Positions 1 to 53,931 of a stretch of DNA of 53,931 bases are shown here, one piece after another; the first letter of the stretch is position 1, and every line of letters begins with the position of its first letter. Source of the stretch: a virus (Duplodnaviria; Caudoviricetes); IMG/VR virus record IMGVR_UViG_3300042936_001056, positions 1 through 53,931 of that record, one strand, 5' to 3'. A program made the translations under genes and the position numbers. Below the pieces are notes generated by a model that saw nothing but the letters and a program-made list of their open reading frames with translations, was not told the origin of the DNA and ran no database searches.

Positions 1-2
1 GT

Positions 3-494
3 GAAGACTTTAAATCATTTTCTAATATGTATACAGATTATATATTCAGATGTTGTATAGAGTTAATGACTGAAGGGTTACCAGATGGTGGACAATATGT
101 ATCTATTACTTTAACTGATATGATATTGAAATATATCTATGAGAATGTATTTGAAAATAGAATACTTCAAAAGAAGTTTAATATTAATGAATCAGATGAG
201 AGGATGGATCGTTTCGTAGATAAGGTATTACAGTTCTTAATTGATGATACATATCAGATAGGAGAAGATTTAATACGTGTACCATTCTTAGATGAACCAG
301 TATCTATTAGTTATAAGAGTAAAAGAGTACATACCGTAATAGAGATTTTAATGTATGTAGATGAACCACCTAAACCATTTACTCATTACTGTATTGATAC
401 CTATGGATTAGATTCACAAACCATTAATTCATTATGGGTTAAGTATAGAGAATTCCTTATGGAGAACTTCTATAAATTAACAAAAAGATATTAA
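3..494 (+). CDS. 5'-truncated protein carrying one 'domain A' repeat after an INES linker
   Basis: Frame is open from position 3. Contains INES-DERMDRFVDKVLQFLIDDT...YCIDTYGL..LWVKY, matching the repeats of 2302..3906. Confidence 0.7.
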   Translation, partial: EDFKSFSNMYTDYIFRCCIELMTEGLPDGGQYVSITLTDMILKYIYENVFENRILQKKFNINESDERMDRFVDKVLQFLIDDTYQIGEDLIRVPFLDEPVSISYKSKRVHTVIEILMYVDEPPKPFTHYCIDTYGLDSQTINSLWVKYREFLMENFYKLTKRY

Positions 495-498
495 TTTA

Positions 499-530
499 TT
501 TGTGTATGTCGTTTTTTATTACTACCTTTG
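499..530 (+). promoter_or_regulatory. Bacteroidota-type housekeeping promoter (-33/-7)
   Basis: TTTG 499-502, 20-nt spacer, TACCTTTG 523-530. Confidence 0.65.
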
Positions 531-533
531 TAT

Positions 534-702
534 TGTTGGTGGTAATACCGAAACAGGCGTACATATAGATATATAGTATGAAGGGATCAAAGGTCGGTTG
601 GTCTGAAGTTTCCCTTATAAAAAAATATAAGGCAGGTCGGAGTATACCCTCTTAGAGAAGAACCTGTTTCTCTGACCCGTTTCGAGGATACCCTCACCAA
701 CA
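534..702. ncRNA. Candidate structured ncRNA (~170 nt) with paired termini
   Basis: No ORF. Pairings: TGTTGGTG/CACCAACA at the ends, CGAAAC/GTTTCG, AAGGGA/TCCCTT, GGTCGGAG/CTCTGACC. Flanked by convergent promoters. Confidence 0.5.
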
Positions 703-705
703 TAA

Positions 706-737
706 CAAAGGTACGAAAAATTTTCGACACTACCAAA
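706..737 (-). promoter_or_regulatory. Bacteroidota-type promoter pointing into the structured element
   Basis: Minus strand TTTG (734-737), 20-nt spacer, TACCTTTG (706-713). Confidence 0.65.
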
Positions 738-762
738 TATTTATTAATATATTTATAAAAAA

Positions 763-1632
763 ATGAAGGTAACCATTAAAGGGATCATTAAGGAATCGAA
801 TGATAATAGACAAAGATATTATGATAAAGTATCTAAGGTAATACGTCCACCATACTTTGTGGATCTAGAGACATTAAGTGTACCACAGGATGAGTGGAGA
901 GATGTATTTAAGACGTTATATAAACAAAATGTATTAGTGTCTACATTCTATCGTGATAAACAAATAACAGGTGGTATAGTAACAGATAAGGAAACTAATA
1001 TATTATACTATGAAGGTGAGGGTGGTGACTATGTGATCAGAGAATTCGATAAGTTTAATAATGTGACATATCTTTATAAAACTGATGGTAGAGGAAATGA
1101 GTATTGGGAGAAATCCAAATTTAATGATCAGGGTGAATCTATATACTATGAAGATTCTAAAGGTAGAGTATCTGATGTAAGGGATCAAAATGATATCAAT
1201 GAGTCTGTGTATAGTGATAAACTAATAGATAAAATAATAGATACATTGAAACCACCATTTAGGTATGATTTAGAATCATTAGGGATACCAAGAGATGAAT
1301 GGGATGGTATTATATCTAAAGTATTTAATGAGGACTTAGTGATGAAGGATATAGTAGACGCCATATACGTTACAGATATATATGGACAATCTAGATATAT
1401 GGAATCTAAAAACGGTAATTATTTTATTGATGAATACGATGATGATGGTAATGTAATATATAAGGAAAGTAATTATCCTAACTCTGGTACTACATATAAA
1501 GAATGGTTTACATATGGTAATGGAAAACTTATAGACTATAAAGATAGTAATGGTAGAGGGTTGGATCAGTATTTAAGATCCTCTGAATATTATACTAGAA
1601 AAGAGAGTGTAAAAAATAGATATGGGTATTGA
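763..1632 (+). CDS. Putative virion-internal protein with two 'domain B' repeats joined by INES
   Basis: Leader MKVTIKGIIKES. Two copies of DKxxxxxxPP(Y/F)xxDLExLx(V/I)PxDEW...Y(Y/K)EDS(K/N)G-like module. ATATTTAT at 737 and 749. Confidence 0.7.
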   Translation: MKVTIKGIIKESNDNRQRYYDKVSKVIRPPYFVDLETLSVPQDEWRDVFKTLYKQNVLVSTFYRDKQITGGIVTDKETNILYYEGEGGDYVIREFDKFNNVTYLYKTDGRGNEYWEKSKFNDQGESIYYEDSKGRVSDVRDQNDINESVYSDKLIDKIIDTLKPPFRYDLESLGIPRDEWDGIISKVFNEDLVMKDIVDAIYVTDIYGQSRYMESKNGNYFIDEYDDDGNVIYKESNYPNSGTTYKEWFTYGNGKLIDYKDSNGRGLDQYLRSSEYYTRKESVKNRYGY

Positions 1633-1680
1633 CTTTTTAATTTAATATAGTTAATATTGTATCATAGTTGTTTGATATAT

Positions 1681-1893
1681 TAATCTACGGGGTTCATTCC
1701 TTCCTCCCCACCCTATGGAAGGAAAAGGTGATTCTGATGGACAATTGTTTGTCATCACTGGACAACGTAGATTAGATGAAGGGACGTAACGTATTGAACA
1801 AAAAGATATGGTTACACTTCATCACATAAGAAGGGATAATATAATCATCGTAACAGTGTGATCTGTAAAACGAAAAAAATTATCCCTTTTTTT
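1681..1893 (+). ncRNA. Candidate multi-stem ncRNA ending in a stem plus U-tract
   Basis: Stems 1681-89/1766-74, 1697-1704/1717-24, 1775-81/1817-23, 1831-40/1879-88 followed by a T run. TTGACT-17-TAATAT upstream (1629-1657). Confidence 0.5.
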
Positions 1894-1904
1894 ATTCCCT
1901 ATAA

Positions 1905-1936
1905 TTTGACATTGTAATATTTAATCAGTATATTTG
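1905..1936 (+). promoter_or_regulatory. Bacteroidota-type promoter
   Basis: TTTG 1905-08, 20-nt spacer, TATATTTG 1929-36. Confidence 0.65.
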
Positions 1937-1971
1937 TAGTATGAAAAATACCTAAACCATATATATAGTCC

Positions 1972-2270
1972 GTAGGGGGAGAGGGGTACTTTGTGTACAC
2001 TATTGTAAATACCTCTCCCCTAGAGGGGGACCCCCTCAGGTACCCCCTACATCACCCCCCTTCCCTCTGGGGGTGTTTTGACGTAAAGGGGGTAGGTGAT
2101 GTTGTCCATGAATTTTCCAGGAAATTTTAAGGTTTCAGTTATAACCCTTTTCATTTATAAAGGTGTCTTATAACCCTTTTTAGTTATGTTCATTTTATTC
2201 TTTTGTTCAGTGACAATGAACACCCATTTCTGGTGAACTGAGGGTACCCTTCAAAATTTTCCAGGAATTT
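1972..2270. other. G/C-run-rich inverted-repeat cluster with short direct repeats (ncRNA, origin or packaging-site candidate)
   Basis: Inverted: GGGGAGAGG/CCTCTCCCC, GAGGGGG/CCCCCTC, ACATCACC/GGTGATGT. Direct: AATTTTCCAGGAA (2111, 2255) and TTATAACCCTTTT (2139, 2168). Confidence 0.5.
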
Positions 2271-2301
2271 TTTCGTTTCCAAATATTTCAATATTTATAA
2301 T

Positions 2302-3906
2302 ATGTATATGGAAGAAAATAAGAAAAGATTTTTAGATAAGATTATTGAGTGGTTAGTTATTGACACTGTGATTGATTATGAGAATAGGAAATGGTTCCCT
2401 ACTTTCTTACAATATATGGAAGATTATCCTATATCACTACGTCCCTTAGATATTAATAATCTTTCTTTATTCCCGATTGTTCGTTTCTACGATTATTGTA
2501 GGAAGATATATGATTTAAGTGTAGAGGAAATAGAATATTTATGGAGTAAGTATTCAATTATTATTATAGATAAATTTAATAATGAGAAACCTATCAACGA
2601 ATCGGAGGATAGAAGAAAAAAATTCTTAGATAAAGTTGTAGATTTTTTAGTTAAGGACACTAAAGTAGATTATGATAAAAGGACGTTATTTTTTCCTTTT
2701 ACTTATAAGAGATCACTTAGACAAGGTACTAATAATCTCACACCTTTTCATAAACTTCTTTTTGATTCATATATTCCTATAGATGGTTTTATGGAATACA
2801 TTAAAGAATTGTATGATATTACTTCAATAGAGGACATCACTCATGTTTGGGAGACATATAAGGTTATTATGAATAAAATCGTATTTGGTGATAATGCCAC
2901 CCCACTCTACTTTAATGAATCTGAAAAAGGTTCAATCAATGAAGATAGTAGACAAGACTTAATAGATAAAGTAGATGAGAGGGTAAAGAAATACTTAGAT
3001 AAGGTTGTTGATTTCATTATTAAGGAAACTGTAATTGATTATGGAATAGATAAATTTAATCCAGTTATTAAGGATGAGGTACTATGGTATCCACCGTTTA
3101 GTGAAAGATCATATTCTCACCGTCAGTCAATGTATAATACGGGTGCCAATTATGATTTCAATAATTACTGTCAAGAAGTGTTTAGTATATATGATGAGGG
3201 TGAACAACTTTATGTATGGGAGAGGTACAGAAAATTATTGGGGTTTAAAATGAGAAATATGATGATTAATGAATCTGAGGATAGGAAACAAAAATATTTG
3301 GATAAGATTCTTAAGTGGTTTGTTGACGATACTATAATTAGATATGAAACGGGTGTTATAATATATCCTTTTTCTTCCATAGGACCAACGGGTAAACGGT
3401 TACCTAGTTTCTTTGATAATATAATAAATAAACTTTCGATGAATTTCCCATCAGATATTCATATATACTGTAGGGATACTTATGGGTTAAACCCTGATGA
3501 GACAAAATATATTTGGGATAAGTATAAAAAAATTATTAGGGATAGATACGATAAAGAATCGATGATACATCATCGAGGTGAACCCATAAATGAATCTGAT
3601 GATAAGAAACAGGCTTATTTAGATAAGATTGTTGATTGGTTGTTTAAGGATACCGAAGTTGGTAATAGTTGGTTTAACCCACCTTATTATTATCCAGGCA
3701 GTTCCGCAGGTAGGACTGGATTTAAATCGGTTTATGAACACACATTTGGTTTATCGACAAATAATACTTATAGTGGGTTAGATTCTCAGTTAATTTATTT
3801 TGATAGTTACTGTAAGAACAATTATGGACTTACTGGTGAGGAGACTAAAATTGTTTGGTTTGAGTATATGAAGAAATTAAAGGAGTCTTATGATTGGAGA
3901 TTTTAA
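2302..3906 (+). CDS. Polyprotein-like protein with five tandem 'domain A' repeats separated by INE(S/D) linkers
   Basis: Five copies of (F/Y)LDK(I/V)xx(W/F)xxx(D/E)T...YC/YI...W..Y. ATATTTAT at 2291. Start may be 2308. Confidence 0.8.
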   Translation: MYMEENKKRFLDKIIEWLVIDTVIDYENRKWFPTFLQYMEDYPISLRPLDINNLSLFPIVRFYDYCRKIYDLSVEEIEYLWSKYSIIIIDKFNNEKPINESEDRRKKFLDKVVDFLVKDTKVDYDKRTLFFPFTYKRSLRQGTNNLTPFHKLLFDSYIPIDGFMEYIKELYDITSIEDITHVWETYKVIMNKIVFGDNATPLYFNESEKGSINEDSRQDLIDKVDERVKKYLDKVVDFIIKETVIDYGIDKFNPVIKDEVLWYPPFSERSYSHRQSMYNTGANYDFNNYCQEVFSIYDEGEQLYVWERYRKLLGFKMRNMMINESEDRKQKYLDKILKWFVDDTIIRYETGVIIYPFSSIGPTGKRLPSFFDNIINKLSMNFPSDIHIYCRDTYGLNPDETKYIWDKYKKIIRDRYDKESMIHHRGEPINESDDKKQAYLDKIVDWLFKDTEVGNSWFNPPYYYPGSSAGRTGFKSVYEHTFGLSTNNTYSGLDSQLIYFDSYCKNNYGLTGEETKIVWFEYMKKLKESYDWRF

Positions 3907-3910
3907 ACGG

Positions 3911-3950
3911 TTGTACGACCGAACTGTTCCATCACCCCGACCCCTCTAAT
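3911..3950 (+). repeat. 40-bp dispersed repeat, copy 1
   Basis: TTGTACGACCGAACTGTTCCATCACCCCGACCCCTCTAAT; 38/40 identical to 5170-5209. Confidence 0.9.
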
Positions 3951-4030
3951 GTAGAATTTGTGTCCGCGCAAAAATTGTGATGGACTTGGTTAGAGACTTG
4001 TTCTTACGATCCCATTACCTAAAGATGGGC

Positions 4031-4056
4031 AACCCACTTACGGAGTGGGTTTTTTT
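4031..4056 (+). terminator. Intrinsic terminator
   Basis: AACCCACT-tacgg-AGTGGGTT followed by a T run. Confidence 0.8.
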
Positions 4057-4079
4057 ATTTTTTATAATATTTATATTGT

Positions 4080-4565
4080 ATGAAAATAATTGTAACAGAA
4101 AATCAAGTTAATCGTTTATTCATTAATGAGAATGAGGAATTACTAAATAAGATTCTCGATAAGATTAGTGATTACGGTATGGAGTCGTTGACGGACAACG
4201 AAAAAAAGTTCTTAGATGATATGTCTAAGGATAAGGTTGATCCACATATCGAAAATTTACTTAATATGGACTCAGGTTACGAGTTCGAGGGCGAGGTGGA
4301 TGAAGTACCTGTTAAGTTCACTTACGAGTCCACAGAGGAGTGGGATGACAATCCTAAAGAATATAAACACATAGGTATATTTAATTTTATGAATGGTACT
4401 GATGAAATAGATTATTACGCTGAGTTATATACTGACGCAGATTATAACTTTATGCATTTCGATTTACACGATGGTGTAGATTATGTTAGTCTAAATGAGG
4501 ATCTTGAGGATGAGTTAACTCATTTCTTTTTGGATGTGAGTAATAAGTTGGCACAGTCGATGTAA
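4080..4565 (+). CDS. Leader-bearing hypothetical protein with a DUF6576-like helical motif
   Basis: MKIIVTENQVNRLFINE leader. LNKILDKISDYGMESLTDNEKKFL resembles the DUF6576 motif. Confidence 0.6.
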   Translation: MKIIVTENQVNRLFINENEELLNKILDKISDYGMESLTDNEKKFLDDMSKDKVDPHIENLLNMDSGYEFEGEVDEVPVKFTYESTEEWDDNPKEYKHIGIFNFMNGTDEIDYYAELYTDADYNFMHFDLHDGVDYVSLNEDLEDELTHFFLDVSNKLAQSM

Positions 4566-5165
4566 ATGGATAAAGGTAGACACATATTTTTAGAAAAGGT
4601 AGTTAACCGTTTGGTTAAAGATAGTATAATCACCTATGATAAATATGAGGGGGACACTGTGGTAATCACACCTTTTCCTGTTATGGATGGTTATCTTACA
4701 AAACGTTGGTTTGGTACTAATGCGGTAGGTAGTAGGATGCCATCTTTTAAAACTTATATAGAATATACATACGGTGTTACAGATACCGAAGAAATTAATT
4801 ACATATACAGTTATTACGAAAGTATAATTTCAGATAAATTAGATAACGATATGATTACTGAAAATATCTATCACGATATTTTTGGTGAAAAGGTTTCTAA
4901 CTATATGGAAAAAGTTCTTAAGTATTTGGTGAGTGACACTTATATTAAAGAAATGTCGGATGGTGGGACTATGATAGAGGTACCATTTTCAGATTTCCAG
5001 TATAGTAGAATTAGACATTTTAATGTAGGATTTTTTATTGATTATTGTAAGGACACTTATGGTTTAACTCGAAAGGAATCTGAATACTTATGGGGTGATT
5101 ATTTAAATGAGATGGATTATATCCTTAAATACGAATTTGGGATTAAGGATCCTGTTTATCATTAA
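4566..5165 (+). CDS. Protein with two 'domain A' repeats joined by an ITE linker
   Basis: FLEKVVNRLVKDS...YIEYTYGV and MEKVLKYLVSDT...YCKDTYGLTRKESEYLWGDY. Confidence 0.75.
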   Translation: MDKGRHIFLEKVVNRLVKDSIITYDKYEGDTVVITPFPVMDGYLTKRWFGTNAVGSRMPSFKTYIEYTYGVTDTEEINYIYSYYESIISDKLDNDMITENIYHDIFGEKVSNYMEKVLKYLVSDTYIKEMSDGGTMIEVPFSDFQYSRIRHFNVGFFIDYCKDTYGLTRKESEYLWGDYLNEMDYILKYEFGIKDPVYH

Positions 5166-5169
5166 ACCT

Positions 5170-5209
5170 TTGTACGACCGAACTGTTCCATCACCCCAGC
5201 CCCTCTAAT
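5170..5209 (+). repeat. 40-bp dispersed repeat, copy 2
   Basis: Matches 3911-3950. Both copies begin 4 nt after a TAA stop. Confidence 0.9.
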
Positions 5210-5276
5210 CGGACATTTTTATAAAATCTAATATATTTATCTAATCGGACATTTTTATAAAATCTAATATATTTAT
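5205..5276 (+). repeat. Perfect 36-bp tandem duplication containing the late-promoter motif
   Basis: CTAATCGGACATTTTTATAAAATCTAATATATTTAT at 5205-5240 and 5241-5276. Confidence 0.9.
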
Positions 5277-5292
5277 ATAAAAACTAAAAAAA

Positions 5293-5928
5293 ATGAAAAG
5301 ACATATTAATAATTTAAACGAAACGATTGAAAGAATGAAATCTCTTTTTACAGAAGAGAGAATGTTTGGTAACTTAGTTGTAGAAGAGAAATCTTCCGAA
5401 GAAGATAAGGGAGAAGAAGATGTGGATAGTGAAGAATCTACATCAACAAAACCTGAATGTTGTACAAGTTGTAACTGTTGGGGAGATTGTGGTGGATCAT
5501 CACACTTCAACGGAACCAATGGTAGACCTAAAATTGTTGTAGATAAGAGTGATAGTTATTTTTCGGTATCATACGATGGACCATCTACGGGTTATTTAAT
5601 TAAACACGGTAAATGTGGGTCTGGTGACTCCATACATCAACTATGTAATGTTTTAACATATGAGATAAACAAATACCTTAAAGGTAAAAAATTAAAACCA
5701 AATATCAACGATATAGAATTCGAAAAAGATGGTGGAGAATTCACTATTGGTGTTCCTTTAGAACCTTCTGAAAAAAGTTATAAACTAGAAAGAAGAGGAA
5801 GATGGAACGGTGGTGAGTCAGGGAAACAAGAAGTAATAAGTGCCTATAGTGATAGATCAGGATATGAAGGTCCTGTAAGATATTCTTCTGGTGGTGTAAT
5901 AGAATTCTTTGTAACATTTTACGAATAA
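5293..5928 (+). CDS. Leader-bearing Cys-rich hypothetical protein
   Basis: LNETIERMKSLFTEE leader, acidic linker, CCTSCNCWGDC cluster. Confidence 0.7.
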   Translation: MKRHINNLNETIERMKSLFTEERMFGNLVVEEKSSEEDKGEEDVDSEESTSTKPECCTSCNCWGDCGGSSHFNGTNGRPKIVVDKSDSYFSVSYDGPSTGYLIKHGKCGSGDSIHQLCNVLTYEINKYLKGKKLKPNINDIEFEKDGGEFTIGVPLEPSEKSYKLERRGRWNGGESGKQEVISAYSDRSGYEGPVRYSSGGVIEFFVTFYE

Positions 5929-5933
5929 AATAA

Positions 5934-5965
5934 TTTGACGTTGTAACAAAATTTTTGTATATTTG
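5934..5965 (+). promoter_or_regulatory. Bacteroidota-type promoter (near-leaderless transcript)
   Basis: TTTG 5934-37, 20-nt spacer, TATATTTG 5958-65; ATG at 5970. Confidence 0.65.
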
Positions 5966-5969
5966 TTAC

Positions 5970-6590
5970 ATGGTTAATCAAAGATTTATTGAAAAGATTT
6001 ATAAATTCCATAATTTTGGGATTGAGGTTGATTGTATCCCTACAAATTATTATAGTGATGATGGGGAAATATATGTAATTTTTTTTGATGGTATAGATAT
6101 ACATCACTACGGTGGTGAATACTACGAATCAATTATGAATCTAATAACGTTAAGTGAATGTGTGTATAAACACACCATAGATGACGATAGAAGTAAAACC
6201 TACCCATACCCACATAAAAGTAATAAGATAAAATTTTCTGGTTATCTAAGAGAAGTCATCTGTAGAGTTTACGGACATTTTGTAGAAGAAATGAATGTGA
6301 GTAAAGATGAGTTTAGTTATGTGTGGGATTTATTCGTAACAGATATAAATAAAGTAATAAAAGAAAAATCAATTAAATTAATTTTTGAGGATAGGTCTTG
6401 TAAACCTTTAGACATTAATCTTTTATTATTTCCAAAATATAATAAAATATGGGATAGACTTACGAATGATATTATAAGCCCTAAAAAATATGATGGTAGA
6501 AAAGTTAGTATTACATCTACCGTTAGGAGTAAAGATTATACTTTGTTTAATCAACATCACGATATAAAGTTCATTGAATTAACCTTTTAA
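5970..6590 (+). CDS. Hypothetical protein (host-type promoter)
   Basis: ORF-track ORF 5955..6590 with start moved to the ATG downstream of the promoter. Confidence 0.65.
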   Translation: MVNQRFIEKIYKFHNFGIEVDCIPTNYYSDDGEIYVIFFDGIDIHHYGGEYYESIMNLITLSECVYKHTIDDDRSKTYPYPHKSNKIKFSGYLREVICRVYGHFVEEMNVSKDEFSYVWDLFVTDINKVIKEKSIKLIFEDRSCKPLDINLLLFPKYNKIWDRLTNDIISPKKYDGRKVSITSTVRSKDYTLFNQHHDIKFIELTF

Positions 6591-6605
6591 TTACTGAATC
6601 TTTCT

Positions 6606-6627
6606 AACCCCTTCTAAGGGGTTTTTT
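6606..6627 (+). terminator. Intrinsic terminator
   Basis: AACCCCTT-ct-AAGGGGTT followed by a T run. Confidence 0.75.
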
Positions 6628-6667
6628 ATTGCCTTCGTTATATTTATTATTATAAATTACACTAACG

Positions 6668-7192
6668 GTGAACGACTACATAAAAAAAATACTGAGTAAA
6701 TTATCTAACCCATCTTGGTCATTAGAAAAAAGAAGTGATTTTGTAGATGTTTATGGTTTATCTGAAGATGAATACTTAAATGGTATTGTTGATTTTGAGG
6801 TTAATCAGTTAAATAAATTACAGAATGAATTTTTTAGTACGTTAACATACAAATATTCAGGATCATACGATTTTGTTTTTAAAGTTACTAATATCCAATT
6901 TATTCAATACACCAAAGTATCTGTTTCATTAGAAAATAGTTTATTTGGTGAGGTAATTAGATTATATGTTGAAATTGGTTACGGTGGTACTGTGGGAATA
7001 ACGGATAATCTTGGACCAGTAACCGTATATATAACCGATGAACTAATTAGTGATAGTGATATCGGTTGGGAAATAGATAATGAGGTAAAAGAAATCATTT
7101 TAGAAATGATAATGGAAAAAGGATCTGATTTATTTAAAAACATAAAAACAAACGATATTATCGAACTATATATAGAATACCCTAAAAAATAA
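6668..7192 (+). CDS. Hypothetical protein
   Basis: 174-aa ORF, GTG start, ATATTTAT at 6640. Confidence 0.65.
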   Translation: MNDYIKKILSKLSNPSWSLEKRSDFVDVYGLSEDEYLNGIVDFEVNQLNKLQNEFFSTLTYKYSGSYDFVFKVTNIQFIQYTKVSVSLENSLFGEVIRLYVEIGYGGTVGITDNLGPVTVYITDELISDSDIGWEIDNEVKEIILEMIMEKGSDLFKNIKTNDIIELYIEYPKK

Positions 7193-7213
7193 TAATAAAA
7201 TAAAAAAAACACA

Positions 7214-7549
7214 ATGGATAAATTGACAAATAAAGACATTAAAAGAATTGTAGAGAACTTCATCAATGAAGGTATGAGTAATGATGAGGCTGCCCATCTA
7301 TATAGAAGAATACAAAGAAATGGGGAAGATATAGACTCAATTATAATGAAGTTTAGAGGTGCAAAAAATGAGTTAGACGATAAAATTAAAACACATATTA
7401 AAAGAGAAACTGGTGGTGCTATTTTTGATCCAAATCAAAGAACACCAAACGATGTATTAGATAGTGCGGCAACACTTAATAGAGTTTTAAATAATTTAGA
7501 AAGTTTAATTAGTGAATATAAAACTATTATTAGAAGAAGTATAAACTAA
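7214..7549 (+). CDS. Leader-bearing helical hypothetical protein
   Basis: MDKLTNKDIKRIVENFINE leader. Confidence 0.7.
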   Translation: MDKLTNKDIKRIVENFINEGMSNDEAAHLYRRIQRNGEDIDSIIMKFRGAKNELDDKIKTHIKRETGGAIFDPNQRTPNDVLDSAATLNRVLNNLESLISEYKTIIRRSIN

Positions 7550-7550
7550 A

Positions 7551-8240
7551 ATGGACAAATCATTAATTGATAAAATATCTAAGGTAATAAAAAAACCGTA
7601 TGTCTCTGATTTATTGAGTTTGGCGGTACCTCAGGAATATTGGGGTACTATATTTAAAAAAATATATGGTGACATTACCACTACAGAAATTGAAACTGAC
7701 TACGCAGATGGGATAGTTAAACCAAACCAATACTTTTTCTTTACAATTAGAAAAGTTTTCCCTAATGTCGGAAGTGTAATGGTATATTATGAAGGATGGG
7801 ATGGTGACTGGGTTGAAATGATACTTGATGATAGGGGACATAAAATAGGGTACGAAGACGCAAATGGTTTTGTAGATACAACAGAAAAAACAGATATAAG
7901 TGAAAGTCACAATAAAAATGTAGACGTATATTTAAACAAAGTAGTTGATTTCTTATTAAGAGATACTAAATGTAGAGTACATCACACTACATATGGATTT
8001 AGCCCAAATTATAAGGAAGTAAAGGTTGAGGTAAAATTCCCACTATATAGTGATATAGCCAATTACGAAAGACATGAGGTTGAGAATTGGACTGAGGCAG
8101 TAATTAGTGACTTTGAGTCTAAATTTTTTTCGGATAACTATGGTTTAGACAGAAATGAATCACAGATAGTTTTTGAAAAGTTTATATTAAAACTAAGGGA
8201 TAAAATTTTAAATGAAATGGAATTAAAGTATGGACAGTAA
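7551..8240 (+). CDS. Domain B + domain A fusion joined by ISES
   Basis: N-half LIDKISKVIKKPYVSDLLSLAVPQEYW...YEDANG. C-half YLNKVVDFLLRDT...DNYGLDRNESQIVF. Confidence 0.75.
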   Translation: MDKSLIDKISKVIKKPYVSDLLSLAVPQEYWGTIFKKIYGDITTTEIETDYADGIVKPNQYFFFTIRKVFPNVGSVMVYYEGWDGDWVEMILDDRGHKIGYEDANGFVDTTEKTDISESHNKNVDVYLNKVVDFLLRDTKCRVHHTTYGFSPNYKEVKVEVKFPLYSDIANYERHEVENWTEAVISDFESKFFSDNYGLDRNESQIVFEKFILKLRDKILNEMELKYGQ

Positions 8241-8568
8241 AATTTTACCTTATTTAGAAAAAATTGTATCTAATTTAATTAGGGATACAGAGTATAAAAT
8301 ACATACAGTAAATTATGGGGGGACTATTGGGGATTTATTAGTAGATATTTATTTCCCTATGTATCCCGATGAAGGATATACTTATACCGAACATGAGTTA
8401 TTGGATTGGATAAAGGATCCAACTTGGTTAGTTGGTACAAGTGACATAAAATATTTTGAAAACTATTATGGTTTGTCGGAATATGAGACAGAAATTGTTT
8501 TAAATATGTTTTTGTTAAAATTCTCATCTATAATTTACGATGAAATGGGAAAACATAAAACTTTTTAA
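8230..8568 (+). CDS. Single 'domain A' protein
   Basis: YLEKIVSNLIRDT...FP...ENYYGLSEYETEIVL. Confidence 0.7.
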   Translation: MDSKILPYLEKIVSNLIRDTEYKIHTVNYGGTIGDLLVDIYFPMYPDEGYTYTEHELLDWIKDPTWLVGTSDIKYFENYYGLSEYETEIVLNMFLLKFSSIIYDEMGKHKTF

Positions 8569-8601
8569 AGTAAGTTAATATTTATAAATAAAATAATTGA
8601 T

Positions 8602-8970
8602 ATGAAAAAAATAGTTAGATTAAAAGAATCGGATTTACATAGAATTGTAAAAAGAGTAATTAGAGAAAGTCAAAACCCTATACTAAATGAGTTAGGTGGT
8701 ATGGATGATGGTCACCCGTTTTCTGGTAGTATGAACTTTAATGATTTATCATCTGATGACAGAGAAAAGGTTAATAAATATTATAGAGTTGATGATGTAG
8801 AAGTGGGCGATTCTTTTTCTGAATTAGATAGTGAATTAGAAGATGATTTTGAGGATGATGAATACCCAAAACCAAGTATGAGACATAATAGAGAATACCC
8901 AAAACCAAGTATGAGACATAATAGAAATAGTGAAATACCATTTCGACCACGTCCATTTAATAGAGATTAA
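8602..8970 (+). CDS. Leader-bearing acidic/basic low-complexity protein
   Basis: MKKIVRLKESDLHRIVKRVIRES leader; ATATTTAT at 8578. Confidence 0.75.
   Translation: MKKIVRLKESDLHRIVKRVIRESQNPILNELGGMDDGHPFSGSMNFNDLSSDDREKVNKYYRVDDVEVGDSFSELDSELEDDFEDDEYPKPSMRHNREYPKPSMRHNRNSEIPFRPRPFNRD
8860..8925 (+). repeat. 33-bp in-frame tandem duplication (EYPKPSMRHNR x2)
   Basis: GAATACCCAAAACCAAGTATGAGACATAATAGA occurs twice. Confidence 0.9.
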
Positions 8971-8974
8971 TATT

Positions 8975-9235
8975 ATGAAAAATTTAATCAGAAGAATATT
9001 AAAAGAAGAGGTCGAGGAGGCTTCTCTCAGCAAACATCCTAACGCAGAAGAAATAAAAAAAGGTAAGAAAACTGGTTGTTATAAAGTTAACAGTGGTGAT
9101 CAAATGTTAAAAATTGCATTGGCTTTCGGAATTACTTTAGACGATATTAAGGCACTAAATGGTAAGAGAAATGGTGACATAAGTCCAGGTGAAGTACTTA
9201 GAGTACAAAATAGGGTTAAATTTGACGGTTGTTAA
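8975..9235 (+). CDS. LysM-domain protein with leader
   Basis: MKNLIRRILKEE, then YKVNSGDQMLKIALAFGITLDDIKALNG...ISPGEVLRV (LysM pattern). Confidence 0.85.
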   Translation: MKNLIRRILKEEVEEASLSKHPNAEEIKKGKKTGCYKVNSGDQMLKIALAFGITLDDIKALNGKRNGDISPGEVLRVQNRVKFDGC

Positions 9236-9247
9236 AATTAAAAAATT

Positions 9248-9961
9248 ATGAAAAAAATTATTAGATTGACTGAAAGTGACATTAACAGAATAGTTAAAAG
9301 AGTTATAAGTGAAGACGAATCAGTTGTTGATATAACTACATTACTTAGAAAAATAAATGGTAAATTGGTATCTATCCTAAGTGGTGAGTTGTCTAACTAT
9401 GTTGCCGATATTAAAGTAAAGTTTGGGTTTAACCCACAAAATCAATTTGAAATTTATGATAGTGTTGATAATATATTAACATTTGACGATAAATCAAGTG
9501 CTTGGGAGGGTGCAACAATTGATTTTAGACAACCTATCGTCTACTTAAAGGAAATTAATTCTGTTGACTATATTGACGATATTGAGAGTAGTTTAACTGC
9601 AGAAGAGTTGACTACTTTTGATCAGGTTGGATCAGTTAAAAAATTCCCCGATAAATCACTGAGAGATTTAATGACTAACGGTAAAATTTTATTATGGTTA
9701 AAACCATTAAGTAATCCAAATATAATGACTTGGAAAAGGTTAAATGTTTCAAGTAATAGTGGTGACGCAGGATGTATGGGTGTTAATGCCAAGTATGACA
9801 AATTAGGTGAAGATGTTCTAGCGACAGATATATTTTTCTTAGAAGGAGAACCTATTACTAAGTCTAACAAAATTTGTAATGGTGGGGTATTAATTTCCAA
9901 TAACGGTATCGGTATCGGTTTTGATAAACCAATAAATGATATATTAAATACCAACAAATAG
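9248..9961 (+). CDS. Leader-bearing hypothetical protein
   Basis: MKKIIRLTESDINRIVKRVISED leader. Confidence 0.75.
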   Translation: MKKIIRLTESDINRIVKRVISEDESVVDITTLLRKINGKLVSILSGELSNYVADIKVKFGFNPQNQFEIYDSVDNILTFDDKSSAWEGATIDFRQPIVYLKEINSVDYIDDIESSLTAEELTTFDQVGSVKKFPDKSLRDLMTNGKILLWLKPLSNPNIMTWKRLNVSSNSGDAGCMGVNAKYDKLGEDVLATDIFFLEGEPITKSNKICNGGVLISNNGIGIGFDKPINDILNTNK

Positions 9962-10435
9962 TTACCTTACTTTGAACGGTTTAACTACGTTAATTAATTC
10001 ACCAGAATTATTGATGTGGAATACAACCTCCCCTACGTTTGGTGGGTAGTTACTGTAATATGTAATATCCTTATCCGTCACTATTTCATATCTATACTCA
10101 CTATCGATTGTAGTATTTATAGATACTACAATAACAGGTTTACTATCATTTGTCCACAGGTGTTCTGAAAAATAAAGTTTATTGAATAAACTATTTTCAT
10201 ATTCCCATTTAGGGATAAAATTGTTGGCAATAGGATCATAATAACCAAAGATATTGCCAACATTATGTTTAACGTTTGAGGTGTATTCTAACCCATTATC
10301 GATTTTCAGAAGATATTGACTACTCCCACTATCTACCGATGACTCAACATTGATTACAAATAGTGTGTCAAAATTAATCTGAGAATATAAACTATTAGTA
10401 ACTAAGACTACTAAAATAAAAACTAACTTTTTCAT
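9962..10435 (-). CDS. Secreted hypothetical protein (Sec/SPI signal peptide)
   Basis: MKKLVFILVVLVTNSLYS|Q; start refined from the ORF track. Confidence 0.75.
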   Translation of the reverse strand: MKKLVFILVVLVTNSLYSQINFDTLFVINVESSVDSGSSQYLLKIDNGLEYTSNVKHNVGNIFGYYDPIANNFIPKWEYENSLFNKLYFSEHLWTNDSKPVIVVSINTTIDSEYRYEIVTDKDITYYSNYPPNVGEVVFHINNSGELINVVKPFKVR

Positions 10436-10542
10436 AATTTTATAATTTAAAACAAATTTAAAAAAATTTTTGAATAAAACAAAATATTTATAATAAAATT
10501 TAAAGAGAAACGGATTAGGACCGTTATTGTCTACGGACAATT

Positions 10543-10578
10543 AAAACCCACTAGGTTCGCTACCAAAGTGGGTTTTTT
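10543..10578. terminator. Terminator-like hairpin, preceded by two further hairpins
   Basis: AAAACCCACT...AGTGGGTTTT with A/T runs on both sides. Confidence 0.6.
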
Positions 10579-10858
10579 ATCTTATACGAATTCCCTTAAT
10601 ATCCTCCACCCTAATGTTTTTTAAATTTAAAGTCCCATAAGAGTTGTTTTTAAACACTCCACTGTTGAATAGGTTTAACATTACATAGTAAAGGTATTCG
10701 GGAAGAAGTATATCCGTTTCAATAACTTTAATACCTATATGTTCTGGGTTATAATCTTTTACAGGATACCCTACAGTATCTTCACTACCTTTTCTAACTA
10801 ACCAAAAATCCGCCTCAGGAAAATTAATTTTAATCTCACACAAATCATTTAGTTTCAT
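10577..10858 (-). CDS. Small protein resembling a type I restriction S-subunit (HsdS) target-recognition fragment
   Basis: MKLNDLCEI...ILLPEYLYYVM...GTLNLKNIRVEDIKGIRI follows the HsdS half-domain pattern. Confidence 0.5.
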   Translation of the reverse strand: MKLNDLCEIKINFPEADFWLVRKGSEDTVGYPVKDYNPEHIGIKVIETDILLPEYLYYVMLNLFNSGVFKNNSYGTLNLKNIRVEDIKGIRIR

Positions 10859-10859
10859 A

Positions 10860-11015
10860 TTATCCAATTTTAATCCATTTATTATTAACAAAGTCTTCTC
10901 TAAAGGTTACTGTTTGTAACCATTTCCAATCATCACCAATTTTAGTAGGGATTAGTAAAAATTTAGTAACCATTCTATCGGTACCATTAAGATTTCTTAG
11001 AACAATTGTTTTCAT
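10860..11015 (-). CDS. Small hypothetical protein (51 aa, not in the ORF track)
   Basis: MKTIVLRNLNGTDRMVTKFLLIPTKIGDDWKWLQ...; lies directly downstream of a host-type promoter. Confidence 0.6.
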   Translation of the reverse strand: MKTIVLRNLNGTDRMVTKFLLIPTKIGDDWKWLQTVTFREDFVNNKWIKIG

Positions 11016-11032
11016 AATTATCTATTTTAAGA

Positions 11033-11064
11033 CAAATGTATAAAAAATAATTCAAATGCACAAA
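11033..11064 (-). promoter_or_regulatory. Bacteroidota-type promoter
   Basis: TTTG, 20-nt spacer, TACATTTG on the minus strand. Confidence 0.65.
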
Positions 11065-11093
11065 TTTTATATAAAAAATAATATTTATAATAT

Positions 11094-11390
11094 ATGAAAA
11101 ACATAATTAGAAAGATATTAAAAGAAGAAATTCAAAAAAAGGAATTTGGTATTTGTAATATAATGACTGTCGACACTTATGAGGAGGGTATTAAACTTTT
11201 AGAAAAATACTTAGGTACTATAAAGGAAAATCCTAAGGCTTGGGGTTTGATAGAACAACCTTTAAAAATGTGGAAAGATTCTGCCGTTGAAATAAGAAAA
11301 GAACTGAGTAGAGACGGTATGACGGGTGACTCTGAGGTTGATGAGTCAGATACTTGGTGGGCATCTATACAGGGTTCTTTTTGTAAGTAA
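11094..11390 (+). CDS. Leader-bearing hypothetical protein
   Basis: MKNIIRKILKEE; ATATTTAT at 11081. Confidence 0.7.
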   Translation: MKNIIRKILKEEIQKKEFGICNIMTVDTYEEGIKLLEKYLGTIKENPKAWGLIEQPLKMWKDSAVEIRKELSRDGMTGDSEVDESDTWWASIQGSFCK

Positions 11391-11393
11391 CGT

Positions 11394-11996
11394 ATGAAGA
11401 ATATAATAAAAAAAATATTAGGTGAGGAATATAAAAAAATGATAAATATATCTAATCATACTACAGTGTTATCACATTATAATAATTCATTGACAATAAT
11501 TAACCTTAATGATGATAAGGTGTTGGCGTTTATAGGATTGAGTGAGGGTAAAGATTCTTTTTATTTTCCTATGATTGCTGCAGAAAAGGGTTATGGTCCC
11601 ACAGTATTAGAGGCTGCCCTTATGTACTCATACCCCAAAGGACTTATGGTTAGTAGAGATGGTGATATAAGAGAAGGTGCGTTTAATATATGGGAAAAAA
11701 TGTTTTATAGGGGCGACGTAATAAAGGAAACATTACCGTTAATCGATAAAAACTTTAATTTCGCAATTGTTACTGGTGAAAATGATCAAACTTATGAGAA
11801 TGAATTTGAGAAGATGTCTGAGTTTGATTATCATATTGAGGAGGGTTATAAAGATACAATAAGAATATATAATACTAAAATGATGTTAACCCCTAGTGAG
11901 GAATACGAAAAATTAATTGATCTTTCTCTTTTGTTGGATCATAAGGAAATTTATGAACAAGGTAGGGATTATTTTAGTATGAGATATAACAATTAA
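11394..11996 (+). CDS. Leader-bearing protein, possible GNAT-fold acetyltransferase
   Basis: MKNIIKKILGEE. AAEKGYGPTVLEAAL...AFNIWEKM resembles GNAT motifs A and B. Confidence 0.45.
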   Translation: MKNIIKKILGEEYKKMINISNHTTVLSHYNNSLTIINLNDDKVLAFIGLSEGKDSFYFPMIAAEKGYGPTVLEAALMYSYPKGLMVSRDGDIREGAFNIWEKMFYRGDVIKETLPLIDKNFNFAIVTGENDQTYENEFEKMSEFDYHIEEGYKDTIRIYNTKMMLTPSEEYEKLIDLSLLLDHKEIYEQGRDYFSMRYNN

Positions 11997-12052
11997 ATTT
12001 AATAGTTTTAATTTTAAACATAAACCATATATTTATATATAAAATAGAAAAA

Positions 12053-12328
12053 ATGGGAAGACTATCAAAACAAAAAAGAATAATCATTGAGGGTATCAAT
12101 AAAAGGTTATTAGGTGAGTCAATGATTGATATTGACAATGTTCTCCATTTAATGAAATTTAAATTCGGTTTAGGTGACTTAACACCAGAAAGTGTTGAGG
12201 AGTTTAATAACTGGGTAGGTGACATAAAAGAAAGAATGACTGACGAAGAATATGCTACATTATTCAACGATTGGTTGAGTAGTGATGGGGATATGGGTGA
12301 AAATTATAATGAATATAATCAAAATTGA
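12053..12328 (+). CDS. Leader-bearing hypothetical protein
   Basis: ...IIEGINKRLLGES; ATATTTAT at 12029. Confidence 0.65.
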   Translation: MGRLSKQKRIIIEGINKRLLGESMIDIDNVLHLMKFKFGLGDLTPESVEEFNNWVGDIKERMTDEEYATLFNDWLSSDGDMGENYNEYNQN

Positions 12329-12329
12329 C

Positions 12330-13112
12330 ATGAAAAAAAGAGTGTTTAGACTTACTGAGAGTCAAATAGATCGTTTAAGTAAAAGATTATTAAATGAATC
12401 ATATGGTTTAATATCTTATCAAGATACAATGTGTGAAATTATTTGTAAAGAAAAAGTTGCTAAATACGGATCCAAAGGAGATGTTGTTCAAAAGATACAA
12501 CACTTATTATATACCAACCAATATAATAAAAAATACGCAGGTGGTGGAATGAAAGGTGATTTTTGTCACAGAGATTTTAGAGAATGTGATGGTATATTTA
12601 AAAATCAAACCAAAACTGCGGTAGAGGAATTCCAAAGAGACGCAGGTATAAAGGTTGATGGTGTTGTAGGTTACGAAACTTGGAAGGCGATGTGTGACAA
12701 GTTAACATTTCCCGAATCATTACCAAAAGACAAATTCTGTCTTGATTGTCCTTGTGATGATAACTTTCAAGATGATTTTCAAGATGACTTTAACGATATA
12801 GATGTTATTAACCCTAATTTTAATGAGATAGACAATATTGATTGTGACAAACTAAAGAAATGTGTTAAAGATTTTATATTAGTTCCAGGACCAAATTACA
12901 TAGGTTTTGAAAAATGTATTGGTGGTGGGGATAAACAAAAAATAGTAAATGAAAGAGACTGGACGTGTAAAGTGTGTAAAGATACATTCACTGATGGTTA
13001 CATTAATAAAATGCCTATAGTTGTTAATGACCCAAAAAACTATAATAACTATTTACGTTATTTAGGTGACTGGTGTCTGTCTAACTGTGACGGGTTTAAA
13101 CCATTAGCGTAA
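12330..13112 (+). CDS. Cys-rich peptidoglycan-binding (PG_binding_1-type) protein with leader
   Basis: MKKRVFRLTESQIDRLSKRLLNES. GSKGDVVQKIQHLL...DGIFKNQTKTAVEEFQRDAGIKVDGVVGYETW. Confidence 0.85.
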   Translation: MKKRVFRLTESQIDRLSKRLLNESYGLISYQDTMCEIICKEKVAKYGSKGDVVQKIQHLLYTNQYNKKYAGGGMKGDFCHRDFRECDGIFKNQTKTAVEEFQRDAGIKVDGVVGYETWKAMCDKLTFPESLPKDKFCLDCPCDDNFQDDFQDDFNDIDVINPNFNEIDNIDCDKLKKCVKDFILVPGPNYIGFEKCIGGGDKQKIVNERDWTCKVCKDTFTDGYINKMPIVVNDPKNYNNYLRYLGDWCLSNCDGFKPLA

Positions 13113-13351
13113 TGAGAAAAGTAATTATAACTGAGAAACAATTAAGAGGTATAATAGAAGAGTCATACTATGATTCTCAAAAATTATATAGTAAAGAGTA
13201 CATCGTAAATGTAACTAGAACTGCACCATCTAATATTAAAAACATTGTAAGGGGGTTAGAGATTTTAGGTTGTACAGATAGGGATGGTAATACTACACAG
13301 TGTGTAAGAATTCCTGAAATATTATTTGTTTACATCAGTGGTAGATATTAA
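13112..13351 (+). CDS. Small leader-bearing protein
   Basis: MRKVIITEKQLRGIIEES. Confidence 0.7.
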   Translation: MRKVIITEKQLRGIIEESYYDSQKLYSKEYIVNVTRTAPSNIKNIVRGLEILGCTDRDGNTTQCVRIPEILFVYISGRY

Positions 13352-13531
13352 TTGAGTTGTTATTTTAGAACCATAACATTCCAATTTATCATCCATCACA
13401 TTCCATAAATCTTTTTTTCCTTCTGTCATATGACAGTTGTGTTTTTTACCAGTCCTTACACCGAACTCCACAATCATATCATTATGTCTATTACGGATAA
13501 AGTGTGGACATTCTTTACAGGGTTTTTTCAT
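13322..13531 (-). CDS. Small putative Zn-binding protein
   Basis: MKKPCKECP...HNCH...C; ATGA overlap with the upstream gene. Confidence 0.6.
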   Translation of the reverse strand: MKKPCKECPHFIRNRHNDMIVEFGVRTGKKHNCHMTEGKKDLWNVMDDKLECYGSKITTQLISTTDVNK

Positions 13532-13926
13532 TTTATTTTCCATACAAAGTAGACACATTTATCTGAACAATCCCAAGTATCTAAAAGTACCCCACCATCT
13601 AATACCGAAACGTGTTTAGATACTCTTATGATATATTTACCTTCTGGATCAATTTTAGACAATGTTTTGGCAGTCATCCTACGTTCTCCTTTCACACCTG
13701 GAAATGAAATTCTCTCATAAGTGAAACCTAAGTCAACTAAAGTTTTTGTTATTTGACTCTCCCAATCTTTGTCAGTTCTTTTAGACGCTCTCCACCCATT
13801 ATCGTACATAAGTTTATGTACTTTACTGTATTCAGAATTTGTTATTATGGTTACCGCCCTAACCATACAATCGCCATTACATTTAATGTCATTTTCTGTC
13901 TTCGGTTGTGTGTGTTTGAAAATCAT
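13528..13926 (-). CDS. Papain-like (C39-related) fold protein
   Basis: GDCMVRA...HVSVLDGGVLLDTWD, a Cys-His-Asp pattern. Confidence 0.55.
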   Translation of the reverse strand: MIFKHTQPKTENDIKCNGDCMVRAVTIITNSEYSKVHKLMYDNGWRASKRTDKDWESQITKTLVDLGFTYERISFPGVKGERRMTAKTLSKIDPEGKYIIRVSKHVSVLDGGVLLDTWDCSDKCVYFVWKIK

Positions 13927-13945
13927 ATTTGTAAATTTTATAATA

Positions 13946-13976
13946 CAAAGATACGAAAAATTTTTTAAACTACAAA
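13946..13976 (-). promoter_or_regulatory. Bacteroidota-type promoter
   Basis: TTTG, 19-nt spacer, TATCTTTG on the minus strand. Confidence 0.65.
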
Positions 13977-14003
13977 AAAAAAGTCTCTACAAATGCAGAG
14001 ACC
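13974..14003 (-). terminator. Intrinsic terminator after the DoxX-like gene
   Basis: Minus strand GTCTCT...AGAGAC stem followed by T9. Confidence 0.7.
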
Positions 14004-14026
14004 TTTCAACAATTACTGTTATTTTA

Positions 14027-14404
14027 TTACTTTTTTCTCAAAAAATAACTTAACCAAGCCATAGATCCAATGACAATTGGTGTTGTAACTCCTTCACCAC
14101 CCATTATGGATAAGTGTAGTGCAACTGCCGCAGACATAATAGAACCAACCAAAGCCGCACCATATAGTGACGTTCTTGGTATTACTAAAAGTACTACCGA
14201 TAACAATTTCAATACACCAATAAACTCAATGTAAGGTAGTAAATTCATAAAGGTGAAATTTTTAACCATTTCATCTGTACCAATTATACAGGAGACACCC
14301 CCTAAACCTAACATAAAAAATGTTAGTGACATCAAAACCAAACTTAGATTATTAATCGTAAAAAATGATTTTAGTTTTTGAAAATAAATTTTAATAGTAT
14401 CCAT
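14027..14404 (-). CDS. DoxX-family membrane protein
   Basis: Four hydrophobic segments; IGVLKLLSVVLLVIPRTSLYGAALVGSIMSAAVALHL. Confidence 0.75.
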   Translation of the reverse strand: MDTIKIYFQKLKSFFTINNLSLVLMSLTFFMLGLGGVSCIIGTDEMVKNFTFMNLLPYIEFIGVLKLLSVVLLVIPRTSLYGAALVGSIMSAAVALHLSIMGGEGVTTPIVIGSMAWLSYFLRKK

Positions 14405-14475
14405 ATTTTTTAATTTTATGTAATATTATGGTTATTTTTTCTAATAGTCAATATATTTATATAAAAAACATTGAT

Positions 14476-14916
14476 ATGAAAATTAAAAAAAATGGTAAGG
14501 TTATCGAATTAACTGAAAATGATCTTAAAAAAATAATTGACAATTCCCCAAAAAATGTTGAGGAAGGAATTATGTCTTCTATTAAGGGTATTGGTGGTTT
14601 ACTTAAAGGTACTGGTTACAGTTATACTAAATACGCTTACGAGATGACTGGAAAACTTAAAGAACTTAATGAGGATTTAGAAGAGTCGGTTATTGAATTA
14701 AGTAGGATATTAGATAAATCTAATCAATCTAAGATGTCAAATATATCTTTTGATAGGTTGTCTACACACATTACTGATGCGTTAGACGCATATAGAATGG
14801 TTATAGATACTAATGAAATAATCATTTCGGATTTAGAAAATTCTGTTTCTAATAATAGAAATCAGACTAGGGCTCAACAAACCCCTAATTCACAGTTTAA
14901 TAGAAACAACCCTTAA
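14476..14916 (+). CDS. Leader-bearing coiled-coil protein
   Basis: MKIKKNGKVIELTENDLKKII...VEEG; ATATTTAT at 14453. Confidence 0.7.
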   Translation: MKIKKNGKVIELTENDLKKIIDNSPKNVEEGIMSSIKGIGGLLKGTGYSYTKYAYEMTGKLKELNEDLEESVIELSRILDKSNQSKMSNISFDRLSTHITDALDAYRMVIDTNEIIISDLENSVSNNRNQTRAQQTPNSQFNRNNP

Positions 14917-15179
14917 TTTAAAATTTCATAGTATAAATATAAATCATTACCGTCAACCCCTACATAAAGTTGGCGGTATTTTTTTTGTGAAAGAATTTCT
15001 TTTCTTTCTTTATCATCTATTTTAAATCTAATTATTTTACCATTAACACCTTTTACTTTATCCCATTTAGATTTTGTGTCGTTAGAGGCTTTAATGATAG
15101 AACCTTTAGTTTCTGACACTTCTTCTCTTTTTTTAGGTGAAGAGTCTTTTGGTAAATTACTATCAACTTTTTTTCTCAT
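14913..15179 (-). CDS. Basic hypothetical protein (host-type promoter)
   Basis: Start refined to MRKKVDS; TATATTTG on the minus strand at 15187-94. Confidence 0.6.
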   Translation of the reverse strand: MRKKVDSNLPKDSSPKKREEVSETKGSIIKASNDTKSKWDKVKGVNGKIIRFKIDDKERKEILSQKKYRQLYVGVDGNDLYLYYEILN

Positions 15180-15250
15180 ATTAAGGCAAATATACAAATT
15201 TTTAAATTAAAAACCAATATTTATATAAAAATATCTTAAATGAACTGAAT

Positions 15251-15787
15251 ATGAATGATGAAAATATAAATAGAGTATTGTTAAATAAAATATTAAACAT
15301 TTTAAAGAAAGATATAACATTTGAGGATGGTAAAATGGTTTTTAATATCTACGATGATAGACAAGGTAAATTAACCATCAACAAAGCATCTGGAATAAAT
15401 ATAGTATTAAAAAATGGTGGATATGTAAACGATTATTTAGTCGGTTATTTAACGTATCAATATGGACTTAATAAAGAAGAATGTGAGATATTGTGGCGTG
15501 AAATATCCTTATACCTTAAAAAAGAAAATTATGTTTATCATTTAGGTCCAGTTCTATATGAAGACTATATCGAGTATCAAGAGGATCCTTATCGTGTTGA
15601 GGGGTATAGGGGAGAAATATATAATATAAGAAATTATAATTCTTTTAAAAAATTTGTAAATTATCACGCACACAATTTTCATGACCCACACAATGATGAA
15701 AGAGTAGATTATTTATCTATGATGGACGAAGAAGATTATATGGGCGTATATAATTATATAATGAACATAATAGAACAAAATTTATAA
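15251..15787 (+). CDS. Hypothetical protein with an N-terminal domain-A-like module
   Basis: LLNKILNILKKD...YLTYQYGLNKEECEILWREI; ATATTTAT at 15217. Confidence 0.65.
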   Translation: MNDENINRVLLNKILNILKKDITFEDGKMVFNIYDDRQGKLTINKASGINIVLKNGGYVNDYLVGYLTYQYGLNKEECEILWREISLYLKKENYVYHLGPVLYEDYIEYQEDPYRVEGYRGEIYNIRNYNSFKKFVNYHAHNFHDPHNDERVDYLSMMDEEDYMGVYNYIMNIIEQNL

Positions 15788-15898
15788 TATGCCAAAAACA
15801 AGACTATTCGCACTCCTTGGATTTCTGGAGGTTGTGGAGTAGAAGGTTGTATGGAAAGTCCTGGAATACTATGGTATTGGGTGAGATAAAATAATTAA

Positions 15899-16843
15899 AT
15901 GATTATGAAAATGATATCTATTTTAAATGAAGATTTGGAAAATAATGAAGATTTAGATTATACTAAAGATAATATTTTTCCTGAAAAATTTTATGAAAGG
16001 GTTTTTAAAATAATAGATAAAAACCCTGAAAATATGTTTAAGACTATTGAGACCTTACAATTCGGTGAGGACTTTGAGGGTGATTATGATCAATATCAAA
16101 AAGAATATAACATTGCCTACAAATATTTGTCAGAATATGAAAATAGGACACCGTTTTATCTAACGTTTGAATATGATAAAAACACTTTATCTGAATTTTT
16201 TGAAGAGGATAGAGATTATGATATAAGAAGAATGGTAGAGGATTATTTTGGTGGTGACTATGACTATGGTCACGATTATGATTGTATGGATACAGATTCT
16301 TGGTTGATCGATAAAATTAACGAAAAAAATATCGAAACTCTAAAGGGAAAATATTTAAAGGATTTAGAAGGTGAGGAAAGTGAAGAAGGTTTTTATGATT
16401 ATATTAAATCCGAATATGATTCAGAAATAGGTTGTTCCGCATCTGAGGCACAAACCAGTGCGGATGTTGAATACTTACATTCAGATTTCGAAAAGGGGGT
16501 AATGGAGTACTTATCCAACTTTAACGGAAAACTAGTTACAGATGAAAAGAGTTTCGGGTTAAAATTTGTTGGTAGTTTAGAGATAGGTGAATTAGTAAAT
16601 AGTGAATGGTATCAAGATGTAGTAGAAGATGCACTTTATAGTTATTATCCAGATTTAATTGATATACTGGCAGGAATTAAAGAAAAAGAACAGGATGGTT
16701 ATGGTGGTCAATATAATTACTTTTTTCCCGATGACTTAATACGAATTAATACGGATAAACATTTTAGATATGGTGGGGCAGGTGACATTGACTGGAAATA
16801 TTTCAACGAAATACTATCGGATAGATTAAATTATTGGGGTTAA
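15899..16843 (+). CDS. Acidic hypothetical protein, probable paralog of 42998..44014
   Basis: MKMISILNED leader; similar motif spacing to the 42998 ORF. Confidence 0.7.
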   Translation: MIMKMISILNEDLENNEDLDYTKDNIFPEKFYERVFKIIDKNPENMFKTIETLQFGEDFEGDYDQYQKEYNIAYKYLSEYENRTPFYLTFEYDKNTLSEFFEEDRDYDIRRMVEDYFGGDYDYGHDYDCMDTDSWLIDKINEKNIETLKGKYLKDLEGEESEEGFYDYIKSEYDSEIGCSASEAQTSADVEYLHSDFEKGVMEYLSNFNGKLVTDEKSFGLKFVGSLEIGELVNSEWYQDVVEDALYSYYPDLIDILAGIKEKEQDGYGGQYNYFFPDDLIRINTDKHFRYGGAGDIDWKYFNEILSDRLNYWG

Positions 16844-16860
16844 AGTTATATTTATAATAT

Positions 16861-17502
16861 ATGAGAACAAAAGATAAGGTAAGTAATATTAGAAAAGTTA
16901 ATCTTCTTATGGAAATGAGAGATAGATTAATTAATGAAACACCCCCATATCATCCTGAAATGGAGGATCCTGTAATTGCATCTAAAGCACAATACGGTTA
17001 TTTAGAAGGGGATTCGCCTGAACTGATTGGTAAAGAGGTTTGGTTTCATACTAATAGACATAATATAAAATATAAAAAAAATGGTGCTTTTGGTATATAT
17101 GGTAGAACTAAAAGAGGTGGTAAAAACCAACCAAAAGGTGCAATAGGATACACAAATGATATTCTTTTAGGTGGGGATATTAATTTTGATATTAGTCCAG
17201 GGTATCATGAAATTATGAGGACTACAAAAGATGCGGGTGAGATGTCTAAAAGAGAACAAATTGTAGGTGTTGGGGGTGTAGTGCAAGAATTACCTAACGA
17301 TCCAATAACGTTAAAAGGAATGGCAGAAGAAATTAAATATAACCCTTTTATTTCTGATTATTTTTTTACTGCTGATGGTGAAAATAAAGTATTGGGTGCA
17401 GAATTTGTTTATGCAGAATATCGTCCAGATGGTAGTTATTCACTACACGCAATAAACCCAACATTAGAACCATTTAAAATGGGGGAATATAATCCTTTTT
17501 AA
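16861..17502 (+). CDS. Leader-bearing hypothetical protein
   Basis: ...MRDRLINET; ATATTTAT at 16848. Confidence 0.7.
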   Translation: MRTKDKVSNIRKVNLLMEMRDRLINETPPYHPEMEDPVIASKAQYGYLEGDSPELIGKEVWFHTNRHNIKYKKNGAFGIYGRTKRGGKNQPKGAIGYTNDILLGGDINFDISPGYHEIMRTTKDAGEMSKREQIVGVGGVVQELPNDPITLKGMAEEIKYNPFISDYFFTADGENKVLGAEFVYAEYRPDGSYSLHAINPTLEPFKMGEYNPF

Positions 17503-17503
17503 A

Positions 17504-17929
17504 ATGACACCATTTCTAGAAAAAGTATTAAAATTTTTAAATAAGGATTATAATGAAAATACCTTACCTAAATACGATTTTAATTCTTTTAGTTCTATTA
17601 TGAGTATTGCAAATAAATATATTTCAGAAGACTTAATTAATCGTTATGGAATAGAACAGAATAGTAAAGAATTTTACGATTTGTTAAAATATTGGTGTAG
17701 ACAAAATTATGGTAATGGTAAGTATGCAATACCTGGAGATACTATACGTTTGATAAAAATGGTGGATGATCCAAATCCTATTAACCCAAACACTATTGGG
17801 GTTATTAGAGAAATAGTCCCAATATCTATGTTCAATGAAGATCATTTAGATGTCGATTGGGAAAATGGTAGAAAATTAAAATTAATAGTTGGTATAGATC
17901 AATTTGAAAGAATAAAAGACGGTGATTAA
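17504..17929 (+). CDS. DUF4314-like domain protein
   Basis: PGDTIRLIKMVDDPNPI..NTIGVI...VDWENGRKLKLIVGIDQF. Confidence 0.7.
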   Translation: MTPFLEKVLKFLNKDYNENTLPKYDFNSFSSIMSIANKYISEDLINRYGIEQNSKEFYDLLKYWCRQNYGNGKYAIPGDTIRLIKMVDDPNPINPNTIGVIREIVPISMFNEDHLDVDWENGRKLKLIVGIDQFERIKDGD

Positions 17930-18969
17930 TGAAAAAACTAATTAAACATATATTAAAAGAAGAGTTTGAAAATAAAGTAAAGAAATATCTAGACTATATT
18001 ACAAATTCTTTGTTAAAGGACGTTTATCTAAAGGAAACTTCAGGTGAAACTAGATTTGGTAGTGCAGGTGAACTTATAGATATGAATCTATTCGGAGATG
18101 AGATATATGATTTAGTAAATAATTCTAAAGAATTTAGAAAATTGGGTTGGGATTTTTATGTAGATGAAGAAGATCCTTACGATATGGGGTATTTTTTTAG
18201 GACAAATAAACCTGACTATGATTATGACTATGATGAATTTTATTATGAGGTTATATATGATTGGTTACACGATTTAACTGACAAAGGTTTGTTAAATTAT
18301 AATGAAGATTCTGGAGAACACGGTGAGTGGGTAGTACCATCAAAAGATTTACTTATTAAATCCAAATCAAATTTAAGTTTAGATATACCATTATATTATG
18401 ATATAAACAAACAAAGTTATTATATACCTGACTTTTCAAGTACGAGTTTAAACGTGTCAATAATGACTTATTTAGATAAGGTATACAGTATTAGTGATAC
18501 ATCTGAAATGGAATATATTATAGATAGTTTTTTAGAATTATTACCACAAAAATTAACCGATATGGGTATTAATTTTTTCATTAAGAATGATAGAATCTAT
18601 AATAAAGTTAGGAATAACATTAACGAAGGTATTGTAGAAGATTTCATTGAGTTTGGTAAACGTGAATTATCATTGGGTGATGATTTTAAAATAAATTTAA
18701 CTGATAATAGTAGTAGTGTTGAAACTTTAGGTAATTACGATATTGATGGTAAAGAAATTACTGTAGTTAAAAAGAATAGGGCAATACCAGATATAATCAG
18801 ATCAATCGCACACGAAATGGTACATCACAATCAAAACGTAAGAGGTGATTTGAAAGGTAACAGAGGTGAAGGTGAGGAAGGATCCCCTTGGGAGGATGAG
18901 GCTAATGCGAGAGCTGGTAGATTAGTTAGACAATTTGGGGACGATAATCCTGAAATTTATGACTTATAA
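17929..18969 (+). CDS. Leader + domain-A-like module + C-terminal HExxH zinc metallopeptidase-like domain
   Basis: MKKLIKHILKEE; internal NNINEG; IAHEMVHHNQ...EDEANARAG. Confidence 0.7.
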   Translation: MKKLIKHILKEEFENKVKKYLDYITNSLLKDVYLKETSGETRFGSAGELIDMNLFGDEIYDLVNNSKEFRKLGWDFYVDEEDPYDMGYFFRTNKPDYDYDYDEFYYEVIYDWLHDLTDKGLLNYNEDSGEHGEWVVPSKDLLIKSKSNLSLDIPLYYDINKQSYYIPDFSSTSLNVSIMTYLDKVYSISDTSEMEYIIDSFLELLPQKLTDMGINFFIKNDRIYNKVRNNINEGIVEDFIEFGKRELSLGDDFKINLTDNSSSVETLGNYDIDGKEITVVKKNRAIPDIIRSIAHEMVHHNQNVRGDLKGNRGEGEEGSPWEDEANARAGRLVRQFGDDNPEIYDL

Positions 18970-19358
18970 AAAGTATCACCAATTGAGATATCATTATCTT
19001 CACAAAATCCTACATTAACTTCTATATTACCGTCTGAAAATTCTGAAGGTTTAATTATTGTTTCATCATTGGGGTATGCAGTGATAATATCTACAATGGT
19101 GTCCCCATTGACAAATATCATATCGATAGGGAAATTAACATTCTTCATCCAAAAACCACTACCAACATAATCGTAAAACATACCACAATTTTGACATAGA
19201 TTATCTCTATACATTAAACCAGTAACTTTTTCTTCTTCCGTAGTAGGTATTTCACAATCAATATTAATTTCTTCACCATTAACATTTGTAATAGTTATCT
19301 GACATTTACTTTTAAATGGTATTTGAGTGTCTTCAGATATAATATCTAATAATTTCAT
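18957..19358 (-). CDS. DUF192-family protein with a short leader
   Basis: EEKVTGLMYR...GMF...FWMKNVNFPIDMIF...IEVNVG. MKLLDIISE leader with TATTTAT upstream on the minus strand. Confidence 0.8.
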   Translation of the reverse strand: MKLLDIISEDTQIPFKSKCQITITNVNGEEINIDCEIPTTEEEKVTGLMYRDNLCQNCGMFYDYVGSGFWMKNVNFPIDMIFVNGDTIVDIITAYPNDETIIKPSEFSDGNIEVNVGFCEDNDISIGDTFYKS

Positions 19359-19370
19359 ATTAATAAATAG

Positions 19371-19399
19371 TTGACAAATGAATAAAATAATACTATAAT
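19371..19399 (+). promoter_or_regulatory. sigma70-like promoter
   Basis: TTGACA-17-TATAAT, exact consensus. Confidence 0.6.
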
Positions 19400-19420
19400 T
19401 ATATTATAAAAAATAAATTT

Positions 19421-19597
19421 ATGCCAAAAAGTAAACACAGAAAAAATCAAAAAGAAAAATCTATTGCTAGAACCCAAAGAATAAAAGGTGAACAAAAAAG
19501 GTATCAAAAAGCGTTTCAAGAAGAATTTCTTAAGGAGATGCAATCTATAAAAGATAGGGAATTAGGTATAGAGGAAGTACAAAAAACCGAAGGATAA
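19421..19597 (+). CDS. Small basic protein (58 aa, not in the ORF track)
   Basis: MPKSKHRKNQKEKSIARTQRIK...; lies between a promoter and a terminator. Confidence 0.6.
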   Translation: MPKSKHRKNQKEKSIARTQRIKGEQKRYQKAFQEEFLKEMQSIKDRELGIEEVQKTEG

Positions 19598-19611
19598 TCT
19601 TCGGTTTTTTT
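19581..19611. terminator. Bidirectional terminator
   Basis: AAAAAACCGAAG-gataat-CTTCGGTTTTTT between convergent genes. Confidence 0.8.
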
Positions 19612-19612
19612 A

Positions 19613-20113
19613 TTACCATTTATAATGAAAATGTGGTCTTCCACCAACATAAATTTCAGACTGTTTCTTACTTTTTAGGTACGATATTTGGGTGAACTTC
19701 ACTTTAAAGTCTAACGTAATTTTAAATTTTATTTTACCTCTAATGTCATTAATTGTGACAAAGTATGTGTTATCTTTATGTTTAACTTTATGTATTTCAT
19801 AAGTTTCTAAATAACCATCACAGTCATATAAATAAATTTCTTCTTTAGTGAAATCAAAGTAGTAAAAGTATTTTAATTGTCTATAATATGGTTCATCATC
19901 ACTTTCTTCAATCTTCTCAACTTTCCTAAAGGATGTTTTACCTTTATCGTAGAATAATTCAGGGGATTTAACGATGATCACAAACCCTTCATCAGTACTA
20001 ATATTAGAAACACCGTCCTTTAAACCCCAAGGAGTATTTTTAGGTTCATAACACTGAGATTGTGAGTTAAAAGATAACACCACTAAAACGAATAACAAAA
20101 TTAAATTTTTCAT
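19613..20113 (-). CDS. Secreted hypothetical protein (SPI signal peptide)
   Basis: MKNLILLFVLVVLSFNSQS|Q. Confidence 0.75.
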   Translation of the reverse strand: MKNLILLFVLVVLSFNSQSQCYEPKNTPWGLKDGVSNISTDEGFVIIVKSPELFYDKGKTSFRKVEKIEESDDEPYYRQLKYFYYFDFTKEEIYLYDCDGYLETYEIHKVKHKDNTYFVTINDIRGKIKFKITLDFKVKFTQISYLKSKKQSEIYVGGRPHFHYKW

Positions 20114-20131
20114 AACAGTTGTTTTATATAT

Positions 20132-20163
20132 CAAATGTACAAAGAAATATTCAATACACCAAA
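20132..20163 (-). promoter_or_regulatory. Bacteroidota-type promoter
   Basis: TTTG, 20-nt spacer, TACATTTG. Confidence 0.65.
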
Positions 20164-20202
20164 TTTTTTATTATTTTTTTTGATATTTATAATAAAAAAG
20201 AT

Positions 20203-20712
20203 ATGAAAATTAAGATTACTGATTCTCAATTGAGGAAGATAATCAATGAGGCAGGTGGATACGATGATTCAAATATAATGAATGTACATGCACAGAATGT
20301 ACAAAGCCCACTTTTACATTCATTTGCCGAAACTGTAGATGTGATACATAGTTTTATGATTTTTAGTAAATCTGAAAACTTTACGAAACAAAATGCAATA
20401 AATTTCATTAGTAATTTCTCTGGTAAGGTTGATGGTGATATAAAAATGATAAATGATTTATTACCTGAGATATATTTAGATGATGATTTCGTAGAAATGG
20501 TAAAAAAATATAGATACTCTTTAAAAAAATTAAATAACTACTTAAAATTACTATATTCCAATAGTTCTACATTATCATATGATATGTCTAAAGATGAAAT
20601 TATCAATGCAATATATGAACAAATAGTAATGATGGAAGATTGCATAGAAGAAATGTCAAAAATGTTTGGTGTTGTGCAATCTAGATACAGATCCAGATTA
20701 GGATTTGAATAA
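20203..20712 (+). CDS. Leader-bearing helical protein
   Basis: MKIKITDSQLRKIINEA; ATATTTAT at 20183. Confidence 0.75.
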   Translation: MKIKITDSQLRKIINEAGGYDDSNIMNVHAQNVQSPLLHSFAETVDVIHSFMIFSKSENFTKQNAINFISNFSGKVDGDIKMINDLLPEIYLDDDFVEMVKKYRYSLKKLNNYLKLLYSNSSTLSYDMSKDEIINAIYEQIVMMEDCIEEMSKMFGVVQSRYRSRLGFE

Positions 20713-20737
20713 TAATAACGTTTTAAAAATTAAAATT

Positions 20738-20932
20738 ATGAATAACGAAGAAAAGGCAAGAATGTACCACACACTTTTATTAAGACACGATAAACTTGAT
20801 GGACAAATCTCAGATATTAAATCAGAGGCTGCGGGAGTAGAATTGAATCAAGAACAAAAAAAAGAAATTCAATTGTTAGAGTCTCAAAAACATGAGTTGG
20901 TAAAACAAGCCATGTCATTGATGGGTGTATAA
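20738..20932 (+). CDS. Small coiled-coil protein
   Basis: MNNEEKARMY...; start refined from the ORF track. Confidence 0.6.
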   Translation: MNNEEKARMYHTLLLRHDKLDGQISDIKSEAAGVELNQEQKKEIQLLESQKHELVKQAMSLMGV

Positions 20933-21714
20933 TGATTACAAAAGGTAAAATAAGGAGAATTTTACTGGAATCTACCAATAGATTAATGGATAGATTTGCT
21001 GAAGGCGTAATTAAATTTAAGTATAAAGAAATTTATAACCATAATTTAGAACGTAGAGGTAAAGAATCGGCAGATAACGAATACCCAAAGTCATTTGAGG
21101 GTTATATTAAACACCTTAAAGACTCATTTGGGGATGAGGATGGTGCATTTGGGATAGAAATCAATCGAATGTTGGGTAGTGATAACCCATTAATTGAGGG
21201 TATGCATAGTAAAGATGTTGCAGAAAATGTAATTAATTACATTCTTAACTATAATGAACCAGAAAAAAAGTTTAGAATACACATTGTTGCAGAAAATGAT
21301 GTCTTTTATTTCATTAATAAAGAAATATTTACCTGTGATGATAAATTTTTTGAGTTTGTATGGGATAAATTAATAGGTGACGGACGTACTCGTTGGAATG
21401 AGAACCTAAAAGATAAATTATGGGGCGAAATTGTAGACGTTGTAGAGGAAAAAATGGATGATGAAGAGTGGCAAGAAGAAAACGGTGTTACTTTTGATGA
21501 TTTAGAAAGAGAAAAGTCTTACTTTAAGACATATTGGCATTACCCAATACAGTCTTTAGGGTGGGATAACTATGAATTATGTGAATTTTATAAAGATGTC
21601 ATTGGTGAGGAACGGTTATATAAGGTAATTAAAACTTATGTCACTGAAAATAAGGATAAAGTTTACTTAGGAGATACATTTTATTACATTTTCACTAAAA
21701 ATTTGTTCTATTAA
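20932..21714 (+). CDS. Leader-bearing hypothetical protein
   Basis: MITKGKIRRILLES. Confidence 0.7.
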   Translation: MITKGKIRRILLESTNRLMDRFAEGVIKFKYKEIYNHNLERRGKESADNEYPKSFEGYIKHLKDSFGDEDGAFGIEINRMLGSDNPLIEGMHSKDVAENVINYILNYNEPEKKFRIHIVAENDVFYFINKEIFTCDDKFFEFVWDKLIGDGRTRWNENLKDKLWGEIVDVVEEKMDDEEWQEENGVTFDDLEREKSYFKTYWHYPIQSLGWDNYELCEFYKDVIGEERLYKVIKTYVTENKDKVYLGDTFYYIFTKNLFY

Positions 21715-22122
21715 TCACTTTCTCAACCTTTTTATACGTCTTAGGGCGTTTATAGACTCTGTTGTAACCTTAAATCCCTTATCTAAGTTCTCCGTATAGG
21801 GTATAAACCTTAAATTTTTTATATTTCCCACCTTTACGGGTGGGATTTTTTCTTTAAATCCCATAGAGATGGGGTAAATATGATCTAAATGGTGATCTCT
21901 CCACCCTCTTTTGTCAAAATTCTCTAAAATATGGAGTGGTTGTGACTCAGTAACCTCCCAAACCATCGCATAATACAATTTTTTGTCTAAATCTTTAATG
22001 TTTTTGATTTTTTGTTTGATTTTAGGGTGATTTTTACATATTTTTCGGATTTCTTTCTTAATTTCTTCAGTTAAATCTGTTTTTTTAGTAATTTTTTTCT
22101 TATATTTGATTGGTTTTTTCAT
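21715..22122 (-). CDS. HNH-endonuclease-like protein
   Basis: HHLDHIYPIS...NIKNLRFIPYTENLDKG. Confidence 0.7.
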   Translation of the reverse strand: MKKPIKYKKKITKKTDLTEEIKKEIRKICKNHPKIKQKIKNIKDLDKKLYYAMVWEVTESQPLHILENFDKRGWRDHHLDHIYPISMGFKEKIPPVKVGNIKNLRFIPYTENLDKGFKVTTESINALRRIKRLRK

Positions 22123-22164
22123 AAAAGACGATATATTGGTATATTTATATAATAAATAGATAAA

Positions 22165-23019
22165 ATGCGTATAATTATAACGGAAACACAACTTAAAAGA
22201 GTATTACTGTATGAAACTAAACAAGAAGTCATAACAGATGAATACTTAGATAAGGCAAAAAGTATTGTAACAAAATTACAATCAAGAGGGTTCACCATCG
22301 ATGCGGCTTGTGCAATGTCAGGTAATATATGGGCAGAATCACAATTTGATGCATCAATTGAGAGTTCTAATGGGGCACTTGGACTTTTACAGTGGTTAGG
22401 TGACAGAAAAAAGGGGTTATTGTCCTATGCTAAACATAAAGAATCTGAATGGTCTAGTGAAAAAATACAATTAGATTATATTAAGATAGAATTATTGGAT
22501 GGTTATAAAATGACTAATGGTAAACAAGTACCTAATTTACCTTCAGATATTAAATCATCTGATCAATATGAGGTAAATCAATTTAATAGTGCGATGAAAG
22601 GGGATACTATCCCACAAAAAGCACAAGGATTCGCTAAATTAGTAGAAAGATGTGGTGACTGTGATGGTACGATAGATATTAGAAAACAATCTGCAAAAAG
22701 AATACATGATTATATTAACGGAACCTATAAAAAAAGTAGTGGTAAAAGTACAACAAACACTACTACTAAAAAAGAAGAAAAAGGATCCCATTCGGTAGGT
22801 AGTGTGGTATACCCTAAAGAATCTGAAGGGTATGCAAATGTGAGAAAAGAAGCAAACAGAGATAGTGATAGAATTGTAAAAGTATTATCACCGAATAAGA
22901 TTGGTACAATAACCAAAACAAAAACTGACGGTGAAGGGCATCAATGGTATCAGGTTACTTTAGATAAAAAAGTAGATGGATTTACAACTGGATGGGTAAG
23001 ATCAGACGCAGTTAAATAA
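22165..23019 (+). CDS. Phage tail-type lysozyme with a C-terminal SH3b domain and leader
   Basis: AACAMSGNIWAESQF..ALGLLQWLGDRK (lysozyme). ANVRKEA...WYQV...GWVRSD (SH3b). MRIIITETQLKRVLLYE leader. Confidence 0.85.
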   Translation: MRIIITETQLKRVLLYETKQEVITDEYLDKAKSIVTKLQSRGFTIDAACAMSGNIWAESQFDASIESSNGALGLLQWLGDRKKGLLSYAKHKESEWSSEKIQLDYIKIELLDGYKMTNGKQVPNLPSDIKSSDQYEVNQFNSAMKGDTIPQKAQGFAKLVERCGDCDGTIDIRKQSAKRIHDYINGTYKKSSGKSTTNTTTKKEEKGSHSVGSVVYPKESEGYANVRKEANRDSDRIVKVLSPNKIGTITKTKTDGEGHQWYQVTLDKKVDGFTTGWVRSDAVK

Positions 23020-23059
23020 TTTTTTAATACAAACTAATATTTATTATAAAAAAAATAAA

Positions 23060-24712
23060 ATGAAGTACATTATAACAGAAAATCAATATAGAATTTTGTT
23101 AAAGGAAGATAGAGTTGCCTTTTTGAAAACACAAAATGTTATTGACCCTAAATTATTAGATGACTTAACTAAAGGTAATTTAGAGAAAAAAAGTAAAAGA
23201 CCTGATGGTGGTATGGAACCTAATAAAATTAAAGTAGAACCCATAGAAAATCATGAAGGTATAGACATCGCATATATTGTAACAAACAATAAGGGTAAAC
23301 AGTCAGTAAAATTAAGTGATGAAATATTTGAAGATATCGTTGAGGCAGACCCATCTAGAAATAAACAATATGTTCAATGGATGATTCAAGTTTTCCTAAG
23401 ACATATTAGTGATGGTGATATCGAACAAGCGATTAGATTTTTAACTGAAGATTTACCAGAGGCTAGTGAGTTCTTAACAATTTTTGATGATGTTAAGAAT
23501 AAAAAAGTATTTAAGAGGAGTGCACCTAATAGACCTAATGCACCTCAGAATGTAACAGATATTAATCAATACACTTCATTGGCACAACTTTATTCTGTGG
23601 TTAGTCCATTTATTGGTGCTTCTGATGAAGAGAGTGAAGATGGTGAAAGTCCGTTATGGAAAAAATTAAAAAAGTATATTGATTTAGGTGAGGCTAAATT
23701 AGTTTATAGAGATGGTGATGTATTAATATACTCCCCTTTAACAATAGAGTCTAGTTGTGATCCTTTAGGACCTTTAGCGTCTTGGTGTACTAGAAGAGAA
23801 GGTAACACTTATTTTGATTCTTATAGAAGAAATAATCCTAAACCTGATGGTTCGGTTTCAGACTATTATGTGATTATGCCTAAAAACCTATTTAACGGTG
23901 ATGATGAGGGTAATACATATCCGTTACAATTCCACTTTGAATCTAATCAATTACACGATAAGAATAACTCGTCTATTGAGAGGAGTTCAAAACTTAGTGA
24001 GGTACTTAGTAGATTCCCTGGAATGAGAGAATTCTTCAAAAAGGAGTTAGGGAAATTAGTTGAGATGGATGTGGTTAAAGGTACGGGACTTATGGATAGT
24101 GCATACATCAAATATTTAAATATGTTTGGCGGTAGGGCAGAAGAAGTTATTTCAGGAGAGGTATATCAGAAAGGTGTTGAAAATATTAAGAAAATGGCTT
24201 CACAACAAAAAGTTCCTTTACAACAAAATAAATATTTAAAGTGGTTGATGGAGAATACTGAGAATGTTGAAATTTTAGATTATTTGGATCCTGACGTTAC
24301 TGAATCCTTAGACTTCTCAAATATGAATTTAGGTAAATTACCTAATATGTCTAAATTCCTTAAGGTGGATAGAATAACTGCGAATAATTGTAATTTAAAA
24401 ACATTACCAACAGTAGATATGTTACCTGATGGTGGTAGAAACATTAACGTATTAAGTTTTAATGATAATCAAATTACTAAAGCACCTTTAGATGGTTATG
24501 ATACATTAAAGGAGTGTTTTATGATTACATTACTAAATAATCCTATAAAAGAAATTAATGTACCAGTATTAACAAAAATGATAGAGGAAGAACCACAAAC
24601 ATTTATTCGTTTTGGTTTGAACTCTGATGTGATTAATAATCTTTCACCTAAAAATGTAAAAGAATTTCAAAATCTAATAGACGGTGTAGGTGGGGCAATT
24701 ACATTTAGATAA
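23060..24712 (+). CDS. Leader-bearing protein with a WCT-motif domain and C-terminal leucine-rich repeats
   Basis: MKYIITENQYRILLKED; ADPSRNKQYVQW; SWCT; LDFSNMNLGKLP / ITANNCNLKTLP / LSFNDNQITKAP / LLNNPIKEI. Confidence 0.7.
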   Translation: MKYIITENQYRILLKEDRVAFLKTQNVIDPKLLDDLTKGNLEKKSKRPDGGMEPNKIKVEPIENHEGIDIAYIVTNNKGKQSVKLSDEIFEDIVEADPSRNKQYVQWMIQVFLRHISDGDIEQAIRFLTEDLPEASEFLTIFDDVKNKKVFKRSAPNRPNAPQNVTDINQYTSLAQLYSVVSPFIGASDEESEDGESPLWKKLKKYIDLGEAKLVYRDGDVLIYSPLTIESSCDPLGPLASWCTRREGNTYFDSYRRNNPKPDGSVSDYYVIMPKNLFNGDDEGNTYPLQFHFESNQLHDKNNSSIERSSKLSEVLSRFPGMREFFKKELGKLVEMDVVKGTGLMDSAYIKYLNMFGGRAEEVISGEVYQKGVENIKKMASQQKVPLQQNKYLKWLMENTENVEILDYLDPDVTESLDFSNMNLGKLPNMSKFLKVDRITANNCNLKTLPTVDMLPDGGRNINVLSFNDNQITKAPLDGYDTLKECFMITLLNNPIKEINVPVLTKMIEEEPQTFIRFGLNSDVINNLSPKNVKEFQNLIDGVGGAITFR

Positions 24713-24774
24713 AAATTTTTATAAAATTTGATATATTTATAATAAGAATAAAAAAGAAATAAAAACTTAAAAAA

Positions 24775-24939
24775 ATGAGAAGAGAAAAAAAAGTGATTAG
24801 ATTGACTGAATCAGAAATGATTAACTTAGTAGAAAGAATTGTTAATGAAGTAAAAACAGAAAAAAGAAGACAAGTTACTGAATCTTTAAGACAAAGAGAA
24901 TCTAAAAGATTGTCAGAAAATAGAAATAGAAGAAGATAA
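24775..24939 (+). CDS. 54-aa leader plus Arg-rich peptide (not in the ORF track)
   Basis: MRREKKVIRLTESEMINLVERIVNEVKTEKRRQVTESLRQRESKRLSENRNRRR; ATATTTAT at 24733. Confidence 0.75.
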   Translation: MRREKKVIRLTESEMINLVERIVNEVKTEKRRQVTESLRQRESKRLSENRNRRR

Positions 24940-24947
24940 ATTATTTT

Positions 24948-26363
24948 ATGAAAAAAGTTCAAAACCTTAACGAAGAAATACAAAAAATGAGAAAATTAAT
25001 GTCATTTAACATTAATGAAAATTCTCATGATTCACTATCTGAAGAAAATATTGAGAGTAGTATAAAAGAAGAAAAGGACCCAATTGTTGGGGATTGTGTT
25101 CAACTTGGGGGTCCTCCAGAAGTTGCACATGAAATGGAGAACGATTTAAATGATTTATTAACTCAGAAATTAACGGAAATAGAAAAATCTATACCTGTAA
25201 CAGTAACTTCTGAAATGGGTAATAGAGAAGATTTCCCACAATTTACAATAATTAAATTTAACGACACCGAAATAAAATTAGAATTCGATGAGACAAATAA
25301 AGGTTATTCTGGTTATAGACCTACTTGGACATATACAAAAGGAAAAGGTGGTATAGAGATAAGTACTAATATTAAAGTATCAGATTTTAAAGATGAGTTG
25401 TTAAAGAATAAGTGTTACAAATTATTGTACGATAGATACGATTCAATAAAAAATCAAATAGATAGTCAATTAGTTTCAGTTATAGTAGTACCGACAGAAG
25501 AATCACCAATAAAATATATTATGTTACTTAGTCAAAAAGGTAAGAGTGGTTATGTTAAGGCGAATAACATTACTTTATCATCTTTTAATAAACCATTTGT
25601 AACATTATTGGCTAAGAATGGTAAGAATAAAACATACGGTGAATTTGGTTTTCAAGGTAAGATTGATTTAGTTAAAGTAAATATTAATGGTGCTGAGGTA
25701 CCATCAGAATGGGACATACCAACACCAACATCTAATAAATGTTATTGTAATGATATTGTTACGGGTGAACAAATAGTATATCCTTGTGATGGTGAATTAC
25801 CTGAAAGATGTAAAAAAGGTGGTACTCCAATTGCATTTGATTTTGTGGTAGAAGCCAACAAAAATTTTGCTTTCGATGACGCAATTTTAACTGATGAGGC
25901 TAAAGGTATTATTAAACAAAAAATCGAAGAAGAGTGGAATGGGATACCACAAAATAGAAAAGATGGTTATTTAGATTTTATTAAAGATAAAAAAATAGAT
26001 GTTAACGCTTATGCATCCATAGATGCATTATCTAATTTTAAAGTTAGCGGTACCTACAAACCTTGTAGAAAAACAGGTCAATTAAGAAAAGATTATAATA
26101 AATGTCTAAGTCAGGCAAGAGCGGAGGCGGTAGTAGAATATTTAAAAACTATTGCAGATGGTACATTTAAAGATATTAATTTTGTTGCAAATGGTATGGG
26201 TGAAACAAACCAATTTAGTGGTTTAAAATGGGATAATGAAAAGCAACCTAAAACTAACTCTAGTGGTGTTCAGATAGACGAAAATAGTCCATATAGTACT
26301 ACCGAAACAAAGTCAGATAGAAGGTTTGAGGTTAAATTCCCTAAATGGCATACGGAGGATTAA
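24948..26363 (+). CDS. Leader-bearing protein with a C-terminal OmpA-like peptidoglycan-binding domain
   Basis: NFAFDDAILTDEAK...YNKCLSQARAEAVVEYL...GMGET...DRRFEV; no signal peptide. Confidence 0.8.
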   Translation: MKKVQNLNEEIQKMRKLMSFNINENSHDSLSEENIESSIKEEKDPIVGDCVQLGGPPEVAHEMENDLNDLLTQKLTEIEKSIPVTVTSEMGNREDFPQFTIIKFNDTEIKLEFDETNKGYSGYRPTWTYTKGKGGIEISTNIKVSDFKDELLKNKCYKLLYDRYDSIKNQIDSQLVSVIVVPTEESPIKYIMLLSQKGKSGYVKANNITLSSFNKPFVTLLAKNGKNKTYGEFGFQGKIDLVKVNINGAEVPSEWDIPTPTSNKCYCNDIVTGEQIVYPCDGELPERCKKGGTPIAFDFVVEANKNFAFDDAILTDEAKGIIKQKIEEEWNGIPQNRKDGYLDFIKDKKIDVNAYASIDALSNFKVSGTYKPCRKTGQLRKDYNKCLSQARAEAVVEYLKTIADGTFKDINFVANGMGETNQFSGLKWDNEKQPKTNSSGVQIDENSPYSTTETKSDRRFEVKFPKWHTED

Positions 26364-26372
26364 TTTAAAACT

Positions 26373-26975
26373 TTAATTGTTATATACCACAGTTAAATTT
26401 AAAGTGGCGTAAAACCCATTTCTACCGTTCCAAATACCATATTTTGTAGAGACACCTGACATTAAGAATATTTCGTAATTATTTTTTGTAATTTTTTTAT
26501 TATAAGCATCTCTTACAACAAAACAGTGATCGGGTGATGATTCCCATAAATCAACAATTTCTTTGGTAATATCACCATATGTAATTTGCTTGTACGTTTT
26601 CAACATAAACAAACAAATTTCGTAAGTGTCGTTAACACTTTTACCACCATTATTACCGTATGAATTGGATGATTCTTTAATAATCATAGATTCCAATTTC
26701 TCAGTAAACAAATTTTCCCTCCCATCTGGATGATAAACGTGTTGTTCTTTAGACATTATATCGCAAGTTCTTTTAGATACATTGTCACTTACGACTCTAG
26801 AATAGTTCATTTTATAATTTCCTAACGAGTCTCTAACTTTATTAACTTCCACAACAATTAAACTATCCAACAAACGATAGTCAATATTATTCACATCCAT
26901 TACTTTAGAACCATCTCTCTGAGAAAAAACTACTGATGGAAGGATAAACATCAAAATCAAAATTAAGTTTTTCAT
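26373..26975 (-). CDS. Secreted CAP/SCP-domain protein
   Basis: MKNLILILMFILPSVVFS|Q; EVNKVRDSLG...H...EIVDLWESSPDH. Confidence 0.75.
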   Translation of the reverse strand: MKNLILILMFILPSVVFSQRDGSKVMDVNNIDYRLLDSLIVVEVNKVRDSLGNYKMNYSRVVSDNVSKRTCDIMSKEQHVYHPDGRENLFTEKLESMIIKESSNSYGNNGGKSVNDTYEICLFMLKTYKQITYGDITKEIVDLWESSPDHCFVVRDAYNKKITKNNYEIFLMSGVSTKYGIWNGRNGFYATLNLTVVYNN

Positions 26976-26995
26976 AGTTGTTACGTTTATAAGAA

Positions 26996-27026
26996 CAAAT
27001 ATACACCATTTTTTTTAATGTACAAA
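26996..27026 (-). promoter_or_regulatory. Bacteroidota-type promoter
   Basis: TTTG, 19-nt spacer, TATATTTG. Confidence 0.65.
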
Positions 27027-27070
27027 ATTTTTTACTGTTTTTTTGATATTTATAAATAAAATAATTTATT

Positions 27071-29029
27071 ATGAGAAAAAATACGTTAACGGAAGAAATA
27101 TATAGAATGAGAAAACTAATGGGTCATGACTCAAATGAATATAGAGAAAATGTTACTTCATTCGATAGACTTTTAGAAGAAAAAATGATAAAAAAATATC
27201 TTCTTAAAGAAGAAGAGGGTGAAGAACCAAAATTTTCTGATTGGTCCAATGGTGGTAAAGTTAATTGGGAAAATGCAAAGTTAAAAGATATATTAAAATA
27301 TATTAGTGAAGTTGATGAGTATTTTGGTGGTTCTTTTTTAAATAATCCATCATATACTACAATGATGGATTGGTTTGCTGATAATGATAGTGAAAGTGTT
27401 AGAAATTCATTAAAAGAATGGATGTTTGGTGACATTTATTATGGTATTAAAAAATCCGAAGACGTTAGACAAACTAAGAAAAATGTGGTTACACCTGATG
27501 AGTATGATAAAAATCTTCAGTCTGAATTAACAACTAATTTGGGTGAGGCATCTAAGATTGATCTAAAAACACTTAACGTAACGGATAAAAACTTAAAGAA
27601 ATCAATTGATACTTTAATATCCTCTAGAACATTAGAAAAATTAAATAAAGAATTAATTGCAATTAATAATGGTAAAGTTTTTCTTAAAAAAGAAATAATA
27701 GAACCTTTAAACGATAAAATATTTACCTTAATAAATTATTATAAGAATCCCAATTCAGGTGAATCTTCCATTGAGTCTATCAAAGATATCGCAGACTATT
27801 TATTAGGGTTTAAATTGAGTGATAAAAAAGAAATTGGTTTAGATGTAGATGATGATGAAGTTAAAATAGATGTTGACGCCAATCAAAGGATAGGTATCAA
27901 AAATAGTATAATGAAAAAATTATCTACTGAAATCGAGTCTGTAGGTGAGGATACTTATAGAAAATTACTTAAAAAAATTAGTAATATAACAATCACTGAT
28001 GAACCTAAAGAACTTAAACAGTTTAAGGTTGAGGCTGAAACGGGTAAAGGTGTACCTATTATGACAGAAGGGGATTCAGATATATTCCAATACCCACCAG
28101 AAAATACTCCTGAGGGGGAAAGAAATACTTTAAGTAATAACTTTTTTCCTGATGATGGCACATCTATGTCCGAAGAATCAATAGGTGGTATAAGAGAACA
28201 ATTGAGATTACTAAGAAAGTTCATAAACACTCAAGATTCGGAAGTTGAGGCACAAAGAACAGAAAATGGTTTAGGTGAGGAATTTAAATTAGATGTATCA
28301 TCAATAAACATATTCGTATACTCTTCAACTAGTAAAGTAAGAACTACTTATAAAAGTAAAGATAAAAGTTTTAGTGAAGGTAATAACATAAAATTAGCGG
28401 AAGATAGAAGTGGTATTATTGAAAACACGATTAGGGGTATTTTGAAACAGTATAAGTTAGATGAATATAATATAATCTTAGCATCTAAAATTGAAAAACC
28501 TAATATCGGTCCAGGTTGGCAAAAATTAGATGGTAAATATGCAGACGGTTCAGACGTTCCAGTTACCTCATATGGTGCAATGTTTCAAGAGGCTTACAAA
28601 AGAGACAACACTTTAACACCTCAATTTTTTTATGGTAACAGAGGTACAGATTGGGCTAAGAAAGCATCACAAAAATTAGGTAGGGAAATATCTCAACAAG
28701 AATTATCACAAGAATATAACGATATATATGGTCCATTTAGAATGAATTTGGCTGGTATTAGTGTTACATTAAGGAAACCAACTATAGTTACTAAGGAAGA
28801 GGTTGGGGAGGACTATTTTGTTATTGCAGTGCCAGGAATGGGATTAGAATTTGAGTCAAATGGTGAATTTAGTTTTAGAGATACTTGGAAGAATTTAAAA
28901 AGAGGTATTAAAAAATTAAAAAGAAAAATAAAGAAGTCTCTAAGAAATCTTAAACCTAAACGTAGATTTTTTGGTAAGGCACCTGATTTTTCAAAAGTTT
29001 GTCAAACTTGTTGTCCTAAATGGGGTTAA
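27071..29029 (+). CDS. Large leader-bearing protein with a possible degenerate OmpA-like domain and basic C-terminus
   Basis: LTEEIYRMRKLM leader; NFFPDDG...SSTSKV...NIKLAEDRS; terminal CQTCCP; ATATTTAT at 27046. Confidence 0.65.
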   Translation: MRKNTLTEEIYRMRKLMGHDSNEYRENVTSFDRLLEEKMIKKYLLKEEEGEEPKFSDWSNGGKVNWENAKLKDILKYISEVDEYFGGSFLNNPSYTTMMDWFADNDSESVRNSLKEWMFGDIYYGIKKSEDVRQTKKNVVTPDEYDKNLQSELTTNLGEASKIDLKTLNVTDKNLKKSIDTLISSRTLEKLNKELIAINNGKVFLKKEIIEPLNDKIFTLINYYKNPNSGESSIESIKDIADYLLGFKLSDKKEIGLDVDDDEVKIDVDANQRIGIKNSIMKKLSTEIESVGEDTYRKLLKKISNITITDEPKELKQFKVEAETGKGVPIMTEGDSDIFQYPPENTPEGERNTLSNNFFPDDGTSMSEESIGGIREQLRLLRKFINTQDSEVEAQRTENGLGEEFKLDVSSINIFVYSSTSKVRTTYKSKDKSFSEGNNIKLAEDRSGIIENTIRGILKQYKLDEYNIILASKIEKPNIGPGWQKLDGKYADGSDVPVTSYGAMFQEAYKRDNTLTPQFFYGNRGTDWAKKASQKLGREISQQELSQEYNDIYGPFRMNLAGISVTLRKPTIVTKEEVGEDYFVIAVPGMGLEFESNGEFSFRDTWKNLKRGIKKLKRKIKKSLRNLKPKRRFFGKAPDFSKVCQTCCPKWG

Positions 29030-29048
29030 TAATTAAAAAATATATATT

Positions 29049-29573
29049 ATGAAAATTAAAAAAAATAATGTTGTAGTCACACTCACAGAAAGTGATATAG
29101 CGTCAATTAAAAAATATCTTTTAAAAGAAGAAAAAATATCATTTAAGTTTTGTTTTAAGACATACCCTGAATGGTTAAGATCTGACAGTACGAATGCGGG
29201 TCATGCAGGTACTAAGGCTTCTAGTGATAATACTTTGTGGCAAAAATTAAAAACGGGTGTTACATTCTCAATTACTAATTGTGAAGGATTGAAAAACGAT
29301 GATATCGGTGCAGGTATCCTATCAAAAATAACTGACGGTACTTTAAGAGAAAAGGCAGTAGAACAAACAGTTAATTTTTGTAGATCACATATAGACGATG
29401 TTATAACAGATCTTAAATCGGGTGATGTCAAAAAAAGAAAAAGACATATTAAACCAGATTTTACACCACAAAGTGGTGAGACTATAGATCAATGGGTTAG
29501 TAAATATGATTTCACTAAGGACATTGAAAATTTAGTACAAATTACTAAATGTCTTTACAATACACAGTTCTAA
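29049..29573 (+). CDS. Leader-bearing hypothetical protein
   Basis: MKIKKNNVVVTLTESDIASIKKYLLKEE. Confidence 0.7.
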   Translation: MKIKKNNVVVTLTESDIASIKKYLLKEEKISFKFCFKTYPEWLRSDSTNAGHAGTKASSDNTLWQKLKTGVTFSITNCEGLKNDDIGAGILSKITDGTLREKAVEQTVNFCRSHIDDVITDLKSGDVKKRKRHIKPDFTPQSGETIDQWVSKYDFTKDIENLVQITKCLYNTQF

Positions 29574-29603
29574 AACAATGGTGGTTAATTAACCACCATT
29601 GTT
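29574..29603. repeat. Perfect 30-bp palindrome between convergent genes
   Basis: AACAATGGTGGTTAA|TTAACCACCATTGTT. Confidence 0.85.
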
Positions 29604-30085
29604 GAAGATTCATCTACCATACCGTTAGGTAATAGTACGATAGATATACCGATTTTATTAACACCTTCTGTCAACATATTTTTCTTATGTTTTTCAGAAG
29701 TCAACCAACTATTGTAAATCCTATTAGTTACTTCGGATACATATTCTTTAGTCATAGGGAAAACACCAAATGATTTACTGATATATACGTTTTCTGCCAC
29801 AATACTATTACTTTGAATGTCTGAGTGGTAGATTTTATTCTTATTCAACATATTCACTGACCACTCATCTGCGTAGATAGACAATGATTCATCTTTAGTA
29901 AGGACACTTAAACCGTGACTCACTCTAAAAGAGTTTATCATACCAATCAAAACAGTTTCCAAAGAATCAATATCCATTTGAGAAACTACTTTCTTATTAT
30001 TTTCGATGGAATAAGAAACCATATCGTTTTGGGAATAAGCCTCTACACCCAAAATAAGACTGAATAAAATCACTAAATTTTTCAT
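29585..30085 (-). CDS. Secreted CAP/SCP-domain protein
   Basis: MKNLVILFSLILGVEAYS|Q; INSFRVSHGL...HS...AENV...WLTSEKHKKNML...IGI. Confidence 0.85.
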   Translation of the reverse strand: MKNLVILFSLILGVEAYSQNDMVSYSIENNKKVVSQMDIDSLETVLIGMINSFRVSHGLSVLTKDESLSIYADEWSVNMLNKNKIYHSDIQSNSIVAENVYISKSFGVFPMTKEYVSEVTNRIYNSWLTSEKHKKNMLTEGVNKIGISIVLLPNGMVDESSTMVVN

Positions 30086-30106
30086 ATCGTTATAGTTTTA
30101 TAAGAA

Positions 30107-30138
30107 CAAATGTAATAAGAAATATTTAATCTACCAAA
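30107..30138 (-). promoter_or_regulatory. Bacteroidota-type promoter
   Basis: TTTG, 20-nt spacer, TACATTTG. Confidence 0.65.
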
Positions 30139-30142
30139 TTTT

Positions 30143-32608
30143 TTATTCACTTTTTATAATAATTTCATCTTTTGGTTTGGAATAACTTATTTTGATGGTA
30201 CCATTTTCTTTAATTTTACCACTTAAAATTTCTTCAGAGATTGGATCTTCTATGTGTTTTTGTATTGATCTATTCAAAGGTCTGGCACCATAATCTTCAC
30301 TATAACCATCATCAACTAAGTAATCCCTAACAGTTTTATTAATGATTAGGTTATACCCTATTTCACTAACTCTATTCTTAAGTTTCTGTAATTCTAAATC
30401 TACGACTTTACCAATTTCTTCTTTGGTAAGTGATTTAAATATGATTACATCATCTAATCTGTTAAGGAATTCGGGTGGGAATTGTTTTTTCAATTCATCA
30501 GTTAAAAGACTTTCTTTAATAGAATCTTCCCTTTCAATTTTAGATTTAGTGCCAAAACCTACACCTGTTCCAAAGTCTTGTAATTTTTTAACACCCACAT
30601 TAGATGTCATAATTACCATACAATTTTTAAAGTTTACTTTCCTACCAGAACTATCTGTAAGTTGTCCATCATCTAATAACTGTAACAATGTGTTATAAAT
30701 TTCTTTATTTGCCTTCTCTATCTCATCAAATAGTACAATTGAGTAAGGTTTTCTTCTAACCTTCTCAGTTAATTGTCCACCATCACCATGACCAACATAT
30801 CCTGGAGGGGACCCAATAAGTCTTGATATCGAATGTTTTTCTTGAAATTCTGACATATCTAACCTAATCAATGAATCCTCATCACCGAAAAGATATTCCG
30901 CCAATCTTTTAGCAATATGTGTTTTACCCACACCAGTTGGACCTAAAAACATAAAAGTACCTATTGGTTTTTTTGGGTTACGAATACCTACTCTATTTCT
31001 TCTAATGGATTTGGCAATTTTTTCTAACGCAATTTCTTGTCCAATAATAGATTTTTTTAACTCATTCTCTATCTCTAACATTCGTTTACCCTGATCACCA
31101 CTAATTCTTTTTAGTGGAATACCTGTCATAGATGAAACTACTTCATTAACATCCTCTATAGTGACAACAGTCCTTTCGTTATTTAAGTTAGTAACCCATT
31201 TTTCTTTTTCAAATATAAGTTTTTCATTTACTTCTCTTTCCTCATCTCTTAATTTCGCAGCCTCTTCGTATTTTTGTTTTTTAACAACTTCACTTTTCCT
31301 GTTCTTTATCTCACCAATCATCTCCTCTAATTTACTTATAGATGCGGGTGGTTTGATAGATAGTTGACTTTTGGATCCAATCTCATCCATAATATCAATT
31401 GCCTTATCAGGAAACTCTCTATCAGTAATATACCTATCTGCCATTTTAACACAATGTACTATAGTTTCTAATGGGTAAGTTACTTTATGGTAAGTTTCGT
31501 ATGAAGACTTAATTTTATCCAATATTTGAATTGTTTCCTCTATTGTAGGTGGATCAATTAATACTTGTTGAAATCTTCTGGCCAATGCACCATCTTTTTC
31601 TATATGTTCTCTATATTCATCTAATGTGGTTGCACCTATCAATTGGATATCACCTCTAGCCAATGCGGGTTTTAATACGTTAGCCGCATCCATAGAACCC
31701 GACGCATTTCCAGCACCAACCATAGTATGTAATTCATCAATAAATAAAATCACATTGTCAACCTCCATTAATTCATCGACCACACCTTTTATCCTCTCCT
31801 CGAATTGTCCCCTATATTTTGTACCTGCAACTAAAGATGTTAAATCTAATGATACAACTCTTTTATCTAATAAAGTTCTTGGTGCATCACCCTGTGCAAT
31901 TTTTAGTGCCAACCCCTCAATGATAGTTGTTTTACCTACACCAGGATCACCTATCAAAACAGGATTATTTTTTTTCTTTCTCGCCAAAATTTGGGCAACC
32001 CTTTGTATTGACTCATCTCGACCAATAACGGGATCAATTTTACCTTCAGACGCTCTTTTAGTAACATCCACAGAAAAATTATTTAAAATAGGAGTTTCAT
32101 TAGATTTAGTACTACCTTTTGGTTTCGGTATTTTACTAAAATTGTCTTCATCATTCCCACTTACTGGTTCTATTGAGTTCTCAATAGAAGTTTTATAACT
32201 ATTATAATTTATCTTCATACCTTTTAATATACTACTTATGTCATTTTTTACTTTTAAAGTTGCCAATAAAATATGTTCGGTGTCCAAATAATCGTTATTC
32301 ATTAAATCACATTCTTTTTCCGCACCTTTCATAATATTTTCAGTAACAGTCTCCAATGGATATTCTTTTTTGTTTAGTAACATAGTATTGTAGTCATCCC
32401 TATCTTTATGTAATTTCCTCTCAATACTCTTATGTAACTTATCAACATCTACACCCATATTAATTAACACTTTAATCGCATTATTATTATAATCATTTAT
32501 CAATGAGATGATTATATGTTCAATCTTTACTTCATTATCCCCATAAAATTTAGCCTGTTTGATGGACATATTTATGATTTTCTTCACCTTAGGCAAAATC
32601 TTTTTCAT
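30143..32608 (-). CDS. clpC: ClpC-type Hsp100 AAA+ ATPase (Clp_N, two AAA modules, UVR-like middle domain)
   Basis: GDPGVGKT, FIDELH, QKYEEAAKLRDEE, GPTGVGKT, GSPPGYVG, LFDEIEKA, GARPL. Start refined to MKKILP. Confidence 0.92.
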   Translation of the reverse strand: MKKILPKVKKIINMSIKQAKFYGDNEVKIEHIIISLINDYNNNAIKVLINMGVDVDKLHKSIERKLHKDRDDYNTMLLNKKEYPLETVTENIMKGAEKECDLMNNDYLDTEHILLATLKVKNDISSILKGMKINYNSYKTSIENSIEPVSGNDEDNFSKIPKPKGSTKSNETPILNNFSVDVTKRASEGKIDPVIGRDESIQRVAQILARKKKNNPVLIGDPGVGKTTIIEGLALKIAQGDAPRTLLDKRVVSLDLTSLVAGTKYRGQFEERIKGVVDELMEVDNVILFIDELHTMVGAGNASGSMDAANVLKPALARGDIQLIGATTLDEYREHIEKDGALARRFQQVLIDPPTIEETIQILDKIKSSYETYHKVTYPLETIVHCVKMADRYITDREFPDKAIDIMDEIGSKSQLSIKPPASISKLEEMIGEIKNRKSEVVKKQKYEEAAKLRDEEREVNEKLIFEKEKWVTNLNNERTVVTIEDVNEVVSSMTGIPLKRISGDQGKRMLEIENELKKSIIGQEIALEKIAKSIRRNRVGIRNPKKPIGTFMFLGPTGVGKTHIAKRLAEYLFGDEDSLIRLDMSEFQEKHSISRLIGSPPGYVGHGDGGQLTEKVRRKPYSIVLFDEIEKANKEIYNTLLQLLDDGQLTDSSGRKVNFKNCMVIMTSNVGVKKLQDFGTGVGFGTKSKIEREDSIKESLLTDELKKQFPPEFLNRLDDVIIFKSLTKEEIGKVVDLELQKLKNRVSEIGYNLIINKTVRDYLVDDGYSEDYGARPLNRSIQKHIEDPISEEILSGKIKENGTIKISYSKPKDEIIIKSE

Positions 32609-32614
32609 ACGCGA

Positions 32615-32646
32615 TTTGTTTTTTATTATAAATATCCTTATCTTTG
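32615..32646 (+). promoter_or_regulatory. Bacteroidota-type promoter overlapping the opposite-strand ATATTTAT of clpC
   Basis: TTTG 32615-18, 20-nt spacer, TATCTTTG 32639-46; ATAAATAT at 32628-35. Confidence 0.65.
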
Positions 32647-32669
32647 TATTCAAATTTAATAAATAAATT

Positions 32670-33593
32670 ATGAAAAGTCAATATGAAGTTATTTTGGGTG
32701 ACACTAAAAATGTGTTAAAGGAGATGATTGAAAAAGGTGAAAGGGTTGATATGATTTTCACTTCCCCACCATATTATTCTATGAGAAAGAACTATAGTGG
32801 TAACAATGATGGTGAAGTTGGATCAATACACGTTGATGAATACGCAGATTGGTTTTTAGAATTTACTGAACTATTCCTTAAGGTTTTAAAACCTAATGGT
32901 AGTTTTTTCTTAAATATTAATGATAAAATAGACGATGGGACAATTCACCCAGTATTAGATGAGTTAAAGTATAAAATGCGTAAACAGGGGTGGAATTTAG
33001 TGGCTAAACCTTATATTTGGTTTAAAAAGAACGCCATTCCTACAAATTGTAAGTATCGAGCAATTGATAGGTACGAATACGTTTTCCACTTCTCAAATTC
33101 AAACAAACCTAAATTTAGGGCAGATAACTGTAGAACTGAACATTCGGAAGTAACTAAAAAAAGATTTTTGAAACCTGTTACTACGATTGGGTCTAGAGAT
33201 GGTGTATATGATTCACAAATGAGAGAATTAAATGAAAAGGGTTCGTTACCACACAATGTAGTAATTGCTGCTTCAGAAACAAACCCAAGCGTACTACACC
33301 CAGCACCGTTTTCTGTTGAGTTGGTGGATTGGTTCGTAAGGATTGGTAGTGATGAAAACGATATCATTATGGATCCTTTTGCAGGGTCATCAACAACAGG
33401 TATTGCAGCACTTAAAAACAATAGAAAGTTTATTGGTGTGGATTTGGTACCGTTTAATGTTGAGTTTGGAACTAAGCGGTTAAATCATTTTTTAGAAACT
33501 GGTGATGAATACATCCCTAAAAATCTTTTAGAGGATAAAGGTATTGATGCTAATTATTATAAAATTAAAGGTAAACACATTAACAATCCGTGA
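32670..33593 (+). CDS. Beta-class amino-DNA methyltransferase (probably N4-cytosine)
   Basis: Motif IV TSPPY near the N-terminus; HPAPF; motif I MDPFAGSSTT near the C-terminus. Confidence 0.9.
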   Translation: MKSQYEVILGDTKNVLKEMIEKGERVDMIFTSPPYYSMRKNYSGNNDGEVGSIHVDEYADWFLEFTELFLKVLKPNGSFFLNINDKIDDGTIHPVLDELKYKMRKQGWNLVAKPYIWFKKNAIPTNCKYRAIDRYEYVFHFSNSNKPKFRADNCRTEHSEVTKKRFLKPVTTIGSRDGVYDSQMRELNEKGSLPHNVVIAASETNPSVLHPAPFSVELVDWFVRIGSDENDIIMDPFAGSSTTGIAALKNNRKFIGVDLVPFNVEFGTKRLNHFLETGDEYIPKNLLEDKGIDANYYKIKGKHINNP

Positions 33594-33659
33594 CAAAGTG
33601 TCACACTTTAAGAAATACTTTTTAACTTTACTTATCTTAGGTTTTATCTATATTTAGAT

Positions 33660-33688
33660 TTGACAAAATAACATTATTTACTTATAAT
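33660..33688 (+). promoter_or_regulatory. sigma70-like promoter
   Basis: TTGACA-17-TATAAT, 6 nt before the ATG at 33695. Confidence 0.6.
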
Positions 33689-33694
33689 TATAAA

Positions 33695-33919
33695 ATGATA
33701 CCTAGTGCACCAAAATTTAGAAAAATAGTATTACTTCTTAAGGATACTGAGGGTAAACCTTCAGATAGGGTTGAGTATTTGGACTCTGCAATGATAATAA
33801 CAGGAAATTACGTTATTATTACAGAAGAAAGGGAAGTTTCTATTGATGAACCGTCAACAATAGATGGAAGAATATATCAAATGGAAAACATCCACTCATA
33901 TAAATTATACAAAGATTAA
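33695..33919 (+). CDS. Hypothetical protein
   Basis: 74-aa ORF at the head of an operon. Confidence 0.6.
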   Translation: MIPSAPKFRKIVLLLKDTEGKPSDRVEYLDSAMIITGNYVIITEEREVSIDEPSTIDGRIYQMENIHSYKLYKD

Positions 33920-33922
33920 AAT

Positions 33923-34219
33923 ATGGTTTTAAATAAGTACGAAGAAAATGGATCAATAGAATGTCTATACGATTCATCAAATATTTTGGGTTCAAAATAT
34001 ATTACGACAGATAAAAAGTTGGCAATAATTTTTGGTTCAGGTAGACAATATGTCTATGAAGGTGTCAAATATGAGGACTATAAGAAATTCGAATCATCTG
34101 AAAGTCAAGGTAAGACTCTACACACTATCCTTAAAAAATACCCATATACTCAATCTAAAGACACATTAGATGTTTCACCTTTAGTAGAACAAATTAATGA
34201 AATAAAGAAGAATTTGTAA
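33923..34219 (+). CDS. KTSC-domain protein
   Basis: DSSNI..SKY...LAIIFGSGRQYVYEGV..EDY..F..SESQGK. Confidence 0.8.
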   Translation: MVLNKYEENGSIECLYDSSNILGSKYITTDKKLAIIFGSGRQYVYEGVKYEDYKKFESSESQGKTLHTILKKYPYTQSKDTLDVSPLVEQINEIKKNL

Positions 34220-34220
34220 G

Positions 34221-35489
34221 ATGAATAGTTTAGATAAAAAATATACTGACTTACTTCAAGACATTATTGATAATGGAATAACAAAGTCTGATCGAACAGG
34301 AACTGGTACTCTTTCAGTATTTGGGAGACAGATAAGACATAAAATGAGTGAGGGGTTTCCTTTAATAACAACAAAAAAAATGTATTTTAAGGGAATTACT
34401 ACTGAATTGTTGTGGTTCTTACGTGGAGATACAAACATTAAGTACCTGATAGACAATGATTGTCATATCTGGAATGGTGATGCAATGAAGAACTATGAGT
34501 ATCAGAATGGAGAAATTGATTGGGGTCCTTTTATTACAAAAGAAGAATCATTTGTTGAAAAAATCAAAACTGATGATGAGTTTGCTAAAAAGTGGGGTGA
34601 GTTAGGTCCAATTTATGGTGCGCAATGGAGAAATTGGTTAACATATAAACCTTCAAATAATACGGGAAGTTTCTATCAATCGGGTAATATAGACCAAATC
34701 CAAAACCTAATCAACGACCTCAAAACAAATCCAGACTCAAGACGATTAATGGTTTCAGCTTGGAATGTTGGTGAATTAGACCAAATGACACTTCCTCCTT
34801 GTCATTATGGATTTCAAGTTTATACAAGAGAGTTGAGTACAAAAGAAAGATGGGAATGGTATGGTAAAAATGGTGGTCCATATGGTGAGATTAAATTAAT
34901 TGGAATGATGGTTTATGAAAATGAAAAAGATAATTCACATATAAAATCTTGGTTAGAAAAATGGGCACCTAATGTACCAACCAGAGCAATCTCTTTAATG
35001 TGGAATCAACGTTCAGTAGATACATTCTTAGGTTTACCATTCAACATTGCATCTTACGGTTTACTACTTGAAATCATTGCAAAAGAAGTTAATATGGTTC
35101 CTGATGAATTGATTGGTAATTTAGGTGATACACATTTGTATTTGAATCATATTGAACAGGCAAAGGAACAGATTGGTATGGATTTAACTGATGAGGAGAG
35201 ATACCATATTTGGTTTGGTAATAATTATGAAACAGGAATGGAGAGATTTTTTGACCCAAATAATCTACCTAATTTTGATGATGTTTATTATGAACCAACC
35301 CCAAGCCGAACAAGAGAGCCGTACGCATTACCACAACTTTCCTTTTTAGACGAGTATCATTATATGAGTGATACTGAATTAGTAGGATCTATAGAATTTT
35401 CTGAAAAAATAAATAAATTTAGACCCGATTTCTTTAAAATAGAAAATTATCAATCACACCCATCAATTAAAGCACCTTTAAGTAATTAA
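34221..35489 (+). CDS. thyA: Thymidylate synthase with two insertions
   Basis: DRTGTGT, ELLWFLRG, LGPIYGAQWR, SRRLMVSAWN, LPPCH, QRSVDTFLGLPFNIASY, GDTHLYLNH. Confidence 0.95.
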   Translation: MNSLDKKYTDLLQDIIDNGITKSDRTGTGTLSVFGRQIRHKMSEGFPLITTKKMYFKGITTELLWFLRGDTNIKYLIDNDCHIWNGDAMKNYEYQNGEIDWGPFITKEESFVEKIKTDDEFAKKWGELGPIYGAQWRNWLTYKPSNNTGSFYQSGNIDQIQNLINDLKTNPDSRRLMVSAWNVGELDQMTLPPCHYGFQVYTRELSTKERWEWYGKNGGPYGEIKLIGMMVYENEKDNSHIKSWLEKWAPNVPTRAISLMWNQRSVDTFLGLPFNIASYGLLLEIIAKEVNMVPDELIGNLGDTHLYLNHIEQAKEQIGMDLTDEERYHIWFGNNYETGMERFFDPNNLPNFDDVYYEPTPSRTREPYALPQLSFLDEYHYMSDTELVGSIEFSEKINKFRPDFFKIENYQSHPSIKAPLSN

Positions 35490-35492
35490 TAT

Positions 35493-35825
35493 ATGATAGG
35501 AGAAGCAAAAATAGTACATTTAAAAAGTAATGCACAAAAATTAGAGACTTGGATTGCAATGATTAATGGTGAAATTGTGGGACACATTTATATGGAGAGA
35601 GAGGACGGGTTAAAAATAAAATTCTTAGACGCTTGGGTTCACGAAGATCACAGACGTAAAGGTATTTTTAGAATGTTATGGGAGGCTAGATGGAATTATG
35701 TTGCAGAAAAATATTCTGGATGGTTGGCATACGCATGGTGTAAACCTGCATCTCTACCATTATTATTGGAAAAAGGTTTTGATGCGGGTGAGATGTGTAC
35801 ATATGTAGAAAAGAAGATAAATTGA
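35493..35825 (+). CDS. GNAT acetyltransferase
   Basis: WVHEDHRRKGIFRML...ASLPLLLEKGF. Confidence 0.8.
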   Translation: MIGEAKIVHLKSNAQKLETWIAMINGEIVGHIYMEREDGLKIKFLDAWVHEDHRRKGIFRMLWEARWNYVAEKYSGWLAYAWCKPASLPLLLEKGFDAGEMCTYVEKKIN

Positions 35826-36019
35826 GGTCGTTTATAAAATATACACTTCTTTGGGTATCCCAAAATTTATCAATTCCTTTTTGGACTGTAGGACATATTC
35901 ACCTTATGACAACAATATATGAGGATATAATCGAATTAACTATGTCTTTAGGGATGAATATCATAGTGGGTGTGGGATTTTATGTGGGTTGGTTAGACCA
36001 TAAAAATGAAAAAAAATAA
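35822..36019 (+). CDS. Small membrane protein (start uncertain)
   Basis: Two hydrophobic segments; possible TTG start. Confidence 0.5.
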   Translation: MRSFIKYTLLWVSQNLSIPFWTVGHIHLMTTIYEDIIELTMSLGMNIIVGVGFYVGWLDHKNEKK

Positions 36020-36037
36020 AAATAAAAATAAAAAAAA

Positions 36038-36310
36038 ATGGAAAAAGTAATATTAAAAGAAACAGTTGTTAGTGGTGACACTAGAAATAATAAAAAGTAT
36101 AATAGAAATAGAAAACCTAAAAACAAAGTAGAAAATGGTGAGAATAATAATAGTATAAAAAATGATTTTTTACTCATCAAAGGAATAAAAATGATCGGTT
36201 CATATAAGATAGGTTCTAATTACTTTATTTATTTACAAAAAAAACCTAATTTTTTACATAGATTTTTCACTAAGTTATTATTAGGTTGGGTTTGGAAAGA
36301 TGTAAAATAA
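36038..36310 (+). CDS. Hypothetical protein
   Basis: 90-aa ORF ending KKPNFLHRFFTKLLLGWVWKD. Confidence 0.6.
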   Translation: MEKVILKETVVSGDTRNNKKYNRNRKPKNKVENGENNNSIKNDFLLIKGIKMIGSYKIGSNYFIYLQKKPNFLHRFFTKLLLGWVWKDVK

Positions 36311-36316
36311 AAAATT

Positions 36317-36511
36317 ATGGAAAAAAGTTATCAGATTAAAAAAATAATGTTGTTAAAAGGCAAATTTCAACACGTTATACTACTTAATACACAGGGTGAG
36401 GTTTTCGAAACTAACTGTTTTGGTGAGGCAATGAAAATATGTGAACTAATGAATGCAAATACCGATAGTGGGTGGAAGTATGAGATAGTACAGATATTAA
36501 ATAATAAATAA
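36317..36511 (+). CDS. Hypothetical protein
   Basis: 64-aa ORF within the operon. Confidence 0.55.
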   Translation: MEKSYQIKKIMLLKGKFQHVILLNTQGEVFETNCFGEAMKICELMNANTDSGWKYEIVQILNNK

Positions 36512-36554
36512 GAACGGGCGTTCAAATAACATAAAAAATTAAAAAATAAAAATT

Positions 36555-36953
36555 ATGGAAACAATTTCATTCGCTTTGGGTGTGGCTTCTGTCTTAGTTG
36601 TGCTTTTGGGTACGGTTACAGTATGGGTTACGCTTAAGGTTAAAAATTTAATTAAAGAAAATCGTGATTTAATAATTACAATTAACAATTTAGATCAAAA
36701 TATTGATCGTAGATTTGAAAATCTGGAACATCATTATTCAGATGAAATAAAAGAGATAAACGACACTATAAATGTTAGAACAGATGGTGTTTATATTAGA
36801 ATAAAAGAAGAAACGGTATCATTAGAGAGACATATGGATCATATGTTAGAGACTAGTAAAAAATATACCGATTCCAGAATAGATAAGTTAGTAGACTCAT
36901 ATTTCGAACAAAAAGAAATATTAAGTAAAACAAAACAAATTATCAAAGGATAA
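36555..36953 (+). CDS. Single-pass membrane protein with a coiled coil
   Basis: N-terminal transmembrane segment ISFALGVASVLVVLLGTVTVWVTL. Confidence 0.7.
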   Translation: METISFALGVASVLVVLLGTVTVWVTLKVKNLIKENRDLIITINNLDQNIDRRFENLEHHYSDEIKEINDTINVRTDGVYIRIKEETVSLERHMDHMLETSKKYTDSRIDKLVDSYFEQKEILSKTKQIIKG

Positions 36954-37023
36954 AATAAGATTACGCCCGTTTCTTATTTTAATTGATATTTATCCGTAAG
37001 ATTATATTTATATAAAAAAGTTT

Positions 37024-37818
37024 ATGGAGATAAAAAAAATTACAGAACAAGAGGTTAATGATATTATTCAAAAAGAAAAAATTGATTTATCTTCTTTCGA
37101 AGTCAGAAGTACGTTAAACCCTAAAATTTTTGACGATGAACAACATATGCATGAAGAAATAAGAAGTAGACTTCTTATGATTGCAGATGATTTTTTTGAG
37201 ACATTAAACGTAGAATGGGTAGATATTGATGATATCATATTAACAGGTAGTTTAGCCAACTATAACTGGTCAAAATTTTCAGATGTAGATTTACACATTT
37301 TAGTTGACTTTGAAGAAGTCGATGATAATGAAGAATTAGTAAAAGAATACTTCAACTCAAAGAAAAATTTATGGAATGATAAACACGATATAACTATAAA
37401 AGGTTATGATGTGGAGATATATATGCAAGATACAGAAGAACCTCACGTTTCTAGTGGGGTTTATTCTATTTTATGGGATGGTTGGGTAGTTAAACCAGAT
37501 TCATCAAAAAAAGATATAGATTCTAAAAAAGTAGAACAAAAAGTCAACAGTATTATAGATTCAATAGAAGAGATTTTTTATATGTATAAATCTGGTGAAT
37601 ATGACAAAACTATTAGAAAAATAACCAACCTAAAGGACAAAATTAAAAAAATGAGACAAAGTGGGTTAGATAGAGAAGGTGAGTATTCATTTGAAAATAT
37701 TGCGTTTAAAGTCTTAAGGAGAACAATGTATTTAGATAAATTAAGTGAAATAGAAACTAAGGCATATGATAAATCATTAACACTAGATGAATCAATATTA
37801 AAAATTAAAAATTTATAA
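37024..37818 (+). CDS. Pol-beta-superfamily nucleotidyltransferase
   Basis: LTGSLANYNWSKFSDVDLHI (GS...DxD) and a downstream acidic residue in YDVEIY; ATATTTAT at 37004. Confidence 0.8.
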   Translation: MEIKKITEQEVNDIIQKEKIDLSSFEVRSTLNPKIFDDEQHMHEEIRSRLLMIADDFFETLNVEWVDIDDIILTGSLANYNWSKFSDVDLHILVDFEEVDDNEELVKEYFNSKKNLWNDKHDITIKGYDVEIYMQDTEEPHVSSGVYSILWDGWVVKPDSSKKDIDSKKVEQKVNSIIDSIEEIFYMYKSGEYDKTIRKITNLKDKIKKMRQSGLDREGEYSFENIAFKVLRRTMYLDKLSEIETKAYDKSLTLDESILKIKNL

Positions 37819-37873
37819 AAATCTAATTTTGTTTTTTTATTAAAACTGCAATATTTATTTAATAAATATAATT

Positions 37874-38194
37874 ATGGCTTCAACTTATTTAACAGGTACT
37901 TTTACAGTAATACACAACACTGGTAATACTAATTTTGATAGTTACGTTTACAGTGCGGTTTACTTTAATACAAATGGTACATATACCATAAACGGATCTT
38001 CAATAACAGGTGTTGCAGGTAAAACAATAGACTTATTAATTCAACAGAGCGGTACTACATTAAATAATGGATTCGCATTATTAGGTAATCTTAAACCTGC
38101 AGGATTATTTCAAACAGGATTAATAACATCAACTGGTGGTACAGAACAATATAGGTTTGTTGACATTAAAACTGGATTACCAACTAACGGATAA
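37874..38194 (+). CDS. Small Thr/Gly-rich beta protein, probably structural
   Basis: Composition; ATATTTAT at 37851. Confidence 0.55.
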   Translation: MASTYLTGTFTVIHNTGNTNFDSYVYSAVYFNTNGTYTINGSSITGVAGKTIDLLIQQSGTTLNNGFALLGNLKPAGLFQTGLITSTGGTEQYRFVDIKTGLPTNG

Positions 38195-38213
38195 TAATAA
38201 AAAAAAATAAAAA

Positions 38214-40001
38214 ATGAGAAAAATAGTAAATCCTAAAACATTAAAAGGTCAAGACAAAGTAAATAGAATGTTAGATCTTATGGGAAAAATGAATACACTT
38301 AATGAGAGTAAGTCATTTTCTGAATTGGAGTTAATAAAAAAAGGTCCTAATGGTATTGTTTACGGTATTGTTAGAGAAAATCACGATTACTTTATAAAAA
38401 CATCGAATAAACCTTATGGTAAATTTTTATCAGAAGATTTTCAATACATCGGTGGTTTACAAAATAAAGGTACCGAAAAATATCATTCATATGCTGAGGC
38501 ATTAAAACATTTAAATATTAAGTTTGATATGTTAAATGAATCTTATGGTATCGAATATAACGTCAATATTTTTGAATCTGATGGTAATGCAATTGCAGGT
38601 GGTGCAGGATTCGGTTTCGTATTAGAAAAAGAAGAAGAAATCATTTTAGATGATGATATTACGGAAGAGAAAAAAGTACTTAAAGTAGATGCACCAGCAT
38701 CGGCAACTCCTGAGGCACCAGCGGCGGAGGTACCTGTTGAGGATGATGTTGCGGATGATGAATTTGGTTTTTCTGATGAGGATACAGAAGATTTAAGTGA
38801 TGATGAAGGTGATACACTAGGTGATGAAGGTACTGAAGATTTAGGTGATGAAGGTACTGAAGATTTAGGTGATGATGAAATCACAAAAAAAATACAAAAA
38901 CTAACAGGTAAAATCGGACAGATGTTGAGGGACTCTGAAGATGTTGACCCTAAACTAGAAAAATACGTTATTAACTCAATCATTTCGGCTTTACATTTAG
39001 ATGAAATGGATGAAAGTGATAAAGAAGATATAATCTCAAAGTTCGAAGGAGAGGATGAAGAAGACTCATTTGGTGACGATGATGGTACTGATGATTTTGG
39101 TGATGATGAGGGTTCTGACGAAAGTACTGAAGCACCAGAAGGAGGTTCTGACGAAAGTCCTGAAGCACCTGAAGGGGGTTCTGACGAATTATCAGAATCT
39201 AGAGGTATTGTTTTTTCTAAAAAACAACTTATAGAATCTTTTTTAAACAGAAGTACTAAAAAATCAATTAAAAAAGTTTTAAAAGAAAGAAAAGAAATCT
39301 GTAACGAATGCGGTGGTTACCAAAATGGAGATGTAGTTGAGGGTATGATGTGTGAATGTTCGTCAATGTACGAAGGTGAATCCAATGGGTTTAGTGATGG
39401 TAGAAAAAAAATAGATTTGGCTAAGCCATACGGTACTATAAATGCGGACGACTTAAGAAAGGTAAGAAGTATGAAAAGAAAAAGACATATCGATGAGGAT
39501 GAAATGAATGTTGTAGATGCATTACAAACAGGACAAGGATATCTTTCAGCGACAAAAGATTTAGATAGAGATTTCGATGGTATACCAAACAGATTAGATT
39601 TAGATAATAATGGTGACGGAGATTTAGATTTTTCTATGAATAATAGAAATTCTTTTGATGATGATTTCATTGAATTAGATATCGACTTTTTAAGATCCAA
39701 TGCACCTGTTAAGGAACCAGGAATTGAAACACCTACAACTAAACCAGGAACTGGTAAAGATTGGGGCACGGTTAAGAGACCGAAAGTGGATCCTAGACCT
39801 AAAGCGTTAAGTGATTTAGATAGAGATTTTATGTCTAACGCACCTGTTAAGGAACCAGGAATTGAAACACCTACAACTAAACCAGGAACTGGTACAGATT
39901 GGGATAAAATAAAAAGACCTAAGGCAGATCCAAAACCAAAGGCTATGGGTGACGAAGAAAGAATTAGACCTTCATATAGAAGAAGAGGAATGTTTAGATA
40001 A
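38214..40001 (+). CDS. Large acidic, repeat-rich putative head/core protein
   Basis: Multiple LNES/LSES sites; DLGDEGTE and APEGGSDE repeats; DRDFDGIPNRLDLDNNGDG motif; duplicated Pro-rich tail. Confidence 0.65.
   Translation: MRKIVNPKTLKGQDKVNRMLDLMGKMNTLNESKSFSELELIKKGPNGIVYGIVRENHDYFIKTSNKPYGKFLSEDFQYIGGLQNKGTEKYHSYAEALKHLNIKFDMLNESYGIEYNVNIFESDGNAIAGGAGFGFVLEKEEEIILDDDITEEKKVLKVDAPASATPEAPAAEVPVEDDVADDEFGFSDEDTEDLSDDEGDTLGDEGTEDLGDEGTEDLGDDEITKKIQKLTGKIGQMLRDSEDVDPKLEKYVINSIISALHLDEMDESDKEDIISKFEGEDEEDSFGDDDGTDDFGDDEGSDESTEAPEGGSDESPEAPEGGSDELSESRGIVFSKKQLIESFLNRSTKKSIKKVLKERKEICNECGGYQNGDVVEGMMCECSSMYEGESNGFSDGRKKIDLAKPYGTINADDLRKVRSMKRKRHIDEDEMNVVDALQTGQGYLSATKDLDRDFDGIPNRLDLDNNGDGDLDFSMNNRNSFDDDFIELDIDFLRSNAPVKEPGIETPTTKPGTGKDWGTVKRPKVDPRPKALSDLDRDFMSNAPVKEPGIETPTTKPGTGTDWDKIKRPKADPKPKAMGDEERIRPSYRRRGMFR
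39702..39894 (+). repeat. 55-bp exact direct repeat (39702-39756 and 39840-39894)
   Basis: Encodes APVKEPGIETPTTKPGTG twice. Confidence 0.9.
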
Positions 40002-40399
40002 TGAATTTAGTTTATATTAATAGGATTGGTCAGAATTGGAAGGGGAACTACGTTTATGAGTTCCTCTTTTCTGATATTTTAGAAGATATAGATGGTGACG
40101 GTTGGGACTCATACCCTTCATTGGGAAATCCTGAACCGCCAGAAGATAAATTTATTAAAAAAAATGGTTCTTTAACTACTACACTAAAATTAGATTTAGT
40201 TAAAGATTCAGAATCTTTCGCAATGTGGGACGCAGTTGATGGTATAATCGCATTGGCTTGGGAAAATATGGAAGGGTATGATGATTATCCCGAAAAAAGA
40301 CTTTTCTTTTCATTTGGTGAATCTTTATCTTCCGTAGAAGATAAGTTATACGAAAAGGATATGGTAATAAAATATGAAAAAGAAATGATTAATACTTAA
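40001..40399 (+). CDS. Hypothetical protein
   Basis: 132-aa ORF coupled to the upstream gene. Confidence 0.7.
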   Translation: MNLVYINRIGQNWKGNYVYEFLFSDILEDIDGDGWDSYPSLGNPEPPEDKFIKKNGSLTTTLKLDLVKDSESFAMWDAVDGIIALAWENMEGYDDYPEKRLFFSFGESLSSVEDKLYEKDMVIKYEKEMINT

Positions 40400-40403
40400 A
40401 ATT

Positions 40404-40718
40404 ATGGGTAATAAAATTAGAATTTATGAATCTGAAATAAAAAGAGCCACTAGGAGAAAACTAATGGAAAAATATATTGATTCAGTTGACGAGGCGGAAG
40501 AGATGACAGTTTACAATCAAGATGAATTTGATAGTTCTTTTGATAAATTAGATAAAGGTACTTATGGTGTAAAAGATAAAGAGGGTAAGATACGTTCAGT
40601 AACCGTAAATGAGGATGACGATTTGGATCAAACCTCAAAGGGGGAACCTAAATTATTAAGAAAATCTACGGGAATTAGTAAGGGTAAAGATATTTCTAAA
40701 AGTAAAATTAGAAAATAA
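40404..40718 (+). CDS. Leader-bearing hypothetical protein
   Basis: MGNKIRIYESEIKRATRRKLME. Confidence 0.65.
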   Translation: MGNKIRIYESEIKRATRRKLMEKYIDSVDEAEEMTVYNQDEFDSSFDKLDKGTYGVKDKEGKIRSVTVNEDDDLDQTSKGEPKLLRKSTGISKGKDISKSKIRK

Positions 40719-40739
40719 TAATTTATAATCGTAACTATT

Positions 40740-41480
40740 GTGAAAATTAATATTTTTGAAAAATCCAAAGAAAAAAAAGACAATACTATTCACACAAAAA
40801 AATGGGATAGATGTGTTAAAGACGTGGAGAAGAAGAATAAAGAGAACGGTACCGATTATAACCCATATTCAGTATGTACAGATTCTATTGGTTATGAGGG
40901 TTCTGTTAAAAAACCTCACAGAAAAAAAGATGGGGTAGTTAATCCTAAAATGAAAAAAAAGGACTTAATGGAATATATTAATTCTAAAGTTAGAATTAAT
41001 GAAACACCTAATAATGAAGGTGAACGTCAATATTTTGTAATTAGAGAAATGCCTTCCACAGATAAAGTTAAAATATTCAAATTTTTAGAAAATCTTAAAT
41101 TAAGTGGTGTAATTAATATGTTCGGGGCATCCCCATTATTAAATTGGACTAAGGATGATTTACATAGATGGTTATATGGAATGGGTAAAGATCCTGAAAG
41201 TATAGAAGATGAAATTGGAAATTTAGATGATTACGATGAGGATGATGAGGACTATGTAGGGAACTCAAATGGAGATAAAAATTCTTTAGAAGAACAATTA
41301 ATACATATCAATTATCTTTTAGATAATAAACAAGAGATTAGAGATATTTTAGTTAGGGCAGCAATGGCTAGAATAGAAAATAGTGGTGGTAGTACTGAAT
41401 TAAATAATGTACAAAGAGTGTTTGAGAAGATGGCTAAAGATTCTTTTAAAATGTGGGTAAGTACTATATATGGACATTAA
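40740..41480 (+). CDS. Hypothetical protein with an internal INE site
   Basis: KWDRCVKDV...NPYSVCT; RINET; SGVINMFGASP. Confidence 0.7.
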   Translation: MKINIFEKSKEKKDNTIHTKKWDRCVKDVEKKNKENGTDYNPYSVCTDSIGYEGSVKKPHRKKDGVVNPKMKKKDLMEYINSKVRINETPNNEGERQYFVIREMPSTDKVKIFKFLENLKLSGVINMFGASPLLNWTKDDLHRWLYGMGKDPESIEDEIGNLDDYDEDDEDYVGNSNGDKNSLEEQLIHINYLLDNKQEIRDILVRAAMARIENSGGSTELNNVQRVFEKMAKDSFKMWVSTIYGH

Positions 41481-41490
41481 AAATAAAAAT

Positions 41491-42918
41491 ATGAAAAGAA
41501 AAAATATCGTTAACGAAGTAACCAATAGAGTTATAAAAGAAAAATACAGACTTAACAAACTGGTTGAGGCTATTGAATATGATCCCGAACATCCAGAAAG
41601 GATGAATCCTGATTTAGAGGGTAGACTTAGAAGTGGTGAACATTTATTTGGTAAGAGTAAATCTGTACCAGTGGGTTCTGATTCTCAGAATTATTCCGAA
41701 AAAATCGCAGGACAAAGATTTAAAGAAATTGTTAATAAAGTTAAAAGATATCACGGTGTTAGAAATATTACACCCGATATGATGAGAATGATGTTCCAAA
41801 TAATGGGAGAGATTGGTCAAATTGAGACTAGACATAAAGAAGCATTAGAACAATTGGCAGTTGATATAGTATCAGAGGAGTTTGACATTCCTGATCAAAT
41901 GTTAGAGGCAACTCTTACACCTCCAGGTTCTGAATTAAGTATTGAACCTGATGAAGAGGAAGATGAGGATGAAGATGGAGGGTTTGAGGTTCCTAAAAAA
42001 CCTAAAAGTGCTCAACGTATGGAGGAGTTAGAAATTGAGGTAGATAAAAGGAGAGTGATTAACGCACTTATGCAAGGAGCCGCTAAAAAAGGACACTACA
42101 TCTTCCATATGGTTGCAGACGAATTAGACGCTTTAGATCCTAGATTAATGGGGTTATACGGTAAACTTATGTCATTGGCAGATTTCCAATATTGGATTAT
42201 ACCTGACAGTGTTATGGGTGGACAAGTCGGTGGTGTAGAAAAAATCGAATGGAGAAAGGCAGAAAAACCTGAAGACAAAGATGAAGAAAACGATATGGAG
42301 AGAATCGATATCGAAGAAGGTGATGATATACCAGTTGTAGTTGCTAAGGCTTGGATTTTTCCATTATTAGTTCATGAGTTGATTAAGGGTACATTAGAAT
42401 TATCCGCAATTAACTGGGCTGACGATCATTTAGATTTTGAAGAACAAAAAGAGGTTATTGAAAAGGCGGATACACCTGAAGGTGAGATATGGGGAATGAG
42501 ATTAGGTCCTGGTATGTGGGAGAAATTCTTAGAATGTATTGATTCTGAAAACTACGACATTAAACAATGGTTGTTTAGAGAATTAACTAAGTTACCTGCA
42601 ACACAATTTCACGAATTTATGAAAGAAATACTTAGTGGTAGTCAAAGATGTAAAGAAGTTGTAGACACACTTAAAGACTTACATAATCAAGATAAGGGTG
42701 ATACTATAGAAGATATGTTTAATGACACAGGTTATGATGATATGGAAGATATTATAGATAATTTAGGTGTAGAACCTAAGGAAGATGATATAGAAAACGT
42801 AGAAACAGACGAAGTAGATTATAGTAGAATGTCTAAAAATGAAATAATGAAATTAATTGATGATGCATTAGACAAAGGTGATTTTAAAAAGGTAGAAGAA
42901 CTTCATAAATACGTTTAA
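41491..42918 (+). CDS. Acidic hypothetical protein of the head-gene region
   Basis: MKRKNIVNEVTNRVIKE leader-like start; 475 aa. Confidence 0.75.
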   Translation: MKRKNIVNEVTNRVIKEKYRLNKLVEAIEYDPEHPERMNPDLEGRLRSGEHLFGKSKSVPVGSDSQNYSEKIAGQRFKEIVNKVKRYHGVRNITPDMMRMMFQIMGEIGQIETRHKEALEQLAVDIVSEEFDIPDQMLEATLTPPGSELSIEPDEEEDEDEDGGFEVPKKPKSAQRMEELEIEVDKRRVINALMQGAAKKGHYIFHMVADELDALDPRLMGLYGKLMSLADFQYWIIPDSVMGGQVGGVEKIEWRKAEKPEDKDEENDMERIDIEEGDDIPVVVAKAWIFPLLVHELIKGTLELSAINWADDHLDFEEQKEVIEKADTPEGEIWGMRLGPGMWEKFLECIDSENYDIKQWLFRELTKLPATQFHEFMKEILSGSQRCKEVVDTLKDLHNQDKGDTIEDMFNDTGYDDMEDIIDNLGVEPKEDDIENVETDEVDYSRMSKNEIMKLIDDALDKGDFKKVEELHKYV

Positions 42919-42941
42919 TTAATAAGAACATAAAATAAGAG

Positions 42942-42966
42942 AATCCCACCAAAAGTGGGATTTTTT
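42942..42966 (+). terminator. Intrinsic terminator
   Basis: AATCCCAC-caaaa-GTGGGATT followed by a T run. Confidence 0.8.
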
Positions 42967-42997
42967 ATTTATTAACAATATTTATTAATAAATAAAA

Positions 42998-44014
42998 GTG
43001 ATGATAAATCAAAGAGTACAAAACGCAATAAATAAAATTATTGAAAAAAGATACGATGAGTTAGAGGATTATATTGAGGTGATCGAGTATATTAAAGGAT
43101 TACTAGAATTAAGTTATAGTGATTCAATAGAGGGGGTATTTACTTATTTAATGAATCAAGGTGTAAACCCTTTTGATGAGGTTGATATAGAATTGGATTA
43201 TTATGTGGGTAATGATGATATGTTTTCAATCCTAACAAATATTGGTTGGTTTGACAAATATCTTACAGATAATAAAGAATTTCCTTCAGATTTTGGGGAT
43301 ATAATTAAATCAGGTGATAGGATTTATATGTTTTGTAGTGAGTGGAAGGATTTGGCAGATTTGTTTGAAATAGACGATAAAACTTTAGTTGAGGATATAT
43401 TAGATCCTGATTGGTCAGAAATATTCGGTGATTTTGATGTTAGTTTCGAAAATGATGTAACAGAAGTGTTAAGTGATAAGGCAATAAACCATATAAAAGA
43501 ATATATCAAAGAAAATGATTTTATAGGTAAAGAGATTTATACGTTAGACTCAGAATATGGAGATATTTTAACTGAAGAATTATTAGAAGATAAATACACA
43601 CTTTTCCACTTAATAGATGAAGAACAAATGTTTAATGACTTAAAATGGGAATTAAAAAATATGTATAGATGGTCTTATAATAGTGCCTCAGAAAGTGAAC
43701 TGTTTAAAAGTATAAAAGATGTGATAACATCATTTTTAGGTTCTGAAGGTGATTGGGATGAAATTAAAAAAGGTGAGAAAGTAGATCATATATTAAAATT
43801 TGATGTCACTAATATATTTTACCCATATTTAAAACTTTATGTTGAAGCCACAGGTAAATTTCCATTCGATAATGCAAACTATTTTTTAGAAGTTCTAGAT
43901 GAAGTTTTGATTGAACAAGGTAATGAATTGAGTGCACCGAATGTTGATAATTTTTATCCTGATAGTAGAATGGTAGAAGAGGATATGACAGAAAACGTAA
44001 TTTCTAATCTATAA
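42998..44014 (+). CDS. Acidic hypothetical protein
   Basis: 338-aa ORF; ATATTTAT at 42978. Confidence 0.7.
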   Translation: MMINQRVQNAINKIIEKRYDELEDYIEVIEYIKGLLELSYSDSIEGVFTYLMNQGVNPFDEVDIELDYYVGNDDMFSILTNIGWFDKYLTDNKEFPSDFGDIIKSGDRIYMFCSEWKDLADLFEIDDKTLVEDILDPDWSEIFGDFDVSFENDVTEVLSDKAINHIKEYIKENDFIGKEIYTLDSEYGDILTEELLEDKYTLFHLIDEEQMFNDLKWELKNMYRWSYNSASESELFKSIKDVITSFLGSEGDWDEIKKGEKVDHILKFDVTNIFYPYLKLYVEATGKFPFDNANYFLEVLDEVLIEQGNELSAPNVDNFYPDSRMVEEDMTENVISNL

Positions 44015-44859
44015 TGAAAGTAATAATTAATAATAGACAACATTTACTTTTGGTTGAGGATAGCCAAAAATGGGATAAATTTATTCAGTATTTTAACAAT
44101 AATACAATGAATAAAAATACTAAGGAGTGGTTAAATGATTTTTTCAATACGTTTAATTTAAATAAAGAAACTTTATTAAATAGTGAATCACTCTACAATA
44201 TATTTTTAGATTTTTTTAGGAAAAATGTTGATTACTATAGTAATAACCTTATGGAATATGGGGAAAGGATTACAGAAATATTTGATTTAATTAGTGAAAA
44301 AGAATCTAAACGAATTTTAAGTAGTAATGGTAATCCATTAGAAAAAATAAAACAGTTATTATTATTAGAGAAAAAGTTTCCTTGGAAATATAAAAATGTT
44401 ATGTTAAAGGAGGTTGTTGATGGGTTATTATATGATGTAGTAGAATACTCCTTCAAAAATTATAACCCTATTGATGCAATAACACAATTATCTATTATAA
44501 AGGATAAGATGGGTATTAGTAGGTCAGAAGGTATGGTACCATTAGTTAAGGACTTTGCATCTAAAAATGGTTTAGTATTAATACCAAAACATAAAGGAAT
44601 AACATTTAAAAAGGGGGATGAATCGAGAATTAGGGATTTAATAAATTATATTAAAGATGTACCAATTCTACCTAAAAAAACTAAAAGAGGTTTTTTAAAT
44701 TACATTAATCAAACTGAAAGTGGTGGTCAATTATCTACTTTTTGGAGTGCCGCCAATCAATCTGGTATAATACAAAAAGTAGGTGGCGGTAATAATGTTA
44801 CTTATGAATTAGGTCCGAACTACAAAGACTGGGAAGAAGGTAAAGTAGTAGCGTTTTAA
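44014..44859 (+). CDS. Leader-bearing hypothetical protein
   Basis: MKVIINNRQHLLLVED. Confidence 0.7.
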   Translation: MKVIINNRQHLLLVEDSQKWDKFIQYFNNNTMNKNTKEWLNDFFNTFNLNKETLLNSESLYNIFLDFFRKNVDYYSNNLMEYGERITEIFDLISEKESKRILSSNGNPLEKIKQLLLLEKKFPWKYKNVMLKEVVDGLLYDVVEYSFKNYNPIDAITQLSIIKDKMGISRSEGMVPLVKDFASKNGLVLIPKHKGITFKKGDESRIRDLINYIKDVPILPKKTKRGFLNYINQTESGGQLSTFWSAANQSGIIQKVGGGNNVTYELGPNYKDWEEGKVVAF

Positions 44860-44870
44860 ATTAAAAATAT

Positions 44871-46667
44871 ATGGATAGAGGGGAACAACTAAAAATATTC
44901 GCTCGTTGTTTAGGCGAACCAATATATGCAATCGAAACTTTTTTAAAAACATTCGATTTAACACAAAAAGGTATGGTACCTTTTAATTTGTTTCATAAAC
45001 AAAAAGAAATAATTAAATCTTATGAAAAGTATAATCGTAACTTAGTAACCAAACCTAGACAGGCAGGTGTATCAACTACCACTGCCGCATATATTGCGGT
45101 TAAAACCGCGTTTGGTGATCCAGATAACCCCCATAAAGTACTAATACTCGCCAATAAACAAACATTGGCACAGGAATTCTTAAAAAAAATAAAAGATTTC
45201 TTAGACCAAATACCTTATTGGGTATGGGGATTGGATGAGGGTACGGATTATTTAGAAATTAATTCTAAGGGACATTTAAAGTTAAAATCTAATGGTTGTG
45301 AAATTAGGGCATTAGCAACATCAAAAGATGCCTTAAGGGGTTTTACGCCAACATTCTTAGTTATGGATGAGGCTGCCTTCATCGATAATGGGGCAGATGT
45401 ATTTGGGGCTGCATTAGCATCCTTAGGTACAGGTGGTAAAATTGCATTAATATCTACACCAAATGGTATGGACCCATTATACTATAAAACTTATGATGGT
45501 GCCAAAAATAAAGATAACAACTTCAATGTAGTTGAAATGAAGTGGTATCAGGATGTTAGATACAACAGAGGATTATTTTGGGTTAGGGGAGAAAATGAAA
45601 AGATAGAATGTAAAACTTTAAATAGGACTAAGTTGAGGTGGGAATATTTAGATAAAATATATGAAACTGATGAATCTACCATAGATTATTATGAGGTTAT
45701 GGTGAAAGAGGGGTGGAAACCTTTATCCCCTTGGTATGAAGAAATGGCGGCAGATATGGGTGATCCTAAAAAGATTGCACAAGAGTTAGATGTTTCATTT
45801 ATTGGTTCGGGTGGTAACGTAATAGATGATGAATTTATCTCTTATCACGAAGAGAATTATGTTAAAGATCCAGAATTTTCTGCAGAATTAGAGAAAGCGA
45901 TGTGGATTTGGAAGAAACCTGAGGTGGGTCACAAATACATAATGGGTGTGGATGTTAGTAGAGGTGATGGTAAAGATAGTTCTACTATAGTCATTTTAGA
46001 TTTTGAGAATTTAGAACAGGTTGCAGAATTTAAATACAAACTACCACCAGATATGTTGGCAGAAGTAGTTTACAAATACGGTAATATGTATAATGCCTAC
46101 ACAATAGTTGATATTACTGGTGGTATGGGTGTTGCGACAGTATTAAAACTGTTAGAAATGGAATATAACTTCTTACACTATGACGACCCTAAAAGTAGAA
46201 AGTTATCTGAAAAGTACGCAAAAACAAAATATAATGAAGGTGATAAAGTTCCGGGATTTAATGTGGGTAATACTAGACTACAATTAGTTTCTGAATTTGA
46301 GGAACATATAAGAGAAAATAAAACTATAATAAGATCTCATCGTTTAATTTCAGAATTGAGGACTTTTGTATATAAAAACGGTAGACCCGATCATATGGAG
46401 GGTTATCATGATGATATAATAATGGCTTATGCTATGTGTATCTTTATAGTACAAACATCATTCAAAAAATTAGAGATGGTTGAAAAACAAACTAAGGCTA
46501 TGTTAGAGAGTTGGATAAACGTTAATAATAAAACAGTTGCCCCACTATTAGAGGATCAGAAGTATGTAAATCCATTCTATACTAACACACCAACATACCA
46601 CCCTAAACAAGGGAATAATAGTAATAACGACAATGGTGAGTACAATTGGTTGTTTGGTAGGAGATAG
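44871..46667 (+). CDS. terL: Terminase large subunit (T4 gp17-like)
   Basis: KPRQAGVST (Walker A-like), LVMDEAAF (Walker B), ISTPNG, GVDVSRGDGKDSS, HDDIIMA. Confidence 0.93.
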   Translation: MDRGEQLKIFARCLGEPIYAIETFLKTFDLTQKGMVPFNLFHKQKEIIKSYEKYNRNLVTKPRQAGVSTTTAAYIAVKTAFGDPDNPHKVLILANKQTLAQEFLKKIKDFLDQIPYWVWGLDEGTDYLEINSKGHLKLKSNGCEIRALATSKDALRGFTPTFLVMDEAAFIDNGADVFGAALASLGTGGKIALISTPNGMDPLYYKTYDGAKNKDNNFNVVEMKWYQDVRYNRGLFWVRGENEKIECKTLNRTKLRWEYLDKIYETDESTIDYYEVMVKEGWKPLSPWYEEMAADMGDPKKIAQELDVSFIGSGGNVIDDEFISYHEENYVKDPEFSAELEKAMWIWKKPEVGHKYIMGVDVSRGDGKDSSTIVILDFENLEQVAEFKYKLPPDMLAEVVYKYGNMYNAYTIVDITGGMGVATVLKLLEMEYNFLHYDDPKSRKLSEKYAKTKYNEGDKVPGFNVGNTRLQLVSEFEEHIRENKTIIRSHRLISELRTFVYKNGRPDHMEGYHDDIIMAYAMCIFIVQTSFKKLEMVEKQTKAMLESWINVNNKTVAPLLEDQKYVNPFYTNTPTYHPKQGNNSNNDNGEYNWLFGRR

Positions 46668-46683
46668 TATTTAGTTTTTTTTG

Positions 46684-46691
46684 ATATTTAT
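46684..46691 (+). promoter_or_regulatory. Putative late promoter ATATTTAT (portal)
   Basis: The same motif recurs upstream of about 24 genes in the window. Confidence 0.65.
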
Positions 46692-46720
46692 TATAATAGT
46701 AATAAAGTATAAAGATAAAA

Positions 46721-48619
46721 ATGGCTAGAAAAACGATATTCCAACAGTTAAATGATTTATTCGGTCCTGAAGTAAAAAGGGCTCAAAATAAGTCAAGATA
46801 TTCCATAAATGATAAAGAACTTCTTAAAACTAAATCTAAGGAGGATTTTGAATTTGAGAAACTTAAAAGACAACAAGATACATACTTGTCAAATATGTGG
46901 CAGAAAGTTGATAATGAAATATATCAACACTCCATATATTACGAAACAACTAGATTGGCATCATATGCAGATTTTGAGGGTATGGAATTTTTCCCAGAAA
47001 TTGCTGCGGCATTAGATATTATGATGGAGGAATCTACAACTTTAAATTCAGAAAATAAAGTTTTAAATATATTCTCTGAAAGTAGAAGGGTGAGAAGAAT
47101 CTTAGAAGATTTATTTTTTAATAGATTAGATATACATACCTCATTACCTATGTGGACAAGAAATACTTGTAAATATGGTGACAATTTTTTATTCTTAAAT
47201 ATTGATAGTGATGAAGGTATTACAGGTGTTAAACAATTACCTAACATTGAAATTAGTAGAAAGGAGAATGAAGGGTTTGAGGGTAATACTACTATTAAAG
47301 AAAATGATAAATTTAATCCGGTCACATTTATTTGGGGTCAAAGAGATATAGAATTTAATGCTTGGCAAATTGCCCATTTTAGATTATTAGGTGATGACAG
47401 AAGGTTACCGTATGGTACATCTATGTTAGAAAAGGCTAGAAGAATATGGAAACAATTATTATTATCTGAAGATGCGATGTTAATCTATAGAGTAACTAGG
47501 GCACCTGAAAGAAGAATATTTAAAATATATGTCGGTAATATTGATGAGAAGGATGTCCCAGCATATGTAAACAAAATCGCAGATAACTTCAAAAGAAGTC
47601 CAGTTATTGATCAAAAAACTGGACAGATAGATACTAGATATAATCAAATGGCACAAGATCAAGATTATTTCATACCTGTTAGGGATCCAAACGCACCAAG
47701 TCCGATAGATACTTTGGCGGGGGCAACAAACCTTTCTGAAATAGCAGATATTCAATACTTACAAAAAAAGTTATTTACTGCACTTAGAGTACCTAAACCT
47801 TTCTTAGGGTTTGAGGAGGCGAATGGTGACGGTAAAAATTTGGCGTTGCAAGACATTAGATTCGCTAGAACTATCAATAGGATACAACAATCTATAATAC
47901 AAGAACTTAATAAAATTGCAATTATACATTTATATATTTTAGGTTTGGAAGATGAGTTAGAAAATTTCTCACTTTCCCTTAATAACCCATCTACACAAGC
48001 AGAGATGTTGAAGGTTGAACAAACTCAATTAAAAGTAACGTTGTATAAGGATTCTGTAGCAGACGCAGGTAATGGTTTTGGTGCAATGTCTATGACTAGA
48101 GCCAAAAAAGAAATTTTAGGTATGTCTGAAGAAGAAATTAGAAATGATTTAGAACAACAGAGATTAGAAAAGGCAGCAGCAGCGGAGATGGAACAAACCG
48201 CAGAAGTTATTAAGAAAACAGGATTATTTGATAGGGTTGATAAACTATATGGGGACTTTGATGCATTATTATCAGGTGCTGGTGAAGCCGAAGCAGGTGC
48301 TGGTGGTGACACAGGTGGTGCAGATATGGGAGCAGGTGGAGATATGGATGCTGGTGCGGAACCAGCCGCAGAACCTGCAGCTGCAGAACCAGCAACCACA
48401 GAATCTTTTAGAAAAGATGGTACTTTATTAACTGAAGAAAAAAGAAGAAAATACGATGAAAAAACTAAAAGATATCAAGGTATTTATTTAAGGAGATTAA
48501 CTGAAAGTTTACAAAATAACGAACACGTTTACAATTTAGATTCTGTTGAAGAGGGTACTGATATATTGAATTCAAAAATTAGTGAGATGACTAAAGAGAT
48601 TGATAAACTAACTAAATAA
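46721..48619 (+). CDS. gp20: Portal protein (T4 gp20-like)
   Basis: PEIAAALD; LLLSEDAMLIYRVTRAPERRIFKI; DYFIPVR; DIQYLQKKLFTALRVPK. Confidence 0.92.
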   Translation: MARKTIFQQLNDLFGPEVKRAQNKSRYSINDKELLKTKSKEDFEFEKLKRQQDTYLSNMWQKVDNEIYQHSIYYETTRLASYADFEGMEFFPEIAAALDIMMEESTTLNSENKVLNIFSESRRVRRILEDLFFNRLDIHTSLPMWTRNTCKYGDNFLFLNIDSDEGITGVKQLPNIEISRKENEGFEGNTTIKENDKFNPVTFIWGQRDIEFNAWQIAHFRLLGDDRRLPYGTSMLEKARRIWKQLLLSEDAMLIYRVTRAPERRIFKIYVGNIDEKDVPAYVNKIADNFKRSPVIDQKTGQIDTRYNQMAQDQDYFIPVRDPNAPSPIDTLAGATNLSEIADIQYLQKKLFTALRVPKPFLGFEEANGDGKNLALQDIRFARTINRIQQSIIQELNKIAIIHLYILGLEDELENFSLSLNNPSTQAEMLKVEQTQLKVTLYKDSVADAGNGFGAMSMTRAKKEILGMSEEEIRNDLEQQRLEKAAAAEMEQTAEVIKKTGLFDRVDKLYGDFDALLSGAGEAEAGAGGDTGGADMGAGGDMDAGAEPAAEPAAAEPATTESFRKDGTLLTEEKRRKYDEKTKRYQGIYLRRLTESLQNNEHVYNLDSVEEGTDILNSKISEMTKEIDKLTK

Positions 48620-48661
48620 GTTTTTTTATAAAAGTTTAATATTTATTATAAAAACTAACAC

Positions 48662-49429
48662 ATGGAAAATTTTGGCAATATAAAAGACACTTTTAAACAA
48701 TTAATGATTGAGTCTATAATTAATAAAGATGAGAAGGGTAAAAAATTGTTTAATAAGTTTTTAAAGACTATCGGTGAAAACAAAACATTAAAAGAACAGT
48801 ATTTAATCTATAGTAATTTACAAAATAGAAAATTTGATGATTCTTCTGAGTCTAAAGAATATATTAAAGAGAATATAACCCTATTAAAATCGTTGAATAA
48901 AAATCATATTAATGGTGGTAATGAGTATTTTTCTAAATTACTTAAAGGAGTAGCCTTAGTTAAAGAAAATCAATCATTCTATAACGATATAGATTTTTTA
49001 TTAAAAACTGATAAAAACGCATCTAACATAGATAAAATACAGGAATCTATTAATAACATATCTAAAAGAATGTTAGAAAAAGATATAGAAGAAACTGTAG
49101 TAACAGAATCTATAGGTTTACCACCAAGTATGTTGGCAAATATTTTAGTATCTAAATTCAACTCAAAGTATTCTGAAATAAACGAAACGGAAAGAGAAAT
49201 TATAAAAACAGTTTTAAATGGTAATAAAGATGAAAAGAAATCTTTATTCGAATCTGTTAAAAGAGAATGTATAGATAATATAGATAACAAATTAAATGAA
49301 TCCTCCGATATTGAAATAAAAGATAAGTTATTAAAGGTAAAAGATAAATTATTAAATACTAACTTCGATTACGAAAACTTCAATTCACAGATAGGTAAAA
49401 TTTACAATTTAAAAGAATCGATAGATTAA
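48662..49429 (+). CDS. Helical hypothetical protein between portal and protease (prohead core candidate)
   Basis: Position; many IES/LKE/VTES/LNES sites; ATATTTAT at 48639. Confidence 0.65.
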   Translation: MENFGNIKDTFKQLMIESIINKDEKGKKLFNKFLKTIGENKTLKEQYLIYSNLQNRKFDDSSESKEYIKENITLLKSLNKNHINGGNEYFSKLLKGVALVKENQSFYNDIDFLLKTDKNASNIDKIQESINNISKRMLEKDIEETVVTESIGLPPSMLANILVSKFNSKYSEINETEREIIKTVLNGNKDEKKSLFESVKRECIDNIDNKLNESSDIEIKDKLLKVKDKLLNTNFDYENFNSQIGKIYNLKESID

Positions 49430-49435
49430 AAAATG

Positions 49436-49460
49436 AACCCCTCCGAAAGAGGGGTTTTTT
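49436..49460 (+). terminator. Intrinsic terminator
   Basis: AACCCCTC-cgaaa-GAGGGGTT followed by a T run. Confidence 0.85.
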
Positions 49461-49471
49461 ATTTATATAAT

Positions 49472-49500
49472 TTGACTAATAACTATTTTAATAGTATAAT
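49472..49500 (+). promoter_or_regulatory. sigma70-like promoter
   Basis: TTGACT-17-TATAAT. Confidence 0.55.
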
Positions 49501-49540
49501 TACATAAACTTTAAATAACAAAAAATGAAAAATTTTATGA

Positions 49541-49978
49541 ATGAAATTAGGAAAAGAAATCAAATTAGATTTATTAGAAAACTATAAAACAAAAATCGGT
49601 ACCGTAAATAATAAAGAATCAAAAAGTTTATATTTAAACTTTTGTGCGTGGGGGGAGTTAAAAGAAGAAGGCGAAAATTTTAACTACGATTTTTTCTTAA
49701 GTAATATAAGAAAAAAAATAAAACAAAAAATAAGTAATACAGTCAACAAAGAATTATTTCACGAAAATAAATACATTGTAGATTTAGATATGAGAACTTC
49801 AGGGTTAAATATTAATAAAAGAAGTTTTATGTCTTGTGAAATAACATTATATCAGAAAAAACATTTACCCATAAATAAAATTAATATCGTAGAAAATAGT
49901 AAAAAAATAATCTATGATGTCGTAAATGAATGTTTAGAAAATAATCCAGTTTTTACTTTCCATAAATCTAAAAAGTAA
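49541..49978 (+). CDS. Hypothetical protein
   Basis: 145-aa ORF. Confidence 0.7.
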   Translation: MKLGKEIKLDLLENYKTKIGTVNNKESKSLYLNFCAWGELKEEGENFNYDFFLSNIRKKIKQKISNTVNKELFHENKYIVDLDMRTSGLNINKRSFMSCEITLYQKKHLPINKINIVENSKKIIYDVVNECLENNPVFTFHKSKK

Positions 49979-50023
49979 TTTTTTACCACAGTGGTATATT
50001 TATAATAAAAGTATAACACTGTT

Positions 50024-50713
50024 ATGGAAATTCTTAAAAAAAACGAAATAAATAAAAAAGGTATTCTTGTCGAATATGACGCAGGATACATTTCCCCAAA
50101 AGATAATAGACATTTTGTAAATGAAATGTCAAACTTAACCAAAGGTCAACCTATTATAGAAGAACCTTTGGTTGTTTATGCCGTAATGCAAAAGTATGGT
50201 GTAGAGAATAGAAATGGTAGAGTATACCCAGAGGCTATCTTAAGAAGAGAGGCAGAAAACTATCTAAAATTAATCAAAGAAAAAAGAGCATTAGGAGAGG
50301 CGGATCACCCAGAATCTTCTATAGTTGCCGTAAGTAGAATTTCACATAACGTAGTCGATTTATGGTGGGAAGGTAATGTACTAATGGGTAAGTTAGAAAT
50401 TATTATGTCACCAGGATTTGTTAATCAAGGAATAATTTCTTGTGAAGGTGATAGAGTTGCCAATTATATAAGAAAAGGTTTAAAAATCGGTGTATCATCA
50501 AGAGGTGTTGGTTCTTTAGAAAAAGAGGGTGGTAAGAATATTGTTCAAGATGACTTTGAATTAATTTGTTGGGACATAGTTACCTCACCCTCAACTCCAG
50601 GATCTTGGATTTATAGTGAGGAACCTTCTGTCGAACAACAAATGTCAGAATCTAAAATAAAAAATAAAGATAATCTATTAAAAGACTCTTTAAATAATTT
50701 TTTATTGGATTAA
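50024..50713 (+). CDS. gp21: Prohead core protease (T4 gp21-like)
   Basis: NRNGRVYP, ALGEADHPE, IGVSSRGVGSL, WDIVTSPSTPG; ATATTTAT at 49996. Confidence 0.92.
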   Translation: MEILKKNEINKKGILVEYDAGYISPKDNRHFVNEMSNLTKGQPIIEEPLVVYAVMQKYGVENRNGRVYPEAILRREAENYLKLIKEKRALGEADHPESSIVAVSRISHNVVDLWWEGNVLMGKLEIIMSPGFVNQGIISCEGDRVANYIRKGLKIGVSSRGVGSLEKEGGKNIVQDDFELICWDIVTSPSTPGSWIYSEEPSVEQQMSESKIKNKDNLLKDSLNNFLLD

Positions 50714-50813
50714 TAAAAAAATAACACTTTTTAAAAGTATTGCATATTTATTAAGAAATGCAAATAATTTTGCGTTATTTAATAATAAATAAAAACAAAT
50801 AAAAAAAGAAAAA

Positions 50814-52238
50814 ATGGCTGAAAAAAAGAAATCAATCATCGAAGAGGCTTTACTAGAAGCAAAGTCTTTAGAGGATGCCTTAAAAGCCAACACGAAAGAA
50901 ATACTTGCGGCACATATGTCGAAAGAAATTGAGAGCATCGTTGAGTCGTCTTTAAAAAATAAAGATGAGAAAAAAGAAGAACCAATCTCCGAAGAAGATG
51001 ACGAGATTAGTGTTGACGATGTAGAAACTAAAGGGTCCGATGATGATGAAGAAGACGTTAAGTTAGATCTTGACGATGAAGAAAACGCTGATGATGATGA
51101 ACTACAATTTGGTAGTGATGATTCTGATGAACCTAATAATGAACCTAAAGTTGATTTAGATTTAGACACCGACCTAGACTTAGATGCTGGTGAGGGAGAC
51201 GATGATGATGACGATGATGATGAAATTGGGTTAGGTTTTGAATTACCTGCTATGGGTGCAGAAGATGACGAAGAAATTTTAGACTTAACAGGTGCTTCAG
51301 ACGAAGAAGTTGTTACAGTATTTAAAAAACTTTCTGACAATGACGAAGTAGAGGTAGTAAAAGATCAAGGTGGAATTCATCTTAAAGATAATGGAACGGG
51401 TGCAGAGTATTACATTAAGGAATCTATGGAAGAAGGATGGAATTCTATGGAAGAAGGTGAACAATGTTCTGAATGTGGTTCAGGTACTATGTACGAAGAT
51501 GAAGAAGGGAAATACTGTTCCGAATGTGGTGCAGGTGATTCTCAAGATCAAATCGTATATGAGATTGAACTAGACGAACCTTCAAGTGAGGAAGACGGAT
51601 TTGAAATAAAAAATTGGGACGATGCGTCTAAATGGCTTAGAGATACGCCAGAAGGAAGACACGCAGGAAGTAGACCAATTGAAGATTTTGAAGAAGGTGC
51701 TTACATTGAAGAAGATAAGTTGCAGAGACACTCTAGAACTAATGGTAAACAAAGATACCACGGTGCTAGATTAGCGGCAAGAGAATCGAGAACAACTAGT
51801 AAACCTGTAGTTCGCAGAGAACCAACAAAAAACACAGTTTCCGAATCCAAAATAATGAGAGAATACAGAGAGTTAAAATCTAAAAACGAAGAGTATAAGA
51901 AAGCACTCAATGTATTCAAAGAAAAACTAAACGAAGTTGCGTTGTTTAACACTAACTTAGCATACGTTAATAGATTATTTACTGAGCATTCAACTACTAA
52001 GAAAGAAAAAATGGAAATTCTTAAGAGATTTGATAACGCTGAGACAATTAAAGAATCTAAAAACATCTACAAAACTATTAAAACGGAATTAGATTCTAAA
52101 TCCCCTATTAATGAGTCAGTAGAAACTAAAGTTAATAAAACAATACAATCTTCAAAATCTACTAATTTGAATGAGTCTACTGCATATGTAGATCCACAAA
52201 TTACAGCGATTAAAGATTTAATGAGAAGAATCTCATAA
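50814..52238 (+). CDS. Prohead scaffolding/core protein (gp22 position)
   Basis: Highly acidic with a coiled-coil C-terminus; lies between protease and capsid genes; many (I/L/V)xE-S sites; ATATTTAT at 50744. Confidence 0.75.
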   Translation: MAEKKKSIIEEALLEAKSLEDALKANTKEILAAHMSKEIESIVESSLKNKDEKKEEPISEEDDEISVDDVETKGSDDDEEDVKLDLDDEENADDDELQFGSDDSDEPNNEPKVDLDLDTDLDLDAGEGDDDDDDDDEIGLGFELPAMGAEDDEEILDLTGASDEEVVTVFKKLSDNDEVEVVKDQGGIHLKDNGTGAEYYIKESMEEGWNSMEEGEQCSECGSGTMYEDEEGKYCSECGAGDSQDQIVYEIELDEPSSEEDGFEIKNWDDASKWLRDTPEGRHAGSRPIEDFEEGAYIEEDKLQRHSRTNGKQRYHGARLAARESRTTSKPVVRREPTKNTVSESKIMREYRELKSKNEEYKKALNVFKEKLNEVALFNTNLAYVNRLFTEHSTTKKEKMEILKRFDNAETIKESKNIYKTIKTELDSKSPINESVETKVNKTIQSSKSTNLNESTAYVDPQITAIKDLMRRIS

Positions 52239-52274
52239 AAATAATAAAATAACAAAATTAAAAATAAAATTAAA

Positions 52275-53931
52275 ATGGGACATTTGTTAAACTCAGGTGA
52301 AGTCGGAAATATCGGACTAGAACACCTAAAACAAATCAGATCTAAAACAATTTCTAAATGGAACAAATTAGGTTTCTTAGAAGGTTTAAAAGGTCACGTA
52401 AAAGAGAACATCGCTCAATTATATGAAAACCAAGCATCTGCATTGTTGAACGAATCAACAGGAGCAGACTCATCAGGATCTTTCGAAACTGTGGTTTTCC
52501 CAATTGTGAGAAGAGTATTCTCTAAATTATTGGCTAACGATATCGTATCAGTACAAGCGATGAACATGCCAATCGGTAAATTATTCTTCTTTGTACCTAA
52601 GACATCTGATGGAGCATTTCCATTGAATGGTTCTAACAACGGTGCTAATGGAGCATTACCAGAATGTACAATCTCTGCTTGTGGTGACACAACTTTGACT
52701 ACATTCCAAGAAAAATCACTTTATGATTTATATTATAATGATGGTTTATATGATGCATCTAAAGGAAGTTATACTGTATTTTCAACTACAGGTTATCAAG
52801 GTGTAATTCTTAACGCTAACGGTACTAGTACTGTAACTGCATTAACTGCACAACCAAAAGCAAGTGACGGTTCTTTCAGAAACGTTAAATTACGTGTTAC
52901 TGGTTTCACATCCACTAACGCAGGTAGATTAACTGGACCAGATGGTAACGAAATGGATACTGAGGCATTCTTAGCATCTTTAAAAATTGTTACTACTCCA
53001 GCAATCAATGATCAAGACGGTCAAAATATTATCGCAGCAGGTGCTGAGATACCATTTAGATTGGTAACACAGAAATACGGTAGAGGTATCGTAGATTACG
53101 GTCAAGATATCTGTGATACTGACGGAGGTTTATTGGTTGAATTAGATTTAACTCACCCAGCATGTATTAGTTGTTCTTCAGCTAATTTTGATGGTTACGT
53201 TGGAGCTGCATCAGCAACTACGTTCACAGGATTAACAATCTCTTGGAGACAATACCAAACATTAGAATACGCTACAGAAATGGGTGAGGTTTCTTTTGAA
53301 TTGGATGAAGTAGTTGTTTCTGTAACTGAGAGAAAATTGAGAGCAACTTGGTCTCCAGAATTAGCACAAGACGTTAGTGCATTCCATAACATCGATGCAG
53401 AAGCTGAACTTACGGCTCTTTTATCTGAGCAGGTTGCTGCTGAGATCGATAGAGAGATCTTAAGAGACTTAAGAAAAGGTGCGGCTTGGCAATTGAGATG
53501 GGATTACAACGGATGGAAGAGAGCTAACTCTGGTGGTGGTTTCAACGCATACACTCAAAAAGAGTGGAATCAGACGTTGATTACTAGAATCAATCAAGTT
53601 TCTGCACAAATTCACAAATCAACTTTGAGAGGTGGCGCAAACTTCGTAGTAGTATCTTCTGAGATATCAGCAATTTTTGATGACTTAGAATACTTCCACG
53701 TATCTAACGCTTCTCCAGAGCAAGATCAGTACAACATGGGTATTGAGAAAATCGGTTCATTAGGTGGAAGATATACTGTATATCGTGACCCATATGCACC
53801 AGCAAACTCAATCATCATTGGACACAAAGGTAAGTCATTGTTAGATACTGGATACATTTACGCTCCGTATGTACCATTACAATTGACTCCAACATTACAA
53901 AACCCATTCAACTTCGCACCAACGAAGGGGA
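52275..53931 (+). CDS. gp23: Major capsid protein (T4 gp23-like), truncated at the window end; missing from the ORF track
   Basis: Manual translation: MGHLLNSGEV...LLNE|ST...FPIVRRVF...VSVQAMNMP...RKLRATWSPELAQDVSAFHNIDAEAELTALLSEQVAAEIDREIL...YAPYVPL. Confidence 0.95.
   Translation, partial: MGHLLNSGEVGNIGLEHLKQIRSKTISKWNKLGFLEGLKGHVKENIAQLYENQASALLNESTGADSSGSFETVVFPIVRRVFSKLLANDIVSVQAMNMPIGKLFFFVPKTSDGAFPLNGSNNGANGALPECTISACGDTTLTTFQEKSLYDLYYNDGLYDASKGSYTVFSTTGYQGVILNANGTSTVTALTAQPKASDGSFRNVKLRVTGFTSTNAGRLTGPDGNEMDTEAFLASLKIVTTPAINDQDGQNIIAAGAEIPFRLVTQKYGRGIVDYGQDICDTDGGLLVELDLTHPACISCSSANFDGYVGAASATTFTGLTISWRQYQTLEYATEMGEVSFELDEVVVSVTERKLRATWSPELAQDVSAFHNIDAEAELTALLSEQVAAEIDREILRDLRKGAAWQLRWDYNGWKRANSGGGFNAYTQKEWNQTLITRINQVSAQIHKSTLRGGANFVVVSSEISAIFDDLEYFHVSNASPEQDQYNMGIEKIGSLGGRYTVYRDPYAPANSIIIGHKGKSLLDTGYIYAPYVPLQLTPTLQNPFNFAPTKG

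Follow-up and report, generated by a model that had tools for sequence, protein, structure and literature searches.

Two facing candidate small-RNA genes behind Bacteroidota-type promoters in a probable giant lake-water phage

The DNA analyzed here (the window) is an entire IMG/VR virus record of 53,931 bases with a CheckV completeness of 16%. Among its products are a large terminase, a capsid protein of the Gp23 type and a portal of the T4 type; given these and the low completeness, we regard the window as only a piece of a T4-like phage of very large size. The cultured phages closest in portal protein, Microcystis phage Mel-JY01 (42% identity) and Flavobacterium phage immuto (35%), are both distant, and a blastn search of window positions 1-2400 against cultured phages gave zero matches. 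The stretch of interest lies between the open reading frame (ORF) at 27-494 and the gene at 763-1632; no relative of the protein encoded by the latter was confirmed among the viral contigs searched. Lake-water metagenomes contain the stretch; in 20 DNA runs, half or more of the sampled words were found. As judged by eye, the genes of the window are not preceded by Shine-Dalgarno sequences, and a Bacteroidota host therefore fits. Most likely, the stretch belongs to a giant lake-water phage of Bacteroidota. The units described below are set between genes, in what is the variable region of a T4-like phage.

A 19-nt inverted repeat brackets the stretch, with arms at 523-541 (TACCTTTGTATTGTTGGTG) and 695-713 (CACCAACATAACAAAGGTA) that are complementary at 17 of 19 positions; in a repeat search, the arms extend to 45 nt at 71% (497-541 and 695-739). 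Each arm carries the arrangement TTTG-N20-TACCTTTG, as a preliminary description of this DNA had held for both this motif and the repeat, and we take this arrangement to be a Bacteroidota-type promoter. The consensus for the Bacteroidota housekeeping sigma factor is TTTG at -33 and TAnnTTTG at -7; both motifs, which by this definition are separated by 19-21 nt, occur at the two sites with a spacer of 20 nt. The putative left promoter occupies 499-530 on the plus strand (-33 TTTG at 499-502 and -7 TACCTTTG at 523-530), and the putative right promoter occupies 706-737 on the minus strand (-33 TTTG as the complement of 734-737 and -7 TACCTTTG as the complement of 706-713), so that the two face each other. 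The assignment draws on the pattern match and on its enrichment: TTTGN{19,20}TANNTTTG is found 11 times in the window against 1.19 expected, a count reached by 0 of 100 shuffles, and several of these matches stand 5' of genes. Gene 13528 (minus strand) is preceded by a promoter very similar to the right one. The left promoter is kept with small changes in 36 distinct relatives, and the right promoter is retained in all seven distinct viral-contig variants, where the -7 element reads TAnnTTT[G/A] by eye.

The stretch appears to be noncoding. The earlier statement that it contains no ORF holds for the plus strand, on which we found none of 30 amino acids or more; on the minus strand there is a single 49-amino-acid ORF with a TTG start (587-736), which is not kept in relatives, the common variants carrying an in-frame TAG (frame read by eye). 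Similarly, an ATG at 578 opens 25 codons in the window and 7 in relatives. With no frame kept, we rejected a coding reading. Rfam searches of the whole window at the gathering score returned nothing, and at E values up to 10 on positions 400-2400 they returned only chance matches to eukaryotic snoRNA and miRNA models, so that the search suggested at the outset gave no match to 6S RNA or to any other model. ARAGORN found no tRNA or tmRNA. A tRNA-like reading, raised by a T-arm likeness at GGTTGGAGTCC, was rejected because no stem partner is present and ARAGORN was negative.

The stretch is more stable than shuffled sequences on both strands, the 211-nt interval giving z scores of -4.04 (plus) and -3.72 (minus). 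When folded singly, however, the two halves do no better than shuffles (z of -1.35 for the left half and -0.27 for the right half), which argues that the excess stability of the whole is due to the inverted repeat. What stands from the preliminary description is a conserved noncoding stretch flanked by two facing host-type promoters, for which RNA genes are the best reading. We consider it likely that there are two such genes, short and facing each other, each served by its own host-type promoter; we call the left one RNA-A and the right one RNA-B, and our best guess is that their products are trans-acting regulators or decoys.

Relatives of the right half were collected by word searches. A 24-base word matched nine viral contigs, representing seven distinct sequences including the window, and an 18-base word matched 111 metagenome loci. 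Of the 120 loci examined, viral ones included, 20 were unrelated chance matches and the remainder were relatives; the other 18-mer sites fell in open reading frames of unrelated sequence and were set aside as chance coding matches. Full flanks were available at 90 loci, giving 66 distinct sequences, in which the left neighbor of the RNA-B body was of the RNA-A type in 40 and of a second type in 9, the other 17 including cases in which a gene terminator or simply the end of a protein gene lies there (e.g., locus L206). Since the neighbors vary in this way, the right half is an independent unit. In many relatives (L205, L206, L347, L360, L371, and L375-L386), we also observed the word (T/G)AGTTATTAACA 50-60 nt beyond the RNA-B promoter, often within an A+T-rich hairpin.

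RNA-B would be transcribed on the minus strand, from about position 702 to about 619, and would comprise a stem-loop domain at its 5' end, a body that hardly varies, and a terminal hairpin. We infer these ends (619-702, read right to left) from the alignment of relatives and from pair counts; the alignment holds 61 relatives (1 of 62 was left out), 49 of them distinct. The 5' helices pair 699-701 with 679-681, enclosing a hairpin (692-695/684-687), and a further hairpin follows (668-673/654-659). The body (639-678) is fixed at 36 of 40 positions in the 61 sequences, 18 of these positions (646-663) being the search word and hence invariant by construction. Position 681 pairs with 699 as C-G in 35 of the 49 distinct sequences and as U-A in 12, with none unpaired. 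In the terminal hairpin, 645-650 pairs with 629-634 around the loop UACUCCGACC, in which ACUCCRAC would be presented; this 6-bp hairpin is rich in G-U and is followed by AUA and seven U residues (625-619). CCUUAUA and the U run behind the hairpin probably stop transcription; a generic terminator scan flagged the 3' end of neither RNA-A nor RNA-B.

Two models of RNA-B were scored against the 49 distinct sequences. Model 1, a three-way junction, is 94.2% paired, its outer helix showing C-A in 17 of the 49 rows. Model 2, which contains the terminal hairpin, is 94.6% paired versus 91.3% in shuffles, with 0 of 500 shuffles as high, and has a covariation score of 0.224 versus 0.162; many of its pairs are G-U. 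The model 2 helices are 94.6% paired on the minus strand versus 74.6% on the plus strand, a comparison biased toward the minus strand because the helices were chosen from minus-strand folds. The alignment fold is likewise stronger on the minus strand (-40.2 versus -33.0). In contrast, the C/U variation at 638 fits plus-strand pairing better, giving C-A on the minus strand in 17 of the 49 rows, and so does the Y at 664. Because of these two sites and the origin of the helices, the minus-strand call rests mainly on promoter layout. A pairing of the RNA-B 5' end with its own 3' element was tried and rejected, as it fails in L205 and L206.

RNA-A would occupy roughly positions 535-612 of the plus strand (ends placed from the conserved core and local helices), begun by a related promoter and a related 5' domain composed of GUUGGUG, a hairpin and CGAAAC. 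Its helices are a 5' helix (535-537/552-554) around a hairpin at 541-549, a second hairpin at 558-580, and a 3' hairpin GATCA...TGGTC at 585-603. The core, GTTGGTGG..CCGAAACAGGCGTACA..ATAGTATGAAG..ATCA.AGGTCGGTTG, is conserved in 36 distinct sequences, and the inner stem of hairpin 558-580 varies on both sides at once between relatives (AUAU/AUAU, AUCU/AGAU, AUC/GAU, and AAC/GUU). In at least nine relatives the 3' hairpin is followed by 6 to 8 T residues, a run that is absent in this window. The local helices of RNA-A are backed by the local-helix covariation test described below. Among 73 loci we found no RNA-A without RNA-B (four real matches, all paired), and the independence of RNA-A is therefore less sure than that of RNA-B. 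A loop-loop contact between AGGUCGG of RNA-A and CCGACCU of RNA-B was considered and rejected because the two sites do not covary in relatives, among which no covarying contact between the two RNAs was found.

The preliminary description had offered, among other readings, a single RNA of ~170 nt with closed termini, with a size reminiscent of 6S RNA or a protein-sponging decoy. Such an RNA would be a structured plus-strand transcript of ~170-190 nt with paired ends, 6S-like, a protein sponge, or a processed 3'-untranslated-region or intergenic element, produced from an upstream promoter or by read-through from gene 27-494. In its favor, the stretch as a whole folds with a z score of -4.0 on the plus strand, the differences between the arms among relatives are G-U pairs on that strand (U-G in 29 rows and G-U in 20), and several polymorphic sites are wobble compatible on the plus strand only. 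The comparison was made on 40 aligned full-length relatives, 35 of them distinct. The long-range stem together with CGAAAC/GTTTCG is 91.1% paired versus 90.8% in column shuffles (105 of 500 shuffles as high), its covariation score is 0.079 versus 0.077 in shuffles, and one of its pairs is broken in 29 of the 35 rows. The local helices within the halves, in contrast, are 90.0% paired versus 85.8% in shuffles (0 of 500 as high), with a score of 0.116 versus 0.057. Thus, the covariation check left the closing stem of a ~170-nt RNA unsupported and supported the local helices. Furthermore, position 681 changes together with 699 (C-G in 29 of the 35 rows, U-A in 6, and unpaired in none), which argues that the supposed arm of the closing stem pairs with its neighbor and not with the far arm.

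Other observations bear on the same question. The 5' part of the long-range stem is the -7 box of the left promoter, so that it would be absent from a transcript started there, and in 26 of 66 contexts the right half is present but the left half is missing. No match to 6S RNA or to another Rfam family was seen even at E values up to 10. The likeness to 6S RNA extends to the combined interval of ~190 nt and to ends that are paired in the fold of this one sequence; unlike 6S RNA, however, the stretch has a branched fold without a rod and central bubble, no Rfam match, and a closing stem that does not covary. We therefore hold the single closed RNA to be highly unlikely. The inner stems named earlier are present in the fold of the window, but not all of them hold in relatives: CGAAAC/GTTTCG has a pair broken in 29 of the 35 distinct relatives, and AAGGGA/TCCCTT falls in a variable segment. 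A sense/antisense pair had also been suggested; the two RNAs would indeed converge, but they differ and would meet 3' end to 3' end. On the two-gene reading, the inverted repeat exists because both RNAs begin with a related promoter and a related 5' domain (GUUGGUG, a small hairpin, and CGAAAC), and a striking "closed" fold can be merely two related genes set head to head.

Short contigs of the runs that matched only positions 613-652 had foreign flanks, which prompted a search with TATAAGRCAGGTYGGAG that matched large phage contigs at 38 loci. The shared part is an 18-nt 3' element, ACUCCRACCUGCCUUAUA, followed by a U run; in the window it lies at 626-643 on the minus strand (minus strand ACTCCGACCTGCCTTATA, plus strand TATAAGGCAGGTCGGAGT), and in related phage contigs it forms the end of promoter-driven units 49-95 nt in length. 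Relatives fetched with a different word keep it as well. Read on the opposite strand, the units share a layout: a promoter of this same kind, a ~45- to 90-nt body, GAG-nnnn-CUCC(R)ACCU(G/A)(C/U)CUUAUA, and a U-rich tail. Dozens of other short promoter-driven units in related phage contigs of 60-300 kb end in this element, and units are found solo, in tandem, and face to face; at six metagenome loci (L217, L229, L234, L243, L297, and L312), the left half carries the same 3' element, in opposite orientation, behind the left promoter. In a complete 288-kb relative, which has terminal repeats, the element is present in seven copies, all on one strand; in the copies that we read, a promoter is aimed at the element from ~60 nt away, the other side lacks a promoter, and the ORFs flanking the units run the opposite way.

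We collected 36 oriented units, each of which was required to have an upstream promoter-like match. In 32 of these selected units, the element ends 49-81 nt beyond the end of the promoter pattern, and in 16 of the 36 a T run of at least 5 lies within 14 nt after the element. Among 38 distinct motif instances taken without selection, a sense upstream promoter is present in 14 (strict pattern) or 25 (loose pattern), versus 7 (strict) or 12 (loose) for a promoter directed inward from the opposite side. Thirteen instances lack even a loose match; of these, four look like chance matches to coding sequence, and most others keep the -7 box by eye. The sequence of the element is conserved while its pairing partner varies. 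Given the promoter layout and the orientation across units, we read the element as the 3' end of a promoter-driven RNA whose sense strand is here the minus strand. RNA-B appears to be one member of a multicopy, phage-only family with a common 5' domain, the 3' element, and differing bodies.

The family looks phage-only because the element is not above its control in host genomes: at one mismatch or fewer, the 18-nt element matched in 4 of 401 Bacteroidota genomes versus 5 matches for the reversed control, which is noise, and no genome in this sample of species had more than one match. A 15-mer word was too short, giving mostly chance matches; it has at least 120 matches in host genomes, and none of the matches listed showed the family layout, a result that carries little weight for host genomes. 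In the large relatives, three one-mismatch matches of the element reading GCAGGTTCGAGT (G007:107522, G009:75892, and G008:76893) look like T-arms of true tRNA genes. In Mel-JY01 and immuto, only three-mismatch noise was found for the element. In the accessible portions of the literature on small RNAs of Bacteroidota phages and of giant T4-like phages, nothing was found on this family, and we regard it as conserved and previously undescribed. To our knowledge, small RNAs of Bacteroidota phages are almost unstudied.

The units could also be read at the level of DNA. A promoter-plus-terminator cassette, repeated in the genome, would insulate neighboring transcription units by means of its facing promoters and shared terminators and would be a site of recombination at which genes are shuffled, with the short RNAs as by-products, in the manner of the PeSLs of T4-type phages. 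PeSLs are reported to be small composite terminator/promoter sequences tied to indels in hyperplastic regions (PMC4122927, PMC2839356). In favor of this reading, the units lie between genes of the variable region, are present in several copies per genome with unrelated neighbors, and occur solo, in tandem, and face to face, and in the complete relative the RNA-B-type promoter always points against the flanking genes. Compared by description, both are short repeated cassettes between genes that combine a stem-loop with an early promoter of the host type, and both lie in T4-like variable regions beside swapped, unrelated neighbors. They differ in that the promoter of our units is of the Bacteroidota type and fires into a conserved body of 50-90 nt (in the complete relative, against the flanking genes), and in that this body, with its covarying helices and conserved 3' element, is RNA-gene-like. 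Moreover, the RNA-B body is conserved far beyond what a promoter-terminator spacer needs (18 invariant positions outside the search word), its helices covary, and the sequence of the 3' element is kept though its pairing partner varies. We judge a pure cassette unlikely but worth keeping in view; a cassette role and an RNA role could hold at once.

A mobile or invertible segment, either a MITE bounded by terminal inverted repeats or an invertible segment that bears a promoter, like those of Bacteroides phase variation, had been put forward as well, and would account for a terminal inverted repeat of 19-45 nt and for related units at many genomic places. The "repeats" are, however, promoters with related 5' domains; the window contains a single copy and, beyond it, only a partial, promoter-like match; all 40 full-length relatives carry the interior in one orientation; and the interiors differ among units, whereas a single transposing element would leave similar copies. 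The inversion check, made on contigs of four runs, showed no joints, a weak point because contigs drop rare forms. We give this reading hardly any credence. Phages and prophages also carry face-to-face promoter or antisense-RNA units and convergent type I toxin-antitoxin pairs, which resemble the present arrangement in having two short transcripts from facing promoters. They differ from it in that RNA-A and RNA-B have no conserved small ORF on either strand, as a type I pair would, and are distinct genes meeting at their 3' ends, not the sense and antisense of one gene. Racr phage RNA anti-CRISPRs, which are reported to mimic host CRISPR repeats, are similar in being short phage-encoded noncoding RNAs, often in several copies (PMC10651486). 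By contrast, the 18-nt element is at noise level in the 401 Bacteroidota genomes, in which no CRISPR-repeat likeness was found, and RNA-B has no look-alike in 41 genomes.

Three RNA runs were read as contigs, in which strand and ends are not displayed and whose libraries may contain DNA. One (X21) covers the stretch by a 4,723-nt contig of ~90% likeness, which may be DNA; two others (X22 and X23) cover only parts of 727-1015, and gaps in cover carry no meaning. Six short contigs of X21, a marine metatranscriptome, match 613-652 only and have differing flanks (length 89-322 nt, depth 8-39). Since these six share only the 3' element, the family is also present in marine samples and in an RNA library.

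Returning to the two facing RNA genes, unmodified host RNA polymerase would read each of them from a consensus Bacteroidota promoter, and because such promoters serve the unmodified enzyme, both RNAs are probably made early in infection. We infer transcription from the promoter motifs, from sequence conservation, from helices that covary locally, and from the modular way in which the units occur; as to function, our best guess is that RNA-A and RNA-B act in trans as regulators or decoys, with the constant ends conferring stability and a binding handle and the body conferring specificity. A search of 41 Bacteroidota genomes for an RNA-B look-alike or a long target gave scattered matches only (best E value, 0.0145). 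Bacteroidota are not known to have Hfq and mostly do without Shine-Dalgarno pairing, and the usual models of small-RNA action may therefore not apply. A more specific proposal, to which we assign a slim chance, is a scaffold-and-payload system in which the constant 5' domain and the 3' hairpin displaying ACUCCRAC would be read by one protein, of the phage or of the host, while the variable body would pick the target; among the members, RNA-B would carry the payload under the tightest constraint. In a weaker form, the 3' tail ACCUGCCUUAUA would imitate the 3' end of 16S rRNA (...CACCUCCUUUCU in a Bacteroidota genome) and draw off a tail-handling factor; the likeness is weak, eight letters with a gap, and may be chance. 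A strongly conserved, multicopy, phage-only family behind consensus host promoters points to an early takeover or counterdefense function in abundant lake and marine giant phages, and the sequences collected form a concrete set for experiments.

Several further features of the window were observed. A copy of the motif ATATTTAT(A/T), reading ATATATTTATAA, lies at 746-757 (plus strand), directly 5' of gene 763-1632 and outside the RNAs. By eye, the motif is repeated 10-25 nt 5' of start codons, those of structural genes such as the portal among them (e.g., 746-757, 2285-2296, 46695-46705, and 48640-48650), and from this placement it is probably the late promoter of the phage clade. A protein module, NESEDR..KFLDKV..F..DT ... 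YGL...E....W.KY, has a single copy in ORF 27-494 and about five in ORF 2302-3906, and it matched zero Pfam families above the cutoff. The window also encodes a ClpB/ClpA-type two-ring AAA+ protein of 836 amino acids (30143-32653, minus strand) and a thymidylate synthase of 422 amino acids (34221-35489, plus strand), the Pfam match of which falls in two separate stretches, suggesting an insertion. On reading the ORF-free gap at 1633-2301, we noticed a G+C-richer island, ctacggggttcattccttcctcccc..., at 1651-1790. The same gap contains a second candidate small-RNA gene at 1905-2082 (plus strand), in which a promoter match (1905-1936) is followed by a G+C-rich stretch, a terminator-like hairpin (2056-2073), and TGTTTT; its fold has an energy of -51.2 kcal/mol (z of -1.08), and it is kept in four of the five relatives searched, at 94% to 69% identity.
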